DNA from: Tubulanus polymorphus
Taxonomy: Eukaryota > Animalia > Nemertea
Reading direction: 5' to 3'
Length of the DNA stretch: 64,000 nucleotides
NCBI RefSeq assembly: GCF_964204645.1
Contig: NC_134032.1
Coordinates: 620,001 to 684,000 of the forward strand
This document shows, piece after piece, positions 1-64,000 of the stretch (the stretch's first letter is position 1; each line of letters opens with the position of its first letter). The notes beneath the pieces are model-generated. The model did not search any database. It was given only the letters and a program-made list of their open reading frames with translations, and was not told the DNA's origin. A program made the position numbers and the translations under genes.

Positions 1-399
1 ATGTCTAATAGTTCTTGTAGAAATAGAATTGATAGAATTTATGTTAGTTCTAACTAGTTATTTGACCCCCCAATTAAAACATAATTTCAACCGTTAAATC
101 TTAGGTATTTTGAATATATTTCACAATTATCCAACGCCCCCACCCTCAACACCTCCCCTTAAAAAGCTTCCACGATTTTGTGGGTTAAGCGTGACTTTGG
201 TAGGATGAGGAATTGACGATTTGGACTTGACAACTTTTTTCTACATAATAGAAACTACATAAACGTTAACACATGAAGAGCTAGGAGGGTTGGACTATTA
301 ACCCCTCAAAACACATACAGATAACAGTGATACAAATATAAAACTATAGACAAATATACACTTATACAATATTACACATTAAAATGATAGAATTAAATT

Positions 400-548
400 T
401 TTCACGCGCCATTTTATTTTGAAGTAATCTCGCGCCATTTTTTCGAAGTCTCATCTCGCGTCATTTCATTTCGAAGTCTCATCTCGCGTCATTTCATTTC
501 GAAGTCTCATCTCGCGCCATTTTATTTTGAAGTAATCTCGCGCCATTA
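400..548. repeat. Tandem ~26-29 bp repeat (CGCGCCATTTTATTTTGAAGTAATCT)
   Basis: About 5 visible copies; the same family recurs at ~47500-47560 and 48420-48710. Confidence 0.85.
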
Positions 549-621
549 TATCTGTCTTTTTGCGCATCCCAGATAAATCACTTATTTTGTTGTTCTGTAA
601 TTAATCATATATCAACTCAGT

Positions 622-875
622 TATGTATTGTAATATATGTATTGTAATATGTATTGTACCATGTATTGTATTATGCATTGTATTATGTATTGTAGTATGT
701 ATTGTATTATGTATTGTAATATGTATTGTATTATGTATTGTACCATGTATTGTATTATGCATTGTACCATGTATTGTATTATGCATTGTACCATGTATTG
801 TATTATGTATTGTATTATGTATTGTATTATGGATTGTATTATGTATTGTAATATGTATTGTATTATGTATTTGTA
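622..875. repeat. 12-bp minisatellite (ATGTATTGTATT)n
   Basis: Directly visible; it generates the spurious CIVL/MYCI/HNTI ORFs. Confidence 0.95.
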
Positions 876-2599
876 ATTACTCTTCTCACTCGGTTCTCTC
901 TAATTATTGTCAGTCTGCCTATAAATACTGATTAGTAACGAAAGCTTGTGCGTCAAATAAACCTATATTGTATACTTATACTTGTCTCGTTATAATTATT
1001 CTAAACCCGGTTTATACCCCAGGCTCCTCTACGGAATAAGGGAACATCGTGTTTTAATTCCTGATTCGGACCCACTGTCTCAGCCTTCGTCAGTGGACAC
1101 AGGACGGGCTGGATTCGAACCCTTGAAAGCAGCAGGCCCATTTCTCTCGGACATTGAGGGAAACTTCTAAGACTAAGATTCGATTTTCAGCCTTCTTTGA
1201 CGAAGAGAACTTCAGTGGGACAATACTCAGAATTCGAACTTGTGGAATGAATTTGTTTTGGGAATTTTCTGCGAAAGCTTCATTTTTCTAGAGGAAAATA
1301 AATCAATTTCATATCGGTAACTATTAAGACGAGTAATAGGAAAAATTGTGCCGAAATTGAGAGTATTGAAACAAACACAGCTAACCTACACGGCTGTTTG
1401 GAATCAGTCGTTTCGGGATGAAAAATTTGCAGAAAATTCCGAAACATTTTCATTCCACCACGAGGAGACTGAAATTGACTGGTGACCCACGTACACTGGG
1501 CGAACTTTGGTTATCGGAGCTAGTCGCGACTATAGTCGAACTAAGTGAAACCGAATGTCAGTTAGTCGGAACCATAGTCCGGAAATAGTTCGGAAATAAA
1601 GCGCATTCGGTTATTAGTTCCGACCACTAGTCGACTAGATACGAGAACTGAATTTGGCCCTTACTGAGGAACTAGGATTCTGACCCGGCGGACACGACCA
1701 TCAGCCAGGAACAAGATAGTCCCGACCAGTTTGACCAGTGTGTGGTCGGCGGATGAGAGAGGATTAATGTACAAGGCAAGCCACATCGGAGCCTCGCTTG
1801 GAAGGTCTCCGCTGAAGGCGCTGCTTCAGTCTGATTACTCCGTCATACAATCCACCTTTTTTCAACCCAATATTCCCAGGCGTGGGTCCAGGGGAAGCTT
1901 TGGGTGCTGCAGCACCCCCGCCTAAAGCCCATCGCACACGTTTGCGATATATTTCATAATCTTATGCGATCTTACGCCAATACGATCGTCAAAGGTGATT
2001 CAAGAAGCTGAATTTAGGTAGGTTTCACGGAATACGGTAAGTAATTTACAGTCGAAAGTTAAATGTAGTTCGTTGCCTAAAATGTAACAGGTGGGCCAAA
2101 ATCTATCGGTTCTGGGTAGATGGCAATTTATTTACAGGTGTGAGACAAGGCCCAAATCCTGAACTGGAATAAACTGGTCTGTACTGTCTGGTGCTGCCCC
2201 TATGTATAACGATGGCGGGAAAAACGTGAACTAACATATTACTCGCTTGCCAAAGTCCTCGAACGGCTGTACTGGATAAACTATTTACCGATTTGCGAGA
2301 ATTCTACCACCGATGCAGACTTGCTACGATTACGATTACGATTTTATTTACACTCCAACCAATTCCATGGTATATGGAGGAAAACTATTACACGTGTATA
2401 TACAAATATTTACAAAACAAAATTGAAGTGATAAACATTTAGAGGATAAAAACGTAACAAAATATATATATTGCACGTTTGAACGTGAGAACACTGCCGC
2501 GGTATGGATACCCTGATTTGTATATTGTCGGAGCCACCCATTTCTCCGGCTCCGGTCACTTGCCGCAGTCGGTTTTAGTAGTTACGCACACGCGATCGC

Positions 2600-2760
2600 T
2601 GATTGGCCGACGCGTAAATATACGTCATTATAGTTAATAATAAACACCAGGAAACACCCTATGTCTAGAGAACTGTAAAAAATTGAACACATTTTCAGGG
2701 TTTTGAGGTTTTATTTGGTGACAAGAACCAGATTAAGAACCACGCAGTGTAGAGGTAAGA
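2600..2760 (+). promoter_or_regulatory. Probable lipin promoter and non-coding first exon
   Basis: CpG-rich patch with an inverted CCAAT box (GATTGG ~2602) and a CRE-like TACGTCA (2621-2627), followed by a good donor AG|GTAAGA at 2754/2755. Candidate acceptors lie at 6062/6070, just before the lipin ATG. Inference only. Confidence 0.4.
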
Positions 2761-3577
2761 ACCTCATTTGGTTTCCATAAGGCCGCTAGCATCTAATCTG
2801 CTCCGAGGAGTCTGGAGTTCTTCTAAATTGAGCTGAACTGCTAAAGAAGAAAGTTGAATTCTAATTTACTAAATAAATTAGTGTAGTTAGTGAAGTGAGT
2901 GTACTTAAGTATTATTCAGGCTTCCTGTCGTTGTTGGTGGTAACCTTGATCCAATGAGCTTAGGCCTATAGGCATCAGTAACATCAATGGCTGTTTTTTA
3001 TATGCGTGTGGTTTGTGAACATCCGTAAGCAAACCACAGTCAAGGCGCCTGCTCATCCTTTTATGACTTAGTCTGAATACCAGTCATTGTTACCGGTTCC
3101 CTACAACGTCAGACGCCAAAGCAACAACTGATTTTCAAATCAAACCTTAGGCCTTATGCCTATAATAGGCCTATACACTAAGTAATAAAATGTCAGTGTA
3201 TGCTGAGTAGGCCTAGGCTAAACTATCGCTGATGGATGAAAACAAAAACAACTTCAGTTGAATTACAAATTGTTGCTTGGATAAAAAACTGAATATTAAT
3301 GAAAGTATGGATCAAAACGTCGCGCAGAGAACATTATATCCGACATATGGTAAATTATCGGAGTTATTGAATTGAGGTAGGCCTAGTGTTCAAATGTTAA
3401 AGAGAGATATCCCTCAGGGTCCCTACGACTCCCTTGGAAACTCGTTCTAAACCAAAATGTTTTTCAAGGTACATGTACTGGATATTCTTGAATTTGAGCA
3501 AAATGTCTCGAAGTCCTTGAAAACTCGTTTAATTTTGAGAAATTGGCAATTCGATTTTGGAGTAGTCGACGGCAATA

Positions 3578-3839
3578 CAGGGTCCGATCTAAGGAATGAA
3601 AGCCACTTGCCCGGGGGGGGACAAGCATATCTGAAATTTCGCTTGCCCCCCTCCAAAAGCTACTTGCCCTACACAGGCAGTCCGATTGGTGGCGCTATCA
3701 TCCGTTGTATTGAGTGGGACAAAAGCTTTGTGACATAAAATTGCACTAGCCCGGGGGACAAGTGATAATGATAACCTACTTGCCCTGATGAGAATATACT
3801 TATCCCCGGCAATCAGACAAGTGCTTAGATCGCACCCTG
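3578..3839 (+). mobile_element. MITE with CAGGGT(C/G)CGATCTAAG terminal inverted repeats, copy 1
   Basis: TIRs CAGGGTCCGATCTAAG ... CTTAGATCGCACCCTG, flanked on both sides by CAATA (5-bp target duplication). Nested in another repeat (~3415-3935). Confidence 0.85.
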
Positions 3840-4703
3840 CAATATTATGGAGATATTATGAAAGTGATGCAGTTTGAATTTTTTTCTCCTTGAAACGCCC
3901 TTGAATTCTGGAATGACTGATTTGTAGGAATCCCAAAAAGATCGATGTCAGACGCGAAAATAGATAGACATTAGCGGCTGGTTTGTACTTTCCCTAACCT
4001 ATAGTTTAGTTTTAAGACGTGGCCAGTGCCGTAAGGTTGCTTGTCCCATACCGGCCGGCAGGTAGCCCTAGATGCCGGCCGGCGACGCTGGTTTGTTAAA
4101 CTGAAAAGATAACAATGTGTTAGATTATAAATAGAGTTATCAGTACTGTTCGAGTCTCGTTATCGTAACGGTATCTCGATCCACAAACCGAGCGCGCGCT
4201 CGAGCCAGGGCACGAGTTATCTTATCTTCGAGATAAAATCATGTGACGCACTCAACATCAGTTATTATTGTATTGTATTGTTTGTAAATATTAGAGGTCG
4301 AACTTGTTCAAATCGAGCGATAAAATCACGACACCTGAAATTACCACCATATTTATCCCTCTTAGAATCTTAAGAATTACTATTCGTGACCTTGTGCGAG
4401 GACGCGGAGATTCTGTCATAGATTAATCCTATCGCGCAATAAAGGGACTGCGGCAGGCAAGGATCCTCCCCGGTGTCGCCAGACTTCAAGTTCTACATTT
4501 CGGTTAAATTCAAATCAACTTTTCTGATTGTTAGATTAATTTGCAGTGACAGCTTTACCATAGGCACTGTGAGCGAGAAAGTCTATCTTATCTGTTCACT
4601 CGTGATTAGGAAGGCTAAAAATCCCGGTTGGGATTTCATCGAAAATTAACAAATATTTTCACTACAAATAACCGAGTGTATTGTGAAGCGCCATCTGGTG
4701 TGT

Positions 4704-4961
4704 CAGGGTGCGATCTAAGCAGTTGTCCGATTGTCCGGGACAATTATATTCTCATCGGGGCAAGTAGGTTATCATTTATCACTTGTCCCCCGGGCTAGTG
4801 TAATTTTTTGTCACAAAACTTTTTTCCCACTCGATACAACGGATGATAGCGCCACCAATCGGACTGCCTGTGTAGGGCAAGTATTTTTTGGAGGGGGCAA
4901 GCAAAATTTCAGATATGCTTGCCCCCGGGCAAGTGGCTTCTATTCCTTAGATTGGACCCTG
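4704..4961 (-). mobile_element. Same MITE, inverted copy 2
   Basis: Reverse complement of 3578-3839 over its whole length; flanks TGTGT/TGTGG. Confidence 0.85.
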
Positions 4962-6108
4962 TGTGGGCCGCCAGTACCTGATTTCCCAACTAGCCTTATT
5001 AGTGAAACGATGGCGATATTTTATTTAGAATACCTCGCGTTACGACCCGTCCGATTTCAGCCGCTCGACTGGCAACTTGCCATCCGGTGAAAATAAGCCG
5101 TTCGTTCATTTGTTTATTTGTGTATTATTTGTGGCATGAAATTTTCCGCGTGGTCACATGTGACCACCAGTGACTGAGTTTCGAGTGTGTGTGTGTTCTA
5201 TAAAAATCCGGTGACTCGAATGAGAAAAATTGAACTTCTGCCAAAAATTTCACTCAAATGTCAACATATGCAATTCATTTAATTCTGGATATTCATCCGA
5301 AATCAAGGTGACTTAGTTTCATTGTGAGCTGAATGTACAAAGAATGTATTACGAAACGTCATCGAGACAAACTCGCGATATTAATTTAAACAAACTGTTA
5401 TTGCTTTTTCCTCACTTTCGGGCGAATGTGAGGAAAGAAATGATTGATAAAATATGTTAAAATTGATGTAGTGGGTTTTCTCTTAAAGATATATTCATTA
5501 CCACAATGCGGAAATATGATTAATTTCGAAATTAATTATTCCCATAATTTCAACACAGCTTCTTTTCTTCATCGAGCAAAAATGAAGTTCTTTTTTTTTC
5601 AAATATTGAATCAGACATAGGAAGTGGATATTTTGCCTAGATTACTATAGTAAACATAATCATGCAAATCATTCAAATCATTTTAGGTAGGAGTTTAAAG
5701 AACGTCAGCATTATGGCATTTCAAAATAACAATTACAAGTGTGAATTTGGCATTTATTTTGTAACTAAACATATTTCATAAATCTTATTTCATTTCTGAT
5801 AGATCTTGATATTTGATCTTTGAGAGAATGTACGCTACACCGTTGATATATCAGGGCTACAGACTGGTTGCCGGTCAATTCAATCATTATCGATATATTC
5901 AAATCTAAAATAGATTATTCACTGATTTATACGCCGCACCGCGGTGTAGATGCACTGAAAGGGTTAAGCAATACGTCGTTTTTCAAGGGCAGGCGTTGAT
6001 AAACATTTTCAGTCGGTTTTCTCATCGATGTTCAATCCTGAGGATTTCGTCTTGGTTTCTAGGTTTTTAGGTACCGATTGTAGTCACAGGTGATGAAACC
6101 GCGCGACG

Positions 6109-9100
6109 ATGAATTACGTCGGTAAATTGCTGTCGAATTTCAAGGGTTTCTACAGCGAGATCAACTCGGCGACGTTAACCGGCGCGATCGACACGGTCGT
6201 CGTTGAACAGGATGACGGATCGTTCGTTTGTTCGCCGTTCCACGTCCGCTTCGGTAAAATGGGCGTGTTACGATCGCGCGAGAAGAGGGTAAGTCGAATT
6301 CCGCATTCCGAACGCGATTTTATAACGTTTTTGAAAACTATTAAATGTATATTAAAATATATATATATATATATATTTAAAATTATATTAAAAGCTATTG
6401 AAAATGCTATATTTTTTATTTTTTTTGGAAAGGATTGATTAGTTTTTGCCGAATAAATCCTATACAAATTTTTCATGTCATCGAAATTCAATACTTCAGT
6501 TATTAAACCTCGCCTAACTCTGGCAAACTGGAACCGGCAAAATCGGTCTTGAGTTGACGGTAACAAGTTAAATCCCCCCAAATTTGATTTTGTAGCAAAA
6601 TTCAGTGAAATGCTTCCAATTATTGAAAACTTAAAATCTTTCAAAAATTTCAAATTTTGTTTTTGAAAATATTCACCTTGGATAATCTGTGACTTAACGA
6701 AGCAACGCGCTCAAAGATGACATTATTCTGTAACCGTTAGCCAGCGAAATGATATAATAGTAGTTTTGAAGAGTTCTATGAAAAAATCTAGTTAAATAGT
6801 TATAGTAAAATATCTATGTACCCTAGATATAATATTGTAAATATTAATATCTGTTTTCATATAGGTTTTATACTTGAGTTTGATAGAAAACTGATTTTTG
6901 GGGGTTTATTACCTAGGGGGTAATTACCGGGGGGTAATTAACTACATTGGAATTGGGCCTTACAGGGTACTTATGATTCCTTGATTCCTTGAAAACTGCT
7001 TCTAAACCAAAAATGTTTTTAAATGTCCTTTCATTTGAGCAAAATTCCCGATGGCCTTTGAAGACTGCTTGAATTCTTCGAAGTAGACAGTTAGAAAATT
7101 GTTAGAAAAAGGTTTACTGTAACCTCATTGAGAGTTTGATTTTCCAAAAAAAGGTTAAATTGTCTTTAAATTGCTCATCGAAAATGAACTGATATTCCCT
7201 GGGTATATCCCAGTGTTGTATTAAGCGCCATCTGGTGTTGCCGGTATTCCATTCACTAGTATGACATCACTCGTAGCACGCCCTCTGGTGGCAGTTCGAT
7301 CGTTGAATTGATTTTTTTGCTATGCGATCGATTTCAGGTTGAGATTACAGTTAACGGCACTCCCGTCGATCTGCATATGAAACTAGGCGATTCCGGCGAG
7401 GCTTTTTTCGTACAGGAATGCGATGAACAATCTGAGGTAAGAGCCTACTGAGAAACCTACTGTACCTACTCCTACTGAGAACCTAGCGTACCTACTGAAA
7501 TAGGGGTCATTCATTTATTACGTACGCATTAGGGGAGGGGGAGAAGGATCAGTGCAGTTGCGTACTGTAATGCTTAATGTATATGAAAAAATGGCCGATT
7601 TTGCGTACAGAGGGGGAGGGGGGTTGAAAAATTTAAATTTTATGCGTACGTAATAAATGAATGATCCCATAGCATTTCGATAATTCTATGATTTCATTTA
7701 TTACTATTGTTAAGCGCTATGATTATCTTGTAAACAAATTATTATTATTATATTATATTATTATTATCATAATTATTATTATTATTATTATTATGAATGT
7801 ACTGAACCTACTGAACCTACCATACCTACTGCAATCTATAATATTCCGTAGGTTTTTCTTGATTTGTTTCTTTAAAATCCCGGCTAAATTGAGGAATCCA
7901 AGCCTCTTGAATTCTCTGAGAAATTTTTGCTGAGTTTAAAAGTCGACCCGGCCAGTCGTCTATCTGTACATTAATTTAAAAAAGAAAATTATAATCAACC
8001 TAACCTTACAATAACAACAATGGGCCTAGTTATAGAAATGAACTGATTACAAATTTCATTGCTGATTACAAAATGACCCGGCCGATTAGGCGAAACAAGG
8101 TATCATTTATTAATCTAAACCTAAAGGCCTAATATTTTGAGAATCCTTCGATATAATGAAAGATAGATTCAGTCTAACTGTTGTACGTTCATCCCTCAGA
8201 GTTGGTCATTTTATCACCAATTTCGTGTGGTCAACACTATCAAAGTTTGGAAACCTTTCAAATCAATTGACTTCAGGTTCATGATATGATGATAGGCCTT
8301 CTAAGAAATGTGTGCTTAGAATAGTGCGTTACGGCCTGATGCTTGTTTAGACTATAAATGTCTGTCTAGGTTAAACAGGTTTTTTAATTTAGATTCTGTC
8401 GGTTTTGGTATAAAAATTTGTACGTAATATTCCACCTACAACTAACACTAAAATATTATAACGATTTACAAGCTGTGACAACAACGCACAAAATAATTCA
8501 ACCTCCCACGAATAATGAATTTAGTCGGTTTTAAATATTCATTCGCGCGTATAAACCGTGTTTAACGTTTAAAAACATGTGTCACTCGTTCTCTGTCGGC
8601 AGGGATTTCATGAGTGTTTAACCCATCAGTTCTCAATCCACCCTGACTATTACTCCTCAAGCCGCCCGTATCCACCCTCACTATTACTCCTCAATCCACC
8701 TGTATCCACCCTGACTATTACTCCTCAATCCACCTGTATCCACCCTGACTATTACTCCTCAATCCACCTGTATCCACCCTGACTATTACTCCTCAATCCA
8801 CCTGTATCCACCCTGACTATTACTCCTCAAGCCGCCCGTATCCACCCTCACTATTACTCCTCAATCCACCTGTATCCACCCTCACTATTACTCCTCAATC
8901 CACCCTGACTATTACTCCTCAATCCACTTGTATCCACCCTGACTATTACTCCTCAATCCACTTGTATCCACCCTGACTATTACTCCTCAATCCACCTGTA
9001 TCCACCCTGACTATTACTCCTCAATCCACCTGTATCCACCCTGACGATTACTCCTCAATCCACTTGTATCCACCCTGACTATTACTCCTCAATCCACCTG

Positions 9101-10931
9101 TATCCACCCTCACTATTACTCCTCAATCCACCTGTATCCACCCTGACTATTACTCCTCAATCCACCTGTATCCACCCTGACTATTACTCCTCAAGCCGCC
9201 CGTATCCACCCTGACTATTACTCCTCAATCCACCTGTATCCACCCTGACTATTACTCCTCAATCCACTTGTATCCACCCTGACTATTACTCCTCAAGCCG
9301 CCCGTATCCACCCTGACTATTACTCCTCAATCCACCTGTATCCACCCTCACTATTACTCCTCAATCCACCTGTATCCACCCTGACTATTACTCCTCAAGC
9401 CGCCCGTATCCACCCTGACTATTACTCCTCAATCCACCTGTATCCACCCTGACTATTACTCATCAATCCACCTGTATCCACCCTGACTATTACTCCTCAA
9501 TCCACCTGTATCCACCCTGACTATTACTCCTCAATCCACTTGTATCCACCCTGACTATTACTCCTCAAGCCGCCCGTATCCACCCTGACTATTACTCCTC
9601 AAGCTGCCCGTATCCACCCTGACTGTTACTCCTCAATCCACCTGTATCCACCCTGACTATTACTCCTCAATCAGTGCTAATCAATACCCGTATAGTGCTG
9701 GAGATAATTTGAAAATTTTGAATAATTCCACCCTAGTGTGTTTAATAAAGGGAATACCGCTATAGTGCGTTGTTAGTTACTAATATTTCACCATGTTTGA
9801 AAGGTGCTGCCATCTTTCAAGAGAGATTATTACTAATTACATCAATACACCGCAGTGTGATGTACTAGGAAAATACATCACTGATTAATACACCGCACTG
9901 TCGTGTAGACGTACTGAAAGGGTTAACACTATTCACTTCTCTACAATTTATCGAGTTAACCCTGCCCTTCTGACTAAATGCTAACTGCTGCTCAAAACCT
10001 TATTCAATTGCGCCCAATTTTCTATTTCCAGTTTCCTGATAACCTGGCGACGTCTCCCCTACCGTCGGTGGAGGAACTCATGCAACAAGGCATCGCTGAT
10101 TTACACAAACAATCGAACCGTCGTGAAGCGAGAGATCGGGCGAGCACGTCGGGCACCGATCACACCACCGGGTCGAGTAACATCGATAACGAGTCTGATT
10201 TCTATTTACCTCCGCCGGTAATAGAGGGCGCCGGCGTTCGCGAACGCACCGAATCGGAGCGAAGCAGCACGTCGACGTTGCCGTCGCGTAAGAACTCGGA
10301 CACGCCGCCGGTCGCCGCGGACGCGTCGTCGACGACCAGGCGCACGCGGACGGAATCAGAGCGAGTCGGAGCCAACGAGATCGGTGCGGCGAGTTTAAAA
10401 CGGTCGTACTCGACGCCCGAGTTGAACGACGCGTCGTTTAAACCGATCGAGACGGAGGAGTCGTACAGCGGTCGCGACGGCTCGGCCGTGCTCGTCTCGA
10501 AACCGCTGGCCATCTCGCCGAAACATATCCCGCTGACGTCGTCGTCGGACTGCGGCGTCGCGCGGCGCGAGACCACGACGAACGAAGACGACGCCGCCGC
10601 CACTAAGAAGAAGAAAAAGAAGAAAGGCAGCTTGAAGAAGAGGCATAAAGCGCGTCAGAATTCGAGCGCGACCGATTCCAGTTCGGCGGCGAGCCACGTC
10701 GTGAATACGGCCACCGACGCCGAAATCATATTCAACATGGACGACGACGAAGACGGCAGTTCGGACGCAGCGGCGGCCGCGGCGGTTAATGCTATACCGC
10801 GTACGACCAGTCTACCGATCATCGAAGAGAATCGTATGGAAATGACGAACGACTGGGCGCGGACTCAGTTCGCGGCGCAGTTTCATCCGTTCTCGGACGG
10901 AGATATCACTCCTATTGTCAGGTATTTATTA

Positions 10932-10964
<33 letters not shown>

Positions 10965-13900
10965 GATAGACCACTGAAAATTTTCCTTTAATTGTTAGCT
11001 TCCACGAGGAGTATTCTGTGGAGTCAATTTGAGTCATTTTTTGTTTCAGTCCGGTCGGGTCAAGGCCGCCGTCGCCGAAATCCGACACGGAGGTCGAGTG
11101 TAAGAAGATAGAATCGGATCCGTCTGGTCAGGAGCAAGACGACGTGAAGTGGATGTGGGGCGAACTTCCCGAAATAGACCGCAACAACAAAACAAAAGAA
11201 TCGGCGACAGAAATGAAAAAAACAGGTGCGAGTTATACCATCTCCTCGCTTGCCAGGGGTCGGGTATCACTTCCTGAACAGGTTTGCGCCCCCTTGCCTC
11301 ACGACGTGTGATTTCATTTCTGGCTACTTGCGAAATACTTCCTTGTTTGGTAAGACGTTTGCTGATTGGTCCATTTCACGGGAAAACCAACATAAGCCTG
11401 ATTTTGTTTGTTACAAGCGCTGTGATTGGTTACGTCCGGATTCTGGTCGGCTAGTAACGACTGCAACGACTCGTGAGGTCAAGGGGTTCGGGGAACAGCT
11501 TCAGCGTATCGGGTTCGAATCCCTTGTTGATGGAGTTATGCCCGCAGATAAACTTGAAGTAGGATATCTAGATCGATGATTATCCATTTCAGAGGTGGAA
11601 AACGCCGGAGGTTTGTTTCATTTCATGCGCAAAACTAAGAAACTACGACATCAACCGGAACAGGAGGGAATTTATTTAGAAGATCTGAAACTTGATGAGA
11701 TGGACCCTGAAGTCGCTGCACTTTATCTATACAACCCAAAGAGGTATTTATTGTTTATTTTATTTATTATTTTTTTAGTTAAATTTAAAACCGACTGAAC
11801 TAGCGACACCTGCTGGTAGCCACAGAAGCTGTAGTTGGTGTCCTACTGCACACTAGCGACACGTGGTGGATCCTCACTTGCCACAAGTGGAATCCTCTAT
11901 AAACTGACCGGATAAATGTCTGTTTGTATTTCAGCTCAGTCGTGTCTCACCCTCAACACGTGGATGAAGACAATGAATCGGGCCGCGGCGCGTCCTTGCC
12001 GCAGTCACCCGTATCAGTAGAGGGCACCACTAGTATCGAACTGTCTCACAAATCATCACTTGAAGATAGCGGGTGAGTAATCACTGTCAGTGCTGGAGAT
12101 AATTTGAAAATTTGAAAAAATTCCACCCTAGTGTGTCGAATAACGGGAATAGCACTATAGTGCGTCTACACCGCGGTGCAGTGTATCATTAGTTACTAGT
12201 ATTTCACTATGTTTGACAGGTGCTGCCATTTTTCAAGAGAGATAATTACTAATTACATCAATTCACCGCAGTGCGGTGTACTTGCAAAATCTATCACCGA
12301 TTTATACACCGCACTGCGGTGTAGACGCACTGAAAGGGTTAATTGAGAGAAATAGACGATTAGAAATGTTTTTCTAGTTTGCAGTTGTACATAAGTATAC
12401 AGTGTACTAGCAAAATCTATCACCGATTTATACACCGCACTGCGGTGTAGACGCACTGAAAGGGTTAAATGCCTTGAAATCATGCAATTATATCAGCGTG
12501 CGTAACATTTATCACATTCAATATTTCTGTCGTTTCTAGTGAACATTTGTCGGATATGAAGATGTCTATATGCGGCGGACTCAAGGAACACGAAGGTGAA
12601 TTCCCCAGCGAACGGTTCATGCAAGGTTTAATTACGTACGACGATTTCTGTCAGAACCCGGGCATCTTAACGAACCCGGACCTCGTCATTAAACTCGCTG
12701 ACAAGTAAGTGTTTCTGTACGGTAAATAAGATAAGAACCCTACTGCGTACAAATTAAAAGAATTTTAAAATCGAGAATTTATTTATGGTGAGATCGAAGC
12801 GTTGTGTCATTAAGATTTCTGAATAAACAAATTCTCGATTTTAACCTAGTGGGTTTTCATCTTATTTTTCCGCTCTTCACGTTTCGAGTCTGGTTATTGT
12901 ACTGTTTCTGTACGGTATTCCTAGGCGTCTTACGAGAGAGTTCTGTAAGATAGTCAAAATTAGTTTTAAGGCTCTTCGTTTTTCAAAGCCGCCACAATTT
13001 CAGCGGTGAAGCATCGAAAACAGGCGATTTCTGTCAAACAAGGGCACAACTTTGTCCTACGAAGTTCGGGCAATGTTTAAGCGGACTCACAGAATGAACT
13101 TAATTAATTTGCCTAAAGTATTTAGTAAAGACCTCTCGGGGATCTAGCCCCTGGATATTTTTGTGCGTGATAGGAATTGTATTTACTCGACAATTAGGTT
13201 CAACGTTAGAAATACATTCCCAAGAAATACACTAGTCTCTTAGTCGTGTGTTAAATCGTTTTTTTGTATATATTTTGCAGGTATTACAACTGGCAAGTCG
13301 CTGGTCCTATCGTAATGTCTGTTCTAGCGTTCCAAAAACCGCTTCCGGAGGTTCGTATTTTTTTGGCAATTATAGATGATCATTCATTCTCGGCTTCTTG
13401 CATAGAATTCAACTACTTCAATTTGTCTAGTTATTTTTGATGAATAATGATAGCAGTAGTAAAAGTATCTTGATGGTTTACAAACTTTGAAGAACTGCAT
13501 TTGGAAAACGCACTTCTTCGCGCGTTGCTGTGTCGAATTAACGGGTGTTCGTGATTTCTGCCTTTAGAAAAATCAACTGAAAAAGCCTGGGTCCTGAAAC
13601 TGCCCCTTAGGGGAAATATCCGTAAATGATGCAATTTCTGAGAGGATCAGTTTGCGGCAGGTTTTAAAATGATTTCTGTCTCGGCGTCAAAGGGGGGCAT
13701 CCTCTATGATGACGAGGCAGGATTCTAGACCCCAGAAAAATACCCCGTCGATATAGATCCGTCTGTGAGTCCTTGTACACGCGTGCTGTTGTGATTGGGC
13801 GATAAAGGCTGATATTAACTTTCTCTACTCCAGTTGATGCTTGATAAATTAAATGTCTGTTATTTGCTTGCGTTTCAGCACATAATCAACGATCTTCTGA

Positions 13901-16900
13901 AACAGCACATGCCGAAAAAAGAGAAGCCGAGAAGAGGAGTGTCGTCGTGGTTTTATTGGCGTCGTGCCAGCACCGACGACGTCGTTCAACACGCGCCGAT
14001 CAAAGAGAAAGATTCGTCGGGGCCGAGTCCGATATTGAGTCCGATATCGAGTCCGTCGAGTTCGAACCAGGGCAGTCCACAACGGCTGAAACCTCATCGC
14101 GCGTTAAGGTATGGTTAGTCTATTCATTTTCAGGGAAGGGAAACATTTAACTCATTGCTGACTTATTAACCCTTTCAGTGCTGACTTATCAATACCCTAT
14201 AGTGCTGGAGATAATTTGAAAATTCTGAAAAATTCCACCCTTGTGTGTTGCATAACGGGAATACCACTATAGTGCGTCTACACCGCAGTGCAGTGTATCA
14301 TGAGTTACTGATATGTATCACTATGTTTGACCGGTGCTGCCATCTTTCAATAGATATAAATATTGATTACTAATTATATCAATACACCGCAGTGCGGTGT
14401 ACTAGCAAAATCCATCACCGATTTTATACACCGCACTGCGGTGTAGATGCACTGAAAGTGTTAATATGAACGTTAAAAGAATTGAGTGCTGGGGCCAGTC
14501 GCACAGTCGTGACTTAAGTCCAAAAGTTGTCTTAAATCTGTTCTTAAGTTGTTAGATTGGCTTTAGAACTAAGTTGGTCTTGGACTGGTCTTAAGTCTAT
14601 GCCATAACTATGCAACCGGCCCACGGTTACTAATATTTCACCGTGTCTGACACACGGGCGCTGCCAAGAGATTACAACTAATTACTAACGTTTAACGAAT
14701 TGTCGTTTTAATTGTAGACAAGTGAAAGAAGATGACGAATCGACGTCGAGCGAGGCCGAAACCGACGCTTCCGAAATTATCATCACCTCACCGGCTTCAA
14801 ATCAAACCAAGTCGCTTTACAGAAAGTCCGTTCGCTTGACGTCTGATCAACTGGTAAGACTTCATCCAATACTTATATAACCTTAGTGTTTCGCTGAATG
14901 CCCCGATCACCTGATTTAAAACACGGACATCTGATGATATTTGGTTAGTTGTCGTACGGGCATGGACATATAGATTTTAAATGGCGCGACTTAATTCCAT
15001 TGCGAATCAATTGAACAGTTTGAAGTTCTGGGCCAAAGGAAATCACCCGTGTCTCTACTCTAGTGTCTCTCGGAATCGGATGTGCCTTCGAAATGTTTAA
15101 AAAGAAATATTCAGTAAATCGACCTTGTAGTTATTTTGAATATTTTGTCTCTTGTAGAAAAAGTTGAATTTAAACGAAGGAATGAATGAAGTGACGTTTT
15201 CAGTGACGACCGCTCTGCAGGGAACGACGCGATGTTCGGCTTACATCTTCCGATGGAGATTCGACGATCGCGTCATTATTTCCGACATCGACGGAACGAT
15301 TACGAAGTGAGCGTCTAATTATCGCATGGGATATATCAGGGTGGAGCCAGTGACCTGGGAAACTCGACAAATCAGAAAAATCTTGAAAAAAAGTCAGGGA
15401 AAACTGCAGGGAATTAGACAAATTTTATTAGGGGCCGGTTTAATAGACTCGTATTAACTGGTATCATGACAATTGTCCCTGGACAACTGTTCCCAGACAA
15501 TTGGTTCTAGAATCGTATTAACTTCAACCTGGGGGTTAACTTGACTGATAATGAATTGAGTTAACCCCCGGGTATAAGTAATTGATACCAGTCTATAAAA
15601 CTGGCCCCATACCTCGGGGAATTTTGTGTAATAACATGGAGAAATGTGAGAAAACTCAGGGGATTTGTAAATGGGTGGAAAGTGGCCAGTCTCCTTATAA
15701 ACCTTAAACATTAATGAGAGTTTATCAGGAGACAGGATTAGTCTAATTTCTGATGTAAGAATCTTAAAATCGGGATGAAAAGTAATTAAACATGAATAAG
15801 ATATCGATTCAGCGTCTAACGCCATCTGGTGGGATAGCCTCAGGGCGCTGACGTCCTACGTTTATTTTACAGGTCGGACGTTCTCGGACAGATTTTGCCG
15901 ATGGTCGGTAAGGATTGGTCGCAGGGCGGAGTCGCGCATTTGTACACGCGTATCCACGGAAACGGATATAAATTTCTGTATTTGTCGGCGCGAGCAATCG
16001 GCCAGTCGACGATCACGCGCGATTACCTGCGTAGTATACGACAAGGGGAACTTAGTCTACCTCTCGGACCTTTACTGCTGTCTCCTAGCTCCCTTATTAG
16101 TGCATTCCACAAGTACGTATAACCTGTTCATCCCTATCAGGACAATTCCCCCCCCCCCCCGGACAATTGCCCTCCAGACAATTCCCCCCATACATTTGCC
16201 CCCCAGACAATTGCCCTCCCCCCCCCCACCTGAAGTAAATCCTTTTAAATCTGGATTAACACCACCTAAATACATATATCAATAAATTTATCTGAATTAG
16301 TTTTAGTGTTACTTTAGCAGATCAAAACCTTTAAAATTCATCCTCAAGTAATTACAATCCACATAATAAATCAAAAGAAACTTACCGGTAGTTAGTCCAC
16401 TTATTAGCGACTGATTTACTGGAATGAGTTTTAGTGTTTAACAAAGTATTTAGCTAAAGTTAGTTAGCTAGTCTATTTAGTTAGTTCTAAGTTAGTTAGT
16501 CTAATTTATCAGAAGTAGTATCTGTTCTACTTCAGGTTAAAATTCGGGCGGGGGGCAATTGTCCGGGGGGGAATTGTCCTAGAATCTCTGTCCATGAGTC
16601 GACCGGCACTGCTACTGCGGCAAGTGAGGGTCAACCGGGTGTCACTAGCAGATTCTAGCAATTTCTTCTAAATTTCAATTTAACTCAAAGTCAACCTTTC
16701 CGATGAAATCTATCTACAGTAGTAACTACTATAGATAGAAAATCTAATAACTACTAGTTTTTAGATATTCTGTGCTTTGATTTCTTCTTAAATTTCACGT
16801 TCAAAACTGCGTAAAAGGTTAAGTTAGATGTGGGTGTGTTTATATGCAGCAAGCGTGTTAAAAAACTGGAAAATGTTTGCGTGATTTAAGAAAAAAAATT

Positions 16901-18875
16901 TTTTTTTTGCAGAGAAGTGATCGAACGAAAACCTGAAGAATTTAAGATCGGTTGTTTACGCGACGTGCAGGCTTTGTTTCCGGCGAGTAGGAATCCTTTT
17001 TACGCCGGTTTCGGAAATAAAATCAACGTAAGATTTTTTATTATCGCCTACATGTCATACTAAACTTTTAACAGTCATTGAGGTTCGGAAATAGGTCTGG
17101 TGAAAGTCTCGGTATTTTCTGTACTCAATTGTAGAAGTTAAGCGAAGATTTGTCAGTAGCCCTGCTAGCTCAAGTGCTAGAGCACTCTACACCCGGACTG
17201 GGTTTCATAGATATGGAAGAAAAATAGTCCCTGGGAACATTTTGAAATTTGTCAGTTATAACCATGGTTTCTCATTGTTACTACGGTGGTTGTCAACCAG
17301 ATTGAGGATTTATCCCTAGGGATAACTTTGATACTCAGTCTATGAAACCGGACTCTGATTACAAACTTTTTGCTGCTTGGCACAGGTCACGTTTCAACCT
17401 TAATTAAGTCTATATTTAATTCAATTACTGGCAATCATTCAATGATTCAAGGTCTCAGTGAGTAGCTCGGTGGGATAGGGCATGACTCACCATCAGTGCT
17501 GAGTGACTAGTGGGCTCGAGTTCTGCTGGCTGCTTACTACGTGCGGGCAACACTTTAAAGGCCACCGTGTCATGAGGTTAAATGAATAATCCAATCCGGT
17601 TAGTCTCGGGAAACCAAGATCTGAACGACATAAAGCAAGATAAACAAACATCTTGTTAGATCTGATTTTTTACTTTTTTATTCGATCAGCTGAAAACTAA
17701 AACATCAGAAAACTCGAAACCTCGCTAATTAAACTAACCTTATCGTGAATTTTTTACCGAAACCGATTATGTTTTGACGTGTGCTTTGTAGGATACATGG
17801 GCGTACCGCGCGGTTGGGTTACCTATGACGAGGATATTCACGATAAACCATCGCGGTGAACTACGCCATGAGTTGACGCATACATTCCAATCATCGTAAG
17901 TATAACCGATTCAGAAACCGGTTCAGCATCCTTAAAAACTCCTACGCTGAAAATGCTTTCAAAGTTGCTTGAAATTCCTCTCTAAGTTGAGCAGAATTCC
18001 TGAAACGCCTTGAAGACTCCTTCGATTTTGAAAAATTGGCAGTTAGAAATGTTTAGTAGATCAGTTCAGTTGGGACCTAGATTTATTTCATTACCCAATT
18101 AGGCGGTTACTGAATAAGAAACCGAGTGTGTAGTTAGTGTGAAGGATAAAATAGAACGATAACCACACTCAAACGTGGTGAATGAATAATAAGATAAAAA
18201 CCCACTATCTACAGATTAAAAGAATTTAAAAACAAGAATTTATTTATTCAATCTAAAATATATAGAATACACGACGTTGATCTCTAGGGTGAAACGTTGT
18301 GTCTTATATATATATTTTAGATTTAATAAATAAATACTTGTTATTAAATTCTTTTAATCTGTAGATAGTGGGTTTTTATCTTATTGTGAAGGATATAAGT
18401 TTGTTTACAAAACCACTGAATTAAATGGTTTACTGAGATAAACAGTTCCGATTTAGGAGGAGTCTGCAGTAATTGGGACATGAAAGTGATGCAGACGCTT
18501 CTTTGAAATATGAAATTTTCTCCTTTAAAACTCCTTGACAAGTCTTAATATCCTGGAATGATCTGCAGGGTTCAGGGATCTGCGTGTTCTACAGAACTCT
18601 GCAGGGACCGTTAATGCGTCCTAATCTCGTAAAATGAAGTCAACTTCAAAATTAAAATTTTTTTTTTTTCAAGGTACTGGAGTCTTAGCGACGTAACCGA
18701 TCACTTCTTTCCTCCGCTGCATCATTCGAAAACCTCGGGCGAGAAAGAACCGACCGGCGACTTCCACGCGTCCGATGAGTTCAGCACGTTCACGTATTGG
18801 CGCGAGCCGATCCCGGAATTAACGATCGACCTTGAACCGTTCGCGGACGACGACACAAACGCAGCTTCGAAATAA
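6109..18875 (+). CDS. LPIN: Lipin (phosphatidate phosphatase, LPIN family), 15 coding exons, ~1014 aa
   Basis: Exons: 6109-6288, 7338-7436, 10032-10921, 11050-11225, 11593-11743, 11935-12072, 12540-12704, 13281-13350, 13879-14108, 14718-14853, 15158-15306, 15873-16112, 16913-17027, 17792-17895, 18674-18875. All introns are GT-AG with consistent phases; total 3045 nt. Motifs: N-LIP (MNYVG...[25 protein letters not shown]...[13 protein letters not shown]), polybasic [41 protein letters not shown] (SICGGL...YYNWQVAGP), HAD catalytic DIDGT (15284-15298), LxxIL motif LGQIL, YAGFGN, C-terminal FTYWREP. Confidence 0.97.
8633..9672. repeat. 34-bp minisatellite (TCCACCTGTATCCACCCTGACTATTACTCCTCAA), ~30 copies, in lipin intron 2
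   Basis: Period of 34 read directly (8761 to 8795); interspersed GCCGCCCG variant units. Confidence 0.97.
14170..14460 (+). mobile_element. piggyBac-like MITE (TTAA|CCCTTTCAGTGC ... GCACTGAAAG(G/T)G|TTAA)
   Basis: TTAA flanks and CCCT termini are the established piggyBac signature; internal TACACCGCACTGCGGTGTA palindromes. Related same-orientation copies at ~9672-9926, ~12085-12342, ~12400-12468 and ~5920-5966. Confidence 0.8.
14491..14622. mobile_element. MITE GGGGCCAGT(C/T)GCACAGTCGTGACTTAAG ... ACTATGCAACCGGCCC
   Basis: Terminal inverted repeats; a second full copy at ~37632-37771. Confidence 0.75.
15431..15608. mobile_element. Palindromic MITE (GGGGCCGGTTTAATAGACT ... AGTCTATAAAACTGGCCCC)
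   Basis: Terminal inverted repeats visible. Confidence 0.65.
16139..16580. mobile_element. MITE with C/G-run TIRs (AGGACAATTCCCCCCC ... GGGGGGGAATTGTCCT)
   Basis: Terminal inverted repeats plus subterminal GACAATT(G)CCC repeats. Confidence 0.7.
17453..17650 (+). mobile_element. tRNA-derived SINE (degenerate)
   Basis: A-box-like TAGCTCGGTGG, B-box-like GGCTCGAGTTC, and an A/C-rich tail (...ATAAAGCAAGATAAACAAACA). Confidence 0.55.
18188..18384. repeat. Long fold-back (inverted repeat) element in lipin intron 14
   Basis: AATAAGATAAAAACCCACTATCTACAGATTAAAAGAATTTAA ... TTAAATTCTTTTAATCTGTAGATAGTGGGTTTTTATCTTATT; a diverged relative lies at ~12725-12865. Confidence 0.8.
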
Positions 18876-19034
18876 ATTCGAACATCAAGTCTTCGACCGG
18901 AGAACGGTGGCTTTACTTGTATCTTTTTCCCCGGTACGCGGCTTCGCGCCTCGACGCTTGCACGGGCCTTAACTTAACCTTCTGTACACCCACTTCATAT
19001 ATTCCTGGATCCACCCTTTGTCAAACGCTCTTAA

Positions 19035-19373
19035 CCCTTTCAGTGTGTCTACACCGCAGTGCGGTGTATGAATCAGTGATACATTTTGCTATTTTTGAAA
19101 TATGACGCTTTTTATTAAGATAACCAGACAGTAGCTTGCTTTGAATTACGACTAGTACACGGCACTGCGGTGTATTGATGTAATTAGTCATGTCTAATTA
19201 ACTCTCAGCACCAGTCAAACATAGTGAAATATTAGTAACTAACGATACACTGCACCGCGGTGTAGACGCACTATAGTGCTATTCCCGTTATTCAACACAC
19301 TAGGGTGGAATTTTTCAGAATTTTCAAATAATCTCCAGCACAATAGGGTATTAATTAGTCAGCACTGAAAGGG
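19035..19373 (-). mobile_element. piggyBac-like MITE, inverted copy just downstream of the lipin stop
   Basis: TTAA at 19031-19034 and 19374-19377; reverse complement of the 14170-14460 element. A short derivative lies at 19662-19801 and a degenerate copy at ~20180-20700. Confidence 0.8.
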
Positions 19374-21369
19374 TTAAAGAATTACGATATATCCTTGCAA
19401 AAGAATTTAGCTTTTCCGTGTGGTTCTAAGTGTGAAATGATTAATCAACCAATTCTCGATGTTTTCAATGTTAATAATGCAGTCAATTAATTCAGTATTA
19501 TCAACAGCATCCATGATACAATAATTAGTGTAATTAATTAATATTCTATGTGAATGTGTAATAATGATAATCGAATTAATATTCACAGCAGTCGAACCGG
19601 TCTAATCAGGATCAGTTCAGACCGATAAAATGAAATTCATCCATTTTATCAGAAATCCAGATTAACTCTTTCAGTGTGTCTACACTGCAGTGCGGTGTAT
19701 AAATCAGTGATGTAGATATTGCGGTGTATTGGTGGTACAAGCAAAATGCATCACTGATTTGTGCACTGATTTGTGCGGTGTAGACGAACTGAAAGGGTTA
19801 AACCGGTTTAGACCATGAATTACCGGTAAAGCGTGTTGTAAACTATCCTGAATGGAATTATTTGTTTAGTTTTCGTACGAACCTCTTTAAATCAATCGTT
19901 TAATGATTCGATTATTTTTTCTATCGATCGATAGTAAATTTGTACTTAAGAATTATTGTTTATATCGAAAAATCATCGAATATATATTTGTTATTATCAA
20001 CGTTGTTTTGATGACTGATGCTTTAACCGAAACCGGTGTCGTTTGACTTTAAAAATAAATATTACAGAATTATTTCTCGGTGCACAAAAAAATGGTGATG
20101 ATGGTTTTGTTACCGAATGACGATAGCTGCAAACTGTCACAAGGGTCAAATTGAAAATTCTCTTTCAATATATGATATTAAACCTATCGGTGCATCTACA
20201 CCCTAGTGCGGTGTATATATAGGTGATTGGCTTTGCTAGGACATTGCTGGACTTTGCATCACGGTGTTTTGATGTTATTAGTAATCAGTTTTTATATCTA
20301 TCGAAAGATGGCAGCACCGGTCGAACATTGCCAATGCACTTAAACGGCTTGCCTGCTATATACACCGCACTGGAGTGCAATTTTTCATTATGGTCGAGAT
20401 ATCAGCTGCCTTCTAGTCGAAGGAGCTATTAAACTGTCGGCAACCCTTTCATTCGCGGTGCGGCGTATCAATCGGAGTTTGACTTTGCTAGTACACCGCA
20501 TCACGGTGTATTGATATTATACTCTGTTGGAAGATGGCAGCCCCCGTCTAAAATCGAAGGACAGTTAGTTATGATACATTGCACCGCGGTGTAGATGCAC
20601 TAAAGGGATACACCCGTTATACAACACATTGGGGTGGAATTGTTAAAAATTTAAAATTATCTTCAGCAATTTTGGGTATTAATGAGTCGGCACTGAGACG
20701 TTTAGGAGGAAATAAGAATAGATAGAGGTTATTTTGCGTTTTGGTGCTGGTGCTATTGTCGTTATGGCACCTCCGGGTCCTACCCCAATAATACGTGTAA
20801 ACTGGTCTCTTTGATACAATCAGGTTTGAATCATATAACTCAACAAATTGAACGTAATGTCACAGCCTACTCATATAGATGCATAATGATGAAATTAATT
20901 AATAGCTCAACTGTATTTGACAATGTAATCGTAGGCCGAGTACTAACCGGTTTAATTGTTTTTATATATGTTATTTTAATGTATATTTGTAAACACGCAA
21001 ATTACTACATGTATCTTAGTTTAAGATAAGCTCCTCAGGTTTTGTTTGTATAGAAGTTTTTGACACTTGTCCACGAGAAAATCGCGCACAGCAGTCAAAT
21101 CATTGTCACCCGATAATGATTATTATTGTTATGCTATTTTGGTCTCAGAAAACACGGACTGGTATTAGAGATGCATAATATAGCCGCTACACGACTTGGG
21201 CTGTCTCTTCGTTAGGGCGTCTATAACTCGTGGTTATTTAGTATCTTGTCTATTGATATTGCTAGGACTCTCCACTCTTAAGATCGATGAAGGTTTGTGA
21301 TACAGTAATAATATCGAATACCGAAATACCAGTAGATTTGATAGTAAAGCCGGCGTTTGCCGTCCCAGG

Positions 21370-21740
21370 ACTTGTTTGCCTAGACTCCTAGCCTAGTTTA
21401 ACCCAGGGTCTCTTAGATTACTCCAGGGACTCCTAGTTTACCCCAGGGTCTCCTAGATTACCAGGGGCAGACTCCTAGTTTACCCCAGGGTCTCCTAGAT
21501 TACCAGGGGCAGACTCCTAGTTTACTCCAGGGACTCCTAGTTTACTCCAGAGACTCCTAGTTTACTCCAGAGACTCCTTGTTTACCCCAGGGTCTCCTAG
21601 TTTACTCCAGGGACTCCTAGTTTACCCCAGGGTCTCCTAGTTTACTCCAGGGTCTCCTAGATTACCCTGAGCAGACACCTAGTTTACCCCAGACTCGGGC
21701 AGACTCCTAGTTTACTCCAGGGACTCCTAGTTAACTCTGG
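21370..21740. repeat. ~20-bp minisatellite (ACTCCTAGTTTAC(T/C)CCAGGG)
   Basis: Directly visible tandem copies. Confidence 0.9.
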
Positions 21741-23513
21741 CAGTCCAAAGTTTTCTGATTGGTCAGTGTCAAAACAGTGTTGATATTTTTATTCTGTTAT
21801 GGATTGTTTTATGATTACAGTTTGTGTAAAGTGTTGATATTATGTTTGTACATATTTTGTTTTGTCCTATGTAATTTTAACGTAATTTTCTTGTATTTTA
21901 TATCGATGATATAATTGTATTTGGTCTCTCAACATTAGACACACACGTTCGTTGTGTAAAGCCTAGCCTACATCGACACTGCGATTGGAGACAACTAGTT
22001 GCCGGGCAGTTTTCGGCGCATGAGAGCAACTGGCTGGATACAATCAGTGTGAGCTAGCTTACGACTGGTTAGCATCCATCAATCTCCAGTTCCAGCCAGT
22101 CACCCATATTCTAATTTTGAGCAACTAGTTGTACTCAGTTACTGTCATATCCGTCGATGTGAGCGCTCCATAATCAAAAACACATGGTTGGAACTGACTT
22201 AAACAAAGCAGTCTGTCACATGATTCGAGATGCCCTGAGAATATTTGCTAGATTACACTTCTCAGTTGCTGTTGATGTGTGCGCTATGGACCTAGCGACT
22301 GGCATGAACCACGTAGTTGCTGGTTTTTATTAGATGGGTACTCGCTCACTAGCAACTGGCATGAACCACACAGTTGCTGGTTTTCATTAGATGGGTACTC
22401 GCTCATCAGCAACTAGTTGTCTCCAGTTCCTTTGTCGATGTATGCTTTGCTTAAGGTTAGTTTTTATGGGATGATATTTGTTGAGGATAGCTAGTATATG
22501 TCCTCGGGTTATGACAATAGCTGATAAATTTCCAGTGACCCCAGAACTGAGTTCGACTGAGCATAGAAACAAATTGTAGCGCTGTCGAACTGCTTCATGC
22601 CATCGTTATTGAATTGGAAATTTGAATTCAGAAATAGAGACACGACTTCATTGTCTCAGTAAAATTGAATTGGAATAACAAATTTGGACTCAAAAATAGA
22701 GATGACTTTAGCAATGTGACGACTTATGCAAATGATGACTTACACTTAGTAAATTGGATAAGAAATGCAAGTTGAGACTCATATATTGAGATGACTTCAG
22801 CATTGTGACGACTTATCCAAATGATGACTTACACTTAGTAAATTGAATTTCAAATTCAAATTGGTTTTCTACAGACTTGGCTAAGAAAGAAAACTGACTT
22901 GTCAGTTACATAAAAACTAATCCAAATGACGACTTACATTGAGTAAATATTAATTTCAAATATTGGACAACTTCAGTACTGTGAGTACTAACTAGCCTGT
23001 CCCACGAGATGTGAAACAAGCGCTTTAAAAAACCGTTCTAGCCTTTATCTTATTGTACAATAACCTATTAGTGTAGGTGTTTAGTGGAGGATAGTTTGTG
23101 ATGAGTTCGCTGGGGTCGCTTCCATAGTCGAGACTCGAGACCAAAAGTGGTCTCTTAAATCTTGAGATTGGTCTCAAGTTGTAATTATTGGCTATAAAAC
23201 TATAAAGTAGGTCTTAGACCTGTCCTAAGTCTAAGCCCTGACTTTGGAGCCGGCCTCAGGACCCAGTTCCGCAGTTTCGATTTCAGATTATGATTATATT
23301 ATCGGTTCGTTTTCAAAATGTTCAAACTCAAAAATCTCTGGATCCTGTTTCGTAAAGTTTGATCGTTTTTTGAACCTCGGTCTTCCTGTGCGTGCGCAAG
23401 TCGACACGTTCGAATATCTGCTGTATTTTTTACGCGCTGTCGGGAGATTTATTTTTTAAATTCATACGTGACGTGTAAGAATCCGTTAGAAATCAGACCA
23501 ATCAAAATGCGTG

Positions 23514-23697
<184 letters not shown>

Positions 23698-24389
23698 GTT
23701 ATGTACATATCTCGCTATTGTTTATTACTATTTTCAACGATCCTGATCCACGAAACTATAGAATTATTTCATCTAAAATTCCTCGAAACCGATTTGCGTT
23801 TTATGGGTTGAATTTTTTCTTGTGTTGAATAAAATAATCTGTAGCCTGTAGAATTTGTATTGTAATTTTTTCTTGTCAAAAGCATTCTGACTTAGTACAA
23901 GCCTGGAGCCACCCCTTCAGATAATCTACAGCCTGAATAGACTGGTTACCGGTCTCTATCTTTAATTAGACTGGTTGCCGGTCTCAGACTATTCTGACTG
24001 CGAATGCGTGTGTAGACTGGTCGCCTGTCCAATTCTGCGCCACCTGCATTCGCAATCAGAATAGGTAGAGTCCGGTAACCAGTCTACCGGTCTATAACTG
24101 AAGGTAGAGACCGGCAAACCAGTCTAATTAGAATTTCGTCTACAATTTCAGACATGTTCGGTTCGAATCCCATAATTAGTAGCTGCCGAAGTTTTCCGGC
24201 CGTAAGCATCAGCGGGACGGCCCGGCCAATCAGCGCGCACCATCCGATCGATTGTTCCAATATCATAAATATCTCGATTACATTCATAAGTAACATTACA
24301 ACTATCTGTCACAGGGATAGTTAGCTAAAAACAGTACTCATTGAGTTTATATGATATAACACTATTTCAGCTCAAGGATCAGAGGCAAT

Positions 24390-26960
24390 ATGCGTGAAAC
24401 GGGAGGAATCGACCGATACAAGATGGATCATAAACACCGAGGCCTCGCTCTTATTATATCAAATAAGGAATTTGACAAACGAACTGATCGCACTGATCGC
24501 AACCAACCTAATTTGACTCGGGAAGGCACAGAGTCTGACGTGGAGTCTTTACGCGAGGTGTTTAGTGATTTAGGCTTCAAAGTTGTCGTCCATGAGAATT
24601 TGACTGCGGAGGAAATGAAATCAAAAATGTGTACAGGCAAGAATAAGAGAGAGTTTTATCATTATGGACTTTCGCTTTAGCGAAGTCATTTTAATCGCGT
24701 ATTAAACTTTCTAAGGGGAAAATCATGATTTTGATAATTTAAGTAATCCATATCATACAGAAAGTGATATTCATGTCATAAATCAGTTTTTTGGTTTACC
24801 ATTGTCAGCGATATGAAGTTGGCATCGAGCAAATTTTGTAAAATCGTGGTAAACTTTTTATCTGAGCATATATTGGTTCTCGGCCTAAAGGACGTATAAT
24901 CGATGCGATTGAAGTCATGGCGAACCTCCGTCGATGGCATGGTCAACTTTGTTAAAATTCTACGAAAAACTGTTTTTGGTGGGAAAATTCCTAGCTCTTG
25001 CGCCCTGAACGAGTATTTGTGCGTGAGTTAAAATCCCCCAACAACTACTACACGGTCGTCTAACTGATGGGCGAGTATCTCGCAGCTTAATTCATTACAG
25101 AAATCGATATAAGATTATGAGTATTACATGACAGTTTCAGTTTCATTTATCTGACAAACCTATGATAATTTATAATACAAAAACAACTAGTTATAACGTT
25201 ATAACATAAGTTTGTCAGGGGATTCAAAAAATCCGTTAGGATTGTCCAGTTGAATCCCCGACATGTAGACTAAACATAAATAAATATCTTGTTCTAACAT
25301 GAAAAATTCATTAGATAACTTGACCCAAAGTACGTCGTGGGTGCTATCAATTTGCAAAAGATTTATACCTTCTTGGAGGTTAGATTTATATAAAAATAAT
25401 AGTCCACCAGAATTTCTCCGCGCGCGCCGATGCTGTTTCCTCACATTATGATAAAAGCTATATCCGTTTGGTAGGTACATTTCACTTACTATCCGCTCAT
25501 CCGCAGTTATGTTCATGTTTTCCTCACTTATTCCGTTTCACTTGGTGTCGGTTGATCCTTATACCTCATCTTTCAATATCGGTTGATCTAAAATATGTTC
25601 TGACATATCGATATCAACGAACACTCTGTCCCGCTGATAAATTTTTGAAATGTTCGAACAATGACTAGGCTAGGACGCTCACTCAATCACCCTTGAATTT
25701 TCTCCAGATATCTCTAGGATGACACGAGTCAATAGCGTATAAATAAATAACTTTAGAAACTTATTCCAAAACATTTTCTGCTCGCGAGTCGACGCGACTA
25801 TGGATTTTTCGGTTAACGATAATTTTATTAGTGATGCACTTGGCGTGTGTCCGAATTCGATACAGACTCCAAATTTGATTTTATGAAAATAAAAAAAATA
25901 TTGTAATTTTAACAAGGGGCCTGCTTGTTGAATAAATTAAATGAGACTAGATATGACATTTGATAAGATAATCGAATGATTTGAATAGGCAAATATTTCT
26001 TTTGCTACAGCGTAATAAATTTGAATACAGTTAACAGTTTGAATATTAACGATTCATTGTGTAGCCACGATTTTGGATAATATGCTAATGTAAGGATTTT
26101 CTTACCGAATTTGTGCCCATATGAAATATGTTTACATCATGTCCACATACAAGCCAAACCAATTCCCAACCTCATCTACACGGATATATAAGTTTACTTA
26201 TACAACAACTAACCAAGTGTATCCGTATCCTCAAACAAAATCAGTGAAGCCTACAGGAATATCACATATAAAAACTACCTAAAGCTACCTAATTGTTTGT
26301 CAAGTTGTAGCTTTTGTGGTGCATTTCAAGGTATATATTTGATTGCCGTATTTGTTCAGCAGGGGGCATTGAGTATTAAGATTGTCAAGCATTCACTTAG
26401 TGGACTGTGGTATCCTTGATCGCTAGTTCAAAGGGTATATACATCGTGACCAAATGTGCAAACAATTAGCCTTTTTACAGTTTCCAGGCGCCATTTTTTG
26501 GGTACCCGCCGGGTCAGCATTGTTGAATTTTTTGTCCCTATTCTTCTCCGGTTTAATCTTTTTATTTCGTTCATATCTCTGGATTTGATTAAGATAGAAA
26601 CAAAGATAAAATATCGATGAACTCGGCTGATAATAAACTTTTTTTAATGATATCACTCATTTATTAAGTTAACGCAAGAATGTGCGCTGGTGAAGTAATA
26701 AACATTGATATCGTCTTCCCGATAATTCAACTTGCGAAATCGAAATTGAAAAATCTAAATTCTGCAATTTTTCAGCTGCCGCAGATCCTATACATGGTGA
26801 ATCAGATGCCTTTGTTTGTGCGATACTTAGTCACGGAGAAAAGGGTGACAAGGTTATGGGAAAAGATTTTAACACTGTTCGTGTTGAGGAACTTATCGAA
26901 CCATTCAAAGGCAATGCGTGTAAAGCTTTAGTCGGAAAACCGAAACTATTCTTTATTCAG
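24390..26960 (+). pseudogene. Caspase-3/7-like gene fragment (p20 only; no ACxG exon or p10 found): truncated gene or pseudogene
   Basis: Exon 24390-24636 encodes RYKMDHKHRGLALIISNKEF...REGTESDVESLREVFSDLGFKVVVHENLT. Exon 26776-26960 encodes DAFVCAILSHGEKG...FKGNACKALVGKPKLFFIQ. The catalytic His (SHG) is present, but no exon starting AC(R/Q)G was seen before the next gene. Confidence 0.8.
25199..25516 (-). mobile_element. Non-LTR retrotransposon (LINE) AP-endonuclease fragment in the caspase intron
   Basis: Translation GYSFYHNVRKQHRRARRNSGGLLFLYK...VLWVKL...DIYLCLVYM matches the typical LINE APE motif order; truncated, with no RT seen. Confidence 0.7.
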
Positions 26961-28303
26961 GTAAACAGTATTCAGGAAGCTACGATGTGAAGCAGGGTCC
27001 CTTGACTCCTTGAACCCTTGAAAACCCCTTCAAAGCCAAAAATGTTGTTCAAGGTCAGTCTTTCACTCAAGGTTAGTTACGCCAGGGCCACCTCCCTGAT
27101 CTAATGAACTACTTCCTTAAAAACTGAAAGTACATTCTCAAATAGAAAATATTCGCAATTTGTTTAATCCGTTGGGCGGGTTCAGTCTGTGTTAGCTTAT
27201 AGCCTGATACGTGGTTTCGTATTGACCGCGGTCCATTGAACCGCATTATGACAAACCGGTTTATATCACTTACAATACATTGTTTTCAGGTGTTTGAAAA
27301 TTCAATTAGCGAAAACAATAATGAAGCCAACATATTGGAATTCAAGTTTATTTTCACCGAGGGTAAAATATCAGGTTTTGATACCGTTACTAGGCCTACC
27401 GCTGCAGCCCCCGAGAATTACATAGCATTTTATAATTATTTCAGCGTTGTGCAAAATGGATTTGAAATCGATTTAGGTGTTTTATCGATTTGTTTTATAT
27501 AAATACCCCTTAGTTAGTTCCACTTTCACCAACTTGATCCGCAATCAGACCAGGCTCTCGGGAAGTTTATAACCGGGTCACGATTCGTAAGCTGCCCTGC
27601 TGGCTTTAGTTGTTTCTTTCTTTTTCGCAATTTTCTCACGAGACTTGTCAAAATTGAGAAGATTTGTAGAGTCTAAAATTCCCGTAATCAATATCGATTG
27701 TGGTTGACCAACTTGTTCTGTCGAGTTTGCGTGATCGCGTTGATAATCATCGTGATGGCCGCTAAAATATCATGCGTTTTCCGTTTCAAAGACGCAGTTT
27801 ACGTATCGGGGAAATGCCCGTACGGACGACAAGGTCGGGTGATGTTGAGGTTGCCGTATAACGGGCTAGCTACAATGGCGATACGTGTCGATCTATATTC
27901 GTGTCTTGAAGATGTTTAAAAGAAAAATTTGCATTCAAAAATAAAACTACACAGGCCTCGATTCAAAAGATTGTCGACTCAAACATCGGTCTCTAATTCC
28001 TCAGCGATTCGCCTGAATAACTAAACACCGTTAATTGATAAATCGAATTAAGGAGATAAATAATTAATTTCAGATAAATAATTGATTCGAACCGACTATG
28101 ACTATGTTACTCAATGACGTAACGGTTTAAGGGTTTTATAACGTGTTCAAAGTACCGAACATTGTTCGAGCAAAAATGAGATTTCCTGAGCGGGTAGCCG
28201 CTAAAATTGACGTTAAGTTGCTCTCCGCGCGCGAGCTCGCGAAAGACAATGTATATATTTTTGAAACGATAACAACAGCAGCAGATCCCGATATCGGTAT
28301 ATT

Positions 28304-28318
28304 GGTGCGTATAGCAAC
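28304..28318 (+). promoter_or_regulatory. Possible RFX X-box upstream of the IQCM-like gene
   Basis: GGTGCGTATAGCAAC has a good ATAGCAAC half-site and a weak other half; it lies ~150 bp upstream of the ATG. Confidence 0.3.
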
Positions 28319-28464
28319 CGCGCCACAAGAACCGGCAGAAATATAAACTCGATGTGATCTAGCCGGCGAGAGCTGTTTGAGGGCCGCAGAGTCGATGGAG
28401 AACTAAAAATCTAGACACAAAAAATATTTTGCGTAGTTTGATTTTTGCCAGACGGATTGTAAGC

Positions 28465-31400
28465 ATGGACGACGATGAAAGGTTAGTTTAAGCTTGAATT
28501 GTTTGTTTTAGCGAATTACGAAGATTTCATAAAAACTGATCTTAAGTTAAACTGTTTGAAAGGTTTTTTTTTCAAATCTGAAAATTTGAAGCAAATGAAA
28601 TTATTTGCCCGCATTTGGTTTCAGAAAAATTATTGATTTTTGTGATTTCATATTTTCATGAAAAGGTTTATCGTAAAAGTCGGATACCACTTTTCGACTC
28701 GTCGGTTTTTTGCGGTCCAAAGACCGGTCTTGGAATTAGGGCCATCTTTTCAGTTTATTCGCTGCACCGCACCCTACGTTTTGTAAACTGATTTCCTATA
28801 AGTCAAATAAGTCAAATAATAATAATGATTATAATAAATGATTATATTTTGGGTTTGTTCTTAAAATCGTTCCTAAAATCGGTTCGTTTTGTAACACTTA
28901 ATTTCATAACTACATGACATGCGGCTCTTTAAAATCGCTCTTCTTTCGGAAATCAAGATACTTGCATTACTAATTCTCTTTATACATCGAACATCAGGGC
29001 AGGGAATTCTGACTTCTCTGAAAAATGTAAAAACTGAATTTTTCTAGAATTTTCGGTTTCGTGTTGTTCTTGCTGGTGACGAGTGACACAATAAACCTCT
29101 TGATAAGAAACAGCACTCTCTGAGGATATCTCATGATTTAATCAGGGAATTTGAATTTTTGGTGTCTTGTTGTTCTTGCTGGTGACGAGTGACACAATGA
29201 ACCTCTTGATAAGAAACAGCACTCTCTGAGGATATCTTATAGTTAAGGCTGAACAAAAATGATACCTTGTTTCTCCGCAACGGCCGAGTCATTTTGCCAT
29301 AAAATTGGTAATTAGTTCGTTTCTATAACTGCCTGATCTTTCATGATTAAAAAAAGTAATGTACAGGGTAGATAGGTCAACTTAAGCTCAGCAGAGCGGA
29401 GAAACAAGGTATCATTTTTTTTAGCCTTAATCTGAGAATTTTTGCTTAGGCATCAGGACGCAGTTCCACAGTTCTGAGTTAATATCTGACTCAGAGTTAA
29501 ATCATTGGAAATGAACTAATTTTAACCCAGAGTTAACTCTAACTCACGACTGTGGAACTGGGTCCAGGGAAATAGCAGGGTAAATAGGATCACCTGATCC
29601 GTAACAACCGTGTTTAATGAAATTAAGTGGAAACGCACTTTTTGCGAGGTTTCCCGCGCCTTATTTTATATTCAAAAGCGAAAAAGCGGGCAATTAAAAA
29701 TATCGACAAAACATACACTTCCCATCGCGATGGATACATATTCTAACCCGGATAGTTCCTGGATCTCGTACGTACAAACAGTTCGTACTCTTCTCCCGAT
29801 AAATTTAATATTTGCTTTTCGGGTGGTTCTCGAGCGGTAGTTGCGGTAGCGGGTATCGAAAAACGCTTCAACGAGTTTCCCCCCGGTAGACGGACCGAAC
29901 ACTCGTCAAGTATTCCATCGTTAATTCAATTGTCATAACGTTACAAACTGCAGCTCGATATTGCATTATTGAAGATGCCGCGTTCGAGCGCTCGCTGCGC
30001 GTTTCCACACGAAACGCGAGTTTTATTTTTGACGAATACTTGACGAATACTTGATGCTTGATCGCTTTTCTATGGTGGCTGTTTCGGGCCATATTAAAAA
30101 AATTTCTGTACGGCTAAAGCAACGATTGAAAAATGTTCACGTTGACCAATTTTTTTTGGTTTTCTCTCGCGAGAATTCAAAACTTTTGGTTTTCTCGTGA
30201 AAATTTTTTTATCGTTGCTTTAGCCGTATAGAAAAATTTTCAGTTTGGCCCGAATCAACCACCATACTTTTCCAAAGCGCGCTGATATAAAATACCTATG
30301 ATATTTGATATATGGCGGTCGAGATCCATTTTGTAACTGGTATTTCAATTTCAACAAGAAAATGTGTTTCTGACGTGTCGTCCTGAAAATTCAGATATCT
30401 ACATACAAAATACAAAGAGTAAATTTGAATCGAGTTTTCCTTAGTCAGAGAAGTGTCCTTTTACTCTCAATCTATGGTGGCTGATTCGGGATATGTCATT
30501 TTTTTTCATCCTCCGCGAAAACGTGCAAAAAAAAATATCATATTCGTTAAAACGGTAACTATGTGAAAACTTGTTAGATCTACCTAGTTTCAGCCCTCAT
30601 TAACATAAGATTTGAAGATAAAATGGAACTTGTAGATCATTCTGAATATATCTTGTTCAATTTTACCCAACTATTATATCCAACTGCTGAAACATTGCAA
30701 CGTATCCAATAGGGTTAGTCGTGGGAAACAAAGAGAGATCTAGCGACGTAGCAATATGAAATCGAAGATTATCTGATTTATTAGAAAGGGAAATGAAAGT
30801 TTATTTGGCTACGTTTCAGACTCTATTTAAAGATGTTGTTTTCTTGTTGGCAGTTACTACGAGCCTCATCGCGATTCTCGCTCCCGTAATCTGGTGGTTT
30901 GTCGTCCGGTGACCGGCAGTTCGACGCGACACCTAGCGGCGAGCGATGACAAATTCAGTTTACCGTCGATTAATGAGAAACCGGGCGCCGGCGAGCCGCA
31001 GACGACCTCGTCGACGTCGTCGGGTCTGGCTCTGAGAAAGGACACCGATTCGAATAAGAGAATAACGATTAAATTACCATCAGATCAGAGTCGTAATCAT
31101 TATATAAAGGTATGTGTTGAAATTATCGATAATTCAAGATATAACTTCTAATGGAACATGAGAGAATTAGCACAATGACAACGGACCGCTTTGGGCTGCG
31201 AACTCAAAATCCAGTTCCACAGTTGTGTTGGTTTAATTTGAGTCAGGATCCATTTCCACAGTTCTGTGGGTTTAATTTTACCGTGGCTCCAGTTCCACAG
31301 TTTTGTGGGTTTAATTTGAGTCAGGATCCATTTCCACAGTTGTGTGGGTTTAATTTGAGTCAGGATCCAGTTCCACAGTTGTGTGGGTTTGACTCTGGAT

Positions 31401-34400
31401 CCAGTTCCACAGTTGAGTGGGTTTAATTCGACTCTGGGTCCAGTTCCACAGCTGGGTTGGTTTAATTTGACTCCAAATCCAGTTCTACATTTATTTGACT
31501 CAGAAACCAATTCCACAATCGTGCGGTTTTTAAACAACCCAATGATTTAGTGTCTATCTAGCATTTCGAACATGTTTCAATACGAAGTTCACATTGAAAC
31601 ACGTTAGATACAGAACTACGTCAACTCTAGTAAACTACTATATGCAAACTTTGCTTTTAAATTCAAATTATTCAAATTACTTTGTTGAAGAATTTGACTT
31701 TTCGTAATCTATCTAGCATTTCTAACATATTTCAATATGAAGTTCATATTGAAACATGCTAGATACAGAAGTAAAGCTACTCTAATAAACTTCTATATAA
31801 TTGCAAACTTAGCTTTTAAATTCAAATTATTCTAAATAGTTTGTTGAAGAGTTTGATATTTTGTTGTCAGGTGCCGGAGTTTTGGAGTCAAGATGAATCT
31901 ATTCTTCGGGAGTCGCTTCCCAGACCGAACAACCAAACCGGTTACCACGATTGCGGTGAACGGGAGCGACATATTCACCTGGTGGTCCCTCCACCGGAGC
32001 AGCGCGCGGACTGGTCGCGAGCGCCGAGGGATCGGTACGCTCTACCGGCCGTCGGGTGTCATCCGCGAACCGAGACGGTGGCCATGTCGCTGCACGAGTA
32101 CCTGAACAGCAGGAAGGGAAAGCGCACTAACAGACCGCGTCCCTGGCAGTCGAACATGAAACAGAGGAAATATAAAGATCAGGAACGAGTCGGTTGGTTT
32201 CATTCGGATTTATCTAGAACACGGGGGAAAGCTCAGGGGAATTTGGGAACAATTTTGGCCGAAATTTGGATACTAAGGAAATCGAACCAAAATGTGTAGA
32301 AAAATCCTGGAAAAACTAGGGATTTTACTAATCTTGGCAAAGGCAAAAAAGTGGAAAGAAATCAAGGGTTCAAAAAAATGTTTTACTTCAGGGATTTGAC
32401 AAACTTGGCAAATTCTACTTCTAGTAGTCCTCATTAGAAATAGTATTAATTCATTAAACGCTGATTAAGCCCAAATATTTTCTCGATTAGATCAGGTTTT
32501 AAATTTCTTAATTTTTTACAAATTTGCGCGCAGAGATTTTCTACGAATGTTACCTGCCTAAAGATAAATGGGTGAAATATCGTCCGATGCAGTTCGTAAC
32601 CAATCATAAATGGGGAGAGATGTACGAATGCAGGTCAGTTAGCGAGTTGTCTCCCGATCTCTTGAGCGAGACGAGGACTAATTTCTTCATTCAGGCCTGA
32701 TCCTGGTCGGTTGCACAGTTAAGGCTAATCTATGATATGACCAGTCTATTGTGAGATCTTGGTTCTAAAGCCAATCTATCAATTTGAGACCAGCCTAAGC
32801 TCATTTTGATTCTACAACGCATTACCATCTTAAGACCAGTCTGAGCTCATTTTGGTTCTACTAATAATTTAACAACCTAAGACCAGTCTAAGATCATTTC
32901 AGTTCTATAACCAATCTAACAACTTAAGACCAGTCTAAACTCATTTTGGTTCTATAACCAATCTAACAACTAAAGACCGGTCTAAGCTTACGTTGGTTCT
33001 AGCCAATCTAACAACATAAGAGCAGTCAAGCTCATGCTGGTTCTATAGTCAATCTAACAATCTGACACCGGCCTGAGCTCATTTTGGTTTTACGACGAAT
33101 TTAACATGAACTTAAGACCAGTCTAAGCTTATGTTGGTTCTATAGCCAATCTAACAACTTGAGACAAGTCTAAATTCATTTTGGTTCAACCAGTTTAGGA
33201 CCATTTTATTTCTATAGCAAATCTAACAACTTAAGACCAGTCTAAGCGCCATTTTATTCTAGAGCCAATCTAACTTCAGACTAATGACATTTTAAGATCA
33301 CTTCTTCTGTGCCACTGGGAGCGGTAGCTAGTAGCACGTGTCGCTTCACCGGGAACGTCTAGCATTCGTTCAGAAATACATAGAATGTATAATTGATCGA
33401 TTACAGGCAGCCGAATCCGCGTCAAACGAATAAAAACAAAAACAATAACAACAACGAAGAGAAAAACTCAACGAAAACCTACGTGTTCGACAACGAGTAC
33501 AACGTGTGGCTACTGGAAAAAATGAATCAAAACGATTTCAAAAACAAACCGAAACGACAAATACTGTAAGAACATCCACATTATCAAAAACTGTCACTTT
33601 AGTGGAAGATGAATTTGGGAGCTGCTGTGTTTCGAGTGTTTTAGAATTTCAATCGGAATTTTCCCGTTTTAGTTTTATTTGAATATTTTTCTAATGAACA
33701 AATAACGGTTTTATCGAAATATCGAAGTGGCCTTCCTTTCTAAAAAAAACTTGAACATGTTCGTATTTAACCAGAAAAGAATATTATGGTGGATATATTT
33801 CAAATAGATCTTCAATGTATTTTTTTTATTTAATTAAGTATATATTTTCTGCTTGTAGCTATGAGAAATACATCATGCCCAATGGTAAAACACCTCATAT
33901 CAGCGCGCATCAGGAGCTGGTCGAGTGAGTATACACAATTTAGGTGCACAACAGGTGGATAACTGGGAAATAGTTCAGAATCAGTAGTAAGAAATCTGGT
34001 AACACTCCGCGCGGGATTCGGATTCACCTGCCGCAGATTCACTCGAGGAATCTCTCCATTCACCTGCCGCAGATTCACTCGAGGAATCTCTCCATTCACC
34101 TGCAGCAGATTCACTCGAGGAATGTTCTGCAAAACAATTGTTTTCTTTTTTAAGGCGTTTTCATTTTTACAAATTGAATCGACTGGAGCGACGCGAAGCG
34201 GCAGTGATTATACAACGAACTATTAGAGGCTGGCTCGTCAGAAATAGATTCCGAAAACTGAAGAAAGAGGTAAAAACATTTACATAATCTGTTCATGTTT
34301 TGTTTTGATTTGGAAGTTGACACAAATACAGTAGACTCGAGTTTAACCCTGTGTGTCGATTTAATGGATTCTTAGCCTGACAAGTCTGGGAAAACGACGA

Positions 34401-37400
34401 AATTGATCGTAGCTATCGATTCCTCGCAGATTTCTGCCATAATTCAGACGGCCGATTTTTCCGATCCTCGGTTTTATGGCATAAACGTCCGATGACCTAC
34501 ATGTATGACGTTTCGACGGAGTTTCCTCATTAACGGGGTTCCCTATGCATCGCAACAACCAATCAGAGCTAAGCGCACCTGCTACGGAGTCCCGTCAGTA
34601 GATTGTTTAGTACATGTAACACATTTTCCTTGCCAAACTTGTATTCTAAATCTATGTATGAATAGAAATATTAATTTCGAAATTATTCTATGCTCTAAAA
34701 TTAATTTTTGGTGTACCAGTGCTTATTTTTGGATAATAAAACGTGCGTATGAATTTGCCGATGAATCCTACGCAATACTTATTTGCATATAGAACACACC
34801 GAACAGGTGAACTAGTATCGTTTCGGATATAACTTATCGTCATACATTGATCAGCGCCATCTCGTTCCCGTGTGTGCATGGACTTCGTATGGAGTCATGC
34901 GTGTAATACTTATGTTTCGTTATGACCTACTGAACTCGCAGCTACGTCAACATCGGCACGTGTCCGGGGCCGCGTCCGGGCCGTATGCGTCATGGTTTTG
35001 AGTCTAACTCTCCATGACGAAAGTGTCCGTGAGGCAGGGCCCCCATTTCCTTTTCTGATACATTTTGATCATTTTGGTCCTCTTGGTCCATATGGGCAGT
35101 TTTCATCTTGATATTAAATTTCATCTTAATCTTGAATTATTCTGTTTTGAAGGTTTTGTTGTGGCATGCGCGTTCGTGGACTGGATTTATCGGCAGCTAT
35201 AAGGACCTGCTGTCCCGGGTTCAACGTCGTTACGGCATCGCAGCGCCACCTACTCCCGTCGACCTCGACGACCTGGCCGAACATTTACAAAACAAAAAAA
35301 GTAATCAGCGCATTTTAGTTCTGTGAAACAAACCGAAAAATTTATCAAAATAAATTAGTTTTCTTCAAGATTTTCTTCACTGACTTAAAACTTCATAGTT
35401 AAAATTATTTCGTTTTCTCAATAACTCTAATTCTACCGCCAAAAATTAGTTCATTCTCAATTACTTTTTTACACGTTCATTAAATTAAGGTTAAAATTGG
35501 GTCATTTTCGATGATTTTCAATTACTATGTTTTAAATGTTTCCAACGTCAAAATTGATTTAGGCAAACTGATAAGATCGTATTTTTGTTTATTATTTCCG
35601 CGTAGAATATGAAGATGTGTTTGATCAGTTGTCCATCGGTGGTAAACTCGACCGCGAGAAGTTGAGATCGTTTTTCACGAAATGCGGTCTGTACCCGGCC
35701 GACGAAGAAATATCCACCGCTTTCGACGTCGTATTCAGAGGTAAAATGAAATAGATTTTGTAAAGAATATATCATCACTAGGGCAGCTAGCGATTCTGGA
35801 ATTAACTTCTGGCGTATCGTTTTGACAAGAACAGCTCCAATTTTTCCGTAATAGAAAGCATGATCAGTAAACCTGATAGAAAGTTTGGTAGGTTTTGATT
35901 GGGGCCTACCAACTCTTAAATTGTCTCTTTTGGGAAACTTTTCGTTTCGACTACAATGCACGCTACCTACCTATCCGTGAGACTTCCTAGAATATATCAT
36001 GCCCTATACTTACATACATAGAATACGAGAATGGCCAGACCCAGTTGCATAGGCGTTCCCTGAACGAGCTTAGACTGATCTTCAGACTATATAGAACCAA
36101 AATGAACTCAGGCTGGTCTCAAAGTGATATATTGATTATGGAACCAAAATGAGTTAAGACTTAAATCTAAGCTTTGATAGCAATGGGAACCCTAACCGCC
36201 AAAAAACCATTATCGCTGCTTTGCAGCTATATTTGTTTTTTATTCTTATTTTCAAGTCTTCAAATATCTTGAAGTCAATACTGTTTCGCTTTTTAAGAAG
36301 ATATTTTATTGTCTTGTTTTCGCAGGTTGCGGAACTCAAGCCGATGTCGTTTTCATTCTCGACCTGTCGGCCAGTCTCGGCCCGCTGTTGCTTCCCGTGC
36401 AAACGGATTTCGTCGTCAGCGCCATCTCGCGGCTGCAGATCAGCGCGGATCACGTGCGAGTGGGGGTCATACCGTACAGCGACGCGATCGGTCCCGACTC
36501 GATCAGACTGGGCGAGCACGATCGCAAAGAGGATCTCGTGACGGCGATCAGTGAGTTAGGAATATATCTGTGCAGTTTAATCAGTTGATTATTAAAATAT
36601 AGAATTTTTCATTATCGAAGAAAACAGTTCTTATGACAGTGAGGTACATGTGGGTCGATCCTGATCAAACTTGGGTAGGGTAAGATGGTAGTATGGGGGG
36701 GGGGCTAGTTATGCAGTGCAAAGGATGGGCCTAAGTGCGCCACCTAGCGGCAAAACGAGGCAATAAACACTGTTTTTCTCTGACGTGACCTCGAGACTGA
36801 GAACAGTTGTAGCCTATCGCTTGTACAATTAGTAAATCAATTTGCTGTGAAATTTGCATTTATTGAGAAAGTGAATCTTATGCCTAATCAAGAATGTTTG
36901 ATAATTTCCGGATTCGGGAGCTTAAAATACAGTTTGAATTTCATCGAAAATTAGCTTGTTTCACAATGCATAACCGAGTGTTTGGTGCACCATCTGGTGT
37001 GCGCCGGTGGTACCTCATAAAATACCTTTCTCTCTATTTCAGGGAACATTAAATACATGCGAGGTTTGACTCACACACATTTGGCCATCGAGAGAATGAG
37101 GGAAATGTTTAAACAGGTAACAACTACCAAAAGTTTAGTTTAAAAGAGTTTCACGTCCCAACTGCAAGTAACAGTGTAACCCTAGTTGGGGTTAAGAGAC
37201 GGCCAAGGCCTTCTTATAGGTTGTTATGGTTCACAACCTGACTACGTTTGCAGGGCTTAGTCCATGCAAACGCCAGAAGTGGTTTGGAGCTCGGGACCTT
37301 TTGGTTTCCAGTGCTCCACTAAACCAACTGCACAGGACTGCACAGAAATGTTAGGATTGAAATTGAACTATTTCCCGCATTTTGTCCACTGCAGTATGGC

Positions 37401-40400
37401 CGGCCGGGAGTGCAGAAGATCGGTGTCGTGATAACAGACGGTAAATCGTACGAGAATTATCAAACGGTGAAACAAGCGCAACTCGCAAAACAGGAATTCA
37501 TTAAACTGTACGCATTAGGTGGGTATAGAATACACTGTTATAGTATGTTTAATATTGGGGGCTCTCTTGTAGAAGTCATGGTTTAGATTTGAGAGCAACT
37601 TATTTTTACAGCTTATCTAATAATTATACCAGGGGCCAGTTGCACAGTCGTGACTTAAGTCAAAAAGTGGTCTTAAATCTTAAGACCAGCCTGAAGTTGT
37701 TAGATTGGCCATAGAACTAAGTTGGTCTTAGACCTGTCTTAAGTTTAAGCCATGACTATGCAACCGGCCCCAGTAGTCTAAGCTCACAATGTAAGACCAG
37801 TCTAAGTTAATGTTTACTTCTATAACCAATCTAGAAACTTAAGACCGGTCTAAGTTCATCTTGGTTCTATAAAAACAAACGACTTAAGACCAGTCTCAAC
37901 TCATTTTTGTTTTCTAACCATTCTAAAAATTTTAGATCAGTCTAAACTAATTTTGGTTCTATAGCCAACCTATAACAATTAAAGAAAGATTTAAAATAAC
38001 AACACCAAGATTTGAAACAACTTTTAAACCTAAGACATCTTAAGTACAACTTCGCCCAGCAGCCAGCTCCACCATTTCATGGTTAAATACAAGTCAGTTC
38101 ATTTACGATATTCAAGTTCTCAGGATTCGAATTGTAACGAACAACAAACTATGGAACTAGTGTTTAGAGTTATTTTCATTTACGCAGGTATCGGGAACAA
38201 AGTCGATCGCAAAGAGCTTCACCAGATCGCCACCGACCCGACCTACATTTCATCGGTTTACGACTTTCACATACTGGAACGCATCAAAACCGACGTCTCC
38301 AGAACCGCTTGTCTAAGTATGAATATGCATCTCAACTTTACTACTACTAAAACCGTTACTCGATTACACTGGACAGTTCGACTTGGAAATGTTTATTTTC
38401 CGTCCATATTATTTGATTCACTTTCTGTGCCAGCTCTGGATTTTGGCATAAGCCGCGTTAGAATCCGCGTTAAATCCGTCCAGATTGTGATGAGTTACTG
38501 CTTTAAGTGTGTTATCGTATAAAATATATGTGGAAATTGAATTTGAGATAAGGCAGAAAATGCCCGAGTTCACGAATCAGCACATCGTAATAGACTTACG
38601 CATACTACTCAATCACCGGGCACAAATTACAGTGGACATGTAAACTATGGATTTCGGCTTCAGAAGAAAATTGTGGTCATTACAATGTGTTAAATCGGAG
38701 AAAATTGTCTGATCTCCTTTTTATGCCTCATATTCCACGGAGATCTGAATTTGTGAAAAAGTTCCGTCGATATTGTATTCGTATCAGTCCTGATTGCGGT
38801 CAGTAACTACCTCTCATGCCAAGAAACAATAACATATCCGAAAAGCAGTTATAACTGCTTTTAAGATATATGTGAAAAGTGCTGGTATTTTGTTCGCTGA
38901 ATATTAAATGTGAAAGAAGCTATTTGTGTAGGATATTTAGGAAAAGGGGAAATTTCCCGAGTTCACCAATCTGCATCCTGCAATAATAGACTCACTACTG
39001 AAAATTGCCACTCGACAGATAAATACTTTTCCAAATGACGACTGACACTAAGCAAACTGAATTGGAAATACAGATTCGGTCCAAAAATATACGTTCTCTC
39101 AGTCATGAGATGACTTAAATCCAAATAATGAATTACATTCGGTAGTAAATTGAATTAGAAAAACAAATTGGGACTAAAAAAATGATGTAATAGTCATTTA
39201 TATATAGCGCAGGTATCCTGAACAGAGTGTGTTCAGATGTGCTCCAAATTTGGTATTATTACCCCCAGCCTATAACTCTATTCCATGTATCAGTCATCTC
39301 TCCCTGGGGAGATGTGACATCCAAGCAGCTGCTAGACGCTCAGGAGTCATCTATCGGGCCAGGTACTAATATCTATATATATAATGTAATAGTCATTTAG
39401 GTATCTTAACCACAGTGAGTTCAGATGCCCGCCAGATTTGGTATCATATCCCCAGCCTATAACTCTATTTCTAAATTGGTCACCTCTCCCTGGGGAGAAG
39501 TAACATCCGAGCAGATACTAGACGCTCAGGAGTCATCAGACTAGTATCTTATTTTTTGATTGGCAACAGCATAATTTGTGATAATTGGAACAATTGAATA
39601 ATTGAAACAATAATTGAATAATTGAAATAATGATAGAACAATTGAAACAATAATTGATATCTAATTTCTGAAATATTTATTTTCTTACCGGCGTAGAGAA
39701 CTGTACGTTGTGCCACTTCATCGAACGGGATGAATGTCTGACCCGTAGTCGTGGTCTCTACAAGGCCGAGGTGTTTGAGATACTGTGGACGATATATGTA
39801 CCTAAAGGTACCGGATTACGCAATACCCGCCGTTCCACCTGGATGCGCCCCCTGGTGGCGGGAGAAGAGGCGGCCAAATGGCTCGGTAAATATATCTTTC
39901 TTATTCGTTTGCGGACTGAGTGTCCCAAGATAACTTTTATTTCCAAATTGTTGCGGTTGTTAAGTCAGATTTTTGATGCTATAGTTACTCATCGAAAAAA
40001 AAAATTCTAACACGGCGTTCACAAGTGAGGAACTGGATCCTGAGTGCGCAGTTAACTCTAACTCTATCCTGAGTTCAGAGTGAACTCTAACACACATGTC
40101 GAACTGGATCGTGAGTTCAGAGTTAACTCTTACTCACAACTGTGGAACTGGATCCTGAGTTCAGAGTTAACTCTAACTCACAACTGTGGAACTGGATCCT
40201 TGACAAGTCAAGCATTAGTAAGGAAAAGAGTCCAATGATAGGGCCTACCTTCTTGGAATGAGTGTTCAAATGAGGGAATTGCTTCGGTGAGGGAAATTAG
40301 GCACTGATAAGCATCGGAATAGTTTATATCCATAAATCGTTTTTGTTTTCTGTATTTCGTTCAGGTCTTGTTCGTAGTTTGGAGGACGACGATTTCAGGA

Positions 40401-40660
40401 CGTGTTTGCGTTACGTCATCAAATCAAAACTCGACCGAGACGGGTTCGTCAACTTCCTGTCGCCGACCGGAAACGGAAGCGGCGATCTCCAGCCTCGTCG
40501 CCTGACCGACTGGAACGCGGCGATGGCCGTCGTGGAGAATTACCTCGAACAAGAGGAACGCAAACGTGTGTCACGTGACCTGGAGATGAAGGCTTTGAAA
40601 GAGAAATACGTGGATATCAAACAGCGACAGACGACAGAACTGAACGACAGTTCATTCTGA
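28465..40660 (+). CDS. IQCM: IQ-motif protein, IQCM-like, with an inserted von Willebrand A domain; 14 exons, ~762 aa
   Basis: Exons: 28465-28481, 30854-31109, 31871-32192, 32534-32633, 33407-33565, 34155-34269, 35153-35300, 35606-35740, 36326-36550, 37043-37116, 37395-37518, 38188-38316, 39697-39885, 40365-40660; 2289 nt, phases consistent. IQ motif AAVIIQRTIRGWLVR. The segments KKYEDVF...FFTKCGLYPADEEI and STWMRPLVAGEEA resemble vertebrate IQCM as I recall it. AATAAA at 40792-40797. The first exon is tentative. Confidence 0.8.
29244..29430. mobile_element. TTAA-flanked MITE (GGCT..AATGATACCTTGTTTCTCCGC ... GCGGAGAAACAAGGTATCATT..AGCC), possibly Kolobok-like
   Basis: Long TIRs with TTAA at both ends and GG termini. 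The same family is present in every spacer of the tandem array (53661-53893, ~58067-58277, ~62375-62586). Confidence 0.75.
29455..29566. mobile_element. MITE GGAC(C/G)CAGTTCCACAGTT ... ACTGTGGAACTGGGTCC
   Basis: TIRs visible; relatives at ~40025-40200 and ~45350-45456. Confidence 0.7.
30072..30265. mobile_element. Palindromic MITE (ATGGTGGCTGTTTCGGGCC ... GGCCCGAATCAACCACCAT)
   Basis: Near whole-length inverted repeat. Confidence 0.7.
31205..31520. repeat. ~39-bp tandem repeat built from a MITE terminus (GGATCCAGTTCCACAGTTGTGTGGGTTTAATTTGAGTCA)
   Basis: About 8 copies; the unit equals the TIR of the 29455 MITE family. Confidence 0.85.
32730..33300. repeat. ~47-bp degenerate satellite (AAGACCAGTCTAAGCTCATTTTGGTTCTATAACCAATCTAACAACTT)
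   Basis: About 11 copies; the unit is the reverse complement of the interior of the 14491 MITE. Also present at ~37775-37990. Confidence 0.85.
34020..34125. repeat. 36-bp tandem repeat, 3 copies
   Basis: ATTCACCTGCCGCAGATTCACTCGAGGAATCTCTCC. Confidence 0.9.
36326..38316 (+). other. von Willebrand factor A domain cassette (4 exons, 552 nt, 184 aa)
   Basis: CGTQADVVFILDLSAS (MIDAS DxSxS), VRVGVIPYS, GLTHTHLAI (MIDAS T), VVITDGKS (MIDAS D), LYALGIG, ELHQIATDP, ending RTAC. Confidence 0.92.
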
Positions 40661-41276
40661 GATCGCTCGGAACTTTGAAACTATCTCTGAAACAATCAGA
40701 CAATCATCTAACAGAGTTTTATCGTCGTTTTAAACTGATATATCTCAATCTAATTATTCGCCTTTGATTATTATAAAGATTTTTCTTTTTCAATAAAATA
40801 AATTAACGGATTCTTTGCGGCTAAAATGATGCCTCTTCTATTTCTAACTGCAATGAAACTTGTAATCAGTTCATTTCTTTAGCTGTCGCTGAAAGGCGTG
40901 GATTTAGAGGAGTCGCGTGCTCCCACTTTTTGACCAATGTTCCTAAATCTTTTTCCCAAATCGAAAAGGAAGAGAAGTAACAAATTAGACGTTTCTAATT
41001 TCACAGCATTTTCCGAACGTTTTTCAAATGAATCGCTTAAAAGTTTCTATATTCCGGCTTCGTCTCCGGTTAAGGGGGATTTCTCACAAACGCGCTCCGC
41101 CTTATCAAAATACCTGGTTCCGTCCCTGGCCGGGTTAGCTTGATTATTGTTAGCTTGATTACGATGCTACAAAAATAGTACGGTCTGTGTCCCGACCCCG
41201 GGGCTCCCTCTTTATACATATATACAATAAGATTTCCGTTATGTAAATCTAACTAGCTCCCGTGTTCGATTTAAAT

Positions 41277-41286
41277 GTGACGTCAC
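41277..41286. promoter_or_regulatory. Perfect CRE palindrome (GTGACGTCAC) ~300 bp upstream of the orphan gene
   Basis: Exact TGACGTCA match; function is inferred. Confidence 0.4.
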
Positions 41287-41580
41287 GGTTTACTTCTGAG
41301 AGTACTTAATTACTGGGTTACACTCCGTTTGTTCACGACTCCGTTCAACTGTGTAGAGTACATATAATATGCTCATACTGGTTAGGACGTCAACCCGAAC
41401 TCAGCTTAATTACTCGCCACACTAATCCCCCTAAGACACTAATTAGCCCGAATTTAAGACTCAGCTCGTCCGGCGTGACACTCGTTATTTAAAGATTGGT
41501 CGCGGTGCGTGAAACATAAAAACACAAACCACGCAGATATATATAGAAACGTAAACAACAGCTCTCAATCTTACTACGAA

Positions 41581-43464
41581 ATGGCGACGTCAACATCGGT
41601 ATCAGCGTTATCTACCGCGGATGGATTGGGGCAGCGAAATGCGCCGGAAGCCTATCTGAAACACGGGGGTACGATAAAACGGATTCGGGCAGCTCACGAC
41701 AGTTTACGACGAGGATGCACGAGGGAATACGGCAGCGTGAAGTCAACGAAATCCGGCTCCGTCAAATCAAGGTATCCTGTCCCGTTTCAATTTCTTTTCC
41801 TTTTTTTATGATACTAAAAAAGATTTAGAAAATAACCTGTTGTATGCAAAAGAGTTTTAAAAACCAGGGTCTAGTTTTAAGGACTGCTTTAAACCTGAAC
41901 CGTTGAGCTATTTAGTTCATTTACAATCTGGTTAAACCCCGGGTTAAAGTTAATACCAGTCAATGAAACTAGTACCAAGAATTTAAATCATCACGACGTT
42001 GGTTTTTTTTTTGATTCGATGTATTGGTGGCTATGAAATAAAACTTGTTTATCTTATTACCTGATCTCCGCGACTATTCTACTTTTAGGTATATACTAAA
42101 CTTATAGGCTAAAGGGGAGTTCTAGTGTTAGGCTAAAAATAAATATAGCTGCAAAGCAGCGACAACGGTTTTCTGCCTTGCTGGTTTAAATGTCGCACTG
42201 GGAAGCGCACAAAATAATTCTTATCAGTTTATAACATGCGACTATTTTGAAGGAGCGCGACACATATTCGGGATATGTGGATCCACAGGGCTACCACGTC
42301 GGTCATCCTTATTACCGAAATCAATGAATTTTATTGCTAACCGAGTTTACGTATTTGAAGTCAAAATTCTTTTAAATAAGAAAATATGTAAAATATGACT
42401 CTAGAAGGTATTTATTACTGATATAACATGATTTCAAGTGTTAAAATCGATAAGGAATAAATAAATATGCTATATTTCATTTCATCTCGGTTCATCTCGG
42501 TAAAATACGTCATCTCGGTAATAAGGATGACCCTACCACGGAAAAACTACTGATGTACCTTGATTGGTGCTTTCATAGTTCCGTTGGAATTTGCATGAAC
42601 TAATCGTACCCGACGTTTCGATCTCATCCTAGAGATCATCGTGTCAGATCTCTAGGGTGAGATCGAGACGTCGTGTATTTTTCACTGATCAGTTTCAATG
42701 ACACATTTTTGATTCTCTAATTTTTTTCATCTTTCAGAAACGATATTTACACAAACTGCGAGACTCAAAACGTAGATGGAAGTAGAGTGGAGAAAGCAGC
42801 GTCCCCTAGCGACGAATCGGCGGTTTTAACTATGTTGCATAATTGGGTGGCATTTCGCACTCGTCTGAATAACGTTTTGATCAATCAGACTTTAGCGCCG
42901 AGACGGCGTCACAGACCGGCTCCGATTGAGACGATGCAGATTGACCCGGCCGTCAGTGAATTCGCCGTCCAGTACATCCGCAACTGTGACATCCATCGGC
43001 GCAGGTACGCTGCCGATATCGAGACCTTCCTGCAAATAGCGATACCCAGGGTGACGAAAACGACCAGTCCTAAGGCATCGCCTCGAAATAGAATCGACAC
43101 TCTGACACGTGACCCGAAAGCAGCCTACACTCTGACACGTGACCCGAAGGCAGCCGACAATCCAACACGTGACCCGAAACAAGTCGAATCTCCGACACGT
43201 GACCCTAATGTACCACGTGACACACCGACAACGATGTCTGCAGATGTCGACCTCGAGCATATCGATTATAGTCTGTTCGATAAGCCGACTTCAGGAATAT
43301 CTAGAACGGACTCGTCGCGGGATGATATGCAACTGGTTCGAGCCTCGGCCATCCGAATCGGGCCTCAACATTACACAGACACAACCCGCAGTCTTACAAC
43401 CGTTTCATCGAACAGTTCTAGAAAACACCAGTCTTTCATGTCTCTGTGGATTGTTGATATTTGA
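41581..43464 (+). CDS. Uncharacterised two-exon protein (~305 aa) with 10-aa TRDPK repeats
   Basis: Exon 41581-41771 (ATG in a good GAAATGG context, AG|GTATCC donor) joins in phase 2 to 42738-43464 (TTTCAG acceptor); 918 nt open; coding-like GC content. No domain recognised. Confidence 0.7.
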
Positions 43465-43654
43465 TTTAAGTGATTCTTAGCCCAACTTGGAGCTGGAGAA
43501 ATATCAGAATTTGACTGATATTTGCACAGTGTTTCCGAAACCTTTCTACAAAAGGAAGGCGGGTCGTTTTCACAAAAGGATTATTTTTAAATTGGCCATA
43601 TTGGGCCCTAGCTCGCTGGTAACCCTAACCCTAGCTCGGCCATAACCTTAACTT

Positions 43655-43723
43655 CAGCAGGACTCGAACCTGTGTCCGTTAGTCCGCAAGCCGAGCATGC
43701 TAACCACTAGACCATAGACCAGT
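43655..43723 (-). mobile_element. tRNA-like SINE head or tRNA pseudogene
   Basis: The minus strand reads TGGTCTAGTGG (A box) ... GGTTCGAGTCC (B box). No convincing full acceptor stem, so not called a tRNA. Confidence 0.55.
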
Positions 43724-44367
43724 AGTGATTGATAGGGTTTTAGCTGAATGTCTATTGAAATTTTCAAATGCGGGTGGTCCCAGGTTCGAATCTTGGGCTA
43801 CGTTCAAAATGATCTTCATAATATTGGAAAACATCTCTTTCAAATAAAGAAATCCCTAGATGAAACCTCCATAGTCTTAGGGCTTTGTTTATCTGGTTGG
43901 ATGGTGCTATTCCGGGCCTATTGAAACCTGTATAGAACTAACTGGTAAGCATTTGCCACAACCTGTTCAGATGTTTAACTGCAATATTTCAACGCTTTCA
44001 ATGAATTCTATAGCATTCAGGAATAACATGTGTAAAATATAAATGATTAAAACCTAATTCATATTTTGTGCAATATTAACATTTCATAAATTGTAGCAAA
44101 TTGAATATATTTTCTATTTAGTTCAGAGTGAATTGCATGAAATTTTTGAAACTATCTTCCTATTCGATGGTTACAATGATTGTGATTTCCATCTCTTCAC
44201 AACTGAATGGCAGGTATAACAAAGAATGAAATGGTGCCCCTGTGGATTTCGTTGAAATTATATTAGTTATCCCGATTAGCGAGGACACACGGTCAATTCT
44301 AATACGTGCTGAGAAGACCGACTCACTGACAGACAGTTAGTGGATTCTGCGTTCTCCTTCATAAATC

Positions 44368-45322
44368 ATGAATTCTTCTCAAATGCAGATTGGTCGACCT
44401 TATTCCAGTTACATCATCCTCATGTCTGTATCGAACAAGTCAGGAATCTACCGTACCGTGTCACTGGTAATTCTGCTAATCTTATTCCAGTTAGGAGCCT
44501 TCGGCAATTCGGCTACTTTCCTGATTATGATAAGTCGCAGATTCCGCAGTTTATCTTACGCTAACTATCTGCTTATTCTATCGGTCAGCGATTTTGTGGT
44601 CTACGTCAATCTAGTTCTGATGCCTGTTTTACAGTTTGTTCTCTTGCGCGTAAACTTCGGTCCGATATTCGTTATAAACTCCCTGATCGGTTGCCAAATC
44701 TACGAATTTGTAATGTTACTTTTCGGCTGCCAATAGTTCGTGGTTGATAGTAGCGATATCTCTAGAACGCGCGGCGGTTGTTCTCTTCCCGTTCACATCT
44801 CGTTTGGTTTGCACGCATAGATTCGCTAGATTCGCTATATTGATAATTACCGCAGTGAATGTCCTCGTCCTGTATCTCACGCCAGCTTTGTCGTTACATT
44901 TCTCCGACCAGTTTTTCGGATGTTACTACGAATTGTTGGACCAGTTAAAATATTTCTCCATCAGTACTATTTACATTAACACATTACCGTTAACCTTGAT
45001 TGTTTTAGCGAATTCTCTGATAATAATTCAGTTGTTCAGAGGCTCGAAAATGGTTTCGTCCGATCAGAAAACTACGAAATCAAAACGTACGACAATAATG
45101 CTCGTAACAGTTTCACTCGCATTTGCAATGTTTAAAAGTCCAACTATAATTACCGTATTTTTACCAATCTCGACAGAACAGAGACAGTTTCTGTTGGACC
45201 TTTTCACGCAGTTTCAATTGTGCAACTATTCAATAAACTTCTACATATATCTTTTACTGGGACGAGAAATTCGTGAATATTTCTGTATGAAAATCCGCTG
45301 TGGTAGAAATTCTGGCAAATAA
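44368..45322 (+). pseudogene. Intronless class-A (rhodopsin-like) GPCR with one frameshift (~317 aa if repaired)
   Basis: TM1 GAFGN, TM2 LSVSD, CQIYEF, then in the next frame SSWLIVAISLERA (DRY equivalent), TM5 LPLTLIVLAN, TM7 NYSINFYIY, helix 8 EIRE. Removing one T from 44720-44723 fuses ORFs 44368-44736 and 44744-45322. Confidence 0.85.
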
Positions 45323-47717
45323 TCCGCGATTCGATCGTACTTCATCAAGACCCAGTTCAATATTTGTGAGTCAAGATTTGACTAAGAGTTAAGTCATTGA
45401 AAATGAACTAATTTCAACTCAGAGTTAACTCTAACTCATAACTGTGGAACTGGACCTAGAGGCTTTCGGTAAATCGAATTTCGCTTTCGGTTGGTTTGTA
45501 CAGATCCAAAAGAATTTGGAAAAAAGGAATCAAAATTCTTTTGAAGAAAAATTATTGAATTTCAGAATTTAGACCCGAAACCGAATGGGGCACCGGCAAC
45601 GCTACTGTGGCAAGCGAAATTTCAATACAATCCGCCATGTGTCGCTAGTGTAACGACGTCTTCTTATTTAGTAATTAATGATTAGGTTAGAAGACTTATA
45701 TTGATTCCTAATGAATTCTACCTACATCAGAGCGAAATTAAATACAGCGAATTAATTAACACACGAGATCCTGATATTAGAGCTAATTTAACATTCCTAT
45801 AACTTAGTCATATTTTTCCGTAATCGATTAACTGTTCAATATCTAAAATATCGATAATATAAATTTCCGAGTAATAGTATTATTATAAAACCGACAAACT
45901 TTTTTAATTCTTTTTTATTTACCAAACTATATGAAGTACGCACATGTATTGAACTCCTTATACTGATCTAGTCAAGAGAATAAACGTTCATCTTGTCTTA
46001 TCTTATCTACGCTGGATTTCTTCTCAAAATCAAAAAGATTCAAACAGTATTTTTTTTTAGTTTAGATTTTTAGTAGAGTATGAAGTTCCAACAGCGAGTA
46101 ACAGTGTAATCCTATAGTGTGTCTTACGAATCGGCTGCAGGGCTTTCATAGGCATAAGCGCAAGTTCTTTAGATACGATTTCATAAATAATAGGTACACG
46201 GATATAGGTGGATGATAATGTAAGGTGAAATATGAATTATTCTTCACGTCTGATTGTGGCTTTTCTAAACCGCTTATCCATTCGTGCCCACCGCGCAGCT
46301 ATACGCGCTAACCGCCTGTGTCTGTTGACCGTTACGAAGATGACCAGCGGCCTATAGTAATCCTTTAGTCGTATTTCGGCTATTGGCGATGCAGCCAATC
46401 ATCGCTTACGAAATCTAAGAGGTCAGTGAAAAGATGGTGGGCGCCCATACAAGTCGTCATTATACTTGGAAATTCTATCGATGGAAGTCTATGCGCGCGT
46501 GCTTAGATATGACACGGAATTTTTAACGAATTTTCATGGGATACTACTCGGACCATTCGCGACCGAACTCATAAACTATTTGTGATAGATACAATTTGAC
46601 TCTCAACTTGGAAACGGAATTTGAAATGACTTCAAAATTGACTCTGAAATCGAAGGATTAAATTGACTCTTAATTCCTAGGATTATAATGCATTTCTGGA
46701 ATCTCTGGTCCATCGCGTCGCAAGGTTGCTGTAAGGTAGGTGGGATATTTATTAGCATTAGCGGCTGAAATTATGTTTTATAGGATTAGAATTAGGTGAT
46801 TTAGGTTAGGTTGCAAAAATGCATATTAGGTTCCTGGTTCCCGTGGAAGATACAACAGACTCGGCAAGCGATGGTCGAAAACAAGACTTGTCCAAATCGT
46901 TTAAGGTAGGACATACTTCAGCGTGGACTTGTCAACTAGAGTTGATACGTCCATGATTTCAGTGAGAAGAAAAAGACCCCCCGGGCCACAGATGATCGAA
47001 CCTGAAATTGACTGACGATGACAGAGTGGCCTGAAGAAAAATTCCGGTACGACCTGCTTGAAATATCTTCTTTTTAAATTGTTTCATAGAATAGAATTGA
47101 TGTTAGCGATACATATAGCTAGTTAGTTGACCCTCATTTCATTAAAACATAATTTCAGCCATTAATTCCTTCTTTGCCAATTGCAAATACTTAAGTTAGA
47201 TTATTTAAGAGTTTGTAATTTAAGTGTTACTTTGGTACGATTAAGGAGTTGAACTTATATAGCCTACAAGTGACCTTTACGTACAACTGCTTACAAATGG
47301 CGATTAGGGCTAGCGTTGGATGAGAGGCCCAACATGAAATGTAGGGTCTGGTCACCGAATAGTAACTAGGTTGTTTCTGGTAGATGGCGTTACAATGATT
47401 TGTAAACAGTTTTTGAATGGATTTCGCTGTTAGGCTCCGCTAGAGACCCTCAACCCCCTCACCTCACCAGGCGTGTACGTAATATATTGAGTTTGACCAT
47501 GAGCCATTATTTGAAGTTATGTCGCGCCATCTTATTTTTAAATCATCTCGGGCCGTTTTTGTTGTGTAGTCATGATCAGACCTATCCGTAAATGACTTGC
47601 TCACAGAAATGCCGAGCACCGAAACTCATCGTTTGTACCGTAAACTTTCGTTAATTGCAGACTACAGCGAATACCAGATTCCAGACAAGAGACACCGAAC
47701 GCGTCTTCGTTTTATAG

Positions 47718-47992
47718 ACTGAACTCGTTATATAATCAATGACTGCACTCGTTATTTAGACAATGACTGCACTCGTTATATAGACAATAACTGAACTCGT
47801 TATTTAGACAATGACTGCACTCGTTATTTAGACAATGACTGAACTCGTTATATAGACAATGACTGAACTCGTTATATAGACAATAACTGAACTCGTTATT
47901 TAGACAATGACTGCACTCGTTACATAGACAATAACTGAACTCGTTATTTAGACAATGACTGAACTCGTTATATAGACAATGACTGAACTCAC
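47718..47992. repeat. 24-bp minisatellite (GACTGAACTCGTTATATAGACAAT), ~11 copies
   Basis: Directly visible. Confidence 0.95.
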
Positions 47993-48419
47993 TTTATTTT
48001 CATGAGAAACACTACAACTATATATACATCTAGAATGGTTTAACAATATGCAAAAAACACTATCCTCGCTCGTGTAATATAATCCAAGCAACATAAACCA
48101 ACCGCAGTAATTAACAATTAAAAGTTGGGTTTTTTTTCACAAAACAATTTTCCATCCGATAAAAATCTATTTTGCCGTTCGTTATAATATGGCCACGACG
48201 TAAGCTATGTGACGATAGTAAATAACGACCTCAAATTAATCGACGAACTGTTCTTCTTGATATTGACGATGTTAGGAAACATAAGAGTGACACTATCGGG
48301 ATAGTTAAGCTACATTAACCGCCAGCCTGCCCCTGAGGGCTTTTGGATTGTCTGGACTTCCAACTTTCTCGACGAAGTTTTAAGGTCCATGGACCTCTTC
48401 TTGTACTTTGAAGTCATCA

Positions 48420-48710
48420 CGAGCCATTTCTTTTAAAGTCTCGCGCCATTTTATTTTGAAGTCATCTCGCGCCGATTTATTTTTGAAGTCTTCTCGATCC
48501 GTGCCATTTTGAAGTCATCTCGCGCCATTTAATTTTGCAGTCATCTCGCGCCATTTCATTTCGAGTCATCTCACGCCATTTTGTTTGGAAGTCATGTCGA
48601 GTTATTCTATTCAAATCATTTTGGGCCATTTTATCTTAAAAGTCTTTATTTCGTGAAGTTTTAATTTGAATTCATGTCAGGCCATTTTGTTTCGAAGTCG
48701 TTTTGCGCCG
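48420..48710. repeat. Degenerate CGCGCCATTTTATTTTGAAGTCATCT tandem repeat
   Basis: Same family as 400-548. Confidence 0.8.
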
Positions 48711-49223
48711 TATTATCACGAAGCCTTTCTATTTCAATGTAGATAAAACCAATACTAGATTTAAACTCGCTCGATTCGGGCGTTTTGATTTTTAATTTCA
48801 GGATGTTAATAATCAGTAATTGCTGGCTAGAACCGAACAACGCCGCTCTACCCAGAACTGGGAGACTTTGGACGCTGACGCCTTACTGCGAATCTCTGAA
48901 CTTCACAGTCTGACATCGCAGTTTATACTCGGTAAGTTTAATCGAAATAAATCGAATTAAATTTTTTTGAATTATAGTAATTGACCATCCGAAGATCAAA
49001 TGATAATTTTTGGTTGTATCTTATTCATCTTCAGCTCCAGCAAACGAGTCGCAGCACAGAGCGGGCCCCGGTGGGCGGGGGGGGGGGGGGTGCTGCATTC
49101 TGATATTCGGTTTCAAATCATGTCGCTTCGAAACAAAATAAATTATATTGATTTTGATTCGTGTTTCGTGTCTATATTCCTGGTTTCGACTTTGCTGCAG
49201 CGTTTTTGGACGCCGATGAAAAC

Positions 49224-49575
49224 TTAGGATTCGAACCCCTGCAAGCCCGCTTCTCCTGAACACTGAGGATGACTTAGGATTCGAACCCTTGCAAGCCAGC
49301 GTCTCCCGAACACTGAGGATGACTTAAGATTCGACGAAACCTTGCAAACCCATTTCTCATGGACCTCAGGGACAACGTAGGATTCGAACCCTTGCGAGCC
49401 CATTTCTCATGGACCCCAAAGAAAACGTAGGATTCAAACCCAGGCAAGTCCACTTCTCCTGAACTCTGAGGATAACTTAGGATTCGAACCCTTGCAAGCC
49501 AACTTCTCTTGGACACAAAAGACAACCTAGTATTCGAACCTAGTATTCGAACCGTTACGAGCAAATTTCTCATAG
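49224..49575 (-). repeat. ~50-bp tandem repeat, ~7 units, most with a Pol III B box (GGTTCGAATCC on the minus strand)
   Basis: Plus-strand unit TTAGGATTCGAACCCTTGCAAGCC...CTGAGGATGAC; related units at ~1105-1245. Confidence 0.85.
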
Positions 49576-49675
49576 ATACCGAGGAGTAGTAAGGGTATAT
49601 TGTATCTATGTACTATCTTCCCTGTAACACAGATCGTAGTCCCGTAAAGAAGATATAATAGATTCCGCTTCCGTC

Positions 49676-50056
49676 ATGTCTAAATCTGTTGATAAACCAT
49701 TCTACGAAGTTATGAAAAAATACATAGAACCGATCATCCACGTTATTATTTCAAATATTCTCGTTTTCGTATCAAACATAACTCTTATTATTGCGTTACA
49801 CGTCAAAAGTAAGCAACGTGAAACTCAGCGTCCAAAATCTCATTATCTCAAAATCTAACTAAAGCCAATAAAATTGTGCTTACAATCAGTTTAGTACTTA
49901 CTGTTCTAGAACTTCCAGGTTTTGTCGGAAAGTTTGGGAAATCGGGGCTATCTTACAAGATTGTGTTAAATCAAATCTACGAGGTTGCATCACTTTTGAA
50001 TTCATGCGTCAATTTCATACTATACACAATCGTAAACAAATAATTCAGAAAGAAAA
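49676..50056 (+). pseudogene. Degraded class-A GPCR relic (TM5-TM7)
   Basis: IEPIIHVIISNILVFVSNITLIIAL (TM5), frameshift near 49845, KANKIVLTISLVLTVLELP (TM6), LLNSCVNFILYTIVNK*FRKK (TM7 and helix 8, with an in-frame stop). Confidence 0.7.
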
Positions 50057-50321
50057 ACGTTTTTTCGTTTATTGAAAATCAGTTGAATTTGTCTGAAATT
50101 GTTCAGCTAGTGATTCCTGATTTACTTTGATGTGAAATTAACTAAATTAGTAAAAATAGACTGGCACATTTTTTCTACCTTATGGGACACTTTTTTCCTG
50201 GGACATTTCTACCTACATTCCAGTTTATCAGCAGCTACAGCGCGCTCCCTTGCCGAGATATATTCACATTTCATTCTATACACGCAGTTCACGAACCCTA
50301 GTACCGGTTTAGACTTCGGTT

Positions 50322-52695
50322 CTAAATGGGGGGAGTAAATAAAGTGTTTATATCATAAAATCCCAGTGATGCCTGATTATTGCTGTTATCCCAGTGATAG
50401 ATAACTACAGCGTTACTGCCACACACTTTATGTATCTCAAATGTTAAACTGTCTGTAGAGTTCAGTATTATACGCCCGGGGGGATTTATAAACCCGTGGT
50501 CATTATATCTTATACTGATAACAGCACCTCTGTTACCAGTATCAGAGTATACCGATATCAATACATGATCATCATTAATAACACACGGGTGTCCCCCCAA
50601 TGGAATTAGTCCAGAATCCTTTATATTAATGAAACTAATCAGTTCTGCTTCTGCTGTTAGATATATCAATCTATGAGTCATGTGACAGTAAATGAACATA
50701 CGTCCCCGTGTATCGACATCTAAAGAGTTGAATGAGTAACCTCCATCTGGGAGTTGATATTTCTTCATTCGATTTCTATCAATTATTTTACCTACAGGGT
50801 TTTCTCGTAAAGGTAAAACATGAACGTCACTATCTCCTGACTGTATATAGATAATGTGATCACGGATCACTAAGGATCCACAGCCTCCAGACATGAGATC
50901 AGTGATATTTTCTTCGAAGAGTTTTATCTCATTTTTATATTTTCTCAGGTAGAATTCACTGTTTTTCCACACGACCACAAACAGAAACCCGTTATTATCA
51001 GTATCGAGTCCTTGTATCGAACCATCAATCTCTATGTATCTCTGTATATTATCATCATTCACACTATATATATAATCAGTCGAGCACCACTCCGCACATA
51101 TAGCACGTGACTGTTCACCCTCGTGTTCACCGGGTATTGACGTCATCAGGTGGGGTCTGAAATCTGTATCTACCCGTTTATTGACCGTCAATGAATCGAT
51201 TATTCCTACACGTAGCCGCGTGACGTCATCGATACATCCCTCCAGTTTATCAATTCTCCCTATGACGTCCTCAGTAGATCGTTCCGCTCTTTCCATTCTC
51301 TCTATGACATCATCAACAGATCCCTCCACATTTCCAATTCTCTCTTTGACGTCATCAGTAGATCTTTCCACTTTATATTTTCTCCGTATGAAGTCATCAT
51401 TGATATTAGTCATTTTTGTCTCCAATGCTTTAAGTTGTTGTTCAGTACAGAACCGGTTCAGCCTTTCTTCAAGTTGTTGTTCAGTACAGCATTGGTTCAG
51501 CCTCTCTTCAAGTTGTTGTTCAGTACAGAACCGGTTCAGCCTCTCTTCAAGTTGTTGTTCAGTACAGAACCGGTTCAGCCTCTCTTCAACTGTTTCTATA
51601 TTGTGTTTCAATTGACAGAATTGATTTTCTAAATTATCGTGAAACTGTCTGACATGTTCTATAAAAGAACTATGTCGTTCATCAATGTCTGATCGAACTG
51701 TTCGGGTTTCACTGATTGGCACACCTACTGAATTTACTTTATACAAATTATGTGCAGATGTCTGGTTTGAAGCGATCACATGAAGCCCCGACACTAATGA
51801 ATGCGGGGCTTGTTGAAGATGTGTTTTTAAGTTTCGCGCTGTTTCATCGTCTGAGCATTTAACGATAAACACATGAATCGCTGGACAGTGATTAAACCCG
51901 ATATGATGATTCGGTATCTCTACACCAGGGGGCGCTTCTCTCCATTCTAGTTTCACCTGGAATTGAAAAATATAGTTATATTAAGGGTGAAACTTAAGGG
52001 GGGGTTGCTGATACAATTTCATCGAAACTTATTGCAGCTCGAGCGCTGTAGGCATGGACGGGGGAGGCGGAGGTCTAACCCCCAGAAAGTTTTTGGAATT
52101 TTGCTGCTTTTAAAAATGCAATCTCGGAACAGTAACGGAACCCGGTTGGCTTCATGGTGTAGTAAATAAGACATAAGATACGATCAGGGTGGAATTTTTC
52201 CGGGGGAGAGGGGTGCACCAACTGCACCTGCCACCTCCCCCCACCCTACGGGCCTGAAATTGTTTGAGACTAAAATTGTTGGATTCTTGATATTCGTATT
52301 CTGTGAGTCGGGGTCTGGGTTTGGTAACGTTATAGGCCTATTATCAACTCTAAATTTTTATTCAACATTCAAGTAAAGAAATCAGATATTTCTATCGGGG
52401 TCGGAACGATGTTTACCTCGTCAAACGGCATCATTTGTACATTTATAACTTGTTCCGTATAGATCGATTTCAGTTCACATATTATGTGGTTCTCTAATTC
52501 TTCTGTCCACATCTGTATCGGTAGTTGTAATTGATCACCAGCAGTAGCGATCAGATCACATTCTAAATCGAACAACGGTTGAAAGTAATAATTCTGTATT
52601 GTTCTGTAGTCGTTGTCGTGATCCGACCAAACACCGATCTTGCGACCACGATAAGAAACTGCGAGCTCGAATCTGTACGTGGAATTAGACGCCAT
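50322..52695 (-). CDS. Array gene copy 1: N-terminal domain + 13-aa repeat/coiled coil + NHL-like beta-propeller, 637 aa
   Basis: Exon 1 52695-52417 (93 aa, GAG|GTAAAC donor); exon 2 51956-50322 (TTCCAG|GTG acceptor, phase 0). The ORF-track start at 51956 is a spliced Val codon. Confidence 0.88.
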
Positions 52696-54731
52696 GTTGT
52701 CGGTGGGCGGTTTTCTCACTGTAGATTGTGCAGGCGTGACCTCCTCACGCGCGCGGGTCTCACGCGTCTTGCCATAAAGTTAAAACCACACGGCACTGAT
52801 AACACGAAACAGCGATACAAATACAATACTTATCAAATGATGAATAGACATGCTTTGAGATCGCTTGTTCTGAACGGTGTCTCCTGGTGAGCAGGAGAAC
52901 CTCTCTTCCAGTGTCGACGCGGTTCCTAACGTGATACCGGCAAGGCTACTGTGCGAAGCGAGGATTCATTGATGATCCATAGGTGTCGCTAAGTGGTACG
53001 GGGTTTCCGCTATTCAATGTCCTCGCACATTTTTTTTATTCGAGTAGACTTTTCCGATTATTAAAATCAATTTTTAGTTAAATGAATACCATACCCTCCT
53101 GAACAAAATCTCAAGTAGAATACCCTGTAATAAATTCGAGTCCGTTTGTCGTTTGGGCTGACTATACCAGGAAATATATAGTGGACTTCCGGAGCTTTCT
53201 CGGTAACTGATTGCTGTTTATGCTCGCTGTTGACTGAACTCACCTGACCAGTTTATTTTAGATGTCACATATCCCAGGGACAATAACTGATTATAACTTA
53301 TCCATGAGGCTTCTCTCGAGAATTGGCTGCTTAGACAAGTGAACCGATTAGGATACTTAGGTCGGGTTTAGGCTTTAAAACCGACACAGATTGGAACATC
53401 GTTACAGCAAACAGTACTCCGTATACCAAGTACGTTTTATCAAACGAGGTTAACGAAAATATAGATATCTACTTATTTTATTATATTATTATTATCATTA
53501 TTATTATTACGAGCTACAATTTTGCAATTGATTGGTGGTAACAATCTTCATTTTCTTAAATCAATCATATCAATCCGGGTTTCTAATGTGATAAAGAAAA
53601 ACCCATTAAAGCAGGTTTTTGCGGCACGTTTTTTACTGCGAGGCCGCATGTTCGATGTACTTAAGGGTTAAACGAATATGATACCTTGTTTCTCCGCACG
53701 GCCGGGTCATTTTTGAAAAATATGATAAAATTTATAACCAGCACATTCCTATAGCTGCCGGGTCTGTTACGGGTAAGATCGATCACGATTTCAAAAAAAA
53801 AAGTAATGTACAGGGTAGATAGGCGGCCAGCCGGGTCAACTTTACAGCTCAGCGGGGCGGAGAAACAAGGTATCAATTTTCTTTTTAGCCTAACTTCAAA
53901 TATTTTTTACAATTCTAGTTTATTTATAATTTCAATAAAGAATCATCTGACAAAGGTATACATTTCTAGCCTTAGTGAAAATATATTCTCTTCTGCGTCT
54001 TTTAATGTTAGTTTCATTAAAATCGATTGAAGTCAGTTTCGATACACTAGACCTGACCTAGTTGTCACTTAGTGGAAAAACTGGCGCGAATTTTTGGGCC
54101 GATCTTTCATCCTCGAGGGATCTATTAAAATAATAAACATTTAAATCCCCCATAATCGATCTATCGCTCTTGAACTACTGTCGTTCTAATAAAGGACAGT
54201 TCCATAACAAATTCACACTCGACCAAAATTGAGTCCAATTTAAACAATTTTCTCTAATTCAAGACGCTTAGGCGCTACATCCTAGCAGGCGCATAGCGCG
54301 CTTCGACAAAACGCAATCCGTGCATTTCGACTAAACTCTCTTTGAGACCGAACCGATATCGGATAACATAAAATTACAGGTCTGGTCTGGCGTTAGCGCA
54401 AGCGTCTGAAATTGGGCACCCTATATACCCTTCAAAATATGTATTTTACTTTGAAAAATATAGATAAATAGCTGAAGCACTGAATCCGGTGAATATTGTG
54501 GGGTCTGATCCCTTAACGACCTCCCCTGACCCCCAGGGGTAAAAGTTTTGATAGTAGCAGGTTTTTTTTCTGAAAGCCCATCTCGTGTTACATGAACCCG
54601 AGTTTGTTACCAATTTCTAACATTCGGCGCCTATAGAAGTATTTTATGATGCGTTTTGCCGGCGGACTACGAGTAGCATTTCATTGTATACACGTCGTTC
54701 TCGAACCCTAGAATCGGTTTAGACTTCGGTT

Positions 54732-57103
54732 CTAAATCGGGGGAGTTAATACAGTGTTTATATTGTAGAATCTCAGTGAGTTCTGATCATCACTGATATC
54801 ACGGTGATGGATAACTACAGTGTCACTGTTACACACGTGATGTATGTCACATGTCTCACTGTCTGTAGAGTTCAGTATTATACGCGGGTGATCTATAAAC
54901 CCCTCATCATTATATCTGATACTAATAACAGATCCTCTGTTACCAGTATTAGAGTATACCGATAGCAATACTTGATTATCATTAATGACACACGGGAATC
55001 CCATACATGGATCAAATGTCAGTCCGCAATCGTTCATAGTAATAAAACTGATCAATTCTGCTTCTGGTTTTAGATACAATAATCTGCGTGTACGCAAACA
55101 GTAGATAAATATACGTCCCCGCGTGTCGACATCGAAACCGTAGATATAAAAGTAATCTCCATCCGGGAGCTGATAGTTCTTCACTCGATTTCTATCGATC
55201 AATCTGTTTTCAGGGTTTTCTAATAAACGTAAAACATGAATTTCACTATCTCCTGTCTGTATAAAGATATTGTGATCACGGATTACGAAGGATCCACAGA
55301 CTCCAGGCAGGAGATCAGTGATATTTTCTTCGAAGAGTTTTTTCTGATTTTTATATTTTCTCAGGATGTATTCCCTGTTTTTCCTCACGACCACAAACAG
55401 AAACCCGTTACCATCAGCAGCGAGTCCATGTATCCAACCATCAATCTCTATGTATCCCTGTATATTATCATCATTCACACTATATATACAATTAGTGGAG
55501 CGATACTGCGCACATATAACACGTGACTGTTCACCCTCGTGTTCACCGGGTATTGACGTCACCATGTTGAGTACGAAATCTGTATCTACCTGTTTATTGA
55601 CCGTCAATGAATCGATTAATTCTACACGTAGCCGCGTGACGTCATCGATATATCCCTCCAGTTTATCAATTCTCCCTATGACGTCCTCAGTAGATCGCTC
55701 CGCTCTATCCATTCTCTCTATGACATCATCAACAGATCCCTCCACATTTCCAATTCTCTCTTTGACGTCATCAGTAGATCTTTCCACTTTATAATTTCTC
55801 CGTATGACGTCATCATTGATATTAGTCAGTTTTGTCTCCAATGCTTTAAGTTGCTGTTCAGTACAGCATTGATTCAGCCTCTCTTCAAGTTGTTGTTCAG
55901 TACAGAACCGGTTCAGCCTCTCTTCAAGTTGTTGTTCAGTACAGAACCGGTTCTGCCTCTCTTCAAGTTGTTGTTCAGTACAGAACCGGTTCTGCCTCTC
56001 TTCAACTATTTCTATAGTGTGTTTCAATTGACAGAATTGATTTTCTAGATTATCGTGAAACTGTCTGACATGTTCTATAAAAGACCGATGTCGTTCATCA
56101 ATGTCTGATCGAACTGTTCGGGTTTCACTGATCGACACACCTACTGAATTTACTTTATACAAATTATGTGCCTGATTTGAAGCGATCACATGAAGCCCCG
56201 ACACTAATGAATGCGGGGCTTGTTGAAGATGTGTTTTTAAGTTCCGCGCTGTTTCGTCGTCTGAGCATTTAACGATAAACACATGAATCGCTGGACAGTG
56301 ATTAAACCCGATATGATGATTCGGTATCTCTACACCAGGGGGCGCTTCTCTCCATTCTAATTTCACCTGAAATTGAAAAATATAGTTATATTAAGGGTGA
56401 AACTTAAGGGGGGGGGGGGTTGCTGATACAATTTCATCGGAACTTATTGCAGCTCGAGCGCTGTAGGCATGGACGGGCGAGGCGGAGGTCTAACCCCCAG
56501 AAAGTTTTTGGAATTTTGCTGCTTTTAAAAATTATTTCCTGCAATCTCGGAACAGTAACGGAACTCGGTTGGCTTCATGTCGTAGTAAATAAGATAAAAG
56601 ATACGATCAGGGTGGAATTTTTCCGGGGGGAGAGGGGTGCACCAACTGCACCTGCCCCCCCCCACCTACGGGCCTGAAATTGTTTGCTGTACGAGACTAG
56701 AATTGTTGGATTCTTGATATTCGTATTCTGCGAATCGGGGTCTGGGTTTGGTATATTATTCAACATTCAAGTAAAGAAATCAGACATATATATTTCTATC
56801 GGGTCCGAACGATGTATTGTTTACCTCGTCAAACGGCATCATTTGTACATTTATAACTTGTTCCGTATAGATCGCTTTCAGTTTTACTTCGATAATAGTC
56901 TCTAATTCTTCTGTCCACATCTGTATCGGTAGTTGTAATTGATTACCAGCAGTAGCGATCAGATCACATTCTAAATCGAACAACGGTTGAAAGTAATAAT
57001 TCTGTATTGTTCTGTAGTCGTTGTCGTGATCCGACCAAACACCGATCTTGCGACCACGATAAGAAACTGCGAGCTCGAATCTGTACGTAGAATTAGACGC
57101 CAT
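54732..57103 (-). CDS. Array gene copy 2, 637 aa
   Basis: Exon 1 57103-56825 and exon 2 56366-54732; intact. Confidence 0.88.
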
Positions 57104-59050
57104 GTTGTTTTTGGGCGTTTTCTAACTGTAGATTGTGCAGGCGTGACCTCCTCACGCGCGCGGGTCTCACGCGTCTTGCCATAAAGTTAAAACCACACGG
57201 CACTGATAACACGAAACAGCGATACAAATACAATACTCATCAAATGATGAATAGACATGCTTTGAGATCGCTTGTTCTGAACGGTGTCTCCTGGTGAGCA
57301 GGAGAACCTCTCTTCCAGTGTCGACGCGGTTCCTAACGTGATACCGGCAAGGCTACTGTGCGAAGCGAGGATTCATTGATGATCCATAGGTGTCGCTAAG
57401 TGGTACGGGGTTTCCGCTATTCAATGTCCTCGCACATTTTTTTTATTCGAGTAGACTTTTACGATTATTAAATCAATTTTTAGTTAAATGAATACCATAC
57501 CCTCCTGAACAAAATCTCAAGTAGAATACCCTGTAGTAAATTCGAGTCCGTTTGTCGTTTGGGCTGACTATACCAGGAAATATATAGTGGACTTCGGAGC
57601 TTTCTCGGTAACTGATTGCTGTTAATGCTTGCTGTTGACTGAACTCACCTGACCAGTATATTTTAGATGTCACATATCCCAGGGACAATAACTGATTATA
57701 ACTTATCCATGAGGCTTCTCTCGAGAATTGGCTGGTTAGACAAGTGAACCGATTAGGATACTTAGGTCGGGTTTAGGCTTTAAAACCGACACAGATTGGA
57801 ACATCGTTACAGCAAACAGTACTCCGTATACCAAGTACGTTTTATCAAACGAGGTTAACGAAAATATAGATATCTACTTATTTTATTATATTATTATTAT
57901 CATTATTATTATTACGAGCTACAATTTTGCAATTGATTGGTGGTAACAATCTTCATTTTCTTAAATCAATCATATCAATCCGGGTTTCTAATGTGATAAA
58001 GAAAAACCCATTAAAGCAGGTTTTTTGCGGCACGTTTTTTACTGCGAGGCCGCATGTTCGATGTACTTAAGGGTTAAACGAATATGATACCTTGTTTCTC
58101 CGCAGCGGCCGGGTCATTTTTGTAAAATATGATAAAATTTATAACCAGCACATTCCTATAGCTGCCGGGTCTGTTACGGGTAAGATCGATCACGATTTCA
58201 AAAAAAAAAGTAATGTACAGGGTAGATAGGCGGCCAGCCGGGTCAACTTTACAGCTCAGCGGGGCGGAGAAACAAAGTATACATTTCTAGCCTTAGTGAA
58301 AATATATTCTCTGTTGCGTCTTTTAATGTTAGTTTCATTAAAATCGATTGAAGTCAGTTTCGATACACTAGACCTGACCTAGTTGTCACTTAGTGGAAAA
58401 ACTGGCGCGAATTTTTGGGCCGATCTTTCATCCTCGAGGGATCTATTAAAATAGTAAACATTTAAATCCCCCATAATCGATCTATCGCTCTTGAACTACT
58501 GTCGTTCTGATAAAGGACAGTTCCATAAAAAATTCACACTCGACCAAAATTGAGTCCAATTTAAACAATTTTCTCTAATTCAAGACGCTTAGGCGCTACA
58601 TCCTAGCAGGCGCATAGCGCGCTTCGACAAAACGCAATCCGTGCATTTCGACTAAACTCTCTTTGAGACTGAACCGATATCGGATAACATAAAATTACAG
58701 GTCTGGTCTGGCGTTAGCGCAAGCGTCTGAAATTGGGCACCCTATATACCCTTAAAAATATGTATTTTACTTTGAAAAATATAGATAAAAAGCTGAAGCA
58801 CTGAATCCGGTGAATATTGTGGGGTCTGATCCCTTAACGACCTCCCCTCACCCCCAGGGGTAAAAGTTTTGATAGTAACAGGTTTTTTTTCTGAAAGCCC
58901 ATCTCGTGTTACATGAACCCGAATTTGTTACCAATTTCTAACATTCGGCGCCTATAGAAGTATTTTTATGCGTTTTGCCGGCTGACTACGAGTAGCATTT
59001 CATTGTATACACGTCGTTCTCGAACCCTAGAATCGGTTTAGACTTCGGTT

Positions 59051-61410
59051 CTAAATCGGGGGAGTTAATACAGTGTTTATATTGTAGAATCTCAGTGACT
59101 CCTGATCATCACTGTTATCCCAGTGTCGGATAGCTACAGTGTTACTGTTTAACACGTGATGTATGTCACCTGTCTCACTGTCTGTAGAGTTCAGTATTAT
59201 ACGCGGGTGATCTATAAACCCCTGATTATTATATCTGATACTGATAACAGCACCTCTGTTAACAAAGGAATCAGAGCATACCGATAGTAATATACGATCA
59301 TCATTAATAACACACGGGTGTCCTGCACATGGATTAAATTCTAGTGCACAATCGTTCATATTGATAAAACTAATCTCGTTCGCATCTGCTGTTAGAAACA
59401 GTAATCTATGAGTCGTTTCACAGTAAAGAAACATCCGTCCCTTTGAATCGACATCGAAACAGTTGATATTACCGTAATCTCCATCCGGGAGCTGATACTC
59501 CTTCACTCGGGTTCTATCAATCAAACTGTTTTCAGGGTTTTCTAATAAACCTAAAACATGAACTCTTCCCCGTGACTGTATAAAGATATTGTGTTCACGA
59601 ATCACTAAGGATCCACAGCCTCCAGGCAGGAGATCAGTGATTTCTTCTTCCAACAGTTTTTCACAATTTTTATATTTTCTAAGGTAGAATTTCCTATTTT
59701 TTTTTACGAGCGCAAACAGATCCCCGTTACTATCAGTAGCGAGTCCTTTTACGCCACCGCCATCAATCTTTATGTATCTATCAAATTCATCATCATAATC
59801 AAAATCATCGTCATCATCATAATCATCGTCATCATTCACACTATATATATAATCAGTCGAGCACCACTCCGCACATATAACACGTGACTGTTCACCCACA
59901 TGTTCACCAGGTAGTGACGTAATCAGGTCGGGTGTGAAGTCTGTATCTACCTGTTTATTGACCGTCAATGAATCGATTATTCCTACACGTAGCCGCGTGA
60001 CGTCATCAATATGTATCTCTAATTCATCAATTCTCCTTTTGACATCATCAGTAATTTTGGATAGTTTTGCCCCCATATCATCATTGATATTGGTCAGTTT
60101 TTCCTCAAGTTGTTGTTCAGTACAGCACCGGTTCAGCCTGATCTCTTCAAGTTGCTGTTCAGTACAGAACCGGTTCAGCCTCTCTTCAAGTTGTTGCTCA
60201 GTGCAGAACCGGTTCAGCCTCTCTTCAAGTTGTTGTTCAGTGCAGCACCGGTTCAGCCTCTCTTCAAGTTGTTGTTCAGTGCAGCACCGGTTCAGCTTCT
60301 CTTCAACTGTTTCTATATTGTGTTTCAATTGACAGAATTGATTTTCTAGATTATCGTGAAACTGTCTGACATGTTCTATAAAAGAACTATGTCGTTCATC
60401 AATGTCTGATCGAACTGTTCGGGTTTCACTGATCGACACACCTACTGAATTTACTTTATACAAATTATGTGCAGATGCCTGGTTTGAAGCGATCACATGA
60501 AGCCCCGACACTAATGAATGCGGGGCTTGTTGAAGATGTGTTTTTAAGTTTTGCGCTGTTTCATCGTCTGAGCATTTAATAATAAACACATGAATCGCTG
60601 GACAGTGATTAAACCCGATATGATGATTCGGTATCTCTACACCAGGGGGCGCTTCTCTCCATTCTAGTTTCACCTGGAATTGAAAAATATAGTTATATTA
60701 AGGGTGAAACTTAAGGGGGGGGGGGGTGCTGATACAATTTTCATCTGATTTATTGCAGCTCGAGCGCTGTAGGCATGATCGGGGAGGCGGAGGTTTAACC
60801 CCCAGAAAGGTTTTAGAATTTTGCTGCTTTTAAAAATGATTTCCTGCAATCTCGGAACAGTAACGGAACTCGGTTGGCTTCATGCCGTAGTAAATAAGAC
60901 ATAAGATACGATCAGGGTGGAATTTTTCCGGGGGGAGAGGGGTGCACCAACTGCACCTGCCCCCCCCCCCACCTACGGAACTGAAATTGTTTGCTGTACG
61001 AGACTAGAATTGTTGGATTCTTGATATTCGTATTCTGCGAATCGGGGTCTGGGTTTGGTATATTATTCAACATTCAAGTAAAGAAATCAGACATATATAT
61101 TTCTATCGGGTCCGAACGATGTATTGTTTACCTCGTCAAACGGCATCATTTGTACATTTATAACTTGTTCCGTATAGATCGCTTTCAGTTTTACTTCGAT
61201 AATAGTCTCTAATTCTTCTGTCCACATCTGTATCGGTAGTTGTAATTGATCACCAGCAGTAGCGATCAGATCACATTCTAAATCGAACAACGGTTGAAAG
61301 TAATAATTCTGTATTGTTCTGTAGTCGTTGTCGTGATCCGACCAAACACCGATCTTGCGACCACGATAAGAAACTGCGAGCTCGAATCTGTACGTAGAAT
61401 TAGACGCCAT
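59051..61410 (-). CDS. Array gene copy 3, 633 aa
   Basis: Exon 1 61410-61132 and exon 2 60673-59051; intact, with all indels relative to copies 1 and 2 in frame. Confidence 0.88.
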
Positions 61411-63358
61411 GTTGTTTTTGGGCGTTTTCTAACTGTAGATTGTGCAGGCGTGACCTCCTCACGCGCGCGGGTCTCACGCGTCTTGCCATAAAGTTAAAAC
61501 CACACGGCACTGATAACACGAAACAGCGATACAAATACAATACTCATCAAATGATGAATAGACATGCTTTGAGATCGCTTGTTCTGAACGGTGTCTCCTG
61601 GTGAGCAGGAGAACCTCTCTTCCAGTGTCGACGCGGTTCCTAACGTGATACCGGCAAGGCTACTGTGCGAAGCGAGGATTCATTGATGATCCATAGGTGT
61701 CGCTAAGTGGTACGGGGTTTCCGCTATTCAATGTCCTCCCACATTTTTTTTATTCGAGTAGACTTTTACGATTATTAAATCAATTTTTAGTTAAATGAAT
61801 ACCATACCCTCCTGAACAAAATCTCAAGTAGAATACCCTGTAGTAAATTCGAGTCCGTTTGTCGTTTGGGCTGACTATACCAGGAAATATATAGTGGACT
61901 TCGGAGCTTTCTCGGTAACTGATTGCTGTTAATGCTTGCTGTTGACTGAACTCACCTGACCAGTATATTTTAGATGTCACATATCCCAGGGACAATAACT
62001 GATTATAACTTATCCATGAGGCTTCTCTCGAGAATTGGCTGGTTAGACAAGTGAACCGATTAGGATACTTAGGTCGGGTTTAGGCTTTAAAACCGACACA
62101 GATTGGAACATCGTTACAGCAAACAGTACTCCGTATACCAAGTACGTTTTATCAAACGAGGTTAACGAAAATATAGATATCTACTTATTTTATTATATTA
62201 TTATTATCATTATTATTATTACGAGCTACAATTTTGCAATTGATTGGTGGTAACAATCTTCATTTTCTTAAATCAATCATATCAATCCGGGTTTCTAATG
62301 TGATAAAGAAAAACCCATTAAAGCAGGTTTTTTGCGGCACGTTTTTTACTGCGAGGCCGCATGTTCGGTGAACTTTAGGGTTAAACGAATATGATACCTT
62401 GTTTCTCCGCACGGCCGGGTCATTTTTGTAAAATATGATAACATTTATAACCAGCACATTCCTATAGCTGACGGGTCTGTTACGGGTAAGATCGATCACG
62501 ATTTGAAAAAAAACGTATTAATGTATAGGGTAGATAGGCGGCCAGCCGGGTCAACTTTACAGCTCAGCGGGGCGGAGAAACAAAGTATACATTTCTAGCC
62601 TTAGTTAAAATATATTCTCTTCTGCGTCTTTTAATGTTAGTTTCATTAAAATCGATTGAAGTCAGTTTCGATACACTAGACCTGACCTAGTTGTCACTTA
62701 GTGGAAAAACTGGCGCGAATTTTAGGGCCGATTTTTCATCCTCGAGGGATCTATTAAAATAATAAACATTTAAATCCCCCATAATCGATCTATCGCTCTA
62801 GAACTACTGTCGTTCTAATAAAGGACAGTTCCATAAAAAATTCACACTCGACCAAAATTGAGTCCAATTTAAACAATTTTCTCTAATTCAAGACGCTTAG
62901 GCGCTACATCCTAGCAGGCGCATAGCGCGCTTCGACAAAACGCAATCCGTGCATTTCGACTAAACTCTCTTTGAGACTGAACCGATATCGGATAACATAA
63001 AATTACAGGTCTGGTCTGGCGTTAGCGCGAGCGTCTGAAATTGGGCACCCTATATACCCTTAAAAATATGTATTTTACTTTGAAAAATATAGATAAAAAG
63101 CTGAAGCACTGAATCCGGTGAATATTGTGGGGTCTGATCCCTTAACGACCTCCCCTGACCCCCAGGGGTAAAAGTTTTGATAGTAACAGGTTTTTTTTCT
63201 GAAAGCCCATCTCGTGTTACATGAACCCGAGTTTGTTACCAATTTCTAACATTCGGCGCCTATAGAAGTATTTTTATGCGTTTTGCCGGCTGACTACGAG
63301 TAGCATTTCATTGTATACACGTCGTTCTCGAACTCTAGAATCGGTTTAGACTTCGGTT

Positions 63359-64000
63359 CTAAATCGGGGGAGTTAATACAGTGTTTATATTGTAGAATCT
63401 CAGTGAGTTCTGATCATCACTGATATCACGGTGATGGATAACTACAGTGTCACTGTTACACACGTGATGTATGTCACATGTCTCACTGTCTGTAGAGTTC
63501 AGTATTATACGCGGGTGATCTATAAACCCCTCATCATTATATCTGATACTAATAACAGATCCTCTGTTACCAGTATTAGAGTATACCGATAGCAATACTT
63601 GATTATCATTAATGACACACGGGAATCCCATACATGGATCAAATGTCAGTCCGCAATCGTTCATAGTAATAAAACTGATCAATTCTGCTTCTGGTTTTAG
63701 ATACAATAATCTGCGTGTACGCAAACAGTAGATAAATATACGTCCCCGCGTGTCGACATCGAAACCGTAGATATAAAAGTAATCTCCATCCGGGAGCTGA
63801 TAGTTCTTCACTCGATTTCTATCGATCAATCTGTTTTCAGGGTTTTCTAATAAACGTAAAACATGAATTTCACTATCTCCTGTCTGTATAAAGATATTGT
63901 GATCACGGATTACGAAGGATCCACAGACTCCAGGCAGGAGATCAGTGATATTTTCTTCGAAGAGTTTTTTCTGATTTTTATATTTTCTCAGGATGTATTC
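63359..64000 (-). CDS. Array gene copy 4 (3' part only; cut by the window edge)
   Basis: The visible part appears identical to the 3' end of copy 2. Confidence 0.85.
   Translation of the reverse strand, partial: EYILRKYKNQKKLFEENITDLLPGVCGSFVIRDHNIFIQTGDSEIHVLRLLENPENRLIDRNRVKNYQLPDGDYFYIYGFDVDTRGRIFIYCLRTRRLLYLKPEAELISFITMNDCGLTFDPCMGFPCVINDNQVLLSVYSNTGNRGSVISIRYNDEGFIDHPRIILNSTDSETCDIHHVCNSDTVVIHHRDISDDQNSLRFYNINTVLTPPI

Follow-up and report, generated by a model that had tools for sequence, protein, structure and literature searches.

A tandem gene array in Tubulanus polymorphus evolves in concert outside a reshuffled, positively selected propeller domain

The nemertean Tubulanus polymorphus carries a head-to-tail tandem array of ten gene copies (C8:670-712 kb, minus strand), and 3.15 of its units fall within the window, by which we mean the whole 64,000-nucleotide stretch of DNA that was analysed. 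The array evolves in concert; its propeller-coding segment escapes homogenisation, is reshuffled in tracts and is under positive selection. We hold this evolutionary description with high confidence. The pattern of this hypervariable propeller array is, by analogy, that of an immune-type recognition family, and the reading as a whole, in which a concerted array and a selected, shuffled propeller go together with an immune-type receptor function, strikes us as somewhat probable.

The array has a repeat period of 4308-4410 nt, and 10 of 10 copies are intact two-exon genes encoding 625-655 aa, in which both exons, all splice sites and the frame are preserved (Table 1). Their GT-AG introns span 447-470 nt, with donor and acceptor checked in all ten copies; the splice of unit 1 agrees with database protein P0004 and RefSeq models P0002 and P0003, and P0004 is itself the product of unit 2. 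These data bear out the intact two-exon, head-to-tail units described in the initial annotation and extend the array beyond the window to ten copies. Under neutral change, the chance of nine distinct copies all staying free of stop codons is <=2e-6; clearly broken fragments of the family are present elsewhere in the genome. Genome-wide there are ~42 intact propeller copies, ten of which make up the array. The multigene family is lineage-specific to T. polymorphus: searches for propeller relatives outside the species, started from one protein and again from a 40-sequence profile, returned only T. polymorphus proteins. Four public runs that contain the stretch, from one study and their kind not on record, gave short contigs against unit 1 that break at paralogue differences, with no spliced joints, and that are too fragmented to be read for expression; a 2015 run, presumed to be RNA, contained hardly any words of the stretch.

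Table 1. Positions of array features within the window.
Feature	Position	Strand	Details
Unit 1 exon 2 (array's final gene)	50322..51956	-	ORF, 544 codons + stop; AG acceptor 51957-51958; end of N-domain, repeat stalk, propeller
Unit 1 propeller-coding segment	50325..51227	-	301 codons; tblastn and locus mapping
Unit 1 stalk	51221..51589	-	Tandem Repeats Finder
Unit 1 intron	51957..52416	-	460 nt, GT-AG
Unit 1 exon 1	52417..52695	-	93 codons, MASNSTYRF...MMPFDE; first half of N-domain
Spacer, units 2/1	52696..54731	-	Non-coding; 97-100% identity among units
Interspersed repeat in units 2/1 spacer	~53666-53894		~230 bp
Unit 2 exon 2	54732..56366	-	ORF; propeller-coding part 54735-55643
Unit 2 exon 1	56825..57103	-	93 codons
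Spacer, units 3/2	57104..59050	-	
Unit 3 exon 2	59051..60673	-	ORF; propeller-coding part 59054-60004; acidic D/Y-rich insertion in blade 1, 28-aa stalk deletion
Unit 3 exon 1	61132..61410	-	93 codons
Spacer, units 4/3	61411..63358	-	
Unit 4 exon 2, partial	63359..64000	-	ORF; 3' part, cut by window end

Among the window units, identity is mostly 96-100% in the upstream spacer and exon 1 (88% in one block of U1 exon 1), 91-98% in the intron and 93-99% in the first ~120 codons of exon 2; the propeller-coding part is 76-92% identical. Every indel is in frame, as had been claimed for the last ~300 aa from the initial inspection. Across U1-U9 the spacers are 97-100% identical and the propeller DNA 81-97%, save for U2 and U4, which match at 100%; unit 1 carries the most divergent propeller, 81-87% identical in DNA to the others. 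The mean difference is 1.5% in the spacer and 3.4% in the intron, compared with 3-19% in propeller DNA, and the differences between copies end within ~60 nt of the stop codon. At the protein level, the C-domains of the three complete window copies are 67-70% identical, which fits the early estimate that the last ~300 aa differ at a quarter to a third of positions.

Fourfold silent sites within invariant propeller codons differ by 9.3%. Because silent sites of the propeller are ~6x more diverged than the spacer, the contrast is not one of amino-acid change alone, and the propeller must hold old lineages. The earlier proposal that coding DNA is more diverged than its non-coding neighbours stands for the propeller compared with the spacer, but the excess extends to silent sites as well. 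These results show that the array evolves in concert, with unequal exchange or conversion keeping the spacers, exon 1, the intron and the N-domain near-identical, and that the propeller segment escapes this homogenisation and retains old sequence lineages. We rejected the spacer as a mobile element, since the whole spacer is confined to this array; the interspersed repeats within it are only ~230-bp and ~420-bp pieces.

Selection was assessed with site models M1a and M2a in our own code on six segment trees. With relative branch lengths fixed and recombination modelled only partly, M2a exceeded M1a by a 2dlnL of 267 for 18 propeller paralogues (M0 omega 1.31), placing 20% of sites at omega 6.1; for the array alone, the 2dlnL was 143, with 12% of sites at omega 9.1. 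Null simulations with unmodelled recombination gave a 2dlnL of at most 21. These data show strong positive selection on the propeller, acting on ~12-20% of codons with omega 6-9, and they reject neutrality in favor of the diversifying selection first proposed for this domain. Overall omega is near 1 (0.8-1.3). Half of the propeller's codons are invariant and some others carry 5-9 different residues, which at the selected sites are chemically mixed, such as A/E/G/K/L/R/S/V/W at a single site.

The selected sites lie mostly on the face of the D-A and B-C loops. With faces assigned by strand topology, read from the DSSP string without 3D coordinates, 30 of 141 positions are selected on this face compared with 7 of 137 on the other in the 18 propellers (Fisher p = 7e-5), and 14 of 144 compared with 3 of 141 in the array alone (p = 0.01). 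A Nei-Gojobori test by a-priori loop class gave omega of 1.14 for top loops, 0.91 for strands and 0.64 for bottom loops with overlapping intervals and was not significant by itself; significance was reached only by the site model using face halves. Of the clustering on the loops of one face that the initial annotation had reported, the bias toward one face holds up, but the selected sites are not confined to loops.

The propellers also exchange sequence. In 35 of 153 propeller pairs, identical runs are longer than expected at p < 0.01, and the U10 propeller is a mosaic along its length, resembling U7, then U5, U7 and U9. These patterns show that paralogues swap short tracts of their propellers, within the array as well as beyond it. 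The exchange partners include genes in which this propeller is joined to a complete caspase: in P0012, P0014 and P0015, the propeller occupies residues 1-300 and is followed by a match to Peptidase_C14 over its whole profile (1-233 of 233), and in P0012 the active-site motifs SHG and QACRG are recognisable by eye. The array genes themselves lack a caspase domain, as judged by Pfam on P0004.

The C-domain is confidently predicted to be a six-bladed NHL-like beta-propeller, with an AF2 model of pLDDT 90.9 and 24 strands. The best Foldseek matches are Brat and Mei-P26 (TM 0.63-0.69), and VIA-align ranks TRIM-NHL domains at the top, with Z of 23.7 for Mei-P26, 22.9 for Brat, 22.7 for NHL-2 and 21.8 for TRIM2, aligning ~250 residues at ~3 A rmsd; other six-bladed folds, from unrelated enzymes, score just 1-3 Z units lower. 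The NHL-like propeller originally read from the sequence is thus borne out by structure prediction and by both structural searches. Protein language-model neighbours of the C-domain fall in NHL clusters (score 0.93), which we treat as a lead only. The Pfam NHL family (PF01436) gave no match at E <= 1; the 40-sequence propeller profile reached the TRIM3 NHL domain in the PDB at E 0.64, and nothing significant came up there when the stalk or a profile of either domain was used as the sequence query.

The N-domain is a real conserved domain, an alpha/beta module of ~170 aa (model pLDDT 87.4) for which an exhaustive HMMER search returned 32 hits. No Pfam family fits it, and fold searches stayed at noise level (Foldseek PDB E > 0.02; best Z 5.5 in a wide VIA-align search), with no death-fold or TRADD-N domain among its best 50 fold matches and none by Pfam; a very remote relation to these domains may still exist. 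Against the ESM Atlas it reached TM 0.59 to unnamed bacterial proteins, and a feature search of the same atlas gave no usable match. Its invariant residues, P40, W63, F123 and C127, give no hint of a catalytic site. The effector role first proposed for it is a putative one. Weak relatives in other invertebrates carry Xlink heads (significant) or C1q-like heads (weak, sub-threshold), and some of these distant relatives combine signal peptides or TM helices with extracellular-type heads and are secreted or membrane-anchored, so the module is not restricted to a cytosolic setting.

Between the N-domain and the propeller lies a probably helical stalk of 13-aa and 14-aa tandem repeats in variable number. 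In unit 1, 42-nt (14-aa) repeats are present 4.3 times at 51221-51399 and 39-nt (13-aa, EERLNRFCTEQQL) repeats 4.2 times at 51428-51589; among the ten copies, the 13-aa repeat number ranges from 3 to 5. Comparison with coiled-coil families and coiled-coil PDB chains gave weak, sub-threshold matches only. The repeats carry Cys or Cys-Cys and match the Galaxin repeat weakly, and one long paralogue does so significantly; a cysteine-bearing, Galaxin-like stalk would suit an extracellular protein. Of the effector-stalk-sensor order first proposed, the analysis upholds a constant N-module, a repeat stalk and a variable head.

Pfam searches of all exons and of full-length P0004 returned no match above threshold, including RING fingers and B-boxes in either exon or the full-length protein, and found no P-loop NTPase (NACHT/NB-ARC); short tandem repeats fill the region between N-domain and propeller. 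The array proteins have no apparent TM helix or signal peptide (highest 19-residue hydropathy 1.0, hydrophilic N-terminus), and none of ~40 paralogues and RefSeq models has a signal peptide or a hydrophobic N-terminus. Hydropathy and Pfam thus agree with the initial annotation on the absence of a signal peptide, TM helix, RING and B-box. The missing signal peptide is the one observation that would place these proteins in the cytosol.

How such a protein might work can be proposed tentatively. Ligands would bind on the selected propeller face, which would keep pace with rapidly changing targets, for instance molecules of pathogens or other non-self; the stalk would make the protein multimeric; and the constant N-domain would relay the binding event, as an assembly or signalling module. 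Given that the same propeller pool fronts a complete caspase in other genes, an intracellular cell-death or proteolytic output is likely, and the response would be one of defence within the cell. Taken together, the ligand face, multimeric stalk, signalling N-domain and cell-death or proteolytic output form a possible reading, which we favor without strong conviction.

The same proteins might instead be secreted, as multimeric lectin-like or toxin-like components of mucus or the proboscis that reach the outside by unconventional export; the propeller would bind surface molecules of prey or microbes, and the N-domain and Cys stalk would merely bundle the heads. Nemerteans are venomous, and toxin families are often under selection of this kind. 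The distant N-domain relatives with signal peptides or TM helices and a significant Xlink head also fit, as do the weak, sub-threshold C1q-like match of another relative, the Cys and Cys-Cys of the stalk and the Galaxin-repeat match of the long paralogue. We nonetheless consider secretion improbable, given that ~40 paralogues and RefSeq models lack a signal peptide or hydrophobic N-terminus, the fusion of the same propeller pool to caspases, which are intracellular proteases, and the intracellular TRIM-NHL domains as closest structures. A role in recognition or genetic conflict within the species (allorecognition, gamete or self-incompatibility, toxin-antidote or drive), in which diversity itself is favored, is likewise improbable: the diversity observed is between paralogues of one assembly, the membrane or secretion signal required for cell-cell recognition is absent, and we are not aware that T. 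polymorphus has any colonial or fusion biology. What speaks for it is that old propeller lineages sit side by side between homogenised flanks, resembling balancing-type maintenance, and that the closest evolutionary parallel, het-d/het-e of Podospora, serves allorecognition (PMC1805685).

The structures that match best (Z 21-24) are RNA-binding NHL domains, which raises the possibility of RNA-binding regulators in the manner of Brat, Lin-41 and Mei-P26. TRIM-NHL proteins bind RNA on the top face of the propeller, and here the RNA might be that of transposons or viruses, with selection following the sequences of such RNAs. The near-equal Z of unrelated six-bladed enzymes, the lack of an NHL match at the sequence level, the missing RING and B-box that define TRIM-NHL proteins, and selected-site residues that are very mixed rather than uniformly basic make this quite unlikely. 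It is very improbable that nothing functional is involved, the array being either decaying 3' halves of recent duplicates or a mis-assembled repeat that mixes haplotypes. An overall omega near 1, the identical propellers of U2 and U4 and the difficulty of assembling 4.3-kb units at 98-99% identity would be expected on such grounds, but ten copies keep their exons, splice sites and frame against the neutral expectation given above, invariant codons are interspersed with highly variable ones, and M2a lies far above M1a and beyond the recombination nulls. Assembly errors would yield neither face-biased differences nor differences that stop ~60 nt from the stop codon.

Within 4.3 kb, the locus sets two forces against each other and is a clean example of this from nature: concerted evolution removes differences everywhere but in the putative binding domain, and there selection preserves and recombines them. 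To our knowledge, almost no immune receptors have been described in nemerteans, and our literature search found nothing on this propeller array family. The locus offers a candidate receptor repertoire without LRR, Ig, NACHT or B30.2 domains, a new conserved N-terminal domain, and caspases that carry a variable sensor of their own, through which recognition would lead straight to proteolysis. A bolder and rather unlikely proposal is that the N-domain is a new invertebrate signalling or death-effector domain with interchangeable heads, an NHL-like propeller in T. polymorphus and Xlink or C1q-like domains elsewhere, and that one propeller pool, shuffled by gene conversion, would arm N-domain receptors and caspases, two outputs at once. 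The propeller-caspase would then be a one-protein sensor-executioner needing no NTPase or adaptor.

The array is probably one more diversified receptor family, of the kind represented by fungal HET-E/NWD and fish finTRIM, and the general principle has precedents in fungi, fish and amphioxus. The initial annotation's term "novel system" was therefore too strong, given the same logic in fungal NWD/HET-E, amphioxus TRADD-N-propeller and finTRIM-type families. The NWD/HNWD genes of Podospora anserina (het-e, het-d, het-r; ~10 or more members) join a constant N-module to a propeller whose sequence is exchanged within and between loci, with positive diversifying selection at a few positions of its interaction face (PMC1805685; PMC2873952). 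The T. polymorphus propeller is similarly variable, with one positively selected face and exchange among paralogues. In contrast, the Podospora proteins combine HET and NACHT domains with WD40 repeats, whereas ours have no NTPase and an NHL-like propeller; Podospora exchanges single repeats, whereas short tracts of a whole six-blade domain are swapped here, in an animal rather than a fungus and in a tandem array with homogenised spacers.

TRIM-NHL proteins (Brat, Mei-P26, NHL-2, TRIM2/3/71) share the order of N-module, stalk and six-bladed NHL-type propeller; the stalk, helical in TRIM-NHL proteins, is probably so in the array proteins. They are encoded by conserved single-copy regulators, whereas the T. 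polymorphus genes form a hypervariable array and lack a RING, a B-box and a Pfam NHL match; the first two absences sustain the original distinction from TRIM proteins. Fish finTRIM and primate TRIM5 represent restriction-factor families of tandem duplicates. Their constant N-part comprises RING, B-box and coiled coil, and the binding domain at their C-terminus, B30.2/SPRY, has positively selected surface loops; unlike in T. polymorphus, we know of no caspase-fused paralogues among them. The DED-TRADD-N expansions of amphioxus and oyster resemble our family as lineage-specific marine invertebrate expansions with an N-module and variable propellers. Their N-module is of the death/immunity type, and Kaur et al. 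(2021, PMC8195603) describe C-terminal propellers that vary strongly and owe their diversification to recombination. Those proteins carry WD40 propellers with DED plus TRADD-N, neither of which the T. polymorphus N-domain matches by Pfam or fold search, and in T. polymorphus the link to cell death runs instead through separate propeller-caspase paralogues.

The direct repeat that occupies 50.3-64 kb of the window has a period of 4308-4410 nt and extends past the window edge, yielding 10 head-to-tail gene copies (U1-U10), all on the minus strand. The best protein matches to the window come from the palaeonemertean Tubulanus polymorphus. The initial annotation had proposed a tandem array of at least four units, the three complete ones with intact two-exon genes; indeed, both exons and the splice sites are intact in 10 of 10 copies, and the predicted products are 625-655 aa long. 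Full-length searches were run with database protein P0004, encoded by units 2 and 4, and exons were otherwise searched separately; the hydropathy scan was run on concatenated translations of both exons. Coordinates are collected in the table, together with three further features of the window (a GPCR exon, a tandem repeat, and an ORF).

Coordinates of the array, its relatives and neighboring features (C8 is the contig that holds the window, at C8:620001-684000)
Feature	Position	Strand	Details
Array, 10 copies	C8:670325-712070	minus	
Exon 1 of each unit		minus	93 codons, MASNSTYRF...MMPFDE
Intron of each unit		minus	447-470 nt, GT-AG
Exon 2 of each unit		minus	532-562 codons
Unit 1 exon-1 patch	window 52462-52491		residues 69-78
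Spacer repeat, ~420 bp	window ~52992-53412		~75% identity
Spacer repeat, ~230 bp	window ~53666-53894		interspersed, >30 genome-wide copies, 83-90% identity; ~70 nt missing beside it in some units
Unit 3 insertion	window 59830-59900		acidic, D/Y-rich
34-bp tandem repeat	window 8636-9672		~31 copies, 92% match, strongly C-rich on plus strand (GC skew -0.45)
337-aa ORF	window 9978-10991		follows 34-bp repeat; 51% GC block; sub-threshold AP3D1-like match
Rhodopsin-family GPCR exon	window 44744-45322	plus	Pfam 7tm_1, E 2.7e-9; 5 kb from array edge
Propeller-caspase gene L025	C8:929674-930546		
Propeller-caspase gene L023	C8:2265646-2266518		
Propeller-caspase gene L020	C8:2305571-2306455		
Propeller-caspase gene L027	C8:3083282-3084148		
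Propeller-caspase gene L018	C8:3716494-3717363		
Family clusters	C12:2.00-2.056 Mb; C12:6.19 and 6.33 Mb; C6:22.46-22.55 Mb; C11:8.50-8.51 Mb		50-65% identity
N-domain relative, invertebrate	L047:225-2701 (GCA_031546405.1 contig)		C1q-like domain at end or after
N-domain relative, invertebrate	L048:5001-6278		C1q-like domain at end or after

Comparison of units 1-9 bears out the earlier observation that coding DNA is more divergent than the adjacent non-coding DNA: the 2-kb spacers are 97-100% identical, whereas propeller-coding DNA is only 81-97% identical, with the exception of units 2 and 4, which are identical there. Exon 1, the intron and the start of exon 2 are 95-100% identical and stalk-coding DNA 86-100%; the drop in identity ends no more than about 60 nt from the stop codon. 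The whole spacer is found nowhere but in the array and has old interspersed repeats in it, which marks it as ordinary non-coding DNA. In dispersed paralogues the situation is the usual one, conserved coding DNA between unrelated flanks. At fourfold sites with an invariant amino acid, propeller codons differ by 9.3% on average, compared to 1.5% for the spacer and 3.4% for the intron; the propeller segments therefore reflect more than fast change at the protein level and are truly older lineages or imports.

The propeller segments are mosaics. Identical tracts are longer than expected (p < 0.01, Sawyer-type run test) in 35 of 153 pairs, and the nearest neighbor changes along the propeller, such that U10 resembles U7, then U5, then U7 again, then U9. 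Some propeller tracts recur in copies 450 kb away and in the caspase-fused genes described below. Unit 1 carries a tight cluster of changes within an otherwise near-identical exon 1 (ENHIICELKS rather than ETIIEVKLKA in the remaining copies), within the predicted first helix of the N-domain model; this cluster resembles a short tract of gene conversion.

Modeled with AlphaFold from an alignment of 40 paralogues, the last 303 residues have a pLDDT of 90.9 and 24 strands, and therefore six four-stranded blades. NHL sequence models gave no match to the propeller. TRIM-NHL domains rank first in both Foldseek and VIA-align (Z of 23.7 for Mei-P26, 22.9 for Brat, 22.7 for NHL-2 and 21.8 for TRIM2), though further six-bladed folds trail them by just 1-3 Z units. 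The stalk consists of 39-nt and 42-nt tandem units encoding 13 and 14 aa, and the 13-aa repeat is present three to five times across array copies. In units 3 and 9, the latter past the window, the blade 1 C-D loop is extended by 8-13 inserted residues, acidic and D/Y-rich (DDYDDDDDFDYDDE), and the stalk is shortened by a 28-residue deletion.

Over whole domains, the propeller has a Nei-Gojobori omega of about 0.8 and the constant part one of 0.1-0.5. We fitted self-written M0, M1a and M2a codon models in six segments, each with its own tree to allow for recombination. For 18 distinct propellers, nine from the array, four dispersed and five fused to caspases, M0 omega is 1.31 and M2a is favored over M1a with a 2dlnL of 267, placing 20% of sites in a class with omega 6.1. 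The nine distinct array copies yield an M0 omega of 1.21, a 2dlnL of 143, and 12% of sites with omega 9.1, so the diversifying selection that the initial annotation had suggested is borne out by site models. When null data were generated under M1a on six differing trees and analyzed with a single one, recombination inflated the test, but 2dlnL reached at most 21, short of the observed values. Pure decay is ruled out: the probability that none of nine distinct copies would acquire a stop by neutral change does not exceed 2e-6.

Selected sites are biased to one face of the propeller. We assigned faces by strand topology, putting the 24 strands into blades, with blade 6 predicted to be closed by the N-terminal strand; this is a topological rather than a spatial test. 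The D-A and B-C loops form one face (top) and the A-B and C-D loops the opposite face (bottom). Among the 18 propellers, 37 sites have a posterior of at least 0.95: 11/54 top versus 3/49 bottom loop positions, and 19/87 top-proximal versus 4/88 bottom-proximal strand positions, or 30/141 versus 7/137 combined (p = 7e-5). The array alone shows the same bias (14/144 versus 3/141, p = 0.01). The variable motifs listed from sequence (RPHLM, AEWC, SIQG, CHMTH and others) do fall at such positions. A restriction of selection to loops would overstate the case, as strand ends hold many of the selected sites.

Genome-wide, there are about 42 intact propellers, most adjoined by N-domain exons, and about 25 fragments with stops. 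Some of the further clusters have many more 13-aa stalk repeats; open frames on C11 reach 2257 aa, and C12 holds two near-duplicate blocks 146 kb apart. In at least five C8 genes (database proteins P0012, P0014 and P0015), a hypervariable propeller of the array type is followed directly by a complete caspase domain; these are predicted caspases with a sensor-like prodomain where a CARD or DED would stand.

The N-domain, the first ~170 residues, is a real domain with a confident model (pLDDT 87.4). No Pfam family fits it, and a search of solved structures with the model returned none above noise. A profile of paralogues, used in an exhaustive HMMER search, matched 32 proteins; the weak relatives align over ~130-150 residues, with YFYxP, MWxE and VQVMPxxEV as common motifs. 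One of these relatives, the tardigrade protein XP_055351149, combines a TM helix with an Xlink domain, one has a C1q-like tail (a sub-threshold match), and another is followed by a C1q ORF; those at L047 and L048 are situated among C1q genes.

The array unit evolves in concert while its propeller is retained and reshuffled, with one face under positive selection. The selected face may bind fast-changing ligands, the stalk may multimerize the protein, and the N-domain may signal. The caspase fusions favor intracellular defense or death as the output; the extracellular nature of some distant N-domain relatives is a weak point of this reading. The evolutionary logic matches that of the fungal het-e/het-d genes (PMC1805685), amphioxus TRADD-N proteins with variable propellers (PMC8195603), and finTRIM-type families, although the defining domains of each system are absent from the array locus. 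The general logic of the array is thus already known, while its domain make-up departs from all three.
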